From an uncultured Solirubrobacterales bacterium (lineage in GTDB: Bacteria > Actinomycetota > Thermoleophilia > Solirubrobacterales > JBBDJG01): a stretch of DNA of 64,000 bases. How positions within the stretch are numbered: the stretch's first letter is position 1; each line of letters begins with the position of its first letter. The notes under the pieces were generated by a model that did not search any database, was not told the DNA's origin, and saw only the letters and a program-made list of their open reading frames with translations. Location: NCBI GenBank assembly GCA_963774075.1, contig CAVZDP010000005.1, positions 186,179 to 250,178 on the forward strand, written 5' to 3'. A program made the position numbers and the translations under genes. Positions 1 through 64,000 of this stretch are shown in pieces.

Positions 1-1
1 C

Positions 2-1102
2 TCGGTGCTCTCGGGCAACAGGAACTTCGAGGGCCGCATCAACCCCGACGTGAAGATGAACTACCTCGCCTCGCCGCCGCTGTGCGTTGCGTACGCGCTC
101 GCGGGGCGCATGGACGTCGACCTGCTGACCGAGCCGCTCGGCGAGGGCTCCGACGGCGAGCCGGTCTTCCTCGAGGACATCTGGCCGAGTCAGCGGGAGA
201 TCCAGGACGCCATCGAGTCGGCGATCGAGTCGAACATGTTCCGGCGCAGCTACAGCGAGGTATTCGAGGGCGACGAGAAATGGAAGACGCTGCCGGTCCC
301 CGAAGGCGATCGCTACGCCTGGGACGACGCCTCCACGTATGTCAAACGCCCGCCCTACTTCGACGGCATGCCCGCGGAGCCGCCCGCGGGCTTCGAGCCG
401 ATCATCGGAGCACACGCGCTCGCCGTCCTCGGCGACAGCGTTACCACCGACCACATCTCACCCGCCGGCGCGATCAAGGTCGACTCGCCCGCGGGGCGCT
501 ACCTGATCGAGCGGGGCATCGATCCGAAGGACTTCAACTCCTACGGGTCCAGGCGCGGCAACCACGAGGTGATGATGCGAGGCACGTTCGCGAACGTGCG
601 GCTGCGCAATCAGCTCGCGCCGGGGACCGAGGGCGGATTCACCGTCCATCTCCCGGACGGCGAGCAGATGACGATCTTCGATGCCGCGATGCGGTACGCC
701 GAGGAGGGCGTGCCACTCTGCGTGATCGCCGGTAAGGAGTACGGCTCGGGCTCCTCACGCGACTGGGCCGCCAAGGGGCCCCGCCTACTCGGCGTACGCT
801 TCGCGCTGGCGGAGAGCTACGAGCGCATCCACCGCTCGAACCTGGTCGGGATGGGAATACTGCCGCTCCAATTTGAGGACGGGGAGTCGATCGAGTCGCT
901 CGGCCTGAGCGGGCAGGAGCGCTTCGACCTGGCGTCGGTGGAGGACGGTGCGCCCACGCTTGGTGTCACCGCGACGCCCGACACGGGCGATCCGACCGAG
1001 TTCGAGGCGCGCGTGCGCATCGACACTCCGAACGAGTGGCTCTACTACCGCCACGGCGGCATCCTGCACTTCGTGCTGCGGCAGCTTCTAGCGGCGGCGT
1101 AA
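2..1102 (+). CDS. acnA: Aconitate hydratase A, C-terminal part (5' end outside the window)
   Basis: [34 protein letters not shown] and [16 protein letters not shown] motifs. Confidence 0.97.
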
Positions 1103-1113
1103 AACCTGAAGAT

Positions 1114-1210
1114 GCCGCCTCAAGGTGGGGTCAGTCGAGCCCGCGGAGCTCCCGGTATTCGCGCCTACGCGAATTCCGGCCTATTCGTGTCCGGCGAAGC
1201 CGGCTGGATA
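1114..1210 (-). repeat. Dispersed hairpin repeat, copy A
   Basis: Reverse complement of 1187-1210 matches 47375-47398 at 23/24. Reverse complement of 1114-1128 matches 47415-47429 at 14/15. Internal hairpin CCGGTATTCGCG-CCTA-CGCGAATTCCGG. Confidence 0.8.
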
Positions 1211-1229
1211 GTCTGCCAAGTACGCAACG

Positions 1230-2135
1230 TCACGCGGCCACGGCAGGCAAACCGATGCCGATCACCTTCAGGCGCCGCGTCAGCGCCGTGAAGGCGAACT
1301 CGTTCACCTCGGTACTCGAGTAGCCGAGCAGGTCCCACTCGCCGAAGGGGTCCTTGCCGGTCGGCACCAGCACGCCGCCCGCGACTGGCAGCGTCTCAGC
1401 GAGCGTCTCCTGCACGCGTGCAACGAGCTCAGGACGTTCGCGCACCGTCTTCTGCAGGTACCAGGTCCCGAAAGCGACGTGGCGATGCTCGTCCTGGCTG
1501 ACCTTCCTGAATCCCTCGACGAAGCCGGGCATGATGCCGCGTTGCTCGAAGAAGTCGGTGATGAACTGCTGACCGGTGAGCGCCAGGGTGCCCTCGATCA
1601 CCATGTGGTAGAGCGTGACGAAGTCGACCTTGGACTCCACATCGCGGGGATTCGCGATCAGCTTTTCGGCGGCCTCTACCAAGTGCTCGTCGAAGAGCTG
1701 GATGAACGCGTCGTTGAGGTCGGCGCGAACGCGCTCGAGCTGGGTGTCCATGCCTCCACCGATCCCGGCGACCTCGTCGTACAGGCGTGAGAAGAACTGC
1801 GCGTGACGCGCCTCGTCGACCTGCTGGGTAGCGAGGAAGGCCTCTTCGGCCTGGTCCTCGTAAGCCATCACGAGTCCCGAGAACTGAGTCGTGACCCGCT
1901 CCTCGCCGACGAAGAACGAGGACAGCCCCCACACGACGTCGCTGCGCACGTCCTCCGGCAGCTCCGCCCAGTCGGCCACGTCCTTGCTGAAGTCGATCGC
2001 GTACGCCGACCAGTGCTGACGCTCCCACAGCTGGTAGAGCTGCTGCGGCGACATCAGCTTGATGCTCGCCAGCTTCGACTCGTCGGCGACCGTCGCGACG
2101 TCGCCCTGCACGGCTAGATCTGCCAGCGTCCCCAT
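1230..2135 (-). CDS. R2-like ligand-binding oxidase (R2lox; ferritin-like dimetal carboxylate protein)
   Basis: GEERV, DEARH, YHMVIEG and DEHRH metal-ligand pattern; no nrdA nearby. Confidence 0.82.
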   Translation of the reverse strand: MGTLADLAVQGDVATVADESKLASIKLMSPQQLYQLWERQHWSAYAIDFSKDVADWAELPEDVRSDVVWGLSSFFVGEERVTTQFSGLVMAYEDQAEEAFLATQQVDEARHAQFFSRLYDEVAGIGGGMDTQLERVRADLNDAFIQLFDEHLVEAAEKLIANPRDVESKVDFVTLYHMVIEGTLALTGQQFITDFFEQRGIMPGFVEGFRKVSQDEHRHVAFGTWYLQKTVRERPELVARVQETLAETLPVAGGVLVPTGKDPFGEWDLLGYSSTEVNEFAFTALTRRLKVIGIGLPAVAA

Positions 2136-2182
2136 GAGGCCTCCTCCTGCTTCGCGAATCCGGAGGCAGCAGCCTATCGCGC

Positions 2183-2201
2183 TCTTGACACAGCGTCAAG
2201 A
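2183..2201. promoter_or_regulatory. Probable TetR operator overlapping a TTGACA -35
   Basis: Perfect inverted repeat TCTTGAC-N5-GTCAAGA between the divergent R2lox and TetR genes, followed by a further GTCAAGA half-site. Confidence 0.7.
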
Positions 2202-2238
2202 CTATCTGTCAAGACGTGCTGTTAAGCTTTTGTATGAG

Positions 2239-2850
2239 ATGGCGGTTCTGTCGCAGCGCAGGGACGAGCCGAGCGAGCAGCGGCTCGAGACCGAAGCTGC
2301 CTTCGTGGCCGCCAGCGCCGCCCTACTGCTCGAGGGTCGCTCGTACGCCGACCTGAGTGTGGAGGAGATCTCTCGCCGAGCGGGCCGCAGCCGCACGGCC
2401 TTCTACTTCTACTTCCGCGACAAGCGCGAGTTGCTGATCCATGCCCTGCAGGACGCGGCCGAGCGTCTATACGTGGCGGCCGACAGTTGGTGGAGTGGGC
2501 CCGGCAGACCGGATGACCTGCGACGCGCGCTCGAGGACGTCTTCGACGTCTACAGCGACGAGCGCGCGGTGCTCGGGGCGGTGATAGAGGCATCGGGCTA
2601 CGACGAGAGCATCCGCGAGCTGTGGCGAGACGTGATCGGCCGCTTTGTCGTCCCCACCGAGGAGCGGCTGCGCGCGGAGGGAGAGCCGGCGGCGAGCGCG
2701 CGCGCGAAGGCATTCGCGCTCGTTTGGATGACGGAGCGCACGTTCTACCAACACCTAGGCGCCGAGGGGACGAGCGACATCAGCGACCGCGCCCTGCTCG
2801 ACTCGCTGGTCGAGATCTGGGTCCGGAGCGCCTATCGAAGCCCGCCCTAG
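2239..2850 (+). CDS. TetR/EthR-like transcriptional regulator
   Basis: HTH LSVEEISRRAGRSRTAFYFYFRDK; EthR-like C-terminus; ATG at 2239 chosen. Confidence 0.92.
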   Translation: MAVLSQRRDEPSEQRLETEAAFVAASAALLLEGRSYADLSVEEISRRAGRSRTAFYFYFRDKRELLIHALQDAAERLYVAADSWWSGPGRPDDLRRALEDVFDVYSDERAVLGAVIEASGYDESIRELWRDVIGRFVVPTEERLRAEGEPAASARAKAFALVWMTERTFYQHLGAEGTSDISDRALLDSLVEIWVRSAYRSPP

Positions 2851-2861
2851 GGCGCCAAGCC

Positions 2862-3377
2862 CTAGGACCGCTTTGCTGAAGCGGCCCTCCGCCGGGTGGC
2901 CGCCGTCGTCTTGCGGCCTGTCGTCTTGCGCGCCGTCGCCTTGCGCGCCGTCGTCTTGCGCGGCGTCTTGCGGCCTGTCGTCTTGCGGCCTATCGTCTTG
3001 CGGCCTGTCGTCTTGCGGGCTGTTCCCCTGCGGGCGGTCGCTTTGCGGGCGGAGCTCTTTCTGGCGCCTTGCTTGCTGCCCGCGCCGGTGAGTCGCTCCT
3101 GAAGCCCTTCGAGGTCTGCCAGCAGCGTCTTGTTCAGGCGCTGCGTCTCGCTACGAGCCTTCGTCAGCGTTCCCTGCACCTCCTTCAAGAGGTCGCGACC
3201 GCTGCGGCCGAGGCTTGCGCTCAGCTCGTTGAGAGCCTTGTACGCGGTCTCCAGCGCCGCGTTCAGGTTGTCGAGAGAGGCTTCGCCCCCACTCGTCCGG
3301 GCCCGCGAGCCGCTGCGTCTGCTGGTCGAGCCTGCACGAGCCCTGCTCGTGGTCTTCCTGCGACTGCTCGTCGCCAT
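2862..3377 (-). CDS. Basic histone-H1-like protein with (A/G)RK(T/A)T repeats
   Basis: Central coiled-coil; C-terminal tail of about 11 pentapeptide repeats. Confidence 0.7.
   Translation of the reverse strand: MATSSRRKTTSRARAGSTSRRSGSRARTSGGEASLDNLNAALETAYKALNELSASLGRSGRDLLKEVQGTLTKARSETQRLNKTLLADLEGLQERLTGAGSKQGARKSSARKATARRGTARKTTGRKTIGRKTTGRKTPRKTTARKATARKTTGRKTTAATRRRAASAKRS
2905..3069. repeat. Coding tandem repeat, 15-bp unit (GTCGTCTTGCGGCCT-like)
   Basis: Directly visible; encodes ARKTT/GRKTT. Confidence 0.9.
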
Positions 3378-3461
3378 CTTTCCCCCTAGCGTTTACCGTG
3401 ACTGGCTTGAGGGCGACAGCCTAACTGCGCCTCGGCGCAATGCAAGTGCGGCTCGGGCCGC

Positions 3462-4421
3462 TTAGGCCAGGACGTCCGACAGTGGGCGCCGCGGCGTTTG
3501 GCCGACGGGCTGCCCGTATCCGAGCCGGACGAGGACCTGCGGGAAACCGCCGAGCCCGACCAGGTCGCGCAGCTCCCCGCGAAGCTCGGGAATCTCTACC
3601 GCCTGATCCAGAAATGAAGCCGACAGACCCCGCGAGCACGCCTCGAGCAGTAGGCGCTGCAACGCCTGGCCGGCGGCGAGCCAGCTCCCAGCGTCGTCTT
3701 CAGGGGTACCGATCACCGCGAGCATCGGCGAGGCGGCAGCCAGGTCGTGGTCCCTTGCAGCCTGAGCGCCGCCCATGTCGAAGGTGCGCATCACGTAGGG
3801 GCTCGCGACCGGGCGCTTGCCCGCGAAGCCGTAGCCGGGGATGCCGTCGGTCGCGCCGTTGGCATGTGGTCGCATCCATGCGCCAAGCTCCTCGCGAAAG
3901 CCATCGTCGGCGAACTGGGTACGGTCGCCACGAGCGATCAGGTCCGCCAGAGCGTACTTGCCTTCCGGAGCACGGTAGGCGGAGAACCAGGCGCCCTCCT
4001 CGACGGCGGCGCTCTTCAGGCCCTCGACCTGCTCCTCGTCGACCTCCCTCTCCTCGAACAGACCCCTGTTCGTCGCTCGTGAGGGAATGGCCTCGAAAAG
4101 CCTCAGCTCATCGTCAGCGGGTTCGCGGCGCTCGCCTAGACCTACGATCGCGAGCAAATCGCGGTCTTCGTCGTCGGGAAGCAGCCGAATCGCAGGCTCG
4201 AAGCCGAGGCGACGGATCCCGAGCCTCATGTTGAGCAAGGCCGCGCCGCAGGCAATCGTGAGCTGGCGGTCCTCCGGGTCGATCACCGGCAGCGAGCGTG
4301 AGCGGTCCGCGAGCAGCTGCACCGATGAGCCCTCGACGCGGAATCGCCATGGCTGCGCGTTGTGCACCGACGGCGCCATCACCGCATGGCGGACCAGTGC
4401 GGTAAGGGTGTCCGCTTCCAT
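3462..4421 (-). CDS. Acg-family FMN-binding nitroreductase
   Basis: APSVHNAQPWRF, IACGAALLN, AGQALQRLLL and PRRP motifs; start uncertain (4421 or 4484). Confidence 0.9.
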   Translation of the reverse strand: MEADTLTALVRHAVMAPSVHNAQPWRFRVEGSSVQLLADRSRSLPVIDPEDRQLTIACGAALLNMRLGIRRLGFEPAIRLLPDDEDRDLLAIVGLGERREPADDELRLFEAIPSRATNRGLFEEREVDEEQVEGLKSAAVEEGAWFSAYRAPEGKYALADLIARGDRTQFADDGFREELGAWMRPHANGATDGIPGYGFAGKRPVASPYVMRTFDMGGAQAARDHDLAAASPMLAVIGTPEDDAGSWLAAGQALQRLLLEACSRGLSASFLDQAVEIPELRGELRDLVGLGGFPQVLVRLGYGQPVGQTPRRPLSDVLA

Positions 4422-4490
4422 GGCCGTGTCGGGCGAGCCATCCAGGCTCGCGCCGAGCCTCTCCCTGGCTTCGATCACGCGCATCCCTGC

Positions 4491-4527
4491 ATATCTAGCC
4501 GGCTTCGCCGGGCACCTACAGTCCAGA
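4491..4527 (+). repeat. Dispersed hairpin repeat, copy B
   Basis: ATATCTAGCCGGCTTCGCCGGGCACCTACAGTCCAGA matches 47374-47410 at 35/37. Confidence 0.85.
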
Positions 4528-4601
4528 TGTAAATCGGCGTTTTCGCCCGCCGCCATGAGAGTTCCGAGGCGCTCTGCCTCGGCCATTCGTCCGCCGGCCT
4601 C

Positions 4602-5537
4602 TCAGAGGTACCCGCTGCGCCTGAACCAGGCGAACAGCAGCGCCAGCGGGACCAGCACGCCGCCGAGGCCAAACGCCGCGAAGGCGGCGAACGTGTCGAC
4701 GTGATCGACCAGCCACCCGAAGTTCTGGCCGAAGAACCCCGTCACGAACATGAGCGGCAGGAACACGGTCGAGATGACGGTGAGCTGCTTCATGATCTGG
4801 TTCAGCCGGTTCGACACCGTCGAGAGGTAGACATCCATCATTCCGGAGAGCAGGTCGCGGTAGGAGTCGATCAGCTCCGAGATCCGAATCAGGTGGTCGT
4901 AGACGTCGCGAAAGTAGTCTCGGGGACCGGCTTGCAGCCCCGGCAGCATGGTGATCTGGTCGATGGTGCGCGCGAACAGGTCGCGCTGCGGCGTCACGAC
5001 CCGCCGCAGGGTGACGAGGTTCCGCTTGACGTGGAAGATGCGCTTTAGCTGCTCGTCGGTCGGCTCCATCACGACGGCTTCCTCGAGCGCATCGATCTCG
5101 TCGTCGATACGGGACAGCACCGGGAAGAACGAGTCGGTCAGAGCGTCGAGGATCCGGTAGACGACGAAGTGCTCGGCTCCGGCGGGGCCGCGTTCGAGCC
5201 GGCTGCGCACGCCCACGAGCTCGTCGCAGTGCTCTCGCCGGATCGTGATCACGTAGGAGCCGCTGACGAAGAGGTGAACCTCCGTCAGCCCGGTCTCGCC
5301 GTCCGCGAGCGACCGAACCGCGAAGAAAACGATGAACACGTACCGCTCGTAGTCGTCGAGCTTCGGCCGCTGGCCGAACTTCTGCGTGTCCTCGATGGCA
5401 AGCGGGTGAATGTCGAACATCTCCCGCAGGAGCTCGAGATCCGACTGCTCGGGTCGCTCGAGGTCGAGCCAGAAGAACTCGTCCCGCGCCATCAGCTCCT
5501 CGATCTCGAGGCGATCGATGTGCGTGAGCACGCGCAC
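4602..5537 (-). CDS. corA: CorA-family Mg/Co transporter
   Basis: HPLAIED, YFRDVYDH, two C-terminal TM helices with GFFGQNF (GxN variant). Confidence 0.92.
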   Translation of the reverse strand: MRVLTHIDRLEIEELMARDEFFWLDLERPEQSDLELLREMFDIHPLAIEDTQKFGQRPKLDDYERYVFIVFFAVRSLADGETGLTEVHLFVSGSYVITIRREHCDELVGVRSRLERGPAGAEHFVVYRILDALTDSFFPVLSRIDDEIDALEEAVVMEPTDEQLKRIFHVKRNLVTLRRVVTPQRDLFARTIDQITMLPGLQAGPRDYFRDVYDHLIRISELIDSYRDLLSGMMDVYLSTVSNRLNQIMKQLTVISTVFLPLMFVTGFFGQNFGWLVDHVDTFAAFAAFGLGGVLVPLALLFAWFRRSGYL

Positions 5538-5650
5538 CCGCGCGACGCTACCGAGGGTGCAGGACGGCTCGCCGCCCCGACCCGGCAAGCGGTGAAAGGG
5601 TATGCGGGCTGCCCGCCGCGGCGCGCAGCGCACATCGACGAGGAGGGCAA

Positions 5651-6460
5651 ATGAGCTACGAGACGCTGATCTACGACAAGAGCGAGCACGTCGTGACGCT
5701 GGTCTACAACCGCCCCGACCAGCACAACGCGGTCAACCGGAAGATGAACGAGGAGCTACATCACGCCTGGCGGCGCTTCCGGGACGACCCGGACGCGTTC
5801 GTGCTCGTGATCACCGGCGCCGGAGAGACGACCTTCTGCGCCGGCTGGGACCTTGCAGACGCTGCATCAATGACCGAGACGCCCGACTTCGACGAGTACC
5901 GCGTGTCCGTCTACGACTCCCCGGGGGAATGCGGCTACACGCGCCGGGCCGACGTCTTCAAGCCGGTGATCGCCGCGGTCAACGGCTACGCGTTCGCGGC
6001 AGGGCTCGAGACGGCGCTCCTTGCCGACATCCGCATAGCCGCCGAGAACGCGGAATTCGGTGCTCTCGAGCGCCGCTGGAACATCGTCGGTGGCGACGGA
6101 ATGACGGTCAGGCTGCCGCTGGTCGTCGGCTTCGCGCGGGCGATGGAGCTCATCATCACGGGGCGGCGCATCGACGTTACGGAAGCCGAGCGGATCGGCC
6201 TGGTCAACGAGGTGGTTCCGCATGGGAAGGCTTTGGAGCGAGCACAGGAGCTGGCGCACGAGATCGCCGCGCTCCCGCAGGGGGCGATCAGATCTGACAA
6301 GGAGTCGGTGCTGCGCGGCATCGGACGCACGCTCGAGGAGCGGCTGCGGATCGAAGCCGAGATGACGATCTCGATGTTCCTGCGCCGTGACAAGCACACG
6401 GTCGGGGCGTCGGCCTTCAAGGAGGGCCGGGCGCCCGAGTGGCCGCACCACGGTCTGTGA
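5651..6460 (+). CDS. Enoyl-CoA hydratase/isomerase family protein
   Basis: FCAGWDL and KPVIAAVNGYAFAAG; AGGAGG SD. Confidence 0.93.
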   Translation: MSYETLIYDKSEHVVTLVYNRPDQHNAVNRKMNEELHHAWRRFRDDPDAFVLVITGAGETTFCAGWDLADAASMTETPDFDEYRVSVYDSPGECGYTRRADVFKPVIAAVNGYAFAAGLETALLADIRIAAENAEFGALERRWNIVGGDGMTVRLPLVVGFARAMELIITGRRIDVTEAERIGLVNEVVPHGKALERAQELAHEIAALPQGAIRSDKESVLRGIGRTLEERLRIEAEMTISMFLRRDKHTVGASAFKEGRAPEWPHHGL

Positions 6461-6473
6461 CGGAACATCGAGC

Positions 6474-7196
6474 TCATAGCCATTCGCGAGGTAGCGCGGA
6501 TGGGATCGGGCCCGCGAAACGCGGCAGCAGGCGCTCTCCGAGCGCGGCCGCCGAGCGCCCCTCCACCATCGGCCGCAGGTCCTCGAAGGCGAGCAGGACC
6601 CTCACCGTGGTGCCGATCTGGAAGTCGGCCGCATTTGGCTCGTCGCCGCCAATCGTGCCGTCGGCGATCAACCGGTCCACCTCGTCGAGCATGCCCGGCA
6701 GCGCGGCGACGTCCGCCCGCACGCGCGCCTCGTCCGCGCCGGCCATGCGGGCGAGGCGACGCGCGACCGGGACGTTGAGCGCAGCCATGAGACTCGGCGC
6801 CGGCATGCCGATGTCGCGCGCGAGCCATCGGCGCGTGCCCGCGTCGTGCGAGGCCAACCAGCGAAAGACCCGCCTTGGTACCGGCTGCAGCTCGCGCTCG
6901 CCCCACGCTTCGGCGTGCTCGACCCGCCGGCGCAGCTCGGCGTCGACAGGGAAGAGCGGCGGCTCGGGGCGAAGCTGGTCGAGAGCGCGCGAGATCGCGC
7001 GCGAGCTCTGCAGGCGGCGTCCATCGAGCCGAAGGGCCGGTACGGTGCCGCCGCGAAAGCCCGCGAAACGTAGAAGCACCGGGTGCAAGCCGGGCAGCAG
7101 GTCAACGACCCTGTGCTCGATGCCCTTGCGTTCGAGCATCAATCGCGCTGCGTGACTCGGATGCGAGAGGGACAGCGCGTAGAGCTTCACCCGCAT
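6474..7196 (-). CDS. Glutathione S-transferase N-terminal domain protein
   Basis: SHPSHAARLML, TVPAL and QSSRAI thioredoxin-like GST motifs. Confidence 0.85.
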   Translation of the reverse strand: MRVKLYALSLSHPSHAARLMLERKGIEHRVVDLLPGLHPVLLRFAGFRGGTVPALRLDGRRLQSSRAISRALDQLRPEPPLFPVDAELRRRVEHAEAWGERELQPVPRRVFRWLASHDAGTRRWLARDIGMPAPSLMAALNVPVARRLARMAGADEARVRADVAALPGMLDEVDRLIADGTIGGDEPNAADFQIGTTVRVLLAFEDLRPMVEGRSAAALGERLLPRFAGPIPSALPREWL

Positions 7197-7203
7197 GCCG
7201 GCG

Positions 7204-7572
7204 TCAGGGAACGGGGTCGTCCTCGGCCATCCCGCCGAGGAACGCATCGAGAACCTGGTTGACGAGCCAGACGATGAACGTCGCGAACACGGCCCACCAG
7301 AATCCGTCGATCTGGAAGTCGTCCACGATCCAGCTCGTCAGGTAGAGCATCAGCAGGTTGACGAAGAAGTAGGCCACGCCCAGCGTGAGGAGGATGAGAG
7401 GCAGGGCGAGCAGCGTCAGCACCGGCTTCACGAAGATGTTCACGAGGCTGAAGACGAGCCCCGCGAGCACCAGCGCCCACTCGCGGTCGCCGTAGTCGAT
7501 TCCTTCTAGCAGCCAGGCCGCGACGAAGAGTGCCGCAACGTTGAAGGCCCACGTGACGAGGAACCGTCGCAT
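7204..7572 (-). CDS. 4-TM YvlD/'phage holin' family membrane protein
   Basis: [23 protein letters not shown] signature. Confidence 0.88.
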
Positions 7573-7637
7573 GCGGTCTAATACTCGCAGCTCGCGTCAG
7601 CGCGGGCGATTCGACCAAGAGACGAAAGGGAAGCTGC

Positions 7638-8828
7638 ATGAGCCACCGCACGTTCGTAATTGGAGTCGGCATGACGAAGTTCGAGAAGCCCGGCTCGCGC
7701 GACTGGGACTACCCGGACATGGCCGCCGAGGCCGGAGGCAAGGCGCTCGAGGATGCGGGCGTCTCGTACGCGGACGTGCAGCAGGCTTTCGTTGGCTACT
7801 GCTATGGCGAGTCGACTTCCGGTCAGCGCGCCGTCTACGGGCTGGGTCTGACGGGCATCCCGGTGGTGAACGTCAACAACAACTGCTCGACCGGCTCGTC
7901 AGCCCTCTACATGGCGCGCCAGGCGGTGCGAGGCGGACTGGTGGATTGCGCGCTCGCGCTCGGCTTCGAGAAGATGGAAAAGGGGTCCCTGGGCGTCAAG
8001 TACACCGACCGCACGAACCCGATCGACCGCCACATGATGGCGATGTTCGAGGTTCGAGAGCCCGAGCAGAGCCCGTTCGCGCCGCAGATGTTCGGCAACG
8101 CCGGGCGCGAGCACATGGAGCGCTACGGGTCGGAGCCCGACCACTACGCCTGGATCGGGTGGAAGAACCACAAGCACTCGGTGAACAATCCCTACGCGCA
8201 GTTCCAGGACGAGTACAGCATGGACGACATCAAGGGCGCGAAGATGATCCACGAGCCGCTCACGAAGCTCCAGTGCTCGCCGACTTCCGACGGCTCGGCC
8301 TGCGCGATCGTGGCGAGCGAGCGGTTCGTGGAAGAGCGCGACCTGTGGGGCCGCGCGATCGAGATCGCCGGCCAGGCGATGGTGACCGACATGCCCTCCA
8401 CGTTCGAGGAGCGCAGCTCGATCAAGGTGGTCGGCTTCGACATGTCGAAGGAGGCAGCGCGTCAAGCTCTCACCGAGGCGGAGACCGCGATCGAGGACGT
8501 AGACGTGATCGAGTTGCACGACTGCTTCACCTCCAACGAGCTGATCACCTACGAGGCGCTCGGGCTAGCCGATGAGGGCGAGGGCCACAAGCTCGTGGAC
8601 GCCGAGGACACGACCTACGGCGGTCGCTGGGTGGTCAACCCTTCGGGCGGGCTGATCTCCAAGGGGCACCCGCTCGGCGCGACTGGGCTCGCGCAGTGCT
8701 CGGAGCTCACGTGGCAGCTTCGAGGCGACGCGGACAAGCGCCAGGCCGCGGGCGCGAAGGTAGGCCTCCAGCACAACATCGGCCTGGGCGGCGCAGCCGT
8801 CGTCAGCGTCTACAAGCCCGCTGCTTAG
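7638..8828 (+). CDS. SCP2-type thiolase (lipid-transfer protein)
   Basis: [21 protein letters not shown] and HNIGLGG motifs. Confidence 0.95.
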
Positions 8829-8841
8829 AGCCTTCAACGGA

Positions 8842-10143
8842 ATGCCCGGCTCCGGGCTACGATTGGGTCGCTTGACTAGCGAGGGGAGCCCGGGGCAGGA
8901 GAGTCATTTGACCGAGCGCAGCATCCGCGCGCGCGCGCTGGACCGACCCGCGCTGCCGCGGGCGTTCGCGCTCCTCTACGGGGCCGGAGGAACACTCGTG
9001 CTGGTGACGCTTCTGGTCCCGACCGAGTCGGACCGCTTCGAGCCGGGGATGGTGATTCCGGCTCTCCTGGCGTTGGGAGTTACCGCGTTGATGCTGATCG
9101 GCCAGGAGCGGCCGCCGCTCTGGGTCTTCCAGTCGTTGCCGACGTTCGGAGCGGTCCTGATCACGAGCGTCGCCTACTCGGGTGGGACCACCACTTTCAA
9201 TGCTTACGCGCTTCTGTACCTGTGGGTCATCATCTCGGGCTTCTACTTCTTCGACTGGCGACTGGGGCTGGTGGGCCTTCTGACGTCGGCCACCGGCTAT
9301 GCCCTGGTGCTGCTGCACCACGACGCCGCCGACGACCCGCTCCTGTACTACCTGATGGGAGTGGGGACCTTCTCCGTCGCCGGTCTGCTGCTGGCGCTCC
9401 TGAGCGAACGGATCTCTCAACTGCTCGATGCGCTGCGCGGAAGCGACCGGTTGAAGACGACGATCATCCGCTCCGTCTCACACGACTTCCGCACGCCGCT
9501 GACGGCGATCATCGCGGCCGGCGAGTCCTCGAGCTCGCCGACGCTCGACAGCGACGACCGCCGCGAGCTCGCATCCGTGATCGTGACCGAAGCTACACGG
9601 CTTTCGACGTTGCTCGAAAAGCTCATGGACCTCTCGAAGCTCGAGGCCGGTGCGGCCGAGCCACGCCCGATCTGGTGCTCGCTCGAGGAGATCGTGGAGA
9701 CGGCGCTCGAGCGGATGCCCGCTCGCGAGCGCTTCGTCGTCGCCACACAGCCTGATCTCCCGCTCGTGCGCGCCGATGCCGGCCAGCTCGAGGGCGCGCT
9801 GCTCAACCTGTTCGAGAACTCGAGCCGCTTCGCCATCGCCGCGCCGGTGGAGGTGACGCTCGAGGCCCGCGACGACAGCGTGCTGGTGCGCGTGCGAGAC
9901 CACGGCCCCGGCATCTCCCCTGAGGACCGTGAGCACATCTTCGAGCCGTTCTACCGCGGCCGCCACGACGCTGGTCCCTATGACCCCGGCCTCGGATTGG
10001 CGATCACGAAGGGCTTCGTGGAGGCGAACGGCGGGCTGGTGCGGGCGGAGCTTGCGAGCGAGGGCGGCACGACTTTCGTGGTCGAGCTTCCGCGCTTCCC
10101 CGAGGATGCCGCGGATCCGCCCAGGGTCAGCGAGCGAAGGTGA
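8842..10143 (+). CDS. Membrane sensor histidine kinase (KdpD-like kinase core)
   Basis: About 6 TM helices; SHDFRTPL H-box; NLFEN, DHGPG and GLGL boxes; start uncertain. Confidence 0.9.
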   Translation: MPGSGLRLGRLTSEGSPGQESHLTERSIRARALDRPALPRAFALLYGAGGTLVLVTLLVPTESDRFEPGMVIPALLALGVTALMLIGQERPPLWVFQSLPTFGAVLITSVAYSGGTTTFNAYALLYLWVIISGFYFFDWRLGLVGLLTSATGYALVLLHHDAADDPLLYYLMGVGTFSVAGLLLALLSERISQLLDALRGSDRLKTTIIRSVSHDFRTPLTAIIAAGESSSSPTLDSDDRRELASVIVTEATRLSTLLEKLMDLSKLEAGAAEPRPIWCSLEEIVETALERMPARERFVVATQPDLPLVRADAGQLEGALLNLFENSSRFAIAAPVEVTLEARDDSVLVRVRDHGPGISPEDREHIFEPFYRGRHDAGPYDPGLGLAITKGFVEANGGLVRAELASEGGTTFVVELPRFPEDAADPPRVSERR

Positions 10144-11548
10144 GGTTTGGGTCGCGCTCTGCGCGAGAGTCGACCGAGCGCTTCTGCGGCTGCCGCGACA
10201 TCAAACCGAGGTCGACCTGGCGCACCACGACACGCGAGAGCTCGTCGGCAATCCGCGGGTCGAACTGGCCTCCGGCGCAGGCCTGGAGCTCTTCAAGCGC
10301 ATACTCGACGGTCATGCCCCTGCGGTACGGCCTCGTCGTCACCATGGCGTTGAATGCGTCGCAGGCGCTCACTATGCGCGCCTCGACCGGGATCTCCGTG
10401 CCCGCGAGCCCGTCCGGGTAACCCTGGCCGTCCCACCGCTCGTGGCAAGAGCGAACGATGCCCCCGACGTGACCGAGCACTCCGCCGACTCTCTCGAGCA
10501 GCCGCTCCCCTTCGACGGTATGGGTCTTCATCAAGGCCCACTCGCGCTCGTCGAGGGGGCCGGGCTTGTTGACGATCTCCTTGGGAATGGTGATCTTGCC
10601 GACGTCGTGCAACAGGGCGGCGAACTCGACGTCGCGCTGCTGGCGCTGGTCGAGCCCCATCTGCTTGGCGACCATCAATGCGAGCGACACGACGCCGCGG
10701 CTGTGGCTGCCGGTGTAGCTGTCGTCGGCCTCGACGACGTCTCCGAGCAGCATCGCCGTGCCGCGGTATGTGTGGCTCAGCTCGAGGGTGTGTCGCATGC
10801 GAGCTGCTCGCTCGTGGGCGAAGATCTGGAGCAGGGCCGCGAGCGGCAGGCAGAGCATGAAGCTGTACGGCTGCTCCTCGGACGTGAAGGCGGCGAGCAA
10901 CCCGAGCGGGGCGAGCAGCGCGTCGACCGCGTAGAGCCAGCCGCGCTCGCCGAGCTGCGTGCTCGGAGCGATCCCGAGCCCGAACCACTCCCGAGCCGTC
11001 ACCGTGACCATGTCGAGCCCGAACTGAGAGACAAGCGCCGCCACATAGAGCGGCCAGTCGCTCCAGCTCGGATCGCCGGCGCCGGCGAGCGTGAGCAGAA
11101 GCGCCGGGCCGATCGCGTGCCAGGAGTCCCCGAGCGCGAGTAGCGAGCGCTCGGGATGAGTTCGGCCGCGCAGGTAGTCGGGCACCTCCGCCAGGAGGAA
11201 GCCGGCCGCCACCATGAGCGGCACGACGGGCATGGGTACCAGGAACAGCATCGGCACGAAGATCAGCTCGGTGGGGACCGTGTAGCCGGCGCCGACGTCG
11301 AACCTGACGCGGGCGGCCAGGGCATATGCTCCGACGAGCGCCAGGGCGAGCAGCGGTGAGAGCGATCCCTCCCAAGGGAGAAACGCCGCCATCGGCGCCG
11401 CAACGAGCACGAACGCGATCGCGGCGAGTGCCTCGACCGAACGCTCGCGCCGGCCGAGGCGGCGAGCCATGCGCGCCTCCGCCTCCTCGAACAGCTGCGC
11501 CACCGCAGGGGCCACCAGGCCCTCGGATGCATGCGAGGGAGTCTTCAC
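10127..11548 (-). CDS. Membrane-anchored HD-GYP phosphodiesterase
   Basis: LHDVGK, HERWDGQGYP and DAFNAM..RPY motifs; multi-TM N-terminus; GTG start estimated. Confidence 0.9.
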   Translation of the reverse strand: MKTPSHASEGLVAPAVAQLFEEAEARMARRLGRRERSVEALAAIAFVLVAAPMAAFLPWEGSLSPLLALALVGAYALAARVRFDVGAGYTVPTELIFVPMLFLVPMPVVPLMVAAGFLLAEVPDYLRGRTHPERSLLALGDSWHAIGPALLLTLAGAGDPSWSDWPLYVAALVSQFGLDMVTVTAREWFGLGIAPSTQLGERGWLYAVDALLAPLGLLAAFTSEEQPYSFMLCLPLAALLQIFAHERAARMRHTLELSHTYRGTAMLLGDVVEADDSYTGSHSRGVVSLALMVAKQMGLDQRQQRDVEFAALLHDVGKITIPKEIVNKPGPLDEREWALMKTHTVEGERLLERVGGVLGHVGGIVRSCHERWDGQGYPDGLAGTEIPVEARIVSACDAFNAMVTTRPYRRGMTVEYALEELQACAGGQFDPRIADELSRVVVRQVDLGLMSRQPQKRSVDSRAERDPNLTFAR

Positions 11549-11611
11549 CCTCACTTCTTCGGCGTTTCGCTGCTCGGCTTGGGGTCTGGGCGGACAGATG
11601 TAGTAGCGCGA

Positions 11612-11632
11612 AGCCCCTACAGATGAGGGGCT
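11612..11632. promoter_or_regulatory. Palindrome in a divergent promoter region
   Basis: AGCCCCT-N7-AGGGGCT; ACAGATG occurs twice, 25 bp apart. Confidence 0.4.
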
Positions 11633-11680
11633 CGGGTGTCGATGATCGTTGAACCAGATCCACCAGCCAAGGAGGGCGAA

Positions 11681-11878
11681 GTGGCAACAGTCATCTCTAG
11701 TGCAGTGAACCGTGGCGCCGCGGCCGTAGCCGTAGCCGCCGTGGTGTTGGCGCTCGTGCTCGCCGCGGTCGTCGCGATGAGCGGGCAGCTCGGCGTCGGC
11801 CCGGCAGGAAAGGGCGACGAGCTGAAGCTGCCGGTCGCCGGCAAGACCGTCAGCGGCACCCCGAGCCGGCGCAAGTAG
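11681..11878 (+). CDS. Small single-TM or secreted hypothetical protein
   Basis: AAGGAGG SD before GTG; long hydrophobic helix; basic tail. Confidence 0.6.
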   Translation: MATVISSAVNRGAAAVAVAAVVLALVLAAVVAMSGQLGVGPAGKGDELKLPVAGKTVSGTPSRRK

Positions 11879-11906
11879 CGCACCGAGCGGAAGGCCGGAG
11901 AGCGCC

Positions 11907-13271
11907 ATGACGCGCCCGACTCTCTTCTGCGCCGCATTGGCGGCAGGACTGCTGGGCATGCCCATGGTCCCCGCGAGCGCGGCGCCGCCACGGGAGGGTC
12001 GTTATGTGGTGGTGCTCGAGCAAGGCGTATCGGCGACACGGCTCGCGAAGGACCACAGCAGACGCTTCGATGCGGACACCCAGCACGTCTACGGAAGCGC
12101 TCTGGCCGGCTACTCGGCCAAGATCCCGACTGCACGGCTGAATAAGCTGCGCCAGGCCGCCGGCGTCGCTCGCGTCATCGCCGATCGGCGCGTCCGCTCG
12201 GCGGGCAGGTCCGGCTCCCAGGCTCTCCCGACCGGCATCAACCGGATCGATGCCGACCTGAGTGGCGCAGGGGACGGCTCCGGAACGCTCAACAGCCCCG
12301 CGGTCGCGGTGCTCGACACCGGCTCCGGCCCCCACCCCGAGCTCAACATCGCGGGCGGCAAGGCCTGCGTCGGCCGGGACCATGCCGACGGAAACGGTCA
12401 CGGTACGCACGCCGCCGGCACCATCGCGGCGAAGGACGACGCCGCTGGCGTTGTCGGCGTCGCGCCCGGAGCGCCGATCTACTCCGTCCGGGTGCTGGAC
12501 AGCTCCGGTGGCGGAGACCTCTCGGATCTCCTTTGCGGGGTCGACTGGCTGGTCGCAAACGCGACGACCCTGGGCATCAAGGTCGCCAGCATGAGCCTCG
12601 TGACGCCAGGGTCGGATGACGGCAACTGCGGCAACACCAACGGCGACCCATTGCACCAGGCGATCTGTGCCGCCACGGCGCGCGGAGTCACGGTGATTGC
12701 CTCGGCAGGAAATGATGCGACGGACTTCGCGGCCTCGGTACCTGCCGCCTATGACGAGGTTCTGACGGTCAGCGCCATCTCGGACACCAACGGGACAGCA
12801 GGCGGCGGTGGGGTCATGCCCAAGGGGTGTTCCGCCGACGTCGACGACAGCGCGGCCGATTTCAGCAACTTCGCTGCGCCCGGCACGAGCGATACGCTTC
12901 ACACACTGGCCGCTCCGGGCAAGTGCATCAACTCGACATGGCGCGGCGGCGGCTACAGGCTCAGCTCCGGGACGAGCATGGCGGCGCCACACGCAGCGGG
13001 TGCAGCCGCGCTGTGCATCGCCACCGGTGGGTGTGCAGGGTTGTCCCCGTTTCAGGTGATCGCCAAGCTTCGCTCCGACGCCGCAGCGCGGCCGGCCTCG
13101 TACGGCTTCGTTGAGGACCCGTTCAGGGTCTCCGGCGGCAGCCGCTACTACGGACACCTTCTCTACGCCGGCGGCTACGGCCCGACCACCTCGGGGCCCA
13201 ATACGGGCCCGGGCGGCGGCTCAGGGACGGGCGGAACGCCTCCGAAGCCCGGCCGCGGCAAGAAGAAGTAG
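11907..13271 (+). CDS. Secreted S8 subtilisin-like serine protease with I9 propeptide
   Basis: Signal peptide; VLDTG, HGTH and GTSMAAPH catalytic triad. Confidence 0.95.
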   Translation: MTRPTLFCAALAAGLLGMPMVPASAAPPREGRYVVVLEQGVSATRLAKDHSRRFDADTQHVYGSALAGYSAKIPTARLNKLRQAAGVARVIADRRVRSAGRSGSQALPTGINRIDADLSGAGDGSGTLNSPAVAVLDTGSGPHPELNIAGGKACVGRDHADGNGHGTHAAGTIAAKDDAAGVVGVAPGAPIYSVRVLDSSGGGDLSDLLCGVDWLVANATTLGIKVASMSLVTPGSDDGNCGNTNGDPLHQAICAATARGVTVIASAGNDATDFAASVPAAYDEVLTVSAISDTNGTAGGGGVMPKGCSADVDDSAADFSNFAAPGTSDTLHTLAAPGKCINSTWRGGGYRLSSGTSMAAPHAAGAAALCIATGGCAGLSPFQVIAKLRSDAAARPASYGFVEDPFRVSGGSRYYGHLLYAGGYGPTTSGPNTGPGGGSGTGGTPPKPGRGKKK

Positions 13272-13294
13272 ACCCGCGCGGTATAAACGGCGGG

Positions 13295-14071
13295 ATGTCG
13301 ACCGCCGATAGACCGCGGCTACTGCTCGTCCCGGAGTTCAGCCTGCTCGAGTGGCAGATCATGCCGCAGCTCGAGGAATGGGCCGAGGTCGCCGCATTCG
13401 ACCCGCCAGGTGTGGGCGACGAGCCGCTCGCGGAGGAGGATCTCGAGGCGGTGCGCGAGGGGCGACTCCGGATCCGCGACCTCATCGTGCGCCGCGGCCT
13501 CGAGGAGATCGAGCGTCGCGGCTGGGAGCGCTTCTTCCTGGTCGCCGACGGCTGGAGCAACGCGACCGCGGCTCGCATCGCTGTCGCACGACCCGAAGCG
13601 GTCGAGGGCATCGCGCTTGGGCACGCCTGCGTCTCGTACGAAATGGACGGCGAGCGCCCGGCCATCAGCCGCGAGGTGTGGGCGGCGATGCGCCAGCTAC
13701 TTCAGAACGACCACCGCGAGTTCATCCGCCACGGGATCGTGCAGGTCACGCGTGGATCCGTCGGCGAGGAGATCGCCGACAGGATGATCGAGCGCTTCCC
13801 GAGCAAGGAGTGGGTGCTCGAGACCTGGGACGCCCTCGGCTCAGATGCCGAGCCGATCGGCGAGCTGCTGAAGGAGGCTGGCTCCCCGCTGCTGCTCGCG
13901 CAACACGAGGGATGCATCTCATTTACCGAGGAGGGCTTCGAAGACGCCGCCGAGGCGTTCCCCGACGCGCCGGTGATAAGGGTCCCGGACTCCCCCGCCG
14001 CCAGGCCCGAGTTCGCAGAGGCGCTGAGAGAGTTCTGCCTCAGCGTGTCGCGGGCTCGCCAGTCCGCGTGA
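13295..14071 (+). CDS. Alpha/beta-hydrolase-fold protein (probably degenerate active site)
   Basis: FDPPGVG motif; VADGWS at the nucleophile elbow instead of GxSxG. Confidence 0.65.
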   Translation: MSTADRPRLLLVPEFSLLEWQIMPQLEEWAEVAAFDPPGVGDEPLAEEDLEAVREGRLRIRDLIVRRGLEEIERRGWERFFLVADGWSNATAARIAVARPEAVEGIALGHACVSYEMDGERPAISREVWAAMRQLLQNDHREFIRHGIVQVTRGSVGEEIADRMIERFPSKEWVLETWDALGSDAEPIGELLKEAGSPLLLAQHEGCISFTEEGFEDAAEAFPDAPVIRVPDSPAARPEFAEALREFCLSVSRARQSA

Positions 14072-15527
14072 GGCGCTGCGCGGGGCTTGCGTCGCCCGCC
14101 GCCGCTACCTCCCGTGGACGCGCGGCCTGGACCACGCGCACGCCCCGCTTCGGAACGATCGTGACGCCCTTGCGGAACCCCTTCTCGGGTCGCCGTCCGA
14201 CCGCGTCCAGCTCGGCGCGCTCGAGCACTCGGCGTACGACCACCTTCATCTCGAACATTGCGAAGCTGGCCCCGATGCAGCGCCGCGTGCCGCCACCGAA
14301 CGGTATCCACGTATACGTGTCGGGAGCGTCAGGTCCAAGGAAGCGCTCGGGCCGGAAGGCGCGCGGCTCCGGATAGCGGTCGGCGCGGCGGTGGATCGCC
14401 GCGATCGAGGGGTTGATCTCCATCCCCGGCGGTATCACGTATCCACCCAGCTCGAACGGCTGGCCGCGCACGACCCTCCCCACTCCCGGAACGACCGGTC
14501 GCAGGCGCAGGGATTCCTTGACGACCGCGTCGAGGTACGTCTCGTCCTGCTCGGCCAGGGAGGATCGCAGCCGGTCCAAAGCCGGCCGGTTGCGAAGCAG
14601 AAGCTCGAACGTCCACGCGAGCCCTGTCGCCGTCGTCTCGTGGCCGGCGACGAGCAGGGTCACGAGCTCGTCGCGAAGCTCCCTGTCGGTCATGGCGCGT
14701 CCATCCTCGTCTCGGGCGAGCAGCAGCATCGAGAAGACGTCCTCGCGGCTCTCGAGGTCCGGCTCCTCTCGACGGTGGCGGATCTCGTCGTAGATCAGCT
14801 CGTCGACCGCTCGGCGAGACTCCTCGAAGCGCCTCATGCCGCCGTTGCCGAAGCGGCCGCTCGACAGCGCCATCACGAGAATGCCGAGCCTCGTGCCGAC
14901 GGGGTCGAGCATCGACCGCACGCGCCGTTTCAACTCCTCGGCGCGGACTCGCTCGGTGACGCCGAAGACCGCGTGCATGATCACGTCGAGCGTGAGCGAC
15001 TGCATCGAGGCAAGCAACTCGAAGGGGCGCCCGACGGGCCAGCTATCGATCTGCTGATCCGCCGCCCGGCGCATCGCCGCTTCGTACTCGCGCATGCGCT
15101 CGCCATGGAAGGCGGGAAGCATCAACCGCCGCTCCCGCAGGTGCTGCTCGCCGTCCAGCAGGAGAAGAGAGCGCTCGCCGACGACCGGCCCGAGCGGGGC
15201 ATTTGCCTCCCCCGCGCGCAGCTGGTCCGGCGAGCCCCGGAAAAGCTTCTTCACGTGCTCGGGCTCGAAGACCATCACGAAGCAGGGGTCGAAGAGCGTT
15301 CCGAACGTGACCATGTCTCCGTAGCGTCGCCTGCAGGTGTCGATGAAGGGGATCGGCAGGATGAACCCGAGCGTCTGCATCCAGCGCGGCATGCTCGGGC
15401 CGGGCGGCAGTGACGCCTCGGGGTGCAGGAGCGAGCCCTTGGCGCGCGGCCCCTTCGAGGCCATGAAGCCGTTCGTCGAGCCGTTCGCGCGCGAGCCGGC
15501 CGATTCGATGGAGTCGCGTGCGCTCAA
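14040..15527 (-). CDS. Cytochrome P450
   Basis: AGHETT, ESLR and FGGGTRRCIG; TTG start overlaps the upstream stop (alternative ATG at 15464). Confidence 0.95.
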   Translation of the reverse strand: MSARDSIESAGSRANGSTNGFMASKGPRAKGSLLHPEASLPPGPSMPRWMQTLGFILPIPFIDTCRRRYGDMVTFGTLFDPCFVMVFEPEHVKKLFRGSPDQLRAGEANAPLGPVVGERSLLLLDGEQHLRERRLMLPAFHGERMREYEAAMRRAADQQIDSWPVGRPFELLASMQSLTLDVIMHAVFGVTERVRAEELKRRVRSMLDPVGTRLGILVMALSSGRFGNGGMRRFEESRRAVDELIYDEIRHRREEPDLESREDVFSMLLLARDEDGRAMTDRELRDELVTLLVAGHETTATGLAWTFELLLRNRPALDRLRSSLAEQDETYLDAVVKESLRLRPVVPGVGRVVRGQPFELGGYVIPPGMEINPSIAAIHRRADRYPEPRAFRPERFLGPDAPDTYTWIPFGGGTRRCIGASFAMFEMKVVVRRVLERAELDAVGRRPEKGFRKGVTIVPKRGVRVVQAARPREVAAAGDASPAQRLTRTGEPATR

Positions 15528-15988
15528 CGGAGGTAGGGCACGATCCGGGCCCGGAACAGCCCGCCCCAGCCGCGAGGACTGGCGAGGACCTTGATCAGGA
15601 TGGGAAGGGCGTCGAAGTAGCTTGTCCTCTCCGCGCCGGCGCCATCGCGAAGGACGAATCGGTCCACGGCGCGCCAGCTGAGCTCGCGGCCTCCGAAGGT
15701 GCAGCTCGCCGTGAAGTCGATGAACAGGATTTCTTCGCGCGCAGCCCACTCGTGGACGGTCACGTGCAGGCCCGGGAAGGCAGTGAAAACTCGTAAGAAT
15801 GCCGCTCTGGCGGCCTGCTTGCCGACGGTCGTCGGCATCATCGGCGCACGCAGCACGACGTCGTCGGTGAGCAGCTCCAGCAGGGGCTCGGCGGCCGACC
15901 TCGACCACGCCTCCTCGAACCGCTGAACGAAGGCCGCCGCCACGCCTTCGGCGGCGTGATCGGCGCTGCGCTCGGCTGCCACTGCCAT
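15524..15988 (-). CDS. SnoaL/NTF2-like protein
   Basis: LLTDDVVL..P and AFPGL pattern; AGGAGG SD. Confidence 0.85.
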   Translation of the reverse strand: MAVAAERSADHAAEGVAAAFVQRFEEAWSRSAAEPLLELLTDDVVLRAPMMPTTVGKQAARAAFLRVFTAFPGLHVTVHEWAAREEILFIDFTASCTFGGRELSWRAVDRFVLRDGAGAERTSYFDALPILIKVLASPRGWGGLFRARIVPYLR

Positions 15989-16127
15989 GCACCCTCCTCT
16001 CCGCCTGACCCTCGACTCGAAGGATCTCCTCCCCGCGCGCGAGGAAAAGTGATCTTGGTCACTCAGGCGCTCCACGTCTTCACGTGACATGAGCTCAGGG
16101 TAGCTCCCGCCGTGGCGGGGCCACAGG

Positions 16128-16778
16128 TCACGGACTCGAGGAACCGATCCTGCCGGCGCAGGAGGCCGAGCCCAGCCACGTGTGCGGATTGCCTGCCCAG
16201 CACCAGCCGAGCTTGGGCCGGCCGCGGCTGATCCACAGGGCCGTGACCCTGCGGTCGCCGCAGCGCGAGCCCGGCAGCGAGAAACCGCCGTTCTTGGCCA
16301 CGGCCTCCGGATGGTGCGTGACCAGTGCGATGCCCTCGTCGATGGTGAGCGGGGACCGGTCGCGCCCCTGGATGGTCTCCAGAGCATCATCCGGGGTCAA
16401 ATTGAGGCTGTCTTTCCCGGTGTCGACGTCCACGAGCAGATACGCAGAGCTGGTGGGCAGCTGCATTCCCTCGAGCGGCTCGAAGCGTGCGATGTCGTCG
16501 GGGTCGAGTACCGAGAAGCCCGCTTCCTCGCGCCGCTCGACGAGCTGGATCGCCTTCCCGGCATCGACCAGCTCGCTCTTCACGACGACGACGAACGGAA
16601 AGCGGTCGGCCCAGGTCCCGTCGCCTATCGCCGCCGGGTCGGTGATCCTCTCCCCGAGCGGATCGACGTGCTTCCTGAACTCCGCCGTCGTGAGGCCGGC
16701 CGCCTCCGGATAGCCCTTCTGGAGCAGGTTTTCGACCTGGCGATGAAACTCCTCGGTCCTATCGAGCTTCTCGGCCAT
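16128..16778 (-). CDS. Conserved hypothetical protein (DUF5701-like)
   Basis: RSPLTIDEG, GSRCGDRRV and WCWAGNPHTWLG motifs. Confidence 0.8.
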   Translation of the reverse strand: MAEKLDRTEEFHRQVENLLQKGYPEAAGLTTAEFRKHVDPLGERITDPAAIGDGTWADRFPFVVVVKSELVDAGKAIQLVERREEAGFSVLDPDDIARFEPLEGMQLPTSSAYLLVDVDTGKDSLNLTPDDALETIQGRDRSPLTIDEGIALVTHHPEAVAKNGGFSLPGSRCGDRRVTALWISRGRPKLGWCWAGNPHTWLGSASCAGRIGSSSP

Positions 16779-16809
16779 CGAGCACGGCGACCGTACTACT
16801 CTTAGGGCC

Positions 16810-17079
16810 ATGTGTCGCAACATCAGAACGCTCCACAACTTCGCGCCGCCCGCGACGGACGACGAGATCCGCGCGGCGGCCGAGCAATACGTGCGCAAGG
16901 TCAGCGGCTCGAGCAAGCCGTCCCAGGCGAACGCCGAAGCCTTCGATCGCGCCGTCGACGAGGTCGCGCTCGCGACGACGAAGCTGCTCGAGGGGTTGGT
17001 CAGCTCGGCACCGCCGAAGGACCGCGAGCTCGAGGCGGCCAAGCGGCGGGCACGGGCAGCCGAGCGCTTCGCGGCCTGA
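16810..17079 (+). CDS. DUF2277 family protein
   Basis: MCRNIRTLHNFAPPAT..YVRKVSG signature. Confidence 0.9.
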   Translation: MCRNIRTLHNFAPPATDDEIRAAAEQYVRKVSGSSKPSQANAEAFDRAVDEVALATTKLLEGLVSSAPPKDRELEAAKRRARAAERFAA

Positions 17080-17113
17080 ACGGCGCCCTGCCGACCCGTC
17101 GCGCTGACCGGCG

Positions 17114-17854
17114 TCAGATGTCCCGCCGTGACATGAGCACGGCGGCGGCGGCTGCCAACGCGCCGGTGTAGGCACCCCACACCAGCGCGGCTGACCACAG
17201 CGGCAGCACGTCGCCGCCGACGTCCTCGGCGGGACCCCCGCTCATCGCGACATTCAGGCCCGACAGCGAATACTTCTCGTAGCCGTCGATGAAAACCGAC
17301 AGCGTCGGATCGATCACGAACAGCACCACGAGCACCAGCACGATCGCGGCCACCTGGTTGCGTAGCAGCATGCCCACTGCGGTACCCAGCGCGCCGGCCA
17401 GCGTCGTGTAGAGGATCCCGCCCAGGAACAACTCGATCAACTCGCCCGTCGACGGCATGGCGACGCCTTTGGCGGAAAGCCATGGCAGGGCGATGACAGC
17501 GGTGACCGCGGCGATCGCAACGCCCACGACCAGGCCGGCGATCGCGCTGGCCAGCGTCTTTGCAGCGATCACGCGGAAGCGGTCCGGCGTCACGAGCAGG
17601 GTCCAGGCGATCGTGCCGTGCCGGAACTCGCCGGCGCCGAAGACTACCCCCAGCACGAGCACCAGCAGCGCCCCTCCACCGGCGGTCGACAGCAGGGAGC
17701 GGACGTTGTCCTCACTGTCGTCGAGGCTCCCCTTGTCGAGCGCAAGCGCGAGCACGGTGATCACGATGACGAGACCCAGGATCGTTGCGGCAAAGCCCCA
17801 GAAGGTGCGTGCCGTGCGCAGCTTCAAGAGCTCTGCCCTCACCTCCTTCCTCAC
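17114..17854 (-). CDS. ABC-2-type exporter permease
   Basis: AELLKLRT, GEFRHGT, 6 TM helices; GTGA overlap with the ATPase gene. Confidence 0.9.
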   Translation of the reverse strand: MRKEVRAELLKLRTARTFWGFAATILGLVIVITVLALALDKGSLDDSEDNVRSLLSTAGGGALLVLVLGVVFGAGEFRHGTIAWTLLVTPDRFRVIAAKTLASAIAGLVVGVAIAAVTAVIALPWLSAKGVAMPSTGELIELFLGGILYTTLAGALGTAVGMLLRNQVAAIVLVLVVLFVIDPTLSVFIDGYEKYSLSGLNVAMSGGPAEDVGGDVLPLWSAALVWGAYTGALAAAAAVLMSRRDI

Positions 17855-18744
17855 CGTCCTGCCTCCGTTCGTCCCGTCAGCTCCAGGAACACGTCCTCGA
17901 GCGTCTGCTGGCTCTTGAACAGCTCGTACACGACGACGCCGCTCTCGAAGGCGGTCGTGCCGACGTCCTCGAGCGATGCGCGGTGCACGAACAGCCAATC
18001 GGGCGGGTAGAGCTCCGCATCGATCCCCTTGGCCGCCAGGGCCTGGCGCAGGCGCTCCGGATCGGAGCCGCGCACCCGGACGGGGGCGGCCGCATCGCGA
18101 GTGAGCTCGTCGAGGGATCCTCGCGCCACGACCTTGCCCCGGCTGATCACGACGACCTCGTCCACAGTCTGCTCCACCTCGGCCAGCACGTGGCTCGAGA
18201 ACAGGATCGTGCGACCCTGAGCCGCGAGGCCGCGCAGGAAGTCGCGCAGCCAGCGGATTCCCTGCGGGTCGAGGCCGTTGGCCGGTTCGTCGAGCACGAG
18301 CGCCTGCGGATCGCCGAGCAGCGCTCCGGCCAAGCTCAGGCGCTGGCGCATGCCGAGCGAATAGCCCTTCACACGCCGGTTGCCGGCGCCCTCGAGCTCG
18401 ACCAGCCGCAGGACCTCCTCGACCCTTGCGAAGGAAAGGCCGGCGGCCGTCGCCAGCACGCGGAGGTGGTTGCGACCGCTCCGCCCCGGATGGAACTGCG
18501 GCCCTTCCAGCACCGCGCCGACGACCCGCACTGGATCGCGTAGCTCGCGGTACGGGCGCCCGTCGACGGTGGCTGTGCCGGCGGTCGGCAGCGTGAGCCC
18601 GAGTAGCGTGCGCAGGGTGGTTGTCTTGCCGGCGCCGTTGGGGCCGAGAAAACCCAGGATCCGGCCGGGCGAGGCGCTGAAGCTGAGCCCTTCGACGGCG
18701 ACCGTTGACCCGAAGCGCTTGGTCAGGTCGCGAACCTCGAGCAC
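17851..18744 (-). CDS. ABC transporter ATP-binding protein
   Basis: GPNGAGKT, YSLGMRQR and LDEP motifs. Confidence 0.95.
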   Translation of the reverse strand: MLEVRDLTKRFGSTVAVEGLSFSASPGRILGFLGPNGAGKTTTLRTLLGLTLPTAGTATVDGRPYRELRDPVRVVGAVLEGPQFHPGRSGRNHLRVLATAAGLSFARVEEVLRLVELEGAGNRRVKGYSLGMRQRLSLAGALLGDPQALVLDEPANGLDPQGIRWLRDFLRGLAAQGRTILFSSHVLAEVEQTVDEVVVISRGKVVARGSLDELTRDAAAPVRVRGSDPERLRQALAAKGIDAELYPPDWLFVHRASLEDVGTTAFESGVVVYELFKSQQTLEDVFLELTGRTEAGR

Positions 18745-18822
18745 CGGCGTATCTTAGGAGCGGTCCGTATTGGTGGGCTATCGGTCCTTGCGGACATCGT
18801 TGCGCGATGCGACGATCCGCCC

Positions 18823-19785
18823 GTGAGACGGGTTCTGATCGTCGCCGTGGACGGTTTTCAGCTGCTCGATGTCGCGGGACCTGCCGAGGTTTTCGATGCG
18901 GCCTCCAAGCTGATGGGCGGGGGCTATCGCGTTCAGCTGGCTACGCCCGGAGGAACCGAGGTGCGATCGGAGAGTCGCCTGCGGCTCGGCGCCGACCTCG
19001 ACCTGGCATCGGTCCGTGGGCCGCTCGACACGCTGGTGGTGGCCGGCGGCTTCGGCGCGCGTCGCGCTGCTGAGGACGAGTCGATCGTGCGCCACGTTGC
19101 CCGCCTCGCGCGGCAGGCGCGTCGAGTCACATCGGTCTGCACCGGCGCCGAGCTGCTCGCCGCCGCCGGGCTACTCGACGGACGCCGCGCGACCACTCAC
19201 TGGGCGTGGTGCGACGCTCTCGCTAGCCGCTACCCGGCGACCGCCGTCGAGCCCGACCGGATCTTCGTCCGTGACGGCAACATCGCCACCTCGGCGGGAG
19301 TCACGGCCGGGATGGACCTCGCGCTTGCGCTCGTCGAGGAGGACCATGGTCCTGAGCTGGCTCGCACAGCCGCCCGCTGGCTGGTCCTCTTCATGCAGCG
19401 ACCCGGCGGCCAGTCGCAGTTCTCCGAGCGTCTTGCGCCACCGGTGCCGCGCACCGCGTCGCTTCGGCCGCTGCTGGACGCGATCGTCGCCGATCCGGCC
19501 GGCGACCATCGCAACGAGACGCTCGCCGAGCGCGCCTCGATGAGCGAGCGTCACCTCGTGCGGCGATTTGCCGCAGAGCTGCGCACGACCCCGGCCAGGT
19601 TCGTGGAGCGCGTGCGAGTCGAGGCAGCACGCGAGGCGCTCGAGCAAGGTTCCACCGTCGAGGCGGCCGCGTGGAGAAGCGGCTTCGGCAGCGCCGAGGT
19701 CATGCGCCGCGCGTTCCTTCGCGTGCTCGGCGTCGGCCCGTCCGACTATCGCGACCGATTCACGACGACCCTGGAGGCAGCATGA
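18823..19785 (+). CDS. GlxA-family AraC regulator with DJ-1 domain
   Basis: SVCTGA, TSAGVTAG, RPGGQSQF; C-terminal AraC HTH. Confidence 0.94.
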   Translation: MRRVLIVAVDGFQLLDVAGPAEVFDAASKLMGGGYRVQLATPGGTEVRSESRLRLGADLDLASVRGPLDTLVVAGGFGARRAAEDESIVRHVARLARQARRVTSVCTGAELLAAAGLLDGRRATTHWAWCDALASRYPATAVEPDRIFVRDGNIATSAGVTAGMDLALALVEEDHGPELARTAARWLVLFMQRPGGQSQFSERLAPPVPRTASLRPLLDAIVADPAGDHRNETLAERASMSERHLVRRFAAELRTTPARFVERVRVEAAREALEQGSTVEAAAWRSGFGSAEVMRRAFLRVLGVGPSDYRDRFTTTLEAA

Positions 19786-20417
19786 AATTGGCGTTCGTTC
19801 TCTATCCCGACATGACGGCGCTCGACCTCGTGGGCCCATACGAGGTGCTCACCAACTGGCCGGGCGCAGAGGCGGCGTTCGTTGCCTCCACTCCCGGCCC
19901 GATCATCGCGGACAACGGTCTCCCCCTCGCCGCGACGTGCGGGCTCGGCGAAATCCCCGACCCCGACATCGTGGTGGTGGGGGGAAGCTCGAAGCCCGAG
20001 CAACCGCTCTTGGACGAGGATCTGATCACCTGGATGCGCGATGTGCGGCCGACGTGGATGACCTCCGTGTGCACCGGCGCCGGCGTGCTCGCGAAGGCGG
20101 GCTGGCTGGACGGCAAGAGAGCGGCCACCCACTGGGCCTGGCGCGAGCGGCTCGCCGAGCTCGGGGCGGTGCCCGTCGCCGAGCGCGTGGTCTTCGAGTC
20201 GCCCGTCGTGACGGCAGCAGGCGTGTCGGCGGGCATCGACATGGCCCTCGAGCTGACCGCGCGGGAGCTGGGCGACGTCGCCGCCAAGGGCATTCAGCTT
20301 GCGATCGAGTACGACCCTGCGCCGCCGTTCGACACCGGCACGCCGGAGAAGGCAGGTCCTGAGCTGACCGGATTCGTGCGGCAGTTCTTCGGCGCGGCGG
20401 CGACTGCCGGAAGCTGA
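19782..20417 (+). CDS. DJ-1/PfpI family protein (isonitrile hydratase-like)
   Basis: LDLVGP, SVCTG and EYDPAPPF; ATGA overlap. Confidence 0.93.
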   Translation: MKLAFVLYPDMTALDLVGPYEVLTNWPGAEAAFVASTPGPIIADNGLPLAATCGLGEIPDPDIVVVGGSSKPEQPLLDEDLITWMRDVRPTWMTSVCTGAGVLAKAGWLDGKRAATHWAWRERLAELGAVPVAERVVFESPVVTAAGVSAGIDMALELTARELGDVAAKGIQLAIEYDPAPPFDTGTPEKAGPELTGFVRQFFGAAATAGS

Positions 20418-20439
20418 TCTTCCAGCTATCGCTCGCCCG

Positions 20440-21375
20440 TCAGCGTGCGGCGGGGACCGGCAGCTCGAACGTGACGCCCGTGAGCTCCTCGGAAACCGCC
20501 CACAGGCGGCGGGCAGCTTCCTCGTCGCGAGCCGCGCCGCTCGTTCCGACGGGCTCGGGATGCCCGCGCTGCTCCGCGATTCCGTCGGGACCGATGTACG
20601 TCCCGCCCTCGAGGCCCGGATACGTAGCCGCGTAGAGCTCCGGCAGCACACCCATCTTCACGTCCTGGGCCAGTAGGCGGTTCGTCACCACCATGACGAG
20701 CCGGTCGACCATCGGCGGCGCCGCCGACTGCAGGTTCGTCGCGGAATAGCCGGGGTGGGCGCCGAGGCTGCGGATGGCGGAGCCGGCGGCGCGCAAACGG
20801 CGGTCGAGCTCGAACGCGAAGAGCAGGTTCGCGAGCTTCGACTGCCCGTAGGCCCGCCAGCGCCTGTAACGGTGCGTGCTCTGAAGGTCGTCGAAATCGA
20901 TGCGACCGAAACGGTGTGCACCGCTGCTCACCGTGACGACCCGGGCCTCCTCCCGTCCGTCCATCGCGCCGATGAGAAGGGCGGTCAGAGCGAAGTGGCC
21001 GAGATGGTTCGTCCCTATCTGGAGCTCGAACCCGTCAGCGGTCTCCCGGCGCGGAGGCGCCATGACGCCGGCATTGTTGATGAGGACATCCAGGCCGTCG
21101 TGCTCGGCCCGCACCTTTTCGGCAAAGGCATGGACCGAGGCGAGGCTCGCCAGGTCGAGGGGGGCGAGCTCCACCCTCGCATTCGGCACGTCGGCCTGGA
21201 TGTCCCGCAGGGCCGCTGCGCCTTTTTCGGTGTCGCGACAGGCGAGCACCACGTGCGCGCCGGCCCGCGCCAGCTCACGGGCCGCCTCCAGCCCGAGACC
21301 GCTGTTGGCCCCGGTCACGATCGCCGTGCGCCCGCTCTGGTCAGGAATCTGGTCGCTCGTCCACTTCGCGCTCAT
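20440..21375 (-). CDS. Short-chain dehydrogenase (retinol dehydrogenase-like)
   Basis: TGANSGLG, NNAG and YGQSK motifs. Confidence 0.95.
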   Translation of the reverse strand: MSAKWTSDQIPDQSGRTAIVTGANSGLGLEAARELARAGAHVVLACRDTEKGAAALRDIQADVPNARVELAPLDLASLASVHAFAEKVRAEHDGLDVLINNAGVMAPPRRETADGFELQIGTNHLGHFALTALLIGAMDGREEARVVTVSSGAHRFGRIDFDDLQSTHRYRRWRAYGQSKLANLLFAFELDRRLRAAGSAIRSLGAHPGYSATNLQSAAPPMVDRLVMVVTNRLLAQDVKMGVLPELYAATYPGLEGGTYIGPDGIAEQRGHPEPVGTSGAARDEEAARRLWAVSEELTGVTFELPVPAAR

Positions 21376-21495
21376 GAGATCTCCTCGGTCCCCTGCTGAT
21401 CGATTCGGTTGCGCAGGACCCTACTACCGAGCGGCAGGCGAACCGGATCTCAACTCTTCCGGGGGTCATGAAGGCGCGGTCGCGACAGGGTGAAT

Positions 21496-21526
21496 CGGGC
21501 GCTGCGTTTGAGCGCCAGCGCCCGAC
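21496..21526. terminator. GC-rich hairpin, probable terminator of the 21554-22006 gene
   Basis: TCGGGCGCTG...CAGCGCCCGA stem. Confidence 0.5.
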
Positions 21527-21553
21527 CCTCCGAATTCAGTTGCTCTGAGCTGT

Positions 21554-22006
21554 CTAGTCGACCGGGGTGTAGTTCGGGTTGTTGGCCGCGACCTTCCCGG
21601 TGGCGCAGTCGTTGCTGTCCCCGATCACGGCGTCGCTGGGGCCGGGGAACGGATTACCGGCGGCGACGGTGCTGCCAGGGCCCGCGCTCGTCGTCACCGT
21701 CGAGCCGGGACCAAAGAAGCCACAGCCCGGCTCGGGGGCATTGCCGAGGTTGAACAGGTACCGAAGCTTTCCGTCCGCGTTCGTATCGCGGAGATCTCCG
21801 TTCGCCGGAATCTCGACCGTCACCGTCCAGGTTTCCCCGTTCGCCGCGTAGCCGCCGTCGCGCGTGGTCGTGTAGGTGCACGTGTCACCCGCGGGCGAGA
21901 CACATCCCTCCTCGCCGGCCGGGAGGATGAGCGGATCGGACGCTACGGCGGTGCCCGCGAACGCGAAGGCGCTGACAAGCGCGCCAAGAAGAACAAGCTT
22001 TCTCAT
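21554..22006 (-). CDS. Secreted Cys-containing hypothetical protein
   Basis: Signal peptide [22 protein letters not shown]; GAGG SD. Confidence 0.75.
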
Positions 22007-22176
22007 GCCTACCTCTTTTCCTGGTTCTTCGTCTGTGGACGCGACGACACATCGGCACGGGGCGAGCCCGCGCCGCTCACAATGACCTCCTTCACCTACC
22101 TGCAATCGTCGAGGCTCAAACCTCAACACCACGAGCGGGAAGTCGCGCGTTCCGGTCCGCCAAATACCCTGAGACG

Positions 22177-24021
22177 ATGCTCATCGCCCGAGAGGACATC
22201 CGCAACGTCGCGATCGTCGCGCATGTCGACCATGGCAAGACGACGTTGGTCGACGCGATGCTGTGGCAGTCCGGCGCCTTTCGCGCGAACCAGGACGTGG
22301 CCGAGCGCGTGCTCGACTCCATGGACCTCGAGCGCGAGAAGGGCATCACGATTCTGGCCAAGAACACCGCGGTCCGTCACCGCGACGTGAAGATCAACAT
22401 CATCGACACGCCCGGTCACGCCGATTTCGGCGGCGAGGTCGAACGGGGGCTGACGATGGTCGACGGCGTGTTGCTACTCGTCGACGCCAGCGAGGGACCG
22501 TTGCCGCAGACGCGTTTTGTGCTGCGCAAGGCACTGGAGGCGCACCTGCCGGTGATCCTCGTCGTCAACAAGGTGGACAGGCCGGACGCGCGCATCGACG
22601 AGGTCGTCGACGAGGTACTCGAGCTGTTCCTGGACCTCGACGCCGACGATCACCAGATCGATTTCCCGATCGTGTACTGCAACGCGAGGGCCGGAAAGGC
22701 ATCGCTCTCCAAGGACGAGGAGGGTGAGTCCCTCGCGCCCCTGCTGGACCTTCTGCTCGAGCGCATCCCCGCACCTGTGCACGACCCCAACCACCCACTC
22801 CAGGCTCACGTCACCAACCTCGACGCGTCGCCGTATGTCGGCCGCCTCGCGATCTGCCGGGTTCGACACGGGATCATCCGCCGCGGCCAGCAGCTCGCCT
22901 GGTGTCGTGCCGACGGGACGGTCCAGCGCGCGCAGGTGGCTGAGCTGTACGTGACCGACGCTCTCGATCGCGTGGATGCGGACGAGGCCGGGCCGGGCGA
23001 GATCATCGGTGTGGCTGGGCTGGCGGATGTCACGATCGGGGAGACGCTCGCCGATCCGCAGGACCCGCGGCCCCTGCCGGTCATCACGGTCGACGAGCCA
23101 TCCCTGAGCGTGACGATCGGGATCAACACTTCGCCGCTCGCCGGCCGGGATGGGACCAAGCTGACGGCCCGCCAGGTGCAGGCACGGCTCGAGCAGGAGC
23201 TCGTGGGGAACGTCTCACTGCGACTCGACGACACCGACCGGCCGGATGCGTGGGAGGTGCAGGGCCGCGGCGAGCTGCAGCTCGCGATCCTCGTCGAGCT
23301 CATGCGGCGTGAGGGCTTCGAGCTCACGGTGGGACAGCCTCAGGTGCTCACTCGCGAAGTGGACGGCCGGATCCACGAGCCGGTCGAGCGCCTGGCGATC
23401 GACACGCCGGAGGACTACGTCGGGGTGATCACCCAGCTGCTGGCGCTACGCAAGGGGCGCCTCGAGCAGATGGTCAACCACGGTACGGGCTGGGTCCGGA
23501 TGGAATACCTGGTGCCGGCCCGCGGACTGATCGGCTTCCGCACGGAGTTCCTCACCGAGACCCGTGGCACCGGCCTTCTTCACCACGTCTTCGACCGCTG
23601 GGAGCCGTGGGCGGGCGACTTGCGCACGCGGCCGACGGGCGCTCTCGTGTCGGATCGCAACGGAATTGCTGCGCAATTCGCTCTCATGAACCTCCAGGAG
23701 AGAGGCACGCTGTTCGTGGGCCCGGGCGAGCAGGTGTACGAGGGAATGATCGTCGGCGAGAACGCGCGCTCGCAGGACCTGGACGTGAACGCGACCAAGG
23801 AGAAGCACCTCACCAACATACGCTCGTCCACCGCTGACGTCCTCATTCGGCTGGTGCCGCACCGCGTCTTGTCGCTCGACCAGGCGCTCGAGTTCCTGCG
23901 AGAGGACGAGTGCGTGGAGGTGACCCCGTCCGCGGTGCGGTTGCGCAAGTTCGCTCTCGACAAGACCACGCGCACCAAGGCTGCACGCCAGGCGCGCGAG
24001 GTTTCAGGCGGGGCGGCCTAG
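22177..24021 (+). CDS. typA: Translational GTPase TypA/BipA
   Basis: [24 protein letters not shown] and GRGELQL motifs. Confidence 0.98.
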
Positions 24022-24074
24022 CGGCAGAGCTCTCGGCTCTATGTAACTGCCCACCAGCCTGCGAGGATCGCCTC

Positions 24075-25733
24075 ATGACAACCGTGCCAGCCGGCGACGA
24101 GCGTCTCCTCGAGGCCCGCGCTGCCTTCGCCCGGGGGGATTGGCGGGCCGCGAAGGAGGTCTACGAGCACGTACTCGCCGCCAAGCCCGATGAGCCGGAC
24201 GCGCTCGACGGGCTGGGACAGTCGCTCTGGTGGCTCGGCGAGAAGCAGACCGGCATGGAACTGCGCGCCAAGGCCTTCGCCGGCTACCAGCGCCGCGGAG
24301 ACAGAGAGCGCGCAGGGTTCATAGCCGGCTACCTCGCAGCCGAGTACCGGATCGCGGGCAATGCCTCGGTGGCGCAGGGCTGGCTCGGCCGCGCGCGGCG
24401 CCTGCTCGACGGCCTCGATGACTGCGCCGCCCTCGGCTGGCTCGAGATCGAGCTCTCGAAGCGCGCCGCCGAGCCGGTCGCGGAGGAGCACCACGGCGAG
24501 CATGCACTCGAGCTCGCCCGGCGGATCGGCGATTCGGACCTCGAGGCGGCGGCGCTCAGTCACGTCGGCCTCGCCCGCGTCTCGCAGGGTCGCGTCGAGG
24601 AGGGGATGGCCGTGCTCGACGAGGCGATCGCGGTTGCCGTCGCCGGGGAGGCGGAGGACCCGCTGGCGATCGGTGAGGCCTGCTGCATCACGCTGGTGGC
24701 CTGCGAACAGCTCGCCGACGTGCGCCGCGCCCGAGACTTCGGCCGCACCCTCTCCGACTTCACCCGCCGGCGCAACTACCTCCCCCTCGCGAGCTGGTGC
24801 CGGGCCATCTACGCCCACTTCCTGATGGCCAGCGGCCGCTGGGCGGACGCAGAGCGCGAGTACGAGGCCGCGCTCGACGAGTTCCGCGGCCTGACCGAGA
24901 CCGACCCGCTGTCCGGGCTGGCCGGGCTCGCCCAGCTGCGCATCCGTCAAGGGCGGCCAGAGGAAGCCGCGCAGCTGCTCGCCGGAAGCGAGGACCGCCC
25001 TGGAGCCGTGGAGGCGATGGTCAGCCTCCACCTAGCTCGCGGCGAAGTCGAGCTCGCCGCGCAGCGGCTCGAGCAGCGGCTCGATGGCGCAGGCGACGGC
25101 GATGCCTACAGCGCCCCGCTGTTCGCATTGCAGGGGACCGTCGAGCTCGCGCGCGGACGAGCCGACGACGCCCAACTGGCGGCCGCTGCGCTCGAGCGAC
25201 TCGCCGGCCGGCTCGGCCGCAACGACCTCGTGGCCGTCGCGGACCTGCAGCGCGCTCAGGTCGCCCGGCTCGCCGAGCAAGAGCCCGACGTGCACGCGCT
25301 CGAGCGCGCGGCCGAGAGCTTCGCCCGCTTCGAGCTGCCCCTCGAGGAGGGAGAGACTCGCGTCGAGCTGGCGCGGGCGCTGGCCAAGCACCGCTCGGAG
25401 CTCGCGATCGAGTCGGCGCGCGCAGGCCTGGCGATCTTCGAGCGCCTCGGCGCGGCCCGCCACGCCGACCAGGCCGCGGGCCTGCTGCGCGAGCTCGGTG
25501 CGCCCGGCCGCCCGGCACCACGCACCCCGGGCGAGCTGACGCGCCGCGAGAGCGAGGTGCTGGAGCTGCTGACCGCCGGCCTGTCGAACCCCGAGATAGC
25601 CGAGCGCCTCGTGATCAGTCCCAAGACTGCCGAGCACCACGTCGGCCGCGTCCTGTCCAAGCTCGGCGTCCGCAACCGCGCCGAGGCCGCCGCCTACGCG
25701 GCGCGCGCGCGGGCCGAGGGCGGCACGTTGTAG
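24075..25733 (+). CDS. TPR-containing LuxR-family transcriptional regulator
   Basis: Helical repeats plus C-terminal [26 protein letters not shown]. Confidence 0.92.
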
Positions 25734-27070
25734 TTGAGCCGGAAGGCGTTGTCGGGGTCCCAGCGGTCCTTGACCTCGACAAGCCGCGCCCAGACCGAGC
25801 TGCTGTAGGCGTCGCGGACTCGCTGCTCGGACTCGTCTTGGAGCGAGTTGACGTAGACCCCGCCGGTGCTGTGCGGCGTGAGCGCGTCGAACACCTCGCG
25901 CGTCCACGCGATGTGCTCGCCATCGTCGCCCTCCAGCCAGGCCCCGACCACCCACAGAAGCCGGTAGGCGTCGCGGTGCACGAAGGCCGTGCTCTCTGGT
26001 GAGACGCTTTCGATCGCACCGCCCATGCGTGCCGTGATGATCATCGACATCGGCGACGACACGCCGGAGTGCAACTCGACAACCCGCTCGATCGCCGTGT
26101 CCGGCAGCTCGGCGAGCCAGTGGCTCTTGGAGTAGTTGCGCATCCCATGCGGTGCGGTCGGGTCCAGCATCTCCTGCGCGCCGATCACCGGCATCCGCCC
26201 GAGCGCGTCGAGTGCCGGCGGGCCGAACTGGCGCAGCGGCCGCACCACACGCTCGCCCTCATCGGGGTCGCCCGCGTAGACGATCCCGATTGCGAGGGCG
26301 GGCTTGCCCTGGAGCTCCTCGGGGAACGGCGGCTCGGGAGGAACGGTCATGAACGTCTCGTACACCGTCAGGTCGTGCGGCGCCTCGTCCATGAAGTCGC
26401 GCGAGAAACGCAGGGCCTCGCCGGCACGCTCGAGCGGGTGCAGCAACATGCCCGCCAGCACTTCCGGCCCGTGCTCGCAGAGCTCGAACTCGAACTCGGT
26501 GACGATGCCGAAGTTGCCGCCGCCGCCACGCAGCCCCCAGAACAGGTCTGGGTTCTCCTCTTCGGACGCTCGCACGACCTCACCCTCCGCCGTCACGACC
26601 CGTGCGACACGCAGGCGGTCGATCGTGAGGCCGTGACGGCGCGTGACCCAGCCGATCCCGCCGCCGAGCGTGAGGCCGGCGACTCCGGTGTGCGACACGT
26701 GGCCGTAGGGGATCGCCAGGCCATTCGGGCCGGTGGCCCGTGCAACGTCGCCGAGCAGCGCGCCGCCGCCCACGCGTGCACGGCGGGCCTGCGCGTCGAC
26801 CTCGACACGGTTCATGGCCGACAGGTCGATGGTCACCCCGCCGTCCGACATCGAGTGGCCCTGCATGCTGTGCCCGCCGCCCCGCACGGCGATGTCCGCT
26901 CCCTTGTCTCGGGCACGGAGGAGGGCCTCGGCGACCTCCGCTTCCGTACGGGGCCGGGCGATGGCCGCCGGACGGTGGTCGATCGAGCCGTTCCAGAGGG
27001 CGCGCGCCGCGTCGTAGCGCTCGTCCTGCGGCTCGATCACTTCACAACTCAGACTGTCGATCACGCTCAT
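25694..27070 (-). CDS. FAD-binding oxidoreductase (BBE/6-HDNO family)
   Basis: RGGGHS covalent-FAD His, GLTLGGG, GGGGNFG and KDRWDP motifs. Confidence 0.94.
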
Positions 27071-27128
27071 GACTCTCCTCTGCTCGTGGTGTAGGCAGAG
27101 CTTGCGCGATCGCCGAGGCGAATTCGTC

Positions 27129-27140
27129 GGGGAGTTCCCC
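27129..27140. promoter_or_regulatory. Candidate operator upstream of the FAD oxidase
   Basis: Palindrome GGGGA-GT-TCCCC about 60 bp upstream of the start; LuxR gene adjacent. Confidence 0.4.
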
Positions 27141-27621
27141 TATCTACGCCCTGGTTCGATCTCCAATGTCAGCACGCCAGCCACGCATCCAGCACCTCGC
27201 TTTTCAGACGAAGCTGACGCCCGCGCCTGTGCTGTTGCTGGCCGACGACGCCGCGAGAGAACCAGTGGCCAGCAAGCCAGCGCGGCGGCCGCCCGGCGGC
27301 ACCAGGCCTGCCGGGGTCTCGATCGCGACGTGCGGGTTGCGCCGAATCCGGTCGAGCTTCTTCGGTGCCCCACCGAGCGGGCGTGACGTAGCCAAGCGCG
27401 ACCGCGTGGTCGCCATCGATGACCTCTTCGACCGCATCCGGTTATGGCAATACGGGACGTCACATCGCGAAAAAAATAGAGCCCGAAAGTGGAGACGATC
27501 GGTTCGGCAGCCGCGCAAAGCCGGTCCTGATGAGGGATGGCGCGCACGACCGAGCGCCCTACTGCCACAGCCCACGTGCCCTAGGATCGATACAACCCAT
27601 TCACCCAAGACACTGGATCCA

Positions 27622-28176
27622 GTGGCCAGCGATACCGCAAAAAGCGGCCGTACCCCCGACCAACGTCTCGCCACCCGGTTTCCGCCGCTTGCGCACGCGG
27701 TTGCCGCGTCGGTGCTGCGCCTGCCCCCGGGGTCACGCGTGCGGCGAGCCCTTGTAGTGCGGACCGCGCGCACCGGCTTCGAGGCGTGGGTGCGCGGCGA
27801 TTACGACGTCCTGAGGGCCGCTGCCGATCCCAAGGTCGAGGTGCACCTCGAAATGGCCTCCGGCACGGGTGGTTTTGAGGTACCGGTGGGCTTCGATGAG
27901 ATCTACCACGGCCCCGACGGATACTGCGAGTCCATGAAGCAGTGGGCGCAATCCTTCAGGAACTGGCGCGCCGAGGTAGACGAGGTGATCGAGGAAGCCC
28001 CCGATCGGATTCTCATCATTGCCCGTCACTCGGGCGAGGGCATTGCCAGCGGTGTCGAGCTCGAGCAATGGGGAGCGGTTCGCTACACGGTCCACCACGG
28101 AAGGATCGTGCGGCTGGACGGTTTCTTCGGACAAGATAGAGATGGCGTCATCGAGGAGATCGGCATCCAGGACTAG
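27622..28176 (+). CDS. SnoaL/NTF2-like protein
   Basis: YHGPDG, GEGIASGVELE and GRIVRL pattern; start estimated. Confidence 0.78.
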   Translation: MASDTAKSGRTPDQRLATRFPPLAHAVAASVLRLPPGSRVRRALVVRTARTGFEAWVRGDYDVLRAAADPKVEVHLEMASGTGGFEVPVGFDEIYHGPDGYCESMKQWAQSFRNWRAEVDEVIEEAPDRILIIARHSGEGIASGVELEQWGAVRYTVHHGRIVRLDGFFGQDRDGVIEEIGIQD

Positions 28177-28201
28177 GAATCCGCAGGCCGGGCCACGCTG
28201 A

Positions 28202-28531
28202 GTTCCCGGAACCGTGTGGGACTTCACGCACTGGGAGGGATGATGGCCCGATGCCACGGCCTATCGTGGCTCGGGCATCGCGGATGTCCTTGGGTTGCTC
28301 CGCGACGCCTTCGGCGAGATTGACCACCGGCCCGTCGAGATCGTGGAGGCCGGCGAGGACCGCATGTTCGTCAAGGCGACGGGTACTTTCCGCGGCAAGG
28401 CGAGCGGCGCCAAGGTCGACGTGCCGCCTTATGCCCAGATCATCGAGTTCCGCGACGACCTGATCGCACGGGTTGAGAACTATTCCGACGTAGACACTGC
28501 GCGCCGGGCTACCGAGGTCGAAAAGCCCTAG
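28202..28531 (+). pseudogene. 5'-truncated SnoaL/NTF2 gene with an in-frame TGA
   Basis: Frame reads VWDFTHWEG*WPDATAYRG...GKASGAKV..EFRDDLIARVENY; no start codon; stop at 28241. Confidence 0.7.
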
Positions 28532-28555
28532 GGGCGCGGCGCGCCCGTCCAAATA

Positions 28556-28921
28556 TGGAGACGGCGGGAATCGAACCCGCGTCCGCGATCGCGTGAAAGG
28601 AAGCTTCTACAAGCTTAGTCGGCGCTTTGATCTCGCCTCCCGGCGTCCGCGCCGACGGGCACGTCCGGGAGGCCAGCCCTCTAAGAGTCCCCGGTGCGGC
28701 GAGAGCAGACCGCGCCAGGCAAGCCCGTTTCTGAAGCCGGTGCCCCTCCCCACGGGCCGAGGGAGGACCGACTCTCACTACTTAGCTATGAACTAAGCGG
28801 CGAGGGCGTACTCGTGAGAGTCCGCATGTGTTTTGTTTCCCGGTGGTTTTACGAGGCCAACCGGGGACCTCGGCTTGCGACTTCCTCCACGGAAACGACC
28901 ACGTCGAAACCAATCGTCCCC
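28556..28921 (-). ncRNA. ssrA: tmRNA; tag reading frame ADSHEYALAA* at 28825-28793
   Basis: 5' GGGGACGATTGGTTTCGAC; 3' GGACGCGGGTTCGATTCCCGCCGTCTCCA; YALAA tag; smpB nearby; full CCA not encoded. Confidence 0.97.
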
Positions 28922-29012
28922 TGGAGTTGATGGGTACTACAGGAGCTAATCTTAGCTCAGGCTTCAATAAGTGAAGTATCTACGTAGATGAAGGTCGGCC
29001 GCCCGGCCGCCG

Positions 29013-29930
29013 ATGAGTCCCTGGATGGATAGCCACGACCACACCCCCACGAGCTACCCCCCGCTTTCACCGCGGCCGCCCGCCCCTGCGCCTACGCCCT
29101 ACGGCGGCGAGCTCGCGGGCGAGGGGCCGATCCATCCCGGCTCCGGGCGGCGGAGGTTCGACTGGAAGAAGCTCGGTGCTCCTCTAGGCGCTCTGGCGCT
29201 CGTCGTCCTCAAGTTCGGCGCCAAGCTCAAGGCGCTCCTGCTGCTGCTACCGAAGCTCAAGGTCCTCACGACCTCGGCCAGCATGCTGGTCTCCGTCGCC
29301 GCGTACTCGCTCATCTGGGGCTGGAAGTTCGCGGTCGGCTTCGTGCTGCTGATCTTCGTGCACGAGATGGGTCACGTTCTGCAGCTCCGGCGGGAGGGCA
29401 TCAAGGCGTCAGCGCCGATGTTCATCCCGTTCATGGGCGCGGTCATCTGGGCGAAGTCGCTCGGCGACAACGCGGTCGCCGAGGCCCGAGTCGGACTGGC
29501 GGGACCGATCCTCGGCAGCATCGGCTCGGCGGCGCTGATCCCGGTGGCGAACGCGACCGGCAACGACCTGTTCATGGCGCTCGCCTTCACCGGCTTCTTC
29601 CTCAACCTCTTCAACCTGCTGCCGGTGCTGCCGCTCGACGGCGGTCGCGCGATGGCCGCGCTCTCGCCCTGGATGTGGCTCGTCGGCGTCGCCGCCCTTG
29701 TCGCGACGCTGTTCGTGTTCCCGAACCCGATCATGTTCCTGATCCTGCTGCTCGGCGGAATGGAGACGTGGCGGCGCTGGAAGGCGCGCAAGGAGCCGGG
29801 ACAGCAGGAGTACTACAAGGTCCGCCCGCGCGATCGCTTGCTCATTGCGCTCGTCTACGTGAGCCTGATAGCCCTACTTGCGTTCGGGATGTCCGAGACC
29901 CACCTCGAGCGCGACTTCGGCGACACCTAG
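29013..29930 (+). CDS. Site-2 protease (M50) family metalloprotease
   Basis: HEMGH and NLLPVLPLDGG motifs. Confidence 0.93.
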   Translation: MSPWMDSHDHTPTSYPPLSPRPPAPAPTPYGGELAGEGPIHPGSGRRRFDWKKLGAPLGALALVVLKFGAKLKALLLLLPKLKVLTTSASMLVSVAAYSLIWGWKFAVGFVLLIFVHEMGHVLQLRREGIKASAPMFIPFMGAVIWAKSLGDNAVAEARVGLAGPILGSIGSAALIPVANATGNDLFMALAFTGFFLNLFNLLPVLPLDGGRAMAALSPWMWLVGVAALVATLFVFPNPIMFLILLLGGMETWRRWKARKEPGQQEYYKVRPRDRLLIALVYVSLIALLAFGMSETHLERDFGDT

Positions 29931-29939
29931 CCAGGTACC

Positions 29940-30332
29940 GTGACCGCAGTGAGCGGCGACGCACAACGGCTCCTTCGAGGCGCCTACGCCGCCTTCAACG
30001 CGCGCGACCTCGATGCCGCGCTGGCGATCATGCACCCGGACGTCGACTGGCCGAATGTGATGGAGGGTTCCCGAGTGCGCGGTCATCTGGGGGTCCGTGG
30101 CTACTGGACGCGCCAGTTCGAGCAGATCGACTCACGCGTCGAACCCGAGCGGTTCAACGTCACGGACGACGGCCGCGTGGCCGTCGACGTTCATCAGGTA
30201 GTCCGTACCCTCGCCGGCGACGTCATCTCCGATGAGCGCGTCACGCATATCTACACGATCCGCGATGGCCTGATCGAACGCATGGACGTTGTCGACGGCG
30301 AAGGGCGTACCTCTAGCGCGATCGCTCCTTGA
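29940..30332 (+). CDS. SnoaL/NTF2-like protein
   Basis: YAAFNARDLD, HPDVDWPN and HIYTIRDGLIERM. Confidence 0.9.
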   Translation: MTAVSGDAQRLLRGAYAAFNARDLDAALAIMHPDVDWPNVMEGSRVRGHLGVRGYWTRQFEQIDSRVEPERFNVTDDGRVAVDVHQVVRTLAGDVISDERVTHIYTIRDGLIERMDVVDGEGRTSSAIAP

Positions 30333-30801
30333 GTGCCCGCTCCATCTCACGTTTCTGCTCGCGGTCGCGGATCGAATCGCGCTTGTCGCGCAACTCCTTG
30401 CCCTTGGCCAGCGCGATCTCGACCTTCGCGTGTGGGCCCGAGAAGTAGATCCGCGTCGGCACCAGCGTCAGCCCACGCTCTTGGGTCTGGCCGACCAGGC
30501 GCTCGATCTGGGCGCGGCGAAGCAAGAGCTTGCGCGGGCGCTCGGGGTCGTGGCCCTGGCCGGCCGCCGGCCCGTAGGGAGCGATGTGGCAGCCCTGAAG
30601 CCAGACCTCGCCGTCTCTCGCCACGGCGTAGGAGTCCTTCAGGTTCGCCTTGCCGTCGCGCAGCGACTTCACCTCGCTGCCCTGGAGCACGATCCCGGCC
30701 TCCCACCTGTCGAGCAGCTCGTAGCGAAAGCGCGCCTGCCGGTTGGTCGCGACGTCGCCGGACGCCAGCTTCCGCGCCCCGCCCTTGCTGCGCTTGCTCA
30801 C
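30313..30801 (-). CDS. smpB: SsrA-binding protein
   Basis: NRQARF, GSEVKSLR, RKLLL and KGK..DKR motifs. Confidence 0.97.
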   Translation of the reverse strand: MSKRSKGGARKLASGDVATNRQARFRYELLDRWEAGIVLQGSEVKSLRDGKANLKDSYAVARDGEVWLQGCHIAPYGPAAGQGHDPERPRKLLLRRAQIERLVGQTQERGLTLVPTRIYFSGPHAKVEIALAKGKELRDKRDSIRDREQKREMERALKERSR

Positions 30802-32603
30802 CGCCGCCTCCCGCGCGAGGCGATCCGGCCACGACTACCCTCGCCGCCGGAGTCACGATCGGCGGCGGGCAGGAGGTCGACACGGCCACGCGGCGAATCG
30901 ACGGCGTCGACGGCCACCCTGACGGGGTCGCCGAGCCGTAGCTGGCTGCCGCTGCGGCGCCCCACGAGCGCCGTGCCGAGCTCGTTCAGGTCGTAGTACT
31001 CCCGCAGCCTGCGCGCCGGCAGGAACCCCTCACAGGGGGCGGTGTCGCGCTCGCCGGTCGCGAAGCTCACAAACGCGCCGGCACCCACGAGGCCGCTCAC
31101 CTCCCCGTCGAACTCGCGCTCCCAACCATTCTCGAACAGCTCTCTCTCGAGCAGGAAGGCAAGGCAGACGTCGTCGGCCTTGCGTTCGAGTGCCGTCGCC
31201 TCGCGCTCCGTCTGGGAGCAGTGGAAGCCGCTCTCGCCGAGGGAGTGCGGCGGATGCGTTTCCTCGTCATCTCCGACGGCGGCCAGAAGCGCGCGGTGCA
31301 CGACGAGGTCCGGGTAGCGGCGGATCGGTGAGGTGAAGTGGGCGTAGGCCGCACTCGCGAGCCCGGCGTGGCCGAGGTTCTGCGGCGAGTAGTAGGCCTG
31401 CTTGAGGGAGCGCAGGACGAGCGACGTGAGCGCTGCCCCGCCGTGCCCGGTCAGGCGCACGTGCTCCATCACCCGGAGCCCGATCTCGCCGACGAGCTTC
31501 CCCGCCTCCTTCGGGCTCATCTGCTTGGGCACGGGCGGGGTCGGCACGTCGAGGCTTTCCAGCTGCGCCACCAGGAACTCGACGGCCGCCGGCTCGGGCT
31601 CCTCGTGCACCCGGTAGAGGAGGGGCTTTCGCCGCCGCCCGAGCTCCTGCGCCACCTGCTCGTTGGCGAGGATCATCAGCTCCTCGATCACGCCGTGCGC
31701 CTCGGTCTGCACGTCGTCGATCGCGTGGTTGACGTTCCCCTCGGAGTCGAACTCGAACTCGGGCTCCGAGGTCTCGAGCCCGAGCGCTCCCCGCGCGAGC
31801 CGTCTGTCTCCCAGCGTCTTGGCCACGGCGCGGGCTAGATTCAAGGGCTCTGCGACCGGCTGGGGGTAGGGCTCGCGGCCGGCGAAGATCTGGTCGACCT
31901 GCTCGTAGGTGAGGCGGCAGTCGGAGCGGATGAGGCTGCGGTAGAAAGCGGTCGAGCGCACCTGCGACTCGCCGTCGAGCAGAAGCTCCACCGTCACCGC
32001 CCTGCGCGGCTCGCCGGGCACCAGGCTGCAGGCGTCGCTCGAGAGAGCCTGCGGCAGCATCGGCTCGACCGCTCCCGGGACATAGACGCTGTTGCCACGG
32101 CGGTGCGCCTCGGCGTCGAGAGCCGACCCGAGCTTGACGTGGGCCGCGACGTCGGCGATGTGGATGTGAGCGCGAACCATGTCGCCCTTCCGCTCTGCCG
32201 AGACGGCGTCGTCGAAGTCGCGCGCCTGCGAGGGGTCGATCGTGAAGGTGGGGAGCGCAGTCAGGTCGCGACGCGGCCGCTCGTCGCTGCGTGTCGCGCC
32301 TTCGATTGCCTCGCGCTCGACGCGCTCGGGGAAACGGCGGGCGTGTCCGCGCTCGGCGAGCAGCGCCTCCACCACGTCTCGTGCCACGTCCGGGCGCCCG
32401 AGCACGCGCACGATCTCGGCTCGACCGCTCCCTGGGCGCCGTTCGCGCACCAGCACCATGTCGCCGGGCCGTGCCTCGCCGCGCCGTCGCAGCTCCACCG
32501 TGACACGCCGGCCGCGCTCGAACAGGCGCTCCCCGACCGTGAAGCGCCCGCGCCGCGCCAGCACGACGACGAAGCTGTCCCGCTCCGCCGGCCGCGACGC
32601 CAT
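30798..32603 (-). CDS. rnr: Ribonuclease R (compact)
   Basis: TIDPSQARDFDDA and HFTSPIRRYPDL; C-terminal S1 domain; next to smpB. Confidence 0.9.
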   Translation of the reverse strand: MASRPAERDSFVVVLARRGRFTVGERLFERGRRVTVELRRRGEARPGDMVLVRERRPGSGRAEIVRVLGRPDVARDVVEALLAERGHARRFPERVEREAIEGATRSDERPRRDLTALPTFTIDPSQARDFDDAVSAERKGDMVRAHIHIADVAAHVKLGSALDAEAHRRGNSVYVPGAVEPMLPQALSSDACSLVPGEPRRAVTVELLLDGESQVRSTAFYRSLIRSDCRLTYEQVDQIFAGREPYPQPVAEPLNLARAVAKTLGDRRLARGALGLETSEPEFEFDSEGNVNHAIDDVQTEAHGVIEELMILANEQVAQELGRRRKPLLYRVHEEPEPAAVEFLVAQLESLDVPTPPVPKQMSPKEAGKLVGEIGLRVMEHVRLTGHGGAALTSLVLRSLKQAYYSPQNLGHAGLASAAYAHFTSPIRRYPDLVVHRALLAAVGDDEETHPPHSLGESGFHCSQTEREATALERKADDVCLAFLLERELFENGWEREFDGEVSGLVGAGAFVSFATGERDTAPCEGFLPARRLREYYDLNELGTALVGRRSGSQLRLGDPVRVAVDAVDSPRGRVDLLPAADRDSGGEGSRGRIASRGRRR

Positions 32604-33778
32604 CAGCGCCTAGAGCCTCCAAGCTCGGCGTCGAGCGCGTCGAGCGCGCGCTCGAAGGCCTCGTCGCGCGAAGTGGTCGGACGGTCGGCGGCGCGAATGT
32701 CCGGCTCGATGCCCTTACCACCGAGGTTTTGCCCTCGCGGCGTGTAGTAGTTGCCGAGGGTGAGGTCGAGCGCGCCGCCGTTGGAGAGGTCGAAGATCTG
32801 GCCGAACACTCCCTTTCCGAAGGTGCGGCGGCCGACCACCTTCGACCCGATACGGTCGTGGAGCGCGGCGGTCACGATCTCGGAGGCGCTCGCCGTGCCG
32901 CGATCCACGAGCACGACGACCGGCTTGTTGCGCACCAAAGGCTGCCCGGTGGCGCGCAGCACCCTAGTTGGGCGCGTACGCCCGCGCGTCGTCACGATCA
33001 CGCCGTTGGGTACGAACAGGCTCGCCACCAGGACGGCCTCGTCGAGTAGCCCTCCCCCGTTCTGGCGCAGGTCGAGCACGAACCCCTGAGCCTTGCGGTC
33101 GAGCAGCCGGCCGAGCTCGCCCGCGAGCTGATTGCTCACGCCGTTCGTGAAGGACGCGATGGCCACCACGCCCACTCGTTTGCCGTCGATCCGATCCAGG
33201 CGGCCGTCCACGACCGGGATGGTGATGCGCTCGCGCTTGATCCTCAAGGTCCGCTGTCTCTTTCCATTGCGGGATTCGACCGTGAGAGTGACGAAGGTGC
33301 CCTGCCTGCCCTTGATCTTCGCCGTGGCGAGCTCCGAGGACTCGCCTGCGATCGACTCGCCGTTCACGGCCGTGATCACCTCACCGGGCTTGATCCCGGC
33401 GCGCTGTGCCGGCGTCTTTCGGTACACGCCTGTCACCAGCAGGCCGCGCTTGTGCTCCACGACCGTCAATCCGACGCCTGAGAACTCGCCCCCGACAGAC
33501 TCCCGGAAGAGCTCGTTCTCGCGCGGGGAGAAGTAGTGGGAGAAGCGGTCGCCGAGCGAATCGACCATTCCCCGCAGCGCTCCGTTCTGGAGGCGGGTAT
33601 CGGAGACCTCGCGCTTGTAGTTCTCCTGAATGATCTCGGCTGCATCGGCCGGGAGGGAGGCGTTCTCCTCGACGAACACGTCGCGGATCGGTTCCGGCAG
33701 GTCGCCGGGGTGGCCACCGAGGTAGAGGCCGCCGGCGAGCGCCGCCAGGGCCACTAGAAGCCCGATCAGTCTTCCCAT
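32603..33778 (-). CDS. ctpA: S41 carboxyl-terminal protease
   Basis: PDZ GVGL, DLRQNGGG, TASASE and TFGKG motifs. Confidence 0.92.
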   Translation of the reverse strand: MGRLIGLLVALAALAGGLYLGGHPGDLPEPIRDVFVEENASLPADAAEIIQENYKREVSDTRLQNGALRGMVDSLGDRFSHYFSPRENELFRESVGGEFSGVGLTVVEHKRGLLVTGVYRKTPAQRAGIKPGEVITAVNGESIAGESSELATAKIKGRQGTFVTLTVESRNGKRQRTLRIKRERITIPVVDGRLDRIDGKRVGVVAIASFTNGVSNQLAGELGRLLDRKAQGFVLDLRQNGGGLLDEAVLVASLFVPNGVIVTTRGRTRPTRVLRATGQPLVRNKPVVVLVDRGTASASEIVTAALHDRIGSKVVGRRTFGKGVFGQIFDLSNGGALDLTLGNYYTPRGQNLGGKGIEPDIRAADRPTTSRDEAFERALDALDAELGGSRR

Positions 33779-33838
33779 GGCTGCGCGCCTACCCGGTGGC
33801 GCGCCCTCGCAAGCTGCCGCAGCGCGCCATTGCCAGTG

Positions 33839-34737
33839 CTAAACCCGCAGGAACCGGCGCAGGGTGAGGCCTGACCCAAGCGCGGAGACGGCCGTCGCCG
33901 CCGCCAGCAGCACCACGACCAACACCGTGAACTCGATGGTCTGGGGTGCAGCGATCAAAGCGAAGCGGTCGGAGAGCGGTTCGACCACTGTCTCCTTGGC
34001 GAGCCACAGGAGCGCCACGGCGGCCATTCCGGCGAAGAAGCCCACGACGAGCCCCTCGATCACGAACGGCCAGCGAATGAACCAGTTCGTCGCCCCCACC
34101 AGGCGCATCACCTCGACCTCGCGCCGGCGCGCGAACACCGACAGGCGGATCGTGTTGGCTACCAGCAGGATCGAGGCGGCCACGAGCAGGCCGGCCAGGC
34201 CCGCGAGGATGATCTTGATCGTGCTCGTCGCCGAGAGGATCTTGTTCGTGTCGTCCTCGCGGTCCTTGATCTCGTCGATCGCCGGGCTGATGAAGTGCGC
34301 CGCGCCTCTCGCGTCGGTGGGGCGTAGCGCGGCCTTTACGACGTCCACGTTGGCCGGGTCATCGAGCTTGATGCGGTAGGAGCGCGGAAGCGGGTTTCCG
34401 GGCAGGTCGTTGACTATCGAGGACTTGGTGCCGAGGCGCTGGCGCAGGATCCGAAGCGCCTCAGCCTTGCTGACGAACTCGCTCCTCTCGACATGCGGGA
34501 GCGCCGTCACTCGCCGGCCGAGCTCGGCGACCTCCGCTCGGGTGGCGTCGTCGTGGATGAAGACCTCGAGCTCGATCTTGTTGCGCACCTCGTTCGTCTT
34601 CGCCGTCGCAGCGCGCATCACCGGGATGAAGACGCCGAGGACGAGCGTCGTGATCAGGATCGTGGCGAAGGCCGCCAGGCTGGGGGCGGCGTTGCGCCTC
34701 AGCGCGCGAAGCGCCTCCTTCAAGAAGAAGCCGATTC

Positions 34738-34741
<4 letters not shown>
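33839..34741 (-). CDS. ftsX: Cell division permease FtsX
   Basis: NPLP and NTIRLSVFARRREVEVMRLVGAT..FIRWPF. Confidence 0.95.
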
Positions 34742-35535
<794 letters not shown>

Positions 35536-35691
35536 GAAACGGGGAATTGTGCCAAATGCGGGCATTTCGCGCCGCTCGACCGGCCCGCAAGCGGCCGGCG
35601 GCCCATCAGGCCACTCTTTTCGACCCGCTCGCGCCGCCTCCTGCTGAAGCAGCGATTACGCCTCTCGCGCGGGAGAGGCCGCGCGCCTCGG

Positions 35692-36693
35692 CTAGTCGTC
35701 GGTGCCGTCGAGCACCGGCGGCGCGTGCTTCACCACCGGCTTGAGCGCGAGCGCCTGGCGGACCGTGTCGGCGATGCCCTCGGCGGTGAGCCCGAAGCGC
35801 TCCATCACGGCCTCGCCCGTGCCCGAGAGCCCGAAGCGGTCGCCGACGCCGACGGCGAAGAGCGGAACCGGGTACTGCTCGGCCGCGACCTCGCGGATCG
35901 CGTCGGCGAGCCCACCGACCTTGCGATGCTCCTCCGCTGTGACCGCGACGCCCGTGCGTGCCAGCGACGCCAGCACGGACTCGGAGTCGAGCGGCTTGAT
36001 GATCGCCACGTTCACGACCTCGGCCTCGACGCCCTGGTCGCGCTCCAGCATCTCGGCAGCCTCGAGCGCGCGCCACACCATGTGCCCGCAGGCGAAGATC
36101 GAGATGTCCTTGCCCTCGCGCAGCACGTCGGCGCCGCCGCCAAGCGTGGCAGGCACCTCGTCGTACACGAACGGGGTGGCCGGCCGGCCGAAGCGCATGT
36201 ACATCGGTCCCTCGCGCTCGTAGCTCTCGAGCACCGCGCGGTAGGCCTGGTTGTAGTCGGCGGGCACGACGACCTGCATCTTCGGCATCACGCGCATCAG
36301 CGCGATGTCCTCGATCATCTGGTGCGAGGCGCCGTCCTCGCCCAGCGAGAGCCCACCGTGCGAGGCGCACACGCGCACCTTCAACTCGTTGTGGGCGATG
36401 CCAAGCCGGACCTGGTCGTATGCGCGGCCGGTGGCAAAGATCGCAAAGGTGGATGCGTACGGGATCTTGCCGGTGGTCGCGAGGCCGCACGCCATCGACA
36501 TCATGTTCGCCTCGGCGGTGCCGACGTTGAAGAAGCGCTCGGGAAAGCGCTTGCCGAACTCGATGCTCTGGGTCGAGACGGCGAGGTCGGCATCGAGCGC
36601 CACGACCTCCTCGTGTGCCTCGCCGAGCTCGACGAGCGCGGCGCCGTACGCCTTGCGAGTGGGAACCGGGTCCTTCTCGGCGAGCGGCGTCAT
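35692..36693 (-). CDS. Transketolase C-terminal subunit
   Basis: AEANM, GEDGASHQ and AEEH motifs. Confidence 0.93.
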   Translation of the reverse strand: MTPLAEKDPVPTRKAYGAALVELGEAHEEVVALDADLAVSTQSIEFGKRFPERFFNVGTAEANMMSMACGLATTGKIPYASTFAIFATGRAYDQVRLGIAHNELKVRVCASHGGLSLGEDGASHQMIEDIALMRVMPKMQVVVPADYNQAYRAVLESYEREGPMYMRFGRPATPFVYDEVPATLGGGADVLREGKDISIFACGHMVWRALEAAEMLERDQGVEAEVVNVAIIKPLDSESVLASLARTGVAVTAEEHRKVGGLADAIREVAAEQYPVPLFAVGVGDRFGLSGTGEAVMERFGLTAEGIADTVRQALALKPVVKHAPPVLDGTDD

Positions 36694-37709
36694 CGCTTCC
36701 GCGAAAGCGCCAGCTGCTTGGTCTGCTCAGCGAGCTTGGCCTCGAGCTCCGTGAGCGCCTGCTCCGCCTGCTCGGGCGAGGGCGGCTTGCCGTGGAAGCC
36801 GAACTGGTTCTCCATGATGGAGACTCCACGACCCTTCTTCGTCTGGCAGACGACCGCCACGGGGCCCTCGCGCGTGCGGCTCCATTCGAGCGACTCGACG
36901 ATCTGCGACATGTCGTGGCCCTCTATCTCCACGGCTTCCCAGTCGAAGGCCTCGAACTTGCGGCGCACGTCCTTGACGTCCATCACGTCCTCGGTGGTGC
37001 CGTCGGTCTGGAGGTGGTTGTAGTCGACGATCGCGGTCAGGTTCGTCACCTCGAAGTGGGCGGCCGCCATCGCCGCCTCCCACGTCTGGCCCTCCTGACA
37101 GTCGCCATCGGACAGGATGGCGAACACGTGCGCGTCCGCGATCCTGTCGAGGCGCAAGCCGAGCCCGATCCCGAGCGACATCGACAGCCCCTGCCCGAGC
37201 GAGCCGGTCGAAACCTCCACGCCATGGGTCCGGGTCATGTCCGGATGGCCCTGGAGGTGCGCGTCCAGCTTGCGCAGCCCCATCAGGTCCTCGTGCGGGA
37301 AGTAGCCGTGCCGGGCCAGGGCCGCGTACTGGATCGGCGCGGCGTGGCCCTTGCTCAGCACGAAGCGGTCGCGTCCCGGCCAGTTCGGCCGTTCGGGATC
37401 GTGGCGGAGCACCCGGTAGTAAAGGGCGGCGACGATGTCGGCCGCCGAGAGTGACGAGTCGAGGTGGCCGGACTTCGCGACGGCGAGCATCCGCACGCAG
37501 TCGATCCGCAACACGGTGGCGTAGCGCTCGAGCTCCGCGATGGACGGCTTGCGGGCGCCTCGAAGGCGCATCTTGCGCTCCAAGCCCTGCGCCGGGATGT
37601 TCTCGACCGGGGCCAGGTGCGACACCTTTCGTCTCTTGTTCATGGCTGCGTCGGCGTTCTCCGCCGCGCGAGCCTGCCCTACCGAGGGTTTCGGTTCGGC
37701 TGGGCTCAT
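36690..37709 (-). CDS. Transketolase N-terminal subunit
   Basis: SKGHA, LQGHP, TGSLGQG and SDGDCQEG TPP motifs; start uncertain. Confidence 0.93.
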   Translation of the reverse strand: MSPAEPKPSVGQARAAENADAAMNKRRKVSHLAPVENIPAQGLERKMRLRGARKPSIAELERYATVLRIDCVRMLAVAKSGHLDSSLSAADIVAALYYRVLRHDPERPNWPGRDRFVLSKGHAAPIQYAALARHGYFPHEDLMGLRKLDAHLQGHPDMTRTHGVEVSTGSLGQGLSMSLGIGLGLRLDRIADAHVFAILSDGDCQEGQTWEAAMAAAHFEVTNLTAIVDYNHLQTDGTTEDVMDVKDVRRKFEAFDWEAVEIEGHDMSQIVESLEWSRTREGPVAVVCQTKKGRGVSIMENQFGFHGKPPSPEQAEQALTELEAKLAEQTKQLALSRKR

Positions 37710-37877
37710 GCCGCAGGCGGGCGGCAGATTGCCGAGCCGGGCCGCGGAATGCCTCCCTCACTCGACGCTGCCGGCCGGCCGGCCGCGCTTACGGAGCGGA
37801 CCGGACGGATGCTACCAGCGAGCGTCACGAGCGGCAGGGTATGGCGACGTGCGGACGGAAGGGCGTCTCAGAGCCTC

Positions 37878-38477
37878 TCACGCGCCGCGTGCCGCCCTGG
37901 CCACGAGGCCGTCGTAGACGAGGGAGAGGATCTCCCCGAAAAGACCGTCCGCAACCCCGTCCGGGTCGGCCAGCTTCATCATCGCCAGCCCGGAGCCGAG
38001 GGCGACGAACGCGGTCGCGACGTCGTCCGCGGAGACCGAGAACTCGGGCGCGCCGAGCTGGCGCTGGCGTTCCTCGAGGGCCCGGGCCAGTCCGGAGCGA
38101 AGCGCCGTGTTGCGCTCCACGTAGCGCGCCCGCAGCTCCGGGCGCCGCATGGCGAGCGACCAGTACTCGTAGGAGAGAAGCACGAGGTCTCGCTCCTCCA
38201 CCAGCACCTGGAGGAGCTGCTGGTTCACCCCCTCCGAGGCGGGCTCGTCGGTAGGGGCCGACTGCGTCAGCTCGACCATGTCCCGCAGTCGCCGGCCGAT
38301 CCGCTCCTCGTAGAGCGTGAGGAAGAGGTCGTCCTTGCTCTTGAAGTTCCAGTAGACGGCGCCCTTGGAGAGACCGGCCTGGGCAGCCACGTCATCGACC
38401 GACGCCGCCTGGTAGCCGCGCTCGGCGAACACTCGGGCAGCGGCGTCCAGTAGTCGATCGCGGGAGCTCGCCGCCAT
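37878..38477 (-). CDS. TetR-family regulator
   Basis: [23 protein letters not shown]. Confidence 0.94.
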
Positions 38478-38493
38478 TTGACGAGATTAACAT

Positions 38494-38507
38494 ACCGACT
38501 AGTCGGT
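38494..38507. promoter_or_regulatory. Probable TetR operator
   Basis: Perfect palindrome ACCGACTAGTCGGT between the divergent tetR and FMO genes. Confidence 0.75.
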
Positions 38508-38525
38508 TTGTGCTATTCATCAGTC

Positions 38526-39866
38526 ATGAGCGAATCGACGCCACAGGGGCCGGTCTGCGTGATCGGCGCCGGCTCATCCGGCCTCGCGGCGGTCCAGGCC
38601 CTGGCCGAGCGCCGAATGGCCGTCGAGTGCTTCGAGCAGGGGTCCGACATAGGCGGCAACTGGCGCTACAGAAACGACGCGGGGAGCGCGGCCTACGAAT
38701 CGCTGAGAACCAACGTCTCTCGGCCACGCATGCAATACCCCGGCTTTCCGATGCCGAAGTCCTACGGGGATTTCGTGCACCACTCGGACATGGCCGAATA
38801 CCTCGACGCCTATGCGGCCGCCTTTGGCCTGCGCGACCACATCCGGGTCCGAACGACAGTCGTGCGGGTGGTGAAAAGCGCGGAGTCGAAGACGTGGCGC
38901 GTCACGCTGGGCGACGGCTCGGAGCGCGACTACCGAGCGGTCGTGGTGGCGAACGGGCACCATTGGGACGCGATCGACCCTGCATTTCCCGGCCAGTCGA
39001 GCGCGGACGCCATCCATTCACGTGACTATCGGACGCCGGAGCGGTTCGGCGGAAAGAGAGTGCTGGTGGTCGGCTGCAACCAGTCCGCGTGCGAGATCGC
39101 GGGCGAGATCTCGGGCGCCGCCGCGCACACCTACCTGTCGGTGCCCAGGGGAGCGCACGTCATCCCTCGCTGGATCCGTGGAAAGCCGTACGACCGCCTG
39201 GACCTCGACGTGACCAGCCGCCTGCCGTGGCGCTTGATCAACTGGTTCCTCGAGGCGGGCGTTGCAGCCTCGCCGGGGGGGCGCGCATCCGACTACGGCC
39301 TGCCGGCGCCGGACCACCGGCTGATCGAGGGCTTGCCCGCGATCACCTCGGACCTCGTTCCCGCCCTGCGCCGAGGCTCGATCACCGTGAAGCCGAAGGT
39401 GGAGCGACTGGAGGGAGAGCACGTCCGGTTCGAGGACGGCAGCCGCGAAAGGGTCGACGGGATCGTCTACGCGACCGGGTACAGGATCAGCTTTCCCTTT
39501 CTGGATCCCGAGCTGCTCGAGCCTCGCGGGAAGGAGCTGCCTCTCTACCGTCGGATCGTGCCGCCGCGGCATCCGGGTCTTTGCTTCGTCGGCCTCGTGG
39601 ACGCACCGGGCGGGCTGCTGCCGATCGTCGAGACCCAGGCGACGTGGATCGCCGCCCTGCTCGGGGGGCGGCTCTCCCTGCCTTCGCCGAAGCGAATGTG
39701 GGCCGCGATCGAAAAGGGCGAGCGCCGGACGAGACAACGCTTCCCGATGGAGGGGCCGCACAGCATCCGCTGCGACCCCCACACCTACAAGCGCGTGCTG
39801 GCCCGCGATCTGCGGCGCGTGTCCGTCAAGCCCGAGCCTCAGTCGACGGCGAGCGCGCCGAGCTGA
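38526..39866 (+). CDS. Flavin-containing monooxygenase
   Basis: GAGSSG, GGNW, IHSRDY and ATGY motifs. Confidence 0.93.
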   Translation: MSESTPQGPVCVIGAGSSGLAAVQALAERRMAVECFEQGSDIGGNWRYRNDAGSAAYESLRTNVSRPRMQYPGFPMPKSYGDFVHHSDMAEYLDAYAAAFGLRDHIRVRTTVVRVVKSAESKTWRVTLGDGSERDYRAVVVANGHHWDAIDPAFPGQSSADAIHSRDYRTPERFGGKRVLVVGCNQSACEIAGEISGAAAHTYLSVPRGAHVIPRWIRGKPYDRLDLDVTSRLPWRLINWFLEAGVAASPGGRASDYGLPAPDHRLIEGLPAITSDLVPALRRGSITVKPKVERLEGEHVRFEDGSRERVDGIVYATGYRISFPFLDPELLEPRGKELPLYRRIVPPRHPGLCFVGLVDAPGGLLPIVETQATWIAALLGGRLSLPSPKRMWAAIEKGERRTRQRFPMEGPHSIRCDPHTYKRVLARDLRRVSVKPEPQSTASAPS

Positions 39867-40489
39867 GCGCTCAGCTCGCCGGCGCTGGCGACGCTGCCCG
39901 CCGTGGTGCGGGCAAGCTTGACCGTGTGCGCGCCCGGCGGCACCGGCGCGGCGGTTGCGCCGAACAACAGGTGAAATTCGAACCCGTCGCCATCGTCGGC
40001 TTCCGCCTGCAGCAGGACGCCGCCGCCCGGCACAGGCTTGTTGTCGACGTAGACGCCCCACCGCGTCGAGCAGGATCCGTCCACGCTGCAGCTCGAGAAG
40101 ATGCCACGCAGGGGAGCGAAGACCTGGACGCTCCCGGCGCGGGTGGTGATGATGGTCGTCTGGGCGATCACCGTGCCGGGGGTCGGGGGCGGGTCGGCGT
40201 CCGACGCCTTGGCGGCCACGAGCGACGGCAGCAAACCCATCTCGAGGTCCTTCTCGGTGACCGTGCGGTCCTTGATCTTCGCCGCGGTGACCGAGCGGCT
40301 GCGGAGCTTCTCCGAGGTGATCGCGGCCCGCTTCAGCTTCTTCGTCGTCACGGCGCTCGGCTTGAGCTGGTTCTCGCCCACGCTGTTGCGTGGGATCGTG
40401 ACGGCGTAGGCGCCTCCGCCCAAGGCCACGAAGACGGCGATGGTCGCCATCACGTTCGAGTAGTTGAGGTGGGTGCGAAAGCGCTCCAC
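39839..40489 (-). CDS. Secreted or surface hypothetical protein with VTxxK(L/I) decapeptide repeats
   Basis: AAGGAGG SD; signal NVMATIAVFVALGGGAYA; repeats follow. Confidence 0.75.
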   Translation of the reverse strand: MERFRTHLNYSNVMATIAVFVALGGGAYAVTIPRNSVGENQLKPSAVTTKKLKRAAITSEKLRSRSVTAAKIKDRTVTEKDLEMGLLPSLVAAKASDADPPPTPGTVIAQTTIITTRAGSVQVFAPLRGIFSSCSVDGSCSTRWGVYVDNKPVPGGGVLLQAEADDGDGFEFHLLFGATAAPVPPGAHTVKLARTTAGSVASAGELSAQLGALAVD

Positions 40490-40521
40490 AGCCTCCTTAT
40501 CGAAACGAGGCGCGACCGGCT

Positions 40522-40586
40522 TTAGAGAGGCTGTCTCAAAACCCTCCGCGCACGCCTGGCGGCGAGACAACCTCTTAGAGAGGCTG
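40522..40586. mobile_element. MITE-like IS-end relic (48 bp)
   Basis: GAGGCTGTCTC...GAGACAACCTC inverted repeats (10/11) flanked by TTAGA direct repeats; a second TTAGAGAGGCTG start follows. Confidence 0.55.
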
Positions 40587-40600
40587 CGTTCTGGGTGGGC

Positions 40601-41635
40601 TCAGCCGATGGCGACCATGCGCTCGATCGGGACGCGCGCCCGCTCGGCGATCTCCCCGGGCACGCGCACCGCGAACACGAGGTCGCGAAGCGAATCACGC
40701 AGCCGCGGCAGCGTGATCATCTTCATGTAGCGGCACACGGCCGCCTCGTTCGCCGCCAAGATCCGCTTGTCGGGGCTGTCACGTCGCATGCGGTGAAGGA
40801 TGCCGGTCTCGGTCGCGACGATCATCGTGTCGGCGTCGGACTCGGCGGCGTGCCGCATCATCCCCTCGGTCGAGAGGAAGTGCGTGCCCTCTGGGTCGAC
40901 GTCGCCGGAGGCGACGTATTCCATCACCTGGGTCGTGCAGCCACACTCGGGGTGGATGAGGAACTCGGCCTCCGGCTCCTGGGCGCGCATGGCGTTGATG
41001 TCGGAAGGCCGGATTCCGGCGTGCACGTGGCATTCGCCGTCCCACACGTTCATCTTGCGCCCGGTCTCGCGCTCCACGTAGGCGCCGAGCCACATGTCCG
41101 GGCCGAACAGGATCTCGGTGTCCTCGCCGTGCTCTCGGTAGATGTGCTCCACCACCTTGACCGCGTTCGACGACGTGCAGCAGTAGTCCGTCTCGGCCTT
41201 GACCTGCGCGGAGGTGTTCACGTACATCACGACGATCGCGCCGGGGTGCTCGGCCTTCCACGCTCGAAGCTGGTCGGCCGTGATGGAGTCGGACAGCGAG
41301 CAGCCGGCCTCCGGGTCCGGGATCAACACCGTCTTGCCCGGCGAGAGGATGGAGGCGGTCTCGGCCATGAAGTGCACGCCGCAGAACACGATCACTTCCG
41401 CATCCGTCGAGGCCGCCTGGCGCGAGAGCCCGAGCGAGTCGCCGACGAAGTCGGCCACGTCCTGGACCTCCGGCACCTGGTAGTTGTGGGCCAGGATGAC
41501 GGCATTGCGCTTGGCGACGAGCTCTCGCACCTCGCGCTGCATGCCCGGGACGTCCTCGATCGCGAGCGGCGCCGTGTCGAGCAGCTCGCTCGGTGCGGGG
41601 AGGTTCGACGTCTGGATGGTGGGAAGCGGTTGCAT
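40601..41635 (-). CDS. nadA: Quinolinate synthase
   Basis: AHNYQ, CGVHFMAE, AGCSL, HPEC and CRYMK motifs. Confidence 0.97.
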   Translation of the reverse strand: MQPLPTIQTSNLPAPSELLDTAPLAIEDVPGMQREVRELVAKRNAVILAHNYQVPEVQDVADFVGDSLGLSRQAASTDAEVIVFCGVHFMAETASILSPGKTVLIPDPEAGCSLSDSITADQLRAWKAEHPGAIVVMYVNTSAQVKAETDYCCTSSNAVKVVEHIYREHGEDTEILFGPDMWLGAYVERETGRKMNVWDGECHVHAGIRPSDINAMRAQEPEAEFLIHPECGCTTQVMEYVASGDVDPEGTHFLSTEGMMRHAAESDADTMIVATETGILHRMRRDSPDKRILAANEAAVCRYMKMITLPRLRDSLRDLVFAVRVPGEIAERARVPIERMVAIG

Positions 41636-41666
41636 TCGAGCAGCTTCGGCCGGCCCGGGTGAGGGT

Positions 41667-42506
41667 CTAGGTGGCTTCCAAGCCCAATGAAAGGTCGAGT
41701 GCGGGAGCCGAGTGCGTCAGCGCCCCCATCGACACGAATTGTAGGCCAAGGCCTCCGAGGCCCTGGAGCGCGCCGGGTACGATGCCGCCCGACGCCTCGA
41801 GAGTCGCGCGCCCGCCAACGATCTCCGCCACGCGCCTGATCTGGTCGGGCGACATGTTGTCGAGCAGCAGGCGATCCGCGCCGGCGCCGAGTGCCTCCTC
41901 CACCTCGTCGAGCGTGCGGCACTCCACCTCGACCGCCATTCCGGCCGGCCTTCGCTCGAGAGCCCGCCGCGTGGCCTCGCCGACGCCCCCGGCGAGCGCG
42001 GCATGGTTCTCCTTCACGAGCACGGCGTCCCACAGGCCCATGCGGTGGTTGCGCCCGCCTCCGGCGGCGACGGCCTGTTTCTCGAGCGCTCGCAGGCCCG
42101 GCGTCGTCTTGCGCGTGTCGAGCAGCTCCACTCCGGTTCCCCGCAGCGCGTGGACGCAACTCGCGGTGAGCGTTGCGATCCCCGACAGGTGCTGGAGGAA
42201 GTTGAGCGCCACGCGCTCGCCAGTGAGGAGCGCGCGGGCCTCGCCCTCGAGCTCCGCGACGGTGACTGGGACCTCCTCGCGCCACTTGCCCTCCGCCGCG
42301 AGCGGCGTGACGCGCACGAGCGGGTCGAGGCGCCGGAACACAGCCGTCGCGACCTCGAGCCCGAACATCACGCCCGCCTGTTTCTGCTCGATGCGCCCGC
42401 GCGCGCGCGCGCCGGGCTCGACGGTCGCCTCCGTTGTGACGTCGCGAAGACCGACGTCCTCCGCCAGGGCCCTCATGACGAGCTCTTCTACTCCCGGCTC
42501 CAGCAC
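41667..42506 (-). CDS. nadC: Quinolinate phosphoribosyltransferase
   Basis: DTRKTTPG, NHRMGL, KENH and LLDN motifs. Confidence 0.97.
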   Translation of the reverse strand: MLEPGVEELVMRALAEDVGLRDVTTEATVEPGARARGRIEQKQAGVMFGLEVATAVFRRLDPLVRVTPLAAEGKWREEVPVTVAELEGEARALLTGERVALNFLQHLSGIATLTASCVHALRGTGVELLDTRKTTPGLRALEKQAVAAGGGRNHRMGLWDAVLVKENHAALAGGVGEATRRALERRPAGMAVEVECRTLDEVEEALGAGADRLLLDNMSPDQIRRVAEIVGGRATLEASGGIVPGALQGLGGLGLQFVSMGALTHSAPALDLSLGLEAT

Positions 42507-42540
42507 CGCGACGCGGACCCTATGCCAACATGCGGCGACG

Positions 42541-42873
42541 ATGCAGAGGCGGTCGACCGGCGAACGCGCCGATGCACCGGGCGCACAAGGCGAGCGCAGG
42601 TGGGTTGCTGTGCTCCCGCCGGGTGCGCGCCCGCCCTTTCGGGTGTGGGTGAACGGAGTCGAGCAGCGAGAGGGCAGCGACTACGTCGTGGAGCAGGGCG
42701 GCCTTCGCTTCGCCAAGCCGCTCGCCAAGGAGGGCAAGCTCGGGTTCTGGCGCTGGGCGTTGATGTTCTTCGGCATCGCGGGCACGTACCGCAAGAACGA
42801 CAGCGTGGACGTGCAGTACGAAGCCGCTGGGGGCATGCGTCTGGTCACGGGCCTCGATCTTCGAGAGGGCTAG
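42541..42873 (+). CDS. Small hypothetical protein with one hydrophobic segment
   Basis: Fills the gap between nadC and prfB; plausible composition (VWVNGVEQREGSDY). Confidence 0.65.
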   Translation: MQRRSTGERADAPGAQGERRWVAVLPPGARPPFRVWVNGVEQREGSDYVVEQGGLRFAKPLAKEGKLGFWRWALMFFGIAGTYRKNDSVDVQYEAAGGMRLVTGLDLREG

Positions 42874-44007
42874 CTCGAGCTGCCGGCGGCGCCGTTCCCC
42901 TGGCTCGCCGCCTTGACGAGGTACTCGTGCACGAAGCCGTCGAGGTCGCCGTCGAGCACGCGCTCGGCGTCGCCCATCTCGTAGCCGGTGCGGTGGTCCT
43001 TGACCATCGTGTAGGGATGAAGGACGTAGGAGCGGATCTGCGAGCCCCACGCCACGTCTTCGGCCTCGCCCTTCTCGCGCGCCAGCTCCTCGCGCCGGCG
43101 GCGCTCCTCGAGCTCGACGAGCTTCGAGCGCAGCAGCTTCATGGCGGTCTGCTTGTTGGACGACTGCGAGCGCTCGTTCTGGCACTGCACGACAACCTTG
43201 GTCGGCAGGTGGGTGATACGCACGGCCGAGTCGGTCTTGTTCACGTGCTGCCCGCCGGCGCCCGAGGCACGGTAGGTCTCTATGCGCAGGTCCGCCTCGT
43301 CGATCTGCACGTCGAGGTCCTCCTCCACCAGCGGGCTGACCTCGACGAGGGCGAAGCTCGTGTGGCGACGCCGAGCGGCGTCGAACGGTGACAGCCGCAC
43401 CAGCCTGTGGACCCCCTTCTCAGCCGAGAAGAGCCCATACGCGTTCTCGCCCCGGGCGAGGAAGGTGGCCGACTTGATTCCCGCCTCCTCGCCGGGCGCG
43501 GCCTCTTTCATCTCGGCCTCGAAGCCTCGCCGCTGGGCCCAGCGCAGGTACATGCGCAGGAGCATCTCCGCCCAGTCCTGGGAGTCGGTGCCCCCGGCAC
43601 CGCTGTGAACGGTGACCACGGCGTCGCCTTCGTCGTACCGCCCCTGGAAGAGGCGCTCCTCCTCGAGCTGCGCCAGCTCGCGCTCGAGTGCCTCGAGCTG
43701 CTCGCCGAACTCCTCCCGCAGGGCCTCGTCCTCGTCGGCGAGCGGCACCAGGGCCTCCAGGTCGTCCAGCTCCGACTCGACCTTGCGGTAGCGGTCGAGC
43801 CTCCGCTTCGCGCGGCTGTGCTTCGCCGACAGCGAGGCGGCCCGCTCCTGGTCGTCCCAGAAACCGGGCTTCTGCATCTCGCCCTCGAGGGCGGCCAGCT
43901 CTCGCTCCAGCGCAGACGGGTCAAAGGTAGTCCGCGAGCAGCTTGAGCTGGTCGCGGAGCTTCGAGATCCGCTGCGGAGCCTGCTCTACCTGTGTCTGGT
44001 CCGCCAT
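42870..44007 (-). CDS. prfB: Peptide chain release factor 2, programmed +1 frameshift (join 44007-43924, 43922-42870; about 378 aa)
   Basis: SPF and GGQ motifs; the 28-codon first ORF ends TAC CTT TGA C. Confidence 0.96.
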
Positions 44008-44044
44008 GCCTAGTGGCCAGTCCCGATCCCGTGCCGGCTTCGAT

Positions 44045-46873
<2,829 letters not shown>

Positions 46874-46927
46874 TTCGGCGGGACGATCATCGTAGCGGCC
46901 CGGGCCTCGCGTCCCGGCAGAAGAGCC

Positions 46928-47284
46928 TCAGGTGGCGCTCGGGGGGCCGTCGCTGGGGGCGGCCTTGCCCGCCGCCTGCTCGCGCCGGCGGCGCCGCTTG
47001 TCGCGGTGGCGCTTGACCTGGCGGCCCAGCTTGTCTGCCGCCACGTCGACGGAGTGGCGCAGATCCGCCGAGCTCTCGCGTACGCGCAGGACCGTGCCCT
47101 TGAGGTGGAGCGTGGCCTCGACGACCTTGCCGTCGGCGATCGAAGGGTTGCGCTCCTCGAGCAGCTCGAGCTCGAGACGCGCGAGCTCCGAGACCTGCTT
47201 GCCGACCGTCTTGAACCGCTGCTCCGCGTGCGCCCTGAGGGCCTCCGGCACGGCCCCGTTACGCGACCTGATCTCGATCTGCAC
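46928..47284 (-). CDS. hpf: Ribosome hibernation factor HPF/RaiA (short form)
   Basis: S30AE fold pattern (ERNPSI, VEATL, DKLGRQVKRHRDK); AAGGAGG SD; upstream of secA. Confidence 0.9.
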   Translation of the reverse strand: MQIEIRSRNGAVPEALRAHAEQRFKTVGKQVSELARLELELLEERNPSIADGKVVEATLHLKGTVLRVRESSADLRHSVDVAADKLGRQVKRHRDKRRRRREQAAGKAAPSDGPPSAT

Positions 47285-47357
47285 CTCTCAGACCTCCTTG
47301 ACTCTCGGCGGGAAACGCGCCTCCCATGCTACGGCTCGGGCACGACCTTTTCCAGCG

Positions 47358-47429
47358 GTCCGGCGAAGCCAGAATATCTAGCCGGCTTCGCCGGACACCT
47401 AAAGTCCAGAGCGTCCGCCTTGAGGCGGC
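47358..47429 (+). repeat. Dispersed hairpin repeat, copy C, with an extra inverted arm
   Basis: 13-bp perfect stem 47358-47370/47384-47396; CCGCC-TTGA-GGCGG hairpin at 47415-47428. Confidence 0.85.
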
Positions 47430-47510
47430 CGCCCGGCCTAATCCAGCGAGAAGACGATGCAGGCGCGCCGGTCCGCACAGCCGGCGCTCACCGCAACGGC
47501 CGGAGCGATA

Positions 47511-48740
47511 ATGGATGAGATGCCCAGGCCTAAACGGTGGATGAATCGTGGACGGTGGCCTTTCTTGATGCTCGTTTTCGTGCCTGGCTCTGCCTTGCTT
47601 GCTCTTGTCGCGTCGGGCGCGATGTCGGGCCAGAAACAAGAATCGGGACGAGCGCGAATCGTCCTGATCGGGCAGGAGCAGATGGTCTTCGACTCGAGCC
47701 GTGATGCGTGCGAGCCCGCAGACATTCCAGACCAGGCTGCCCGTGCCTTCCGTGACTTCAGCGGTCGCGTCCGACTCTTTGCCTCCCACACGGCGACCCG
47801 TGGCTGGGTGGGCGAGTCGCTGAACAGCGTGCAATACAGCTGTGCAGTCGCCTTTCGATCGAACTTCGACCCCCGGCCGTGGCAGTTCGATGGCGCGGAA
47901 TGGATAGGGGCGCCCTATACGACCGACGGCCGGAACGTCAACGCGCTCGTGCACGTGGAGTACCACGGCGATGGCTCGCCCGCAAGCTGTGCCTCGCTCA
48001 GCGTGACCGAATGTCAGTACAACGCGATCACTCTCGCGTCGTCAAGCGACGGCGGAGCGACCTTCACCCAAAGACCCCCGCCACAGCATCTGGTGGCGAG
48101 CGCTCCCTACCGGTACGTTCCCGATGCTGGACCATATGGGCTCTTTCAGCCGAGCAACATCGTGCGCAAGGGCGGCCACTACTACGCGATGCTGCAGGTT
48201 GAGCGGTACGGTCAGCAAAGGCGAGGGACCTGCCTCATGCGAACGGCCAACCTCGCCGATCCCGGCTCGTGGCGCGCCTGGGACGGGAAGGGCTTCGGCG
48301 TTCGTTTCGTCAACCCCTACCAGCGCCGGCTCGACCCCGCCAAGCACGTCTGCCAGCCCGTCTCCCTGCCGCAGATCGGGGTGATGTCATCGAGCCTCAC
48401 CTTCAACACCTATCTCGACAAGTTCGTCCTTGTCGGGCCATCCGGTCGGCGCCCTCGCAGGGGAGGCGTTATCTGGGGGATCTACTTCTCCGTATCCGAG
48501 GACCTCGTCCACTGGAACCGGGAACGCCTGATCGCGCGAACCGAGCTGCCGTGGACCTACAAGTGCGGCGACCGCGGGCCGGTCACCTATCCGTCGCTGC
48601 TCGATCCGAACAGCCGGTCGCGCAACTTCGAGACGACGGGAAGGCGCCCCTACATGTACTTCGTCCGATTCAACCCGCACGACTGCCAGCTGCAGCTCGA
48701 CCGCGACCTCGTGAGACGGCGGGTCGAGTTCAAGAAGTAG
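47511..48740 (+). CDS. Secreted beta-propeller-like protein with Asp-boxes (possible glycoside hydrolase)
   Basis: N-terminal hydrophobic segment; SSSDGGATF and SVSEDLVHW Asp-box-like motifs. Confidence 0.6.
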   Translation: MDEMPRPKRWMNRGRWPFLMLVFVPGSALLALVASGAMSGQKQESGRARIVLIGQEQMVFDSSRDACEPADIPDQAARAFRDFSGRVRLFASHTATRGWVGESLNSVQYSCAVAFRSNFDPRPWQFDGAEWIGAPYTTDGRNVNALVHVEYHGDGSPASCASLSVTECQYNAITLASSSDGGATFTQRPPPQHLVASAPYRYVPDAGPYGLFQPSNIVRKGGHYYAMLQVERYGQQRRGTCLMRTANLADPGSWRAWDGKGFGVRFVNPYQRRLDPAKHVCQPVSLPQIGVMSSSLTFNTYLDKFVLVGPSGRRPRRGGVIWGIYFSVSEDLVHWNRERLIARTELPWTYKCGDRGPVTYPSLLDPNSRSRNFETTGRRPYMYFVRFNPHDCQLQLDRDLVRRRVEFKK

Positions 48741-48743
48741 GCG

Positions 48744-51527
48744 TTACGGAGTAAAGACTCCCTGGCGCAGGAAGACTCTCTCGTCACCTGAGCCGCAGGT
48801 GGGAGGGCAACCGTATCCAAGCGGATCCGAGGCCGGCGTGAGTACGCCGTCCGGCCCTGGGTCCAAAGCGAGGATCGAGTACGTCGACACAACCGCACGC
48901 TTGCCCTCCTGCACGAACCCGGGCACGATCGCATTGAGGGTCGTGCTCATGTCGCAGGTCGCGCCGCGGTTCGGTGCCGGCGTCGCGAGGCAGTCGAACG
49001 GCGCCGAGAAACCGAGGTCCCCAACGGTTGCAGGCATGATCTCATCGGCGCCGTTCGCAGAATCGGTGATGCGAAGGTCGGTCCGGAGGACGAGTTTTCC
49101 TTCATAGTCCAGCAGCTCAACAATGTTCTGCCGCACGTCGGTGACGCTCGCCGAGATGCTCACGTCAGCTTCGTTCGCGGGCGTGGCGGGGTCTCCGCGG
49201 AGCACGTCGAAGCGAGCAAACGCAGTGCCGCGTCCGGACGTCGAAGTGGTCAGCAGCTGGGACTCGAGCTGGGGAGGTGTACAGGACCCCTCGTCAAGCG
49301 GAGGGGCGTGGAACGAATTGGGGCTGTCACAGCTGGCGAACTCAGGAACGAGCGGGACGCGTGCCAGGGCGGCGCCCCCAGGCCGAGGATAGGCAAGGAC
49401 CTTGAAGCTGGCCGTGTATGTCGCGGGGCTGGCCGGTGTCGTGATGGTGTGCTCCTGAGTGCCGCCGTCGGACCAGCCGTCGAAGACCCAATACCTTCCT
49501 GCCACAACCTGGTCGAAGGCCTCGACGTCGACGGCCCAGTTCTCCCACGCGACGATCGTCCTTGGTGTGGTGATCAGGCTGCCGGCAACGCGCAGCTGGA
49601 AATAGTCGGGCACGGACTGGAAGGTGAGGTCGACTTTCTTCGGCTGAACGTTTCGCTGCACGGTCTGCGAGAGGCCTTCAGAGTCGGTCGCGGTCAGGTA
49701 GACCTCGAGGTAGCTGTTCCCGGCTGCCTCGAGATCTTCCGGAGGCGGTCCGGTGATCTCGACGTTGTTCCCCTGCGTGGCGGGCAGGTACGGGTGCGTG
49801 TGAGTGTTGTGGCGGCGAAGGACCGTCCAGCTCAGCGCGCTGTCGGGGAGCGTCCCATCCTCGGGGTCGGTCGCGCTGCCCGTGAGGGTCAACGTCTCCC
49901 CTACGGAGAACAGCTCGTCCACAGCCGGAGCATCGATCGTCGGCGTGGGCACCGTGTTCCCTGAGTCGATTCGAAGCGTCACGCTGTCCTCGCCCCCGCG
50001 GCCGTCGCTGACGGTGAGGGTGGCGGTGTAGGTCCCGGCGACGGTGTAGGTATGGCTCGGGGTGGAGCCGGAGCCGTGAGGGGAGCCGTCGCCAAAGTCC
50101 CAATCGTAGGTGAGCGGATCGAGGTCGGCATCGGACGATGAGCTGCCGTCGAAGCTCACCGTGAGTGGCGTGTTGCCGGAGCTCGGATTGGCAGTCGCGA
50201 CCGCGTTGGGCGGGATGTTGCCGGTGCCGGTGTGGGAGATCTTGCGGATCTGGTTGCTCGGGAAAGTAAATTGCAAGTAATAGAAGGCCTTGCTCGACCC
50301 GTCGGGCCCAAAGCGGCCATCCACCAGAGCATCCGCTTCGGAGCCGAAGAGTTGCGAGCTGTAACCGCCGGAGCCGTCCGGGATCAGCGTGTAGAGCTTG
50401 CCGCAGACGCTGTCGCCATAGATGTAGACATCGTCGTAACCCGGTGGCCAGAAGCCGTCGGGGACGAAGTCGCCGGCCGTGACGGACGTGCAACCGTCCG
50501 GATTCGTGTGCGGGTAGGAATAGATGGGGTTGGTAATGCCTACCGGCGGGAGGCCGCAATCCGTGTAGGAGTCCGCGACGCACGGTCCCTCCCTGACGTT
50601 CCAGCCGTAGTCCGCCCCGGCGGCGCCCTCGTTGACCTCCTCCCACTTCCCGGCGCCGACGTCGTTGATGAAGAAGCGGGTGCCCGCGGCGTCGGAGTCG
50701 AATGCCGTTCGCCACGGGTTCCGCAGGCCCGAGGCGTAGATCTCGCGGCAGCGGCGGTCCGGGGCCGTGCTGCCGCTCACGTTGCATTGGTCGCTGTCTG
50801 GTCCCGTGAACGGGTTGCCGCTCGGGATGCTGCCGTCCGGCGCTATACGGAGGATCTTTCCGGCGAGAATGCTGAGGTCGCGCGAGGCGTCGTTGTTCAG
50901 GTAGCAGGTGCTGGTCTGCCATCGCCAGTCACAACCGTTGTCGCCGACCGATACGTAGAGGTTGCCGTCGTTGCCGAAGTCGATGTCGCCCGCGTTGTGG
51001 ATGCCGTCGACCGAGTAGATGTTGTCGATCAGGACCGTCTCGCTCGCTATATCGACGGTGTCGTCGTCGTTCAACACGAAGCGAGAGACGCGGTTGACGG
51101 GGATGTTGGGTGTTCGAGATTCGCAGACCCCGTGCTTCTTGAACGTGTAGTAGAGGTAGACGTAGTGATTGCTGGTGAAGTCCGGATCCACCGCGACGCC
51201 AAGGAGGCCGCGTTCGCTGTCGGCGCAGATGACCGAGCTGAGATCGAGCGCAGGGTCGGGGAGAAGAGCACCGTTCTCGTATATGCGCAGAGCCCCTTCC
51301 TTGGAATTGATCAACATGCGCCCGTCGGGCGTCCAGGCCAGGGCGACTGGGCTCTGCACCGCTGCGACGAACTGATCGCTGAAGCCGGCCGGCAAAGTCG
51401 CGGCTGCTCGAGCCGATGGCACTACCACCCCGGTGGCGGCAACCAGCAGAACGAGAAGGAAACGGAGGGTGCGCCGGCGTGCAGGATCCGCCGCCCCGAC
51501 CGTTCCGAGAACGCGTGCTGCAAACAT
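48744..51527 (-). CDS. Secreted PQQ-dependent sugar dehydrogenase (GSDH) with PKD domain
   Basis: ERGLLGVA, HNAG, GLRNPW and GADYGW; PKD YDWDFGDG..HTY. Confidence 0.9.
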   Translation of the reverse strand: MFAARVLGTVGAADPARRRTLRFLLVLLVAATGVVVPSARAAATLPAGFSDQFVAAVQSPVALAWTPDGRMLINSKEGALRIYENGALLPDPALDLSSVICADSERGLLGVAVDPDFTSNHYVYLYYTFKKHGVCESRTPNIPVNRVSRFVLNDDDTVDIASETVLIDNIYSVDGIHNAGDIDFGNDGNLYVSVGDNGCDWRWQTSTCYLNNDASRDLSILAGKILRIAPDGSIPSGNPFTGPDSDQCNVSGSTAPDRRCREIYASGLRNPWRTAFDSDAAGTRFFINDVGAGKWEEVNEGAAGADYGWNVREGPCVADSYTDCGLPPVGITNPIYSYPHTNPDGCTSVTAGDFVPDGFWPPGYDDVYIYGDSVCGKLYTLIPDGSGGYSSQLFGSEADALVDGRFGPDGSSKAFYYLQFTFPSNQIRKISHTGTGNIPPNAVATANPSSGNTPLTVSFDGSSSSDADLDPLTYDWDFGDGSPHGSGSTPSHTYTVAGTYTATLTVSDGRGGEDSVTLRIDSGNTVPTPTIDAPAVDELFSVGETLTLTGSATDPEDGTLPDSALSWTVLRRHNTHTHPYLPATQGNNVEITGPPPEDLEAAGNSYLEVYLTATDSEGLSQTVQRNVQPKKVDLTFQSVPDYFQLRVAGSLITTPRTIVAWENWAVDVEAFDQVVAGRYWVFDGWSDGGTQEHTITTPASPATYTASFKVLAYPRPGGAALARVPLVPEFASCDSPNSFHAPPLDEGSCTPPQLESQLLTTSTSGRGTAFARFDVLRGDPATPANEADVSISASVTDVRQNIVELLDYEGKLVLRTDLRITDSANGADEIMPATVGDLGFSAPFDCLATPAPNRGATCDMSTTLNAIVPGFVQEGKRAVVSTYSILALDPGPDGVLTPASDPLGYGCPPTCGSGDERVFLRQGVFTP

Positions 51528-51633
51528 GGGACCTATTCGGCCTTTCACACTTCGTCGAGTCGCCCGGCACCCTTGCCGGCGCGCTGGCAACCGCCCGCTC
51601 GCCTGCCTGACCCTCACATAGGGCAGCTTTTAT

Positions 51634-51649
51634 GTCAAGTTATTTTGAC
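51634..51649. promoter_or_regulatory. AT-rich inverted repeat upstream of the GSDH gene
   Basis: GTCAA-N6-TTGAC. Confidence 0.35.
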
Positions 51650-51661
51650 GCGGCCCTTCGC

Positions 51662-54600
51662 TCAGAGGGCCGTGTGCTCGGCCCGGGCCATCACGCAGTC
51701 GAACTCGATCAGCCGCAGCGAGTGGTCGCGCACGACCCCAAACATCCCGGTCACCTCGAAGCCCTGATCCTGAAGGTAGTCCATGGTTTCCGAGTAGTCG
51801 GGCACCCCGTCGTAGATCGGCTTCACCGCGAGCTCGGTTTGGACGCCGAGGACGCGCGGCAAGGTCGCTTGCGCGCCATGCATCACCTCGAGGTCCCACC
51901 CCTGCGTGTCGGTCTTCAGGAAGATGCGCGGTTGCGGTATGCCCTCCAGACACTCCTCGATGACCGAGTCGAGTGAGCGCACGGTGACGCTCTCCTGGAC
52001 GACCGTGTCCGTCATGGCCCCGAGCTCGCGAACGGCGTACGCGCTCGGTTCCAGGAAGGAAGAGAGCACGCTGTTCTGGGCTACCTTGATCTGCCTGCTC
52101 TCGTCGTGGCGGCCGAGCGCCACGCGCAGGGTGCGCCACCGGGCGTCGGGCTTGGCAGCCTGCTCGAGCTGGTCGTACGCCGAGCTGACAGGCTCCATCG
52201 AAACGATCCAGCCTGTATAGCCCGCGGCGCGAACGAAGCGGCCGTACTCGCCGTCGAACGCGCCGACGTCGAGCACGCAGTTGATCCCCAGCCGCGGCAG
52301 CAGCAGTCCGAGGTGGCTCCGCAGCGCCATGCTCTCGAACCACGTCGCCTGCGTGGCGAGACCCTCCGGCAGCGTGATCACCTGGGCGGGCGCTCTGGGT
52401 GCGGCCGGCGGGGGCACTGGAGACGCAGCGGGCGGCGGCTCGATCGTCCCCGCGGCGAGCGCAACCGGCGAACGAAGGGTTCGACGCGCAGTCTCCGCGA
52501 TCGCATCGCTCACCGCCGGCCCGTACTTGCTGAGCCGGGGGTCCGTCACCTGGGAGAAAGTCCACCGCACGCTACCCCAATCCGGCCACGGCTGGAACCT
52601 GCTGCTCGCCGCGTCCGGCGTCGCGCACTCGCGTCTGAACTCCTCCTCCGACTTCGTGTAGTAGTGGTTCACGCGCAGGCGTGACGCCGAGTTCGACAGC
52701 GTCTTGTGGTCGCGAGCGGGGTGTCCGTTCTCGTCCACCGCCACAGAGCCCTCCTTGTACTCGAAGTGGTGCTGGCTGAGGCAGCGAATCGCCCCTTCCG
52801 GGTCGACGATCGTCTTTATCACCGACGTCTGCTTGAGGGCGACGCGCTCGACGTAGTTCTCGATCACGCGCCCCTCGGGCTTCGTGCGATGGCCGGAGAA
52901 GCCGTAATGCGCTTCGTGCACAGCGACGCCGGGCCAACCCTCATATTCCTCGAGCAGGACGGGGAGGGGTCGCTCGGTCGGCGAGAACAGGAACTCGTCG
53001 AGGTCGATGAAAGCGATCCAGCGAGACTCTTTCCCGTGCCGCCTCAGGCAGTGGTCGTAGGCGCTGTTCTGGCCCGCGCCCGGTATCCGCCAGTGATAGA
53101 GCACTACCGTGCCGTCCTCGACATACGGCGCGAGCGCTTCGAGGTGTGAGTCGCTGCTCAGGTTGTCGTAGAGGAAGAAACGCTCCACGCCCATCAGCCG
53201 ATGGAACTCGATCCACTCGGGGAGGAACTCCGCTTGGTCGCGGTACATCGCGCATACCGACAGGTAGACCTCGGTTTCTCTCCGCTCTGCCCCGCGGCCC
53301 TTGGAGTTGCGCCGTCCCGGTTGACCCAGCCGCTGCTGCGCCGTCCACAGGTCCTCGTGGTCGGCCGCGCCCCCGATCAGGCCCTGGACGTCGAGCATGT
53401 CTCGAATCGGGACCCCTTCGGCTTCGAGGCGAGTACGCACGTCCGATGCAAAGGCAAGATGGTGCCTGTATTGCTCGAGTGCATCGGAACCCTCCACCAG
53501 CTCGCGGCCCAGGCGGCGCTCGAGCTGCTCGTACTGTCCCGGTTGCATCGCGGGCAGTGCTGCCGGTGCGACCGCGAAGTTGAACAACGATCCGAAGGTC
53601 ACGACGTGCCGCTGGCTCGGCGCGATGCCGGCGCTCGCGGCGGCGTGCTCGGCCATGCTCGTGAAGTTCCAGAATCGAGCGTCGGCATCCTTGTCCTCGT
53701 CGAGGAAGCCCAGGAGCGCTGCTCGCAGCGAAGGCTCGTCCAGCGATGCCCACTGGCTCAGCCACTCGTTCTGCGTTTCAGTCGTGAACTCGTAGGGGCG
53801 GACGGAGAAGTATCCGTCGAAGACGGTGTCGAGTGCGGGCACGAGCTTGCAGCCAGCCTCGAGTGCTCTGACAAGGCCGTTCAACCTTTCGGCGATGTCG
53901 AGCCTGTAGGCGCGCTCCTCCGCGTCGAAGCTTGGCTTCGTTCGCGCATGCGCCGCGTAGGACACGAACCGCTTCCATGCCCCTTTTGCGGGCGCTCTGG
54001 GTGAGGCCGGTGGGCGCGCTCGCGGTGGTGGCGGCGCGACCGCTTGCGGTGGGGGCGGCGCGAGCGCCCCCGACCCGGCAGCCGCCTCCGCGGGGGGACT
54101 GGCCGCTGGAGATGGGGGGGGCGGCGCCTCAATCGTCCCCACCGCGACCGCGACCGGCGTACGAAGGGTTCGGCTGGCAGCCTCCGCGATCGCCTCGCTC
54201 ACCGCCGGCCCGTACTTGCTGAGCCGGGGGTCCGTGATCTGGGAGAAAGTCCACCGCAGGCCATCCCAGTCAGGCCATATTCGGAACATGCTCCTCGCCG
54301 CGTCCGGCGTCGCGGACTTGCGTCTGAACTCCTCCTCCGACTTCGTGTAGTAGTGGTTCACGCGCAGGCGTGACGCCGAGTTCGACAGTGTCTTGTGGTG
54401 GCGAGCGGGGTGTCCGTTCTCGTCCACCGCCACAGAGCCCTCCTTGTACTCGAAGTGGTGCGGGCTGAGGCAGCGGAGCGTCCCCTCCGGGTCGACGATC
54501 GACTTCAACACCGTGGCGCGCCAGAGGTCCGCGTGCTGGACGTAGTTCTCGATCACGCGCCCCTCGGGTTTCGTGCGATGGCCGGAGAAGCCGTATTGCG

Positions 54601-55717
54601 CCTGGTGGACAGCGACGCCCGGCCAACCCTCATATTCCCTGAGCAGCTCGGGGAGGGCTCGCTCGGTCGGCGAGAACAGGAACTCGTCGAGGTCGATGAA
54701 AGCGATCCAGCGAGACTCTTTGCCGTGCTGCCTCAGGCAGTGGTCGTAGGCGCTGTTCTGGCCTGCGGCGGGCATCCGCCAGTGGTAGAGCACGACCGTG
54801 CCGTCCTCGACATACGGCGCGAGCACTTCGAGGTGTGAGTCGCTGCTCAGGTTGTCGTAGAGGAAGAAACGCTCCACGCCCATCAGCCGATGGAACTCGA
54901 TCCACTCGGGGAGGAACTCCGCCTCGTTGCGGTACATCGCGCACACCGACAGGTAGACCTCGTTTTCCTTCCGCTCGGCGCTGAGACCCTTGGAGCTTCG
55001 CTTGGACCGGCCCCGTCGCCTTCCCGGTGGACCCAGCCGCTGCTGTGCCGTCCACAGGTCCTCGTACTCGGCCGCCTCCCAGATCAGGCTCTGGACGTCG
55101 ACCATGTCTCGAAGCGGGACACCTTCTGCTTCGAGGCGCGTGCGCACGTCCGATGCGAAGGCAAGATGGTGCCTGTACCGCTCGAGCGCACCGGCACCCT
55201 CCGCCTGTTCGCAGCCCAGGCGGCGCTCGAGCCGCTCGTACTGTCCCGGTCGCATCGCGGGCAGTGCCGCCGGCTCGACCGCGAAGTTGAACAACGATCC
55301 GAAGGTCACGACGTGCCGCTGGTTCGGCGCGATACCGACGCTCGCGGCGGCCTGGTCGGCCATGCTCGCGAAGGTCTCGAATCGAGCCTCGGCATCCTTG
55401 TCCTCGTCGAGGAAGCCCAGGAGCGCCGCTCGCAGCGAAGGCGCGTCCAGCGATGCCCAGTGGTTCAGCCACTCGTCCTGCCTTGGAGCCGTGAGCTGGT
55501 AGGAGCGGAACGTGGCGAACTGCCCCTCGAAGACGGTGCCGAGCAGGGGCTCGAGCTTGCCGCCTGCCTCGAGGGCTCTGAGAAAGCCCTTCGCCCTTTC
55601 GGCGATGCCGAGCCTGTAGTCGCGCTCCTCCGCGTCGAAACTTGGCTTCGTTCGCGCATGCGCCGCGTAGGACAGGAACCGCTTCCATGCCCCTGTCGTG
55701 CTCACAACGCCCGCCAT
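51662..55717 (-). CDS. Multidomain protein: 2x[helical McrB-N-like domain + GT92 glycosyltransferase] + FkbM methyltransferase
   Basis: YLSVCAMY..EWIEFH..FFLYDN and WIAFIDLDEF (DxD), each twice; LDVGAFDG and LKTDTQG FkbM motifs; no signal peptide or TM. Confidence 0.85.
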   Translation of the reverse strand: MAGVVSTTGAWKRFLSYAAHARTKPSFDAEERDYRLGIAERAKGFLRALEAGGKLEPLLGTVFEGQFATFRSYQLTAPRQDEWLNHWASLDAPSLRAALLGFLDEDKDAEARFETFASMADQAAASVGIAPNQRHVVTFGSLFNFAVEPAALPAMRPGQYERLERRLGCEQAEGAGALERYRHHLAFASDVRTRLEAEGVPLRDMVDVQSLIWEAAEYEDLWTAQQRLGPPGRRRGRSKRSSKGLSAERKENEVYLSVCAMYRNEAEFLPEWIEFHRLMGVERFFLYDNLSSDSHLEVLAPYVEDGTVVLYHWRMPAAGQNSAYDHCLRQHGKESRWIAFIDLDEFLFSPTERALPELLREYEGWPGVAVHQAQYGFSGHRTKPEGRVIENYVQHADLWRATVLKSIVDPEGTLRCLSPHHFEYKEGSVAVDENGHPARHHKTLSNSASRLRVNHYYTKSEEEFRRKSATPDAARSMFRIWPDWDGLRWTFSQITDPRLSKYGPAVSEAIAEAASRTLRTPVAVAVGTIEAPPPPSPAASPPAEAAAGSGALAPPPPQAVAPPPPRARPPASPRAPAKGAWKRFVSYAAHARTKPSFDAEERAYRLDIAERLNGLVRALEAGCKLVPALDTVFDGYFSVRPYEFTTETQNEWLSQWASLDEPSLRAALLGFLDEDKDADARFWNFTSMAEHAAASAGIAPSQRHVVTFGSLFNFAVAPAALPAMQPGQYEQLERRLGRELVEGSDALEQYRHHLAFASDVRTRLEAEGVPIRDMLDVQGLIGGAADHEDLWTAQQRLGQPGRRNSKGRGAERRETEVYLSVCAMYRDQAEFLPEWIEFHRLMGVERFFLYDNLSSDSHLEALAPYVEDGTVVLYHWRIPGAGQNSAYDHCLRRHGKESRWIAFIDLDEFLFSPTERPLPVLLEEYEGWPGVAVHEAHYGFSGHRTKPEGRVIENYVERVALKQTSVIKTIVDPEGAIRCLSQHHFEYKEGSVAVDENGHPARDHKTLSNSASRLRVNHYYTKSEEEFRRECATPDAASSRFQPWPDWGSVRWTFSQVTDPRLSKYGPAVSDAIAETARRTLRSPVALAAGTIEPPPAASPVPPPAAPRAPAQVITLPEGLATQATWFESMALRSHLGLLLPRLGINCVLDVGAFDGEYGRFVRAAGYTGWIVSMEPVSSAYDQLEQAAKPDARWRTLRVALGRHDESRQIKVAQNSVLSSFLEPSAYAVRELGAMTDTVVQESVTVRSLDSVIEECLEGIPQPRIFLKTDTQGWDLEVMHGAQATLPRVLGVQTELAVKPIYDGVPDYSETMDYLQDQGFEVTGMFGVVRDHSLRLIEFDCVMARAEHTAL
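52439..55694. repeat. Intragenic tandem duplication (54128-55694 and 52439-53984)
   Basis: Long near-identical nucleotide stretches offset by about 1.7 kb, joined by a Pro/Ala linker. Confidence 0.95.
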
Positions 55718-55806
55718 AGATCTTGCTGCGCGTCCCCCGTCGGTATACCTTCCCTAGCGCCGATCATACTGGCGAAAAGGCATCGCCCGGTCAGGCCGCG
55801 CTCGGG

Positions 55807-56508
55807 TCATCCGCGTATGGCACGGGCGAACGTGACGGCGAAAATCCGCTTCGCGCCTGCGCGTCGCAATGCCGTGGCGCAGGCGTCCAGCGTGGCGCCG
55901 GTCGTGAGGACGTCGTCCACGAGGACGGCCACGGACGGGGTCTCGCGCTGAGGCCGTACCGAGACCGAGCCGCGGGCGCCGCGCAGCCGGCTGCGCCGCT
56001 CGAGACCGACCTGAGTGGGCATGCCGTGAGGGCGCAGGAGCAGATCCCGCCTCGGCATGCCGGTGGCACGGGCGAGCGCGGCCGCGATCTCTGCAGCGTG
56101 GTTGAAGCCGTGGCGACGCCTGCGCTCGGGGTGGGCGGGCACGGGGACGAGCGCGCCCTGGAGGATGCCTTCGGGCGCCAGGCGGGAGATCTCGGCGGCC
56201 ATGAAGCGGGCGAGCGGCGTCCGTCCGCGTGACTTGAACCCGGCGACCAGATCCCGGGCCACCCCCTCGTAGACATATGCGGACCAGGCTCGCTCGAACG
56301 CGAGCCTGCGCCCGCGACAGTCGCCACACGCGCCCGTGAGCCGCACACCCGGCGCGCCGCACCGCCCGCAGCGCGGGTCCGGGAGCGGGACGAGCGCGGC
56401 GCGGCAGGGGCGGCAGAGCGGCGCCCCGGAAAGCTCGGGCTCGCGGCAGACACCGCACAACGGCGGCACGACCATCGAGACGAGTGCGCGGCCGAGCGTG
56501 TCGAGCAT
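55807..56508 (-). CDS. comF: ComF family protein
   Basis: Double zinc ribbon CxxC motifs, GFNH and VLVDDVLTTGAT. Confidence 0.93.
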   Translation of the reverse strand: MLDTLGRALVSMVVPPLCGVCREPELSGAPLCRPCRAALVPLPDPRCGRCGAPGVRLTGACGDCRGRRLAFERAWSAYVYEGVARDLVAGFKSRGRTPLARFMAAEISRLAPEGILQGALVPVPAHPERRRRHGFNHAAEIAAALARATGMPRRDLLLRPHGMPTQVGLERRSRLRGARGSVSVRPQRETPSVAVLVDDVLTTGATLDACATALRRAGAKRIFAVTFARAIRG

Positions 56509-56516
56509 CGAATCTC

Positions 56517-57404
56517 ATGGTTCCTGCGATAGTGAGCCGCGTCGATGCCGGGGTGCGACGACTGTCCGACGCGAACGTAGTAGGCGGCGCGGCCACGCCG
56601 TACGTCTGGTCGTTCCGGCCGGCGCTCGCCGCCGCGCTGGTGCTGACGGGCGCCATCTACGCCTGGCGAGTGCACGAGCTTCGAAGCGCCCCGGGCGTAG
56701 CCCCCGCAACCGGGCGGGAACGCCTGCGACCGCTCGCGTTTGCAGGCGGCCTGCTCGTGTTGGGGCTGGCGCTGATGTCTCCGATCGACAGCGTCGGGGA
56801 GGAGCGCTTGTTCAGCGTTCACATGGCGCAGCACCTGCTGATCGCCGACGCAGTTCCGATCCTTCTCCTGCTCGGCCTTTCCAGGCCACTGCTGCGACCG
56901 CTCGTCCGCCGGCTGCGTCCCGTCGAGAGCTCGCTCGGCTATCTGGCGCATCCATTCGTCGTCCTGACACTCGTCGTCGCCGTGATCTGCCTCTGGCACG
57001 TGCCGGCGCTCTACGAGCTTGCGCTCGATAACGCCTGGGCGCATCAGCTCGAGCACCTCACGTTCCTCGCGGCCGGGCTCGCGTTCTGGTGGTACGTCCT
57101 CGAGCCGGTGCCGCCGCGCCACCGGCTGCAGGGCATGGCGATGGTGGCCTACGTCGCGGGGGCCAAGCTCATGCTCGGCCTGCTCGGACTCGTGCTCGCG
57201 TTCTCGCGCACGTCCTTCTACGAGCACTACGAGCAGGCGCCCCGGACGTGGGGGCTCTCCGCGCTCGACGACCAGAACGTCGGCGGCCTGCTCATGATGC
57301 TCGAGCAGTCGATCGTGCTCGCGTCGTTCTTCGCGCTGCTTTTTGCGCGCATGCTGGAGCGCTCCGAGCAGGCACAGCGCCGGCGCGAGCGCCTCGGCAC
57401 CTAA
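56517..57404 (+). CDS. ctaG: Cytochrome c oxidase assembly factor (caa3 CtaG family)
   Basis: FSVHMAQHLL, WHVP and DQNVGG; start uncertain. Confidence 0.85.
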   Translation: MVPAIVSRVDAGVRRLSDANVVGGAATPYVWSFRPALAAALVLTGAIYAWRVHELRSAPGVAPATGRERLRPLAFAGGLLVLGLALMSPIDSVGEERLFSVHMAQHLLIADAVPILLLLGLSRPLLRPLVRRLRPVESSLGYLAHPFVVLTLVVAVICLWHVPALYELALDNAWAHQLEHLTFLAAGLAFWWYVLEPVPPRHRLQGMAMVAYVAGAKLMLGLLGLVLAFSRTSFYEHYEQAPRTWGLSALDDQNVGGLLMMLEQSIVLASFFALLFARMLERSEQAQRRRERLGT

Positions 57405-58420
57405 CCCAGCCGGGAGGTCTCTGCTCGCAGGTGCTCGGCGAGCGGGCGCTCACCTGCGATCGCGCCGATCAGCATCGCGTTCGGCGCGACGTCGGTCCCC
57501 GGCCAAACGACGGCGTCCCGCAAGACGGCGCCCTCGCCGATCGTGCAGCGGTCCCCGATCACGACCGGACCGGTCAAGCGCACGTCCGCCGCGATCCGGC
57601 AGTCCTCCCCGACGAAAACCGGCGGCTCCATCAGCACCTGCCCGTCGATGGTGGACGACTCGCCGACGCGCAGGCCTCCGTTCACGCTCGCTCCCTCTAC
57701 CCGTATCCGCACCTTCCCGGTCAACGCGTCGAAGTTCCCCTGCACGTACTCCTCGAGTGAGCCCACGTCGTTCCAGTATTCGCCGATCTCGTGCCCGTAG
57801 AGCGGCACGTCCTGCTCGAGCAGGACCGGGAACACGTCCTTCGCCCAGTCCACGAAGGCCCGCTCCGGGAAGTGGTCGAAGATCTCGGGCTCGAAGACGT
57901 AGATGCCGCAGCTGCCGAGATCCGAGAGCGCTTCCGCGGGGTCGGGCTTCTCCTGGAAGCCCTGGATGCGCCCGTCCTCGGAGGTGATGACGACGCCGAG
58001 CTGGCTCGGGTCGTCCACCCGCTTCAGCGACAGCGTCCCGATCCCGCCCAGCTCGCGGTGACGAGACCAGAGCGTGGTCAGGTCTATGTCGGTGAGCGCG
58101 TCGCCGGAGATGATGAGGAAGGTCTCGCCGCCGAAGAAGTCGCGCACGTTTCGAACGCCCCCGGCGGTGCCGAGCAGGTTCTCCTCGTACGAGAAGGTGA
58201 GCCCGACTCCGAATTCGGAGCCGTCGCCGTAGTGCTCCTGCATCATCTCCGGGAAGTAGTGCAGGTTGCAGACCACCCGATCGAAGCCGTGCTCGGCCAG
58301 CAGGCGCAGGATGTGGTCCATCACGGGCCTGCTCAGCACGGGCACCATCGGCTTGGGCAGCTCGTAGGTGATCGGCTGGAGGCGCGTGCCGAGCCCCGCC
58401 CCGAGCAGCATCGCCCTCAT
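57401..58420 (-). CDS. NDP-sugar synthase (mannose-1-P guanylyltransferase family)
   Basis: GAGLGTRL.P, PKPMVP, YWNDVG and hexapeptide repeats. Confidence 0.92.
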   Translation of the reverse strand: MRAMLLGAGLGTRLQPITYELPKPMVPVLSRPVMDHILRLLAEHGFDRVVCNLHYFPEMMQEHYGDGSEFGVGLTFSYEENLLGTAGGVRNVRDFFGGETFLIISGDALTDIDLTTLWSRHRELGGIGTLSLKRVDDPSQLGVVITSEDGRIQGFQEKPDPAEALSDLGSCGIYVFEPEIFDHFPERAFVDWAKDVFPVLLEQDVPLYGHEIGEYWNDVGSLEEYVQGNFDALTGKVRIRVEGASVNGGLRVGESSTIDGQVLMEPPVFVGEDCRIAADVRLTGPVVIGDRCTIGEGAVLRDAVVWPGTDVAPNAMLIGAIAGERPLAEHLRAETSRLG

Positions 58421-58484
58421 GCGCTCAGGCGAGCTGGGTCTTGCGTTGCTTCAACGTGCGCCTCGCTGCGACACCAGGCGGGGA

Positions 58485-60912
<2,428 letters not shown>

Positions 60913-60963
60913 GCGCGCAAGTCTATTGCCGCCGGAGGGATTCAGAGCTAAGCGAACTCCGGC

Positions 60964-61989
60964 CTACTCGACCCGGTCGCCGTCGCCGAGAACGCTCTCG
61001 GGCGGTAGCTCGACCCCGGCGCCGATCACCGCTCCCGCCTCGACGCGGCTGCGCGCCCCGATGCTCGTGCCGGCGCCAACGATGCTCCCGCGCACGATTG
61101 CGCTGGGACCCACCGTCACGCCGGCGTGCAGGACGGCCTCCTCGATCACCGCCTGCTCGGCCACCTGGCATTCGCCTCCGAGGACGGAGTGCGGGCCGAC
61201 CCTGGCGCTGCCATCGATCAGGCAGCGCTCGCCCACCAGCGACGGCGGCACCACGCCCGCGCCGTTGCGGGTGGCGGACACAGCGGTCTTGACGGTTCCG
61301 TCGAGGATGTCGCGGGTCGCCTCGAGGTAGCGCTCCGGCGTCCCGATGTCGAGCCAGTAGCCCGAGGCCTGGTACCCGTAGAGTCCCGAGCCGATCAGCG
61401 CGGGGAAGACCTCGCGCTCGAACGAGACGGCGCGGCCGGGCTCGATCATGTCGAGCACGCGGTGCTCGAGCACGTAGGCGCCCGCGTTGATCAGGTTCGT
61501 GTCGATCTCCTCGGGCTTCGGCTTTTCCAGGAAGGCCGTTATCTCTCCGTCCTCGCGCACTCGCACCAGCCCGTATGCCGACGGGTCCTCGACGGGGATC
61601 AGCGAGATGGTCGTGGCGGCGTCGCGATCGGCGTGTAGGCGCTGTAGCGCGCTGAGGTCGAAGTCGGCCAGGATGTCGCCGTTGAGGACCAGAAAGCGAT
61701 CGTCGAGGAACTTCTCGGCGTGTTTGACCGCACCGCCCGTACCGAGCGGCTCCTCCTCCTCCACGTAGCGAATGTGCGCCCTGCCGTCCCCGTCGCCGAG
61801 CACCGAGCGCACCCCGTCCGCCAGGAAGCCGCACGACATGACGACGTCGTCCACGCCATGCGAGACGAGCCAGTCGATCATGTACGAGATGAACGGCCGG
61901 TTGGCGAGTGAAAGCACCGGCTTCGGAACGCTCGACGTCAGAGGCCGAAGCCTCGTCCCCTCTCCTCCGGCCAGGATCAGGGCCTGCAC
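60964..61989 (-). CDS. NDP-sugar synthase (mannose-1-P guanylyltransferase family)
   Basis: AGGEGTRLRP, EEEPLGTGG, INAGAY and YWLDIGTP. Confidence 0.93.
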   Translation of the reverse strand: MQALILAGGEGTRLRPLTSSVPKPVLSLANRPFISYMIDWLVSHGVDDVVMSCGFLADGVRSVLGDGDGRAHIRYVEEEEPLGTGGAVKHAEKFLDDRFLVLNGDILADFDLSALQRLHADRDAATTISLIPVEDPSAYGLVRVREDGEITAFLEKPKPEEIDTNLINAGAYVLEHRVLDMIEPGRAVSFEREVFPALIGSGLYGYQASGYWLDIGTPERYLEATRDILDGTVKTAVSATRNGAGVVPPSLVGERCLIDGSARVGPHSVLGGECQVAEQAVIEEAVLHAGVTVGPSAIVRGSIVGAGTSIGARSRVEAGAVIGAGVELPPESVLGDGDRVE

Positions 61990-62002
61990 GGTACCGCCCT
62001 CC

Positions 62003-63289
62003 CTACCGCCCGATCCCCTCGTACACGAAGCCCGCCGAGCGCACCTTCTCCGCGTCGAGGAGGTTGCGACCGTCGACGATCACCGGGGCTTTCATGCGAG
62101 CTTTCACCTGCTCCAGATCGAGTTCGGCGAACTCGGGCCACTCCGTCACGATAACCACTGCATCGGCTCCATCCAGAGCGTCCATCGCGGTGTCACACAT
62201 CTCCGCTCCCGTGATCAGCTCTCGGGCGTGGTCCTCGGCGACCGGATCGTACGTTCGCACGCGCGCTCCCTCGCCCTGCAGGCGCGCGGCCAGAACGACG
62301 CTGGAGGCCTCTCTCATGTCGTCGGTGTTGGGCTTGAACGCCAGCCCCAGCAGCGCTATCTCCTTGCCGACGAGGGAGCCCAGGTGCTTCTTGAGCTTGT
62401 TCACCACCCGCCGCTTCTGGAGCTCGTTCACCTCGATCACCGAGGTGAGAAGCTGGAAGTGGTAGCCGGAGTTGCCGGCCAGTTGCTTCAGGGCTGACAC
62501 ATCTTTTGGAAAACATGAGCCACCGTAACCGATGCCGGCGTTTAGGAAGTTAGGCCCGATGCGAGGGTCGAGGCCCATGCCGAGGGCGACCTGCTTCACG
62601 TCGGAGCCGACCTCCTCGCAGACGTTGGCGATCTCGTTGATGAACGAGATCTTGGTCGCGAGAAAGGCGTTCGAGGCGAGCTTGATCATCTCGGCCGAGG
62701 GGACGTCGGTGCGGACGACCGGGCAGTCGAGAGGCTCGTACAGCGCGACCACCGCGTCGCCGGCCCAGACGTCGCCGTCGCTGCCGACGACGACCCGGTC
62801 CGGGTTCATGAAGTCGTCCACAGCGGAGCCTTCCTTCAGGAACTCGGGGTTTGAGACATAGGCGAGACCCGCCTTGCCGAGCTCGGCCAGCCTCCACTTG
62901 ATCGCGGCGCCGGTGCCGGCCGGCACGGTGCTCTTCATGACGATCGCGTGGTCGCCGGTGGCCGGAAGCTCGTCGATGACCGCATGTACGCGCGAGAGGT
63001 CGGCGTCACCGGAGTACGTCGGCGGGGTGTCCACGCACACGAAGAGCAGCCGAGCATTCTCGAGGATCGGCGCCACGTCGCTCTCGAAGTGCAGGCGCTC
63101 GCGATTCTTGGCGACCAGCTCGCCCAGTCCCGGCTCGAAGATCGGGACCTGACCGCCGCGCAGGGTGGCGATCTTCTCCGCGTCGATGTCGCGGCACCAC
63201 ACCTCGTGCCCGAGTTCGGCGAAACAGGCCGCGCTCACCAGGCCGACCCAGCCGACGCCGATCACTCCTATCGGTGGTCGCTCCGGCAT
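62003..63289 (-). CDS. ugd: UDP-glucose/GDP-mannose dehydrogenase
   Basis: GVGWVG, KSTVP, SNPEFL, GGSCFPKD and FKPNTDD. Confidence 0.95.
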   Translation of the reverse strand: MPERPPIGVIGVGWVGLVSAACFAELGHEVWCRDIDAEKIATLRGGQVPIFEPGLGELVAKNRERLHFESDVAPILENARLLFVCVDTPPTYSGDADLSRVHAVIDELPATGDHAIVMKSTVPAGTGAAIKWRLAELGKAGLAYVSNPEFLKEGSAVDDFMNPDRVVVGSDGDVWAGDAVVALYEPLDCPVVRTDVPSAEMIKLASNAFLATKISFINEIANVCEEVGSDVKQVALGMGLDPRIGPNFLNAGIGYGGSCFPKDVSALKQLAGNSGYHFQLLTSVIEVNELQKRRVVNKLKKHLGSLVGKEIALLGLAFKPNTDDMREASSVVLAARLQGEGARVRTYDPVAEDHARELITGAEMCDTAMDALDGADAVVIVTEWPEFAELDLEQVKARMKAPVIVDGRNLLDAEKVRSAGFVYEGIGR

Positions 63290-63354
63290 GTAGTCAGGTT
63301 ATCGGTCGCCGGCGCGAGGAATGTGACTTAGAGGGCTGGCTAATCGGCCTCGGC

Positions 63355-63498
63355 ATCTCCTGCGACATGGATTACTCCGGCAGCCCCACGGCTTCGAGGG
63401 CCTCGGCGTGATGCCAGAAGGACTCCTGGTAGGAGATCCTGCCCTTGCGCAACGTGTAGACGGCCGTGAACTCCAACTGTGTCGTTCTCCTGCGACAT
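63355..63498 (-). pseudogene. Collapsed SnoaL gene remnants: MSQEN fused out of frame to a C-terminus (..ALEAVGLPE*), then a further MSQE stub
   Basis: ATGTCGCAGGAGAACG at 63498 is followed by TQLEFTAVYTLRKGRISYQESFWHHAEALEAVGLPE* (stop 63372); ATGTCGCAGGAGA recurs at 63368. Confidence 0.85.
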
Positions 63499-63503
63499 CG
63501 CGC

Positions 63504-63917
63504 TTACTCCGTCAGTCCCACGGATTCGAGGGCTTCCTGCAACTGCAGCTCGTTGTAGTAGACGATTTCTGCGATTTTGCCGGCTCGCACGGTGCAGACC
63601 ACGGCATCGTGGAGGGAAAGCTCGATCCCGCTTCCCTGGCCCTTGCAGAGCATCAGGAACAGGGCGATAGCTCGGTCCTCCCCCACGGGTCGCACCTCCA
63701 CGCCCTCGATCCTCCAACTCCCCCAGGCATCGCTCCAGACCTCGAGCCACTTGCGCACTCCGTCGTGTCCTCGGTAGAGCTCGGTGTCGAGGCTGATGTC
63801 CCGATCGTCCACCTCAACATCGGGGTCCAGCTCAGCGAGAACCGACCGCCAGTCGTCGTCGCGGCGATTGAATCCCGCGATCAGCCTTTGCACAACCTCC
63901 ACGTTCTGCTGCGACAT
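63504..63917 (-). CDS. SnoaL/NTF2-like protein (MSQQNVE...ALESVGLTE type)
   Basis: LDPDVE, YRGHDG, GQGSGIEL and GKIAEI pattern. Confidence 0.92.
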   Translation of the reverse strand: MSQQNVEVVQRLIAGFNRRDDDWRSVLAELDPDVEVDDRDISLDTELYRGHDGVRKWLEVWSDAWGSWRIEGVEVRPVGEDRAIALFLMLCKGQGSGIELSLHDAVVCTVRAGKIAEIVYYNELQLQEALESVGLTE

Positions 63918-63938
63918 GACCCGCGCGGTATCCCGCAC

Positions 63939-64000
63939 TTACCCGGAGCGCGTGAGCGAGCGCGCAACGCCGAGCATCTCTCCCTCGGACAGCGTCTGCA
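63939..64000 (-). CDS. 3' end of an upstream gene (..QTLSEGEMLGVARSLTRSG*), possibly LCP family
   Basis: Frame is open to the window edge; family is a guess from the C-terminal resemblance and ugd context. Confidence 0.4.
   Translation of the reverse strand, partial: QTLSEGEMLGVARSLTRSG

Follow-up and report, generated by a model that had tools for sequence, protein, structure and literature searches.

A block of intact and broken SnoaL-type genes between the LCP and ugd genes of an uncultured soil Solirubrobacterales bacterium as a possible decaying outpost of a single-gene cassette family

Among the described systems, integrons, including the integrase-less CALINs, come close to the SnoaL-type gene arrays analyzed here. 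Both consist of one-gene units arranged head to tail in one orientation and bounded by a short conserved element, both carry very diverse cargo with a few unrelated genes, and the array content of both varies among close relatives. However, the SnoaL cassette family comes without an IntI integrase (0/5 genomes over the TIGR02249 cut-off), its boundary is not an imperfect palindrome, many of its units bring their own putative promoter, and the cargo belongs nearly entirely to one protein family. Moreover, the SnoaL boundary overlaps the coding ends and so encodes the first 5 to 8 and the last 9 to 10 residues, unlike that of integrons. In the silent-cassette systems of Neisseria (pilE/pilS) and Borrelia (vlsE), conserved ends flank variable middles and provide the homology for RecA-dependent exchange. 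The SnoaL cassettes likewise have conserved ends around variable middles, but they are complete genes with their own start and stop, are not tied to a single expression site, and encode proteins that look cytoplasmic rather than like surface antigens.

Birth-and-death families with concerted evolution of part of the gene share with the SnoaL arrays the tandem paralogs, the many pseudogenes and fragments, and a copy number that varies by species. By contrast, SnoaL conservation is restricted to the two gene ends, including intergenic bases and rare codons, whereas the gene bodies are saturated (median interior amino-acid identity of 24-27%) and the orthologs are non-syntenic. Homology-facilitated illegitimate recombination, which relies on a one-sided homology anchor, was described for foreign-DNA uptake in transformable bacteria. 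It would yield both seamless joints at the conserved gene ends ("handles") and novel joints just past the homology, as at the 13-nt and 16-nt stubs of the present locus, but nothing at the SnoaL arrays shows a route of foreign-DNA uptake. The poly-immunity loci of polymorphic toxins (Imm-NTF2-type families) are composed of tandem, small, divergent and strain-variable paralogs with frequent relics, and the SnoaL arrays resemble them in all these respects. Nevertheless, a Pfam search at E <= 1 with nine SnoaL members returned SnoaL_2, SnoaL, DUF4440, SnoaL_3, NTF2 and four marginal unrelated families, none of which is named an immunity family, and the 61 ORFs in or beside the arrays of two relatives (G001 and G025) hold no toxin genes or domains. 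The portions of the literature covered by our search contain no description of SnoaL/NTF2 cassette arrays.

The window, i.e., the whole stretch of 64,000 nt analyzed, belongs to genome G000 and contains a 583-nt block (63938-63356, minus strand) between an LCP gene and ugd, which consists of one intact and two broken SnoaL-type units (Table 1). The first-pass annotation had read an intact MSQQNVE...ALESVGLTE gene, a collapsed unit ending in ..ALEAVGLPE and a third start stub, and this layout is correct in every detail. Its further readings also hold: the first gene has a leaderless-type start with a -10-like GATACC at 63932-63927, 9 nt before the ATG; the two breaks fall 13-16 nt past the ATG at this locus, with stubs of 16 and 13 nt; and the remnant of the second unit is out of frame with its start, forming a 34-codon ORF (63372..63476) offset by 22 nt from the ATG at 63498. 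The at least four more SnoaL genes or relics claimed for the window correspond to four family ORFs found with our own family HMM (E 2e-8 to 2e-27).

Table 1. Features of the LCP-ugd locus and further family ORFs in the window
Feature	Position	Strand	Remarks
LCP (LytR_cpsA_psr) gene, 3' end	63939..64000	minus	stop TAA 63941-63939; PF03816, E 4.3e-40
J2 promoter-type junction half GTGCGGGATACCGCGCGGGTC (putative promoter)	63918..63938	minus	left edge of inserted block
Intact cassette, SnoaL_2 / NTF2-fold gene	63504..63917	minus	137 codons + stop; ATG at 63917, stop 63506-63504
3' handle of intact cassette, GCCCTCGAATCCGTGGGACTGACGGAGTAA	63504..63533	minus	conserved CTCGAA; GGAG 8 nt before next ATG
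Spacer GCGCG + 16-nt 5' handle stub ATGTCGCAGGAGAACG of collapsed second cassette	63483..63503 (stub 63498-63483)	minus	
3' remnant of collapsed cassette, ..HAEALEAVGLPE	63372..63482	minus	111 nt, last 36 codons, HMM columns 113-148, TAA 63374-63372
Spacer TCC + 13-nt 5' handle stub ATGTCGCAGGAGA	63356..63371 (stub 63368-63356)	minus	right edge of inserted block
Open frame of 24 codons, from stub through ugd upstream region	63294..63368	minus	TGA ends 4 nt before ugd ATG
ugd (UDP-glucose 6-dehydrogenase family)	62003..63289	minus	ATG at 63289; upstream motif CCGATAAC-N7-ATG common to relatives
Further family ORFs	27406-28176, 28295-28531, 29940-30332	plus	own family HMM; distant, not tied to block
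Further family ORF	15524-16075	minus	own family HMM; not tied to block

We propose, with a probability of about 0.5, that homology-based recombination at the junction repeats, which also bear expression signals, drives the gain, movement and loss of the cassettes, and that the 583-nt block would be a decaying outpost of such single-gene SnoaL/NTF2 cassettes, which form a lineage-specific family in uncultured soil Solirubrobacterales. Recombination between the 50-90-nt junction repeats might proceed by RecA-type crossing-over or gene conversion, by single-strand annealing, or by homology-anchored illegitimate joining, and ordinary deletions would later erode the cassettes. At the LCP-ugd locus, one cassette would have lost an interior segment and the last one everything beyond 13 nt.

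The block both starts and stops at junction edges. Its left edge GTGCGGGATACCGCGCGGGTC equals the family-wide sequence CTGCGGGATACTGCGCGGGCGATG at 20 of 24 positions, and CTGCGGGATACTGCGCGGGCGATG with up to three mismatches occurs 11 times in the genome, compared to 0 in the control. By its sequence, this J2 half may function as a promoter; a scan of 63200-64000 for the sigma-70 consensus and for terminators gave 0 and 0 sites, respectively. From the stub ATGTCGCAGGAGA to the ugd ATG, the sequence is unrelated, and the 24-codon frame might be coupled to ugd.

In the collapsed second cassette, similarity to paralogs begins at about 63475 and a segment of ~270 nt of the gene body is missing; the remnant shares 79-89% nucleotide identity with paralog 3' ends, with a possible GAGA(A)C microhomology at hand. 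The start of this unit had been taken as joined to the end of a different SnoaL gene, but an internal deletion within one gene is the simplest reading. The claim of precise collapse products also has to be abandoned: the 5' remnants measure 12-27 nt and longer, the 3' remnants ~30-111 nt, and the break points are not fixed, therefore the collapse is not precise. The break points in G025 are scattered over codons 4-14. In G000, the relic starts form a cluster: in addition to eight relics with the first 16 codons intact, four stubs break 12-16 nt after the ATG (two at the LCP-ugd locus, one at C9:367897 and one at C9:238979); the match at C5:336572 and a few other 13-mer matches lie inside other genes and were discarded as chance. 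At least one collapsed cassette of G000 (C2:137686-137796) shares 81% identity with the end of a cassette that is intact in G001, thus relics can be old and stable.

As the handle is repeated, a false joining of two contigs at this sequence has to be considered. The sequence evidence for the locus consists of contigs, not reads. Among the Logan contigs of the likely source run, none reads through the repeated handle: two of them end at 63383-63411, where they overlap by 29 nt, and the depth of the handle is 61 against ~6-7 around it. At 63333 and 63617, these two contigs and the window disagree by a single homopolymer base each. However, the handle sequence is present on both sides, each in its own contig, the overlap contains the locus-specific variant CTGCCGGAGTAATCC, and the join restores the LCP-ugd neighbourhood of 10/10 relatives. 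The conservation of this neighbourhood supports the join, and an assembly artefact is very improbable.

The intact gene matches the Pfam family SnoaL_2 (PF12680) with an E-value of 2.1e-9 and 38.3 bits, compared to a gathering cut-off of 27, as do all nine aligned family members. The AF2 model of its protein (pLDDT 90.5, pTM 0.85) and a Foldseek search revealed an α+β cone fold of three N-terminal helices and a curved sheet, the top matches being TerC, SnoaL-like cyclases and LEH; these and PhzA/B were matched with a probability of 1.00 and TM scores of 0.6-0.8. The cassette proteins would be ordinary cytoplasmic NTF2-fold pocket proteins, which probably form a variable, putative small-molecule repertoire. 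The family makes up about 4% of the genes, with about 129 ORFs detected in G000 by the family HMM and at least 150 matches in G001. It is a tandem multigene family, with head-to-tail paralogs, pseudogenes and a copy number that varies among relatives; the handle starts that look intact are 26/52 in G000, 38/53 in G001 and 38/60 in G025.

The junctions between cassettes are of different types. J1 junctions read ..GCCCTCGAAGCC..GGAG-stop-3 nt-ATGTCGCAGGAGAAC without a -10-like box, and resemble a translational coupling signal. J2 junctions have the same ends around a 9-codon tail plus GATACT-N9-ATG, a leaderless-type promoter motif. The spacing of 3 nt between stop and ATG was found at 15, 24 and 29 junctions in G000, G001 and G025, respectively. 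The cassette ends are conserved as DNA over ~15-24 nt at the start and ~30 nt at the end. A genome-wide search with C7 left out yielded 63 copies of the 15-nt start with up to two mismatches against 7 in a reversed-genome control, and 37 copies of the 3' core against 4, hence the copies are not chance occurrences. In the arrays, the interior shows an identity of 0.38-0.39 at third codon positions, compared to 0.87-0.89 for the 5' handle and 0.64-0.84 for the 3' handle. Synonymous sites at the gene ends are therefore far more conserved than those inside, and protein constraint alone is not the explanation. The J2 junctions of G000 and G001 share 89-100% identity over 73-90 nt, whereas their ugd genes are 81% identical.

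As the main alternative, such conservation could reflect expression alone. The junctions might serve only as expression signals, namely a leaderless-type promoter, a GGAG Shine-Dalgarno sequence in the last codons, coupling through the stop-3 nt-start arrangement and, perhaps, a site for a common regulator, while the arrays arise as an ordinary birth-and-death family by tandem duplication and random deletion, with the handles playing no role in rearrangement. We regard this explanation as possible but rather unlikely. It agrees with the GGAG found 6-8 nt before the next ATG in every J1 junction and the fixed 3-nt spacing, with the occurrence of GATA[ACT]T-N6-11-ATG before non-family genes too, including a full J2 promoter placed to drive a membrane-protein gene, and with the finding that junction DNA is not hairpin-prone. 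On the other hand, the block CTCGAAGCC lies 25-33 nt before the next start and is equally conserved without a downstream cassette, junction halves persist alone and as stubs beside unrelated genes, and orthologous cassettes are found in different gene neighbourhoods at non-syntenic loci.

Families f1 and f4 have one handle consensus in common, and their cassettes reach no more than 76.5% identity among the arrays compared. This uniformity is at least as compatible with purifying selection on a function as with recombinational homogenisation, and the occurrence of one consensus in two families that show no sign of having exchanged cassettes is a further point for an expression role. Cassette exchange between f1 and f4 was rejected as the source of the uniformity, since the best cassette identity of 76.5% is near the ugd level of 73%. 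In the preferred reading by recombination as well, a leaderless-type promoter or a coupling signal of GGAG and stop-3 nt-start would be present in the junctions and might be under selection in its own right.

A rare GAA codon is nearly fixed at one glutamate of the gene end in 43/52, 43/45 and 44/45 genes; at Glu142, GAA in 43/52 genes compares to 18% elsewhere in the family (p 6e-24). It is equally kept in array-terminal genes (27/31, 16/16 and 14/15). Of 40 solo homologues belonging to other families of the class, 13 have a glutamate at that position, and only 4 of these encode it by GAA. Changing GAA to GAG in silico leaves the predicted accessibility from the Shine-Dalgarno sequence to the start unchanged (0.436 vs 0.432, p 0.99), which counts against expression as the sole function. 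The same change stabilizes the junction RNA in 37/63 sequence segments (mean -1.05 kcal/mol), and a change of GCC to GCG has the opposite effect in 47/63. Compared with shuffled sequences, the junctions show no reduction in structure (mean z 0.04), and avoidance of RNA structure was rejected as the reason for the fixed GAA. Avoidance of the restriction site CTCGAG was also rejected; CTCGAG occurs freely, also within the intact gene. For the J3 leader, an Rfam search gave no family, and RNAalifold showed a weak consensus with a covariation term of +0.24 and one compensatory pair of 17. A prfB-like +1 frameshift at the J3 mini-ORF was discarded, since UUC-U is ill suited to slippage and most copies have a closed upstream frame.

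Comparison with related genomes revealed that the LCP-ugd site is empty in 10/10 related loci, where the two genes lie 40-85 nt apart with no family match, and that the insertion site in the relatives has no clear junction-like target. The G001 spacer (GGATACC..CGGGCG..ACTCCTGA) is no closer to a cassette relic than to the general GATAAT-N8-ATG type of leaderless promoter, of which ugd has an example. The ortholog of the intact cassette in the same-genus genome G001, with 75% nucleotide identity, sits at another locus in a two-cassette block, the flanks of which have their syntenic counterpart at C5:393-398 kb of G000, a site that lacks the block. The homology between these orthologs begins ~20 nt ahead of the ATG, extends over the first 16 nt of the next start, and stops inside the junctions. 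A copy in a third genome (G002) is 90.5% identical to that of G001, with a downstream context that is different again. The arrays differ strongly among same-genus genomes: only 3/8 cassettes of the G000 C2 array are matched in G001 (E <= 1e-25), at three separate loci (0.98, 1.28 and 2.90 Mb), and one ortholog pair (84%) differs in the type of its 5' junction between the two genomes.

The proposal that the gene ends act as recombination handles thus stands in part: nucleotide conservation and array turnover favour it, but the comparisons did not directly capture any exchange at a handle. They also yielded no recent event whose identity is delimited by junctions, and the sole pair of near-identical copies in G000 (96.7% over 508 bp) stems from a family member that lacks handles and was duplicated together with its leader. 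This duplication of a single gene without handles is also what an expression-only role of the junctions would allow. In a bolder form, which we consider doubtful, the ~50-90-nt junction would be a discrete portable element providing start, end and coupling or promoter signal for any sequence placed between two copies, and at the same time the crossover site of an exchange, either recombinase-independent or by an unknown enzyme, that reshuffles 100-200 small-molecule-binding proteins.

Alternatively, a dedicated site-specific, integron-like system with an unrecognised recombinase might cut and join within the junction, which would be the actual site of the mobile element, and leave the stubs at array ends as footprints. 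The junction edges are indeed sharp, with the block starting and ending there, arrays often finish in a start stub, and an isolated junction with a cassette on neither side exists in G000 (C9:238.98 kb). In addition, tRNA genes and truncated phage-type integrases border several arrays, including tRNA-Val accompanied by a frameshifted integrase at C9:225-226 kb, an integrase truncated ~450 nt ahead of the C2 array, and tRNA-His and tRNA-Met adjoining G001 arrays. However, these integrases are of ordinary tRNA-island types and broken, and the stubs are of uneven length, between 12 and 27 nt or longer. As the first-pass annotation had noted, no recombinase is visible in the window, which contains none of the seven tyrosine-recombinase (PF00589) matches of the genome; these are probably Xer-type or phage-type, and three of them are broken. 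Besides the absence of integron integrases above the cut-off, G000 has no match to the reverse transcriptase family RVT_1, and none of the 61 ORFs in or beside the G001 and G025 arrays is a recombinase, transposase or reverse transcriptase. Folded as attC-like single-stranded DNA, 0/7 junctions performed better than shuffles (z -0.63 to +1.79), in line with the earlier description of an integron-like system without attC. Altogether, these data make a dedicated site-specific system improbable. As to transposon or MITE hallmarks, the block edges are junction sequences, not inverted repeats, and the LCP-ugd site shows no clear duplication.

If the junctions are indeed recombination handles, the arrays would represent a gene-cassette system without integron integrase or attC, one that forms an integral part of the coding ends of the genes in an abundant group of soil bacteria with hardly any cultured members, and a second bacterial route to a fast-changing repertoire of small proteins. 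Even on the ordinary reading, there is no ready explanation for a single family of this share of the genes, a rare codon fixed across genera, and identical intergenic junctions between genomes that have diverged to such an extent in ugd. The junction sequences are also found around genes of other families, which speaks for the recombination reading: two glyoxalase genes sit between junction halves, a DUF899 gene lies behind a J2 promoter sequence, and at the end of the C2 array a small non-family gene is placed between junction relics.

The block between the LytR_cpsA_psr (LCP) gene and the UDP-glucose dehydrogenase gene (ugd) spans 583 nt on the minus strand, from the LCP stop codon to the ugd upstream region, and its parts are listed in the table together with related features elsewhere in the genome. 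The sequence details in the first-pass annotation, the out-of-frame join among them, are all correct; the four additional family ORFs that it placed in the window were recovered with the genome's own family HMM.

Coordinates of the block and of related features (window positions unless a contig is named; C2, C3 and C9 are contigs of G000, the genome carrying the window; L-numbers are extracted loci)
Feature	Position	Strand	Basis
21-nt segment GTGCGGGATACCGCGCGGGTC	first part of block, before intact gene	minus	sequence reading
Intact SnoaL_2 gene, 137 codons	63917-63504	minus	Pfam match
Collapsed unit: TAA-GCGCG, then 16-nt gene start + last ~36 codons of a family member	63482-63372 (last ~36 codons)	minus	out-of-frame join
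Terminal stub: TAA-TCC, then 13-nt gene start, breaks off	63368-63356	minus	sequence reading
J3 leader	C9:50909-51013 (L013:510-614)	minus	
J3 leader	C2:300.5-301.15 kb		
J3 leader	C3:783.5 kb		
J3 leader, partial	C3:787.4 kb		
Broken phage-type integrase	C9:225.1-226.4 kb (L097)		
Broken phage-type integrase	C2:133.6-134.3 kb (L095)		
Broken phage-type integrase	C3:59.0-59.5 kb (L096)		

The array upstream of ugd, for which a comparison among strains had been proposed, is present in G000 and absent from all 10 related loci that keep this neighbourhood, both same-genus genomes among them, where the LCP-ugd gap measures 40-85 nt and holds no family sequence; relative to these relatives, the block is an insertion. 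The ortholog of the intact gene (cassette A) in the complete same-genus genome G001 shares 75% nucleotide identity and lies in a block ordered J2-cassette A-J1-cassette B-J2-start stub, J1 and J2 being head-to-tail junction types. Synteny of its flanks maps this block to G000 C5:393-398 kb, a site at which G000 holds only 65 nt, and the cassette is relocated relative to G001. The likeness of the two A loci extends from ~20 nt before the ATG to 16 nt into the next start; these limits fall in junctions, and therefore the window block begins and ends at junction edges. The copy of cassette A in G002, the other same-genus genome, is 90.5% identical to that of G001 and has a third downstream context. 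The 105-nt stretch directly after it (G002 C38:459-563) is 93% identical to G000 C9:203803-203907, and is possibly a small intergenic repeat. Moreover, in the G000 array at C2:135-139 kb only three of eight intact cassettes match G001 at E <= 1e-25 (40 of 200 candidates scored), the three matches being scattered at 0.98, 1.28 and 2.90 Mb, and one ortholog pair (84%) has an upstream J1 in G000 versus J2 plus an 80-nt leader in G001. The reading we favour, with a probability of about 0.5, is that cassettes turn over by homology between junction repeats, that these repeats would double as expression modules, and that the window locus may represent a decaying outpost of cassettes. We infer the part of the junctions as recombination substrate, the pathway acting on them and the roles of the proteins. 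No description of SnoaL/NTF2 cassette arrays was found in the portions of the literature available to our search.

The second unit of the block belongs to a better-conserved subfamily, with its last 100-120 nt 79-89% identical to paralogs and the similarity beginning at ~63475. A join of two different genes, as first described, is not needed; the loss of ~270 nt from within a single gene, perhaps by way of a GAGA(A)C microhomology, is the simplest account. Collapsed units are common. The unit at G000 C2:137600-137796 has retained ~28 codons from the N-terminal side and 36 from the C-terminal side. Its counterpart in G001, to whose end it aligns at 81%, is a full-length cassette. Further 5' stubs and 3' pieces occur in the arrays of G001 and of G025, a genome of family f4. 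Contrary to the first description, the collapse is not precise, and break points vary: G000 has eight relics with an intact start region and four stubs broken 12-16 nt after the ATG (two in the window block, C9:367897 and C9:238979), and breaks in G025 range over codons 4-14. The excess of very short stubs in G000 is real but partly a recognition effect, because only the conserved 13 nt are recognisable. The relic counts cover ORFs shorter than 110 codons, with hits lacking junction context dropped, and the PSSM rule also flagged some intact divergent genes.

A family HMM built iteratively from G000's own copies identified 129 family ORFs in this 3.3-Mb, nine-contig genome. The 24-kb contig C7 repeats the end of C5, two cassettes and a relic included (C7:22194-23467 and C5:592970-594244), which is probably assembly redundancy; the C7 copies were dropped as an assembly duplicate, leaving 126 members. 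G001 has at least 150 family matches and G002 has 61. Across the class, 30 of 121 genomes have a match at E <= 1e-10, mostly 1-9 per genome; at most 35 matches were scored in any one genome, which makes these counts lower bounds. Large expansions occur in f1, the family of the window, and, within family f4, in G025 and G049. Array members share 23-40% identity with the window protein, yet all begin MSQ.N.E and finish AL....E. The confident model of the window protein (pLDDT 90.5) shows an ordinary NTF2/SnoaL cone, with TerC, putative polyketide cyclases, limonene epoxide hydrolase and PhzA/B as the nearest solved structures, and the 3' handle, the DNA-conserved gene end, encodes its last helix (residues 123-132).

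Pairwise third-position identity is 0.87-0.89 in the 5' handle (the conserved gene start), 0.64-0.84 in the 3' handle and 0.38-0.39 in the interior, where median amino-acid identity is 0.24-0.27. In the large arrays, represented by 59 genes from 7 loci in G001 and 62 genes from 4 loci in G025, the synonymous sites of the two handles are almost all fixed. The conservation goes beyond protein constraint, and synonymous sites are not free to vary, as they would be if protein constraint alone explained the junctions. Among all 126 G000 members, the main departures from family codon usage lie at CTC-GAA-GCC (Leu141 CTC 52/75, Glu142 GAA 43/52, Ala143 GCC 47/76), with others at Ser TCG codons, one interior Ser AGC and Ala151 GCT, a column seen mostly in members reading on past column 148. 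GAA accounts for 18% of Glu codons in the rest of the family and for 9% in a high-GC3 ORF set, and is equally frequent in genes without a downstream cassette. Among 40 solo homologues from other families of the class (the roughly best-scoring of the survey matches listed outside G000 and G025), GAA occurs in only four of the 13 with Glu at that column. The DNA-level handle is therefore a trait of the expanded array-forming lineage, not of SnoaL proteins in general. In the window, the CTC-GAA-GCC block occurs at 63524-63516 (CTCGAATCC) and 63395-63387 (CTCGAAGCC); it lies 25-33 nt upstream of the next start. Array members of two families carry it, rare Glu codon included, almost without exception, and both coupling and structure avoidance fail to explain it.

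In the main rival, which we hold to be less probable, the junctions serve as expression signals and nothing more, and the genes form an ordinary birth-and-death family. In its favour, two families that show no exchange of cassettes with each other have an identical handle consensus, and a single gene without handles has been duplicated as a 508-bp unit. The duplicated unit (G000 C3:56588-57094 and C5:83702-84208, 96.7% identical) holds one SnoaL-type gene with ~100 nt of its own leader and a 9-nt trailer, copied between contigs, and one copy directly follows a handle-bearing cassette.

The two main junction types emerged from the upstream contexts of all copies of the 15-nt start. J1 reads ..GCCCTCGAAGCCGTGGGCCTCTCGGAG-TAG-GCG-ATGTCGCAGGAGAAC, with 15 copies in G000 (at most 4 mismatches) versus none in the control. 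J2 has the same ends, but runs ~9 more codons (..EQDAHADS) to TGA, followed by ACCTGCGGGATACTGCGCGGGCG before the ATG (11 copies versus none); the 21 nt before the window's intact gene match its right half at 20 of 24 positions. Given the leaderless genes known from actinobacteria, this right half is a plausible leaderless promoter, and GATA[ACT]T-N6-11-ATG is also found before non-family genes. Between G000 and G001, J2 is 89-100% identical over 73-90 nt, and the ugd genes are 81% identical. At G000 C4:28687, an exact copy of the putative J2 promoter stands in front of a membrane-protein-like gene.

J3 is a conserved ~80-nt leader inserted directly after ATGTCGCAGGAGA, which turns the gene start into a 6-codon ORF (MSQERP*). 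Two hairpin-like segments and a conserved mini-ORF, (G/A)TG AGG GCG TAT TTC TGA, follow, after which the gene resumes with GAG CAG AAC GTG GAG. There are 17 matches in seven of 151 genomes of the order; all inspected copies with a recognisable upstream lie in a family gene start, and three of the 17 have no recognisable start upstream. Copies are 93-96% identical between genomes, with gene bodies differing. The leader has no Rfam match and weak covariation support.

The junction slots also hold other cargo. In G025, two glyoxalase-family genes lie between junction halves; one of them is preceded by a J2 promoter and a 19-codon start stub and followed by a stand-alone 3' handle. A DUF899 gene of G001 lies behind a J2 promoter. 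The C2 array of G000 ends with a non-family gene of ~90 residues between J2-like relics. Elsewhere in G000, a 287-codon ORF at C2:315216-316079 (L090:717-1577), without a Pfam match, begins MSQENVEIV directly after J1. An isolated junction at C9:238.98 kb has nothing recognisable on either side.

A dedicated site-specific system seems improbable. None of 61 ORFs in or beside the G001 and G025 arrays is a recombinase, transposase or reverse transcriptase, and the window locus, where the first-pass annotation had seen no recombinase, has neither tRNA nor integrase. These 61 include DUF899 (four), glyoxalase (two) and PD40/DPPIV-type repeat proteins (two), in addition to an epoxide hydrolase N-terminus, SRPBCC, GNAT, MFS, DSBA and hydrolases. 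No match reached the integron-integrase cut-off in five array-rich genomes, and RVT_1 had no match in G000. The proposed lack of attC sites also holds, as seven of seven junctions fold as single-stranded DNA no better than shuffles. G000 has seven tyrosine-recombinase matches, of which two are probably Xer-type, judged by length and score, and three are broken phage-type enzymes adjoining arrays. One of the latter is frameshifted and lies beside tRNA-Val, with a small excisionase-like ORF in front (by eye), and G001 arrays begin ~150-200 nt downstream of tRNA-His and tRNA-Met. Lying beside tRNAs and broken integrases, the arrays thus tend toward island-type hot spots; no link was found between phage-type integrases and junctions.

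An assembly artefact is very unlikely. In the likely source run, seen as contigs only like the other public runs, two contigs stop within the handle, where they overlap by 29 nt. Compared with the window, they are one base short in each of two homopolymers, CCC (63333) and TTT (63617), and the base missing at 63617 would frameshift the intact cassette; with the window version the gene stays open, in agreement with the G001 ortholog. Handle depth is 61 versus ~6-7 in this run and reaches 1109 in another soil run, which shows that soil communities carry the handle in a great many copies.

The reading frame that begins at the last stub (63294-63368) spans 24 codons across the region upstream of ugd and ends 4 nt short of the ugd ATG, so that ugd translation could be coupled to read-through from the cassettes, in G000 only. 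In the clade of G000, ugd is preceded by a conserved CCGATAA(T/C)-N7-8-ATG (window 63290-63310; L002-L010), a motif that suggests a leaderless ugd mRNA and resembles the cassette J2 promoter.
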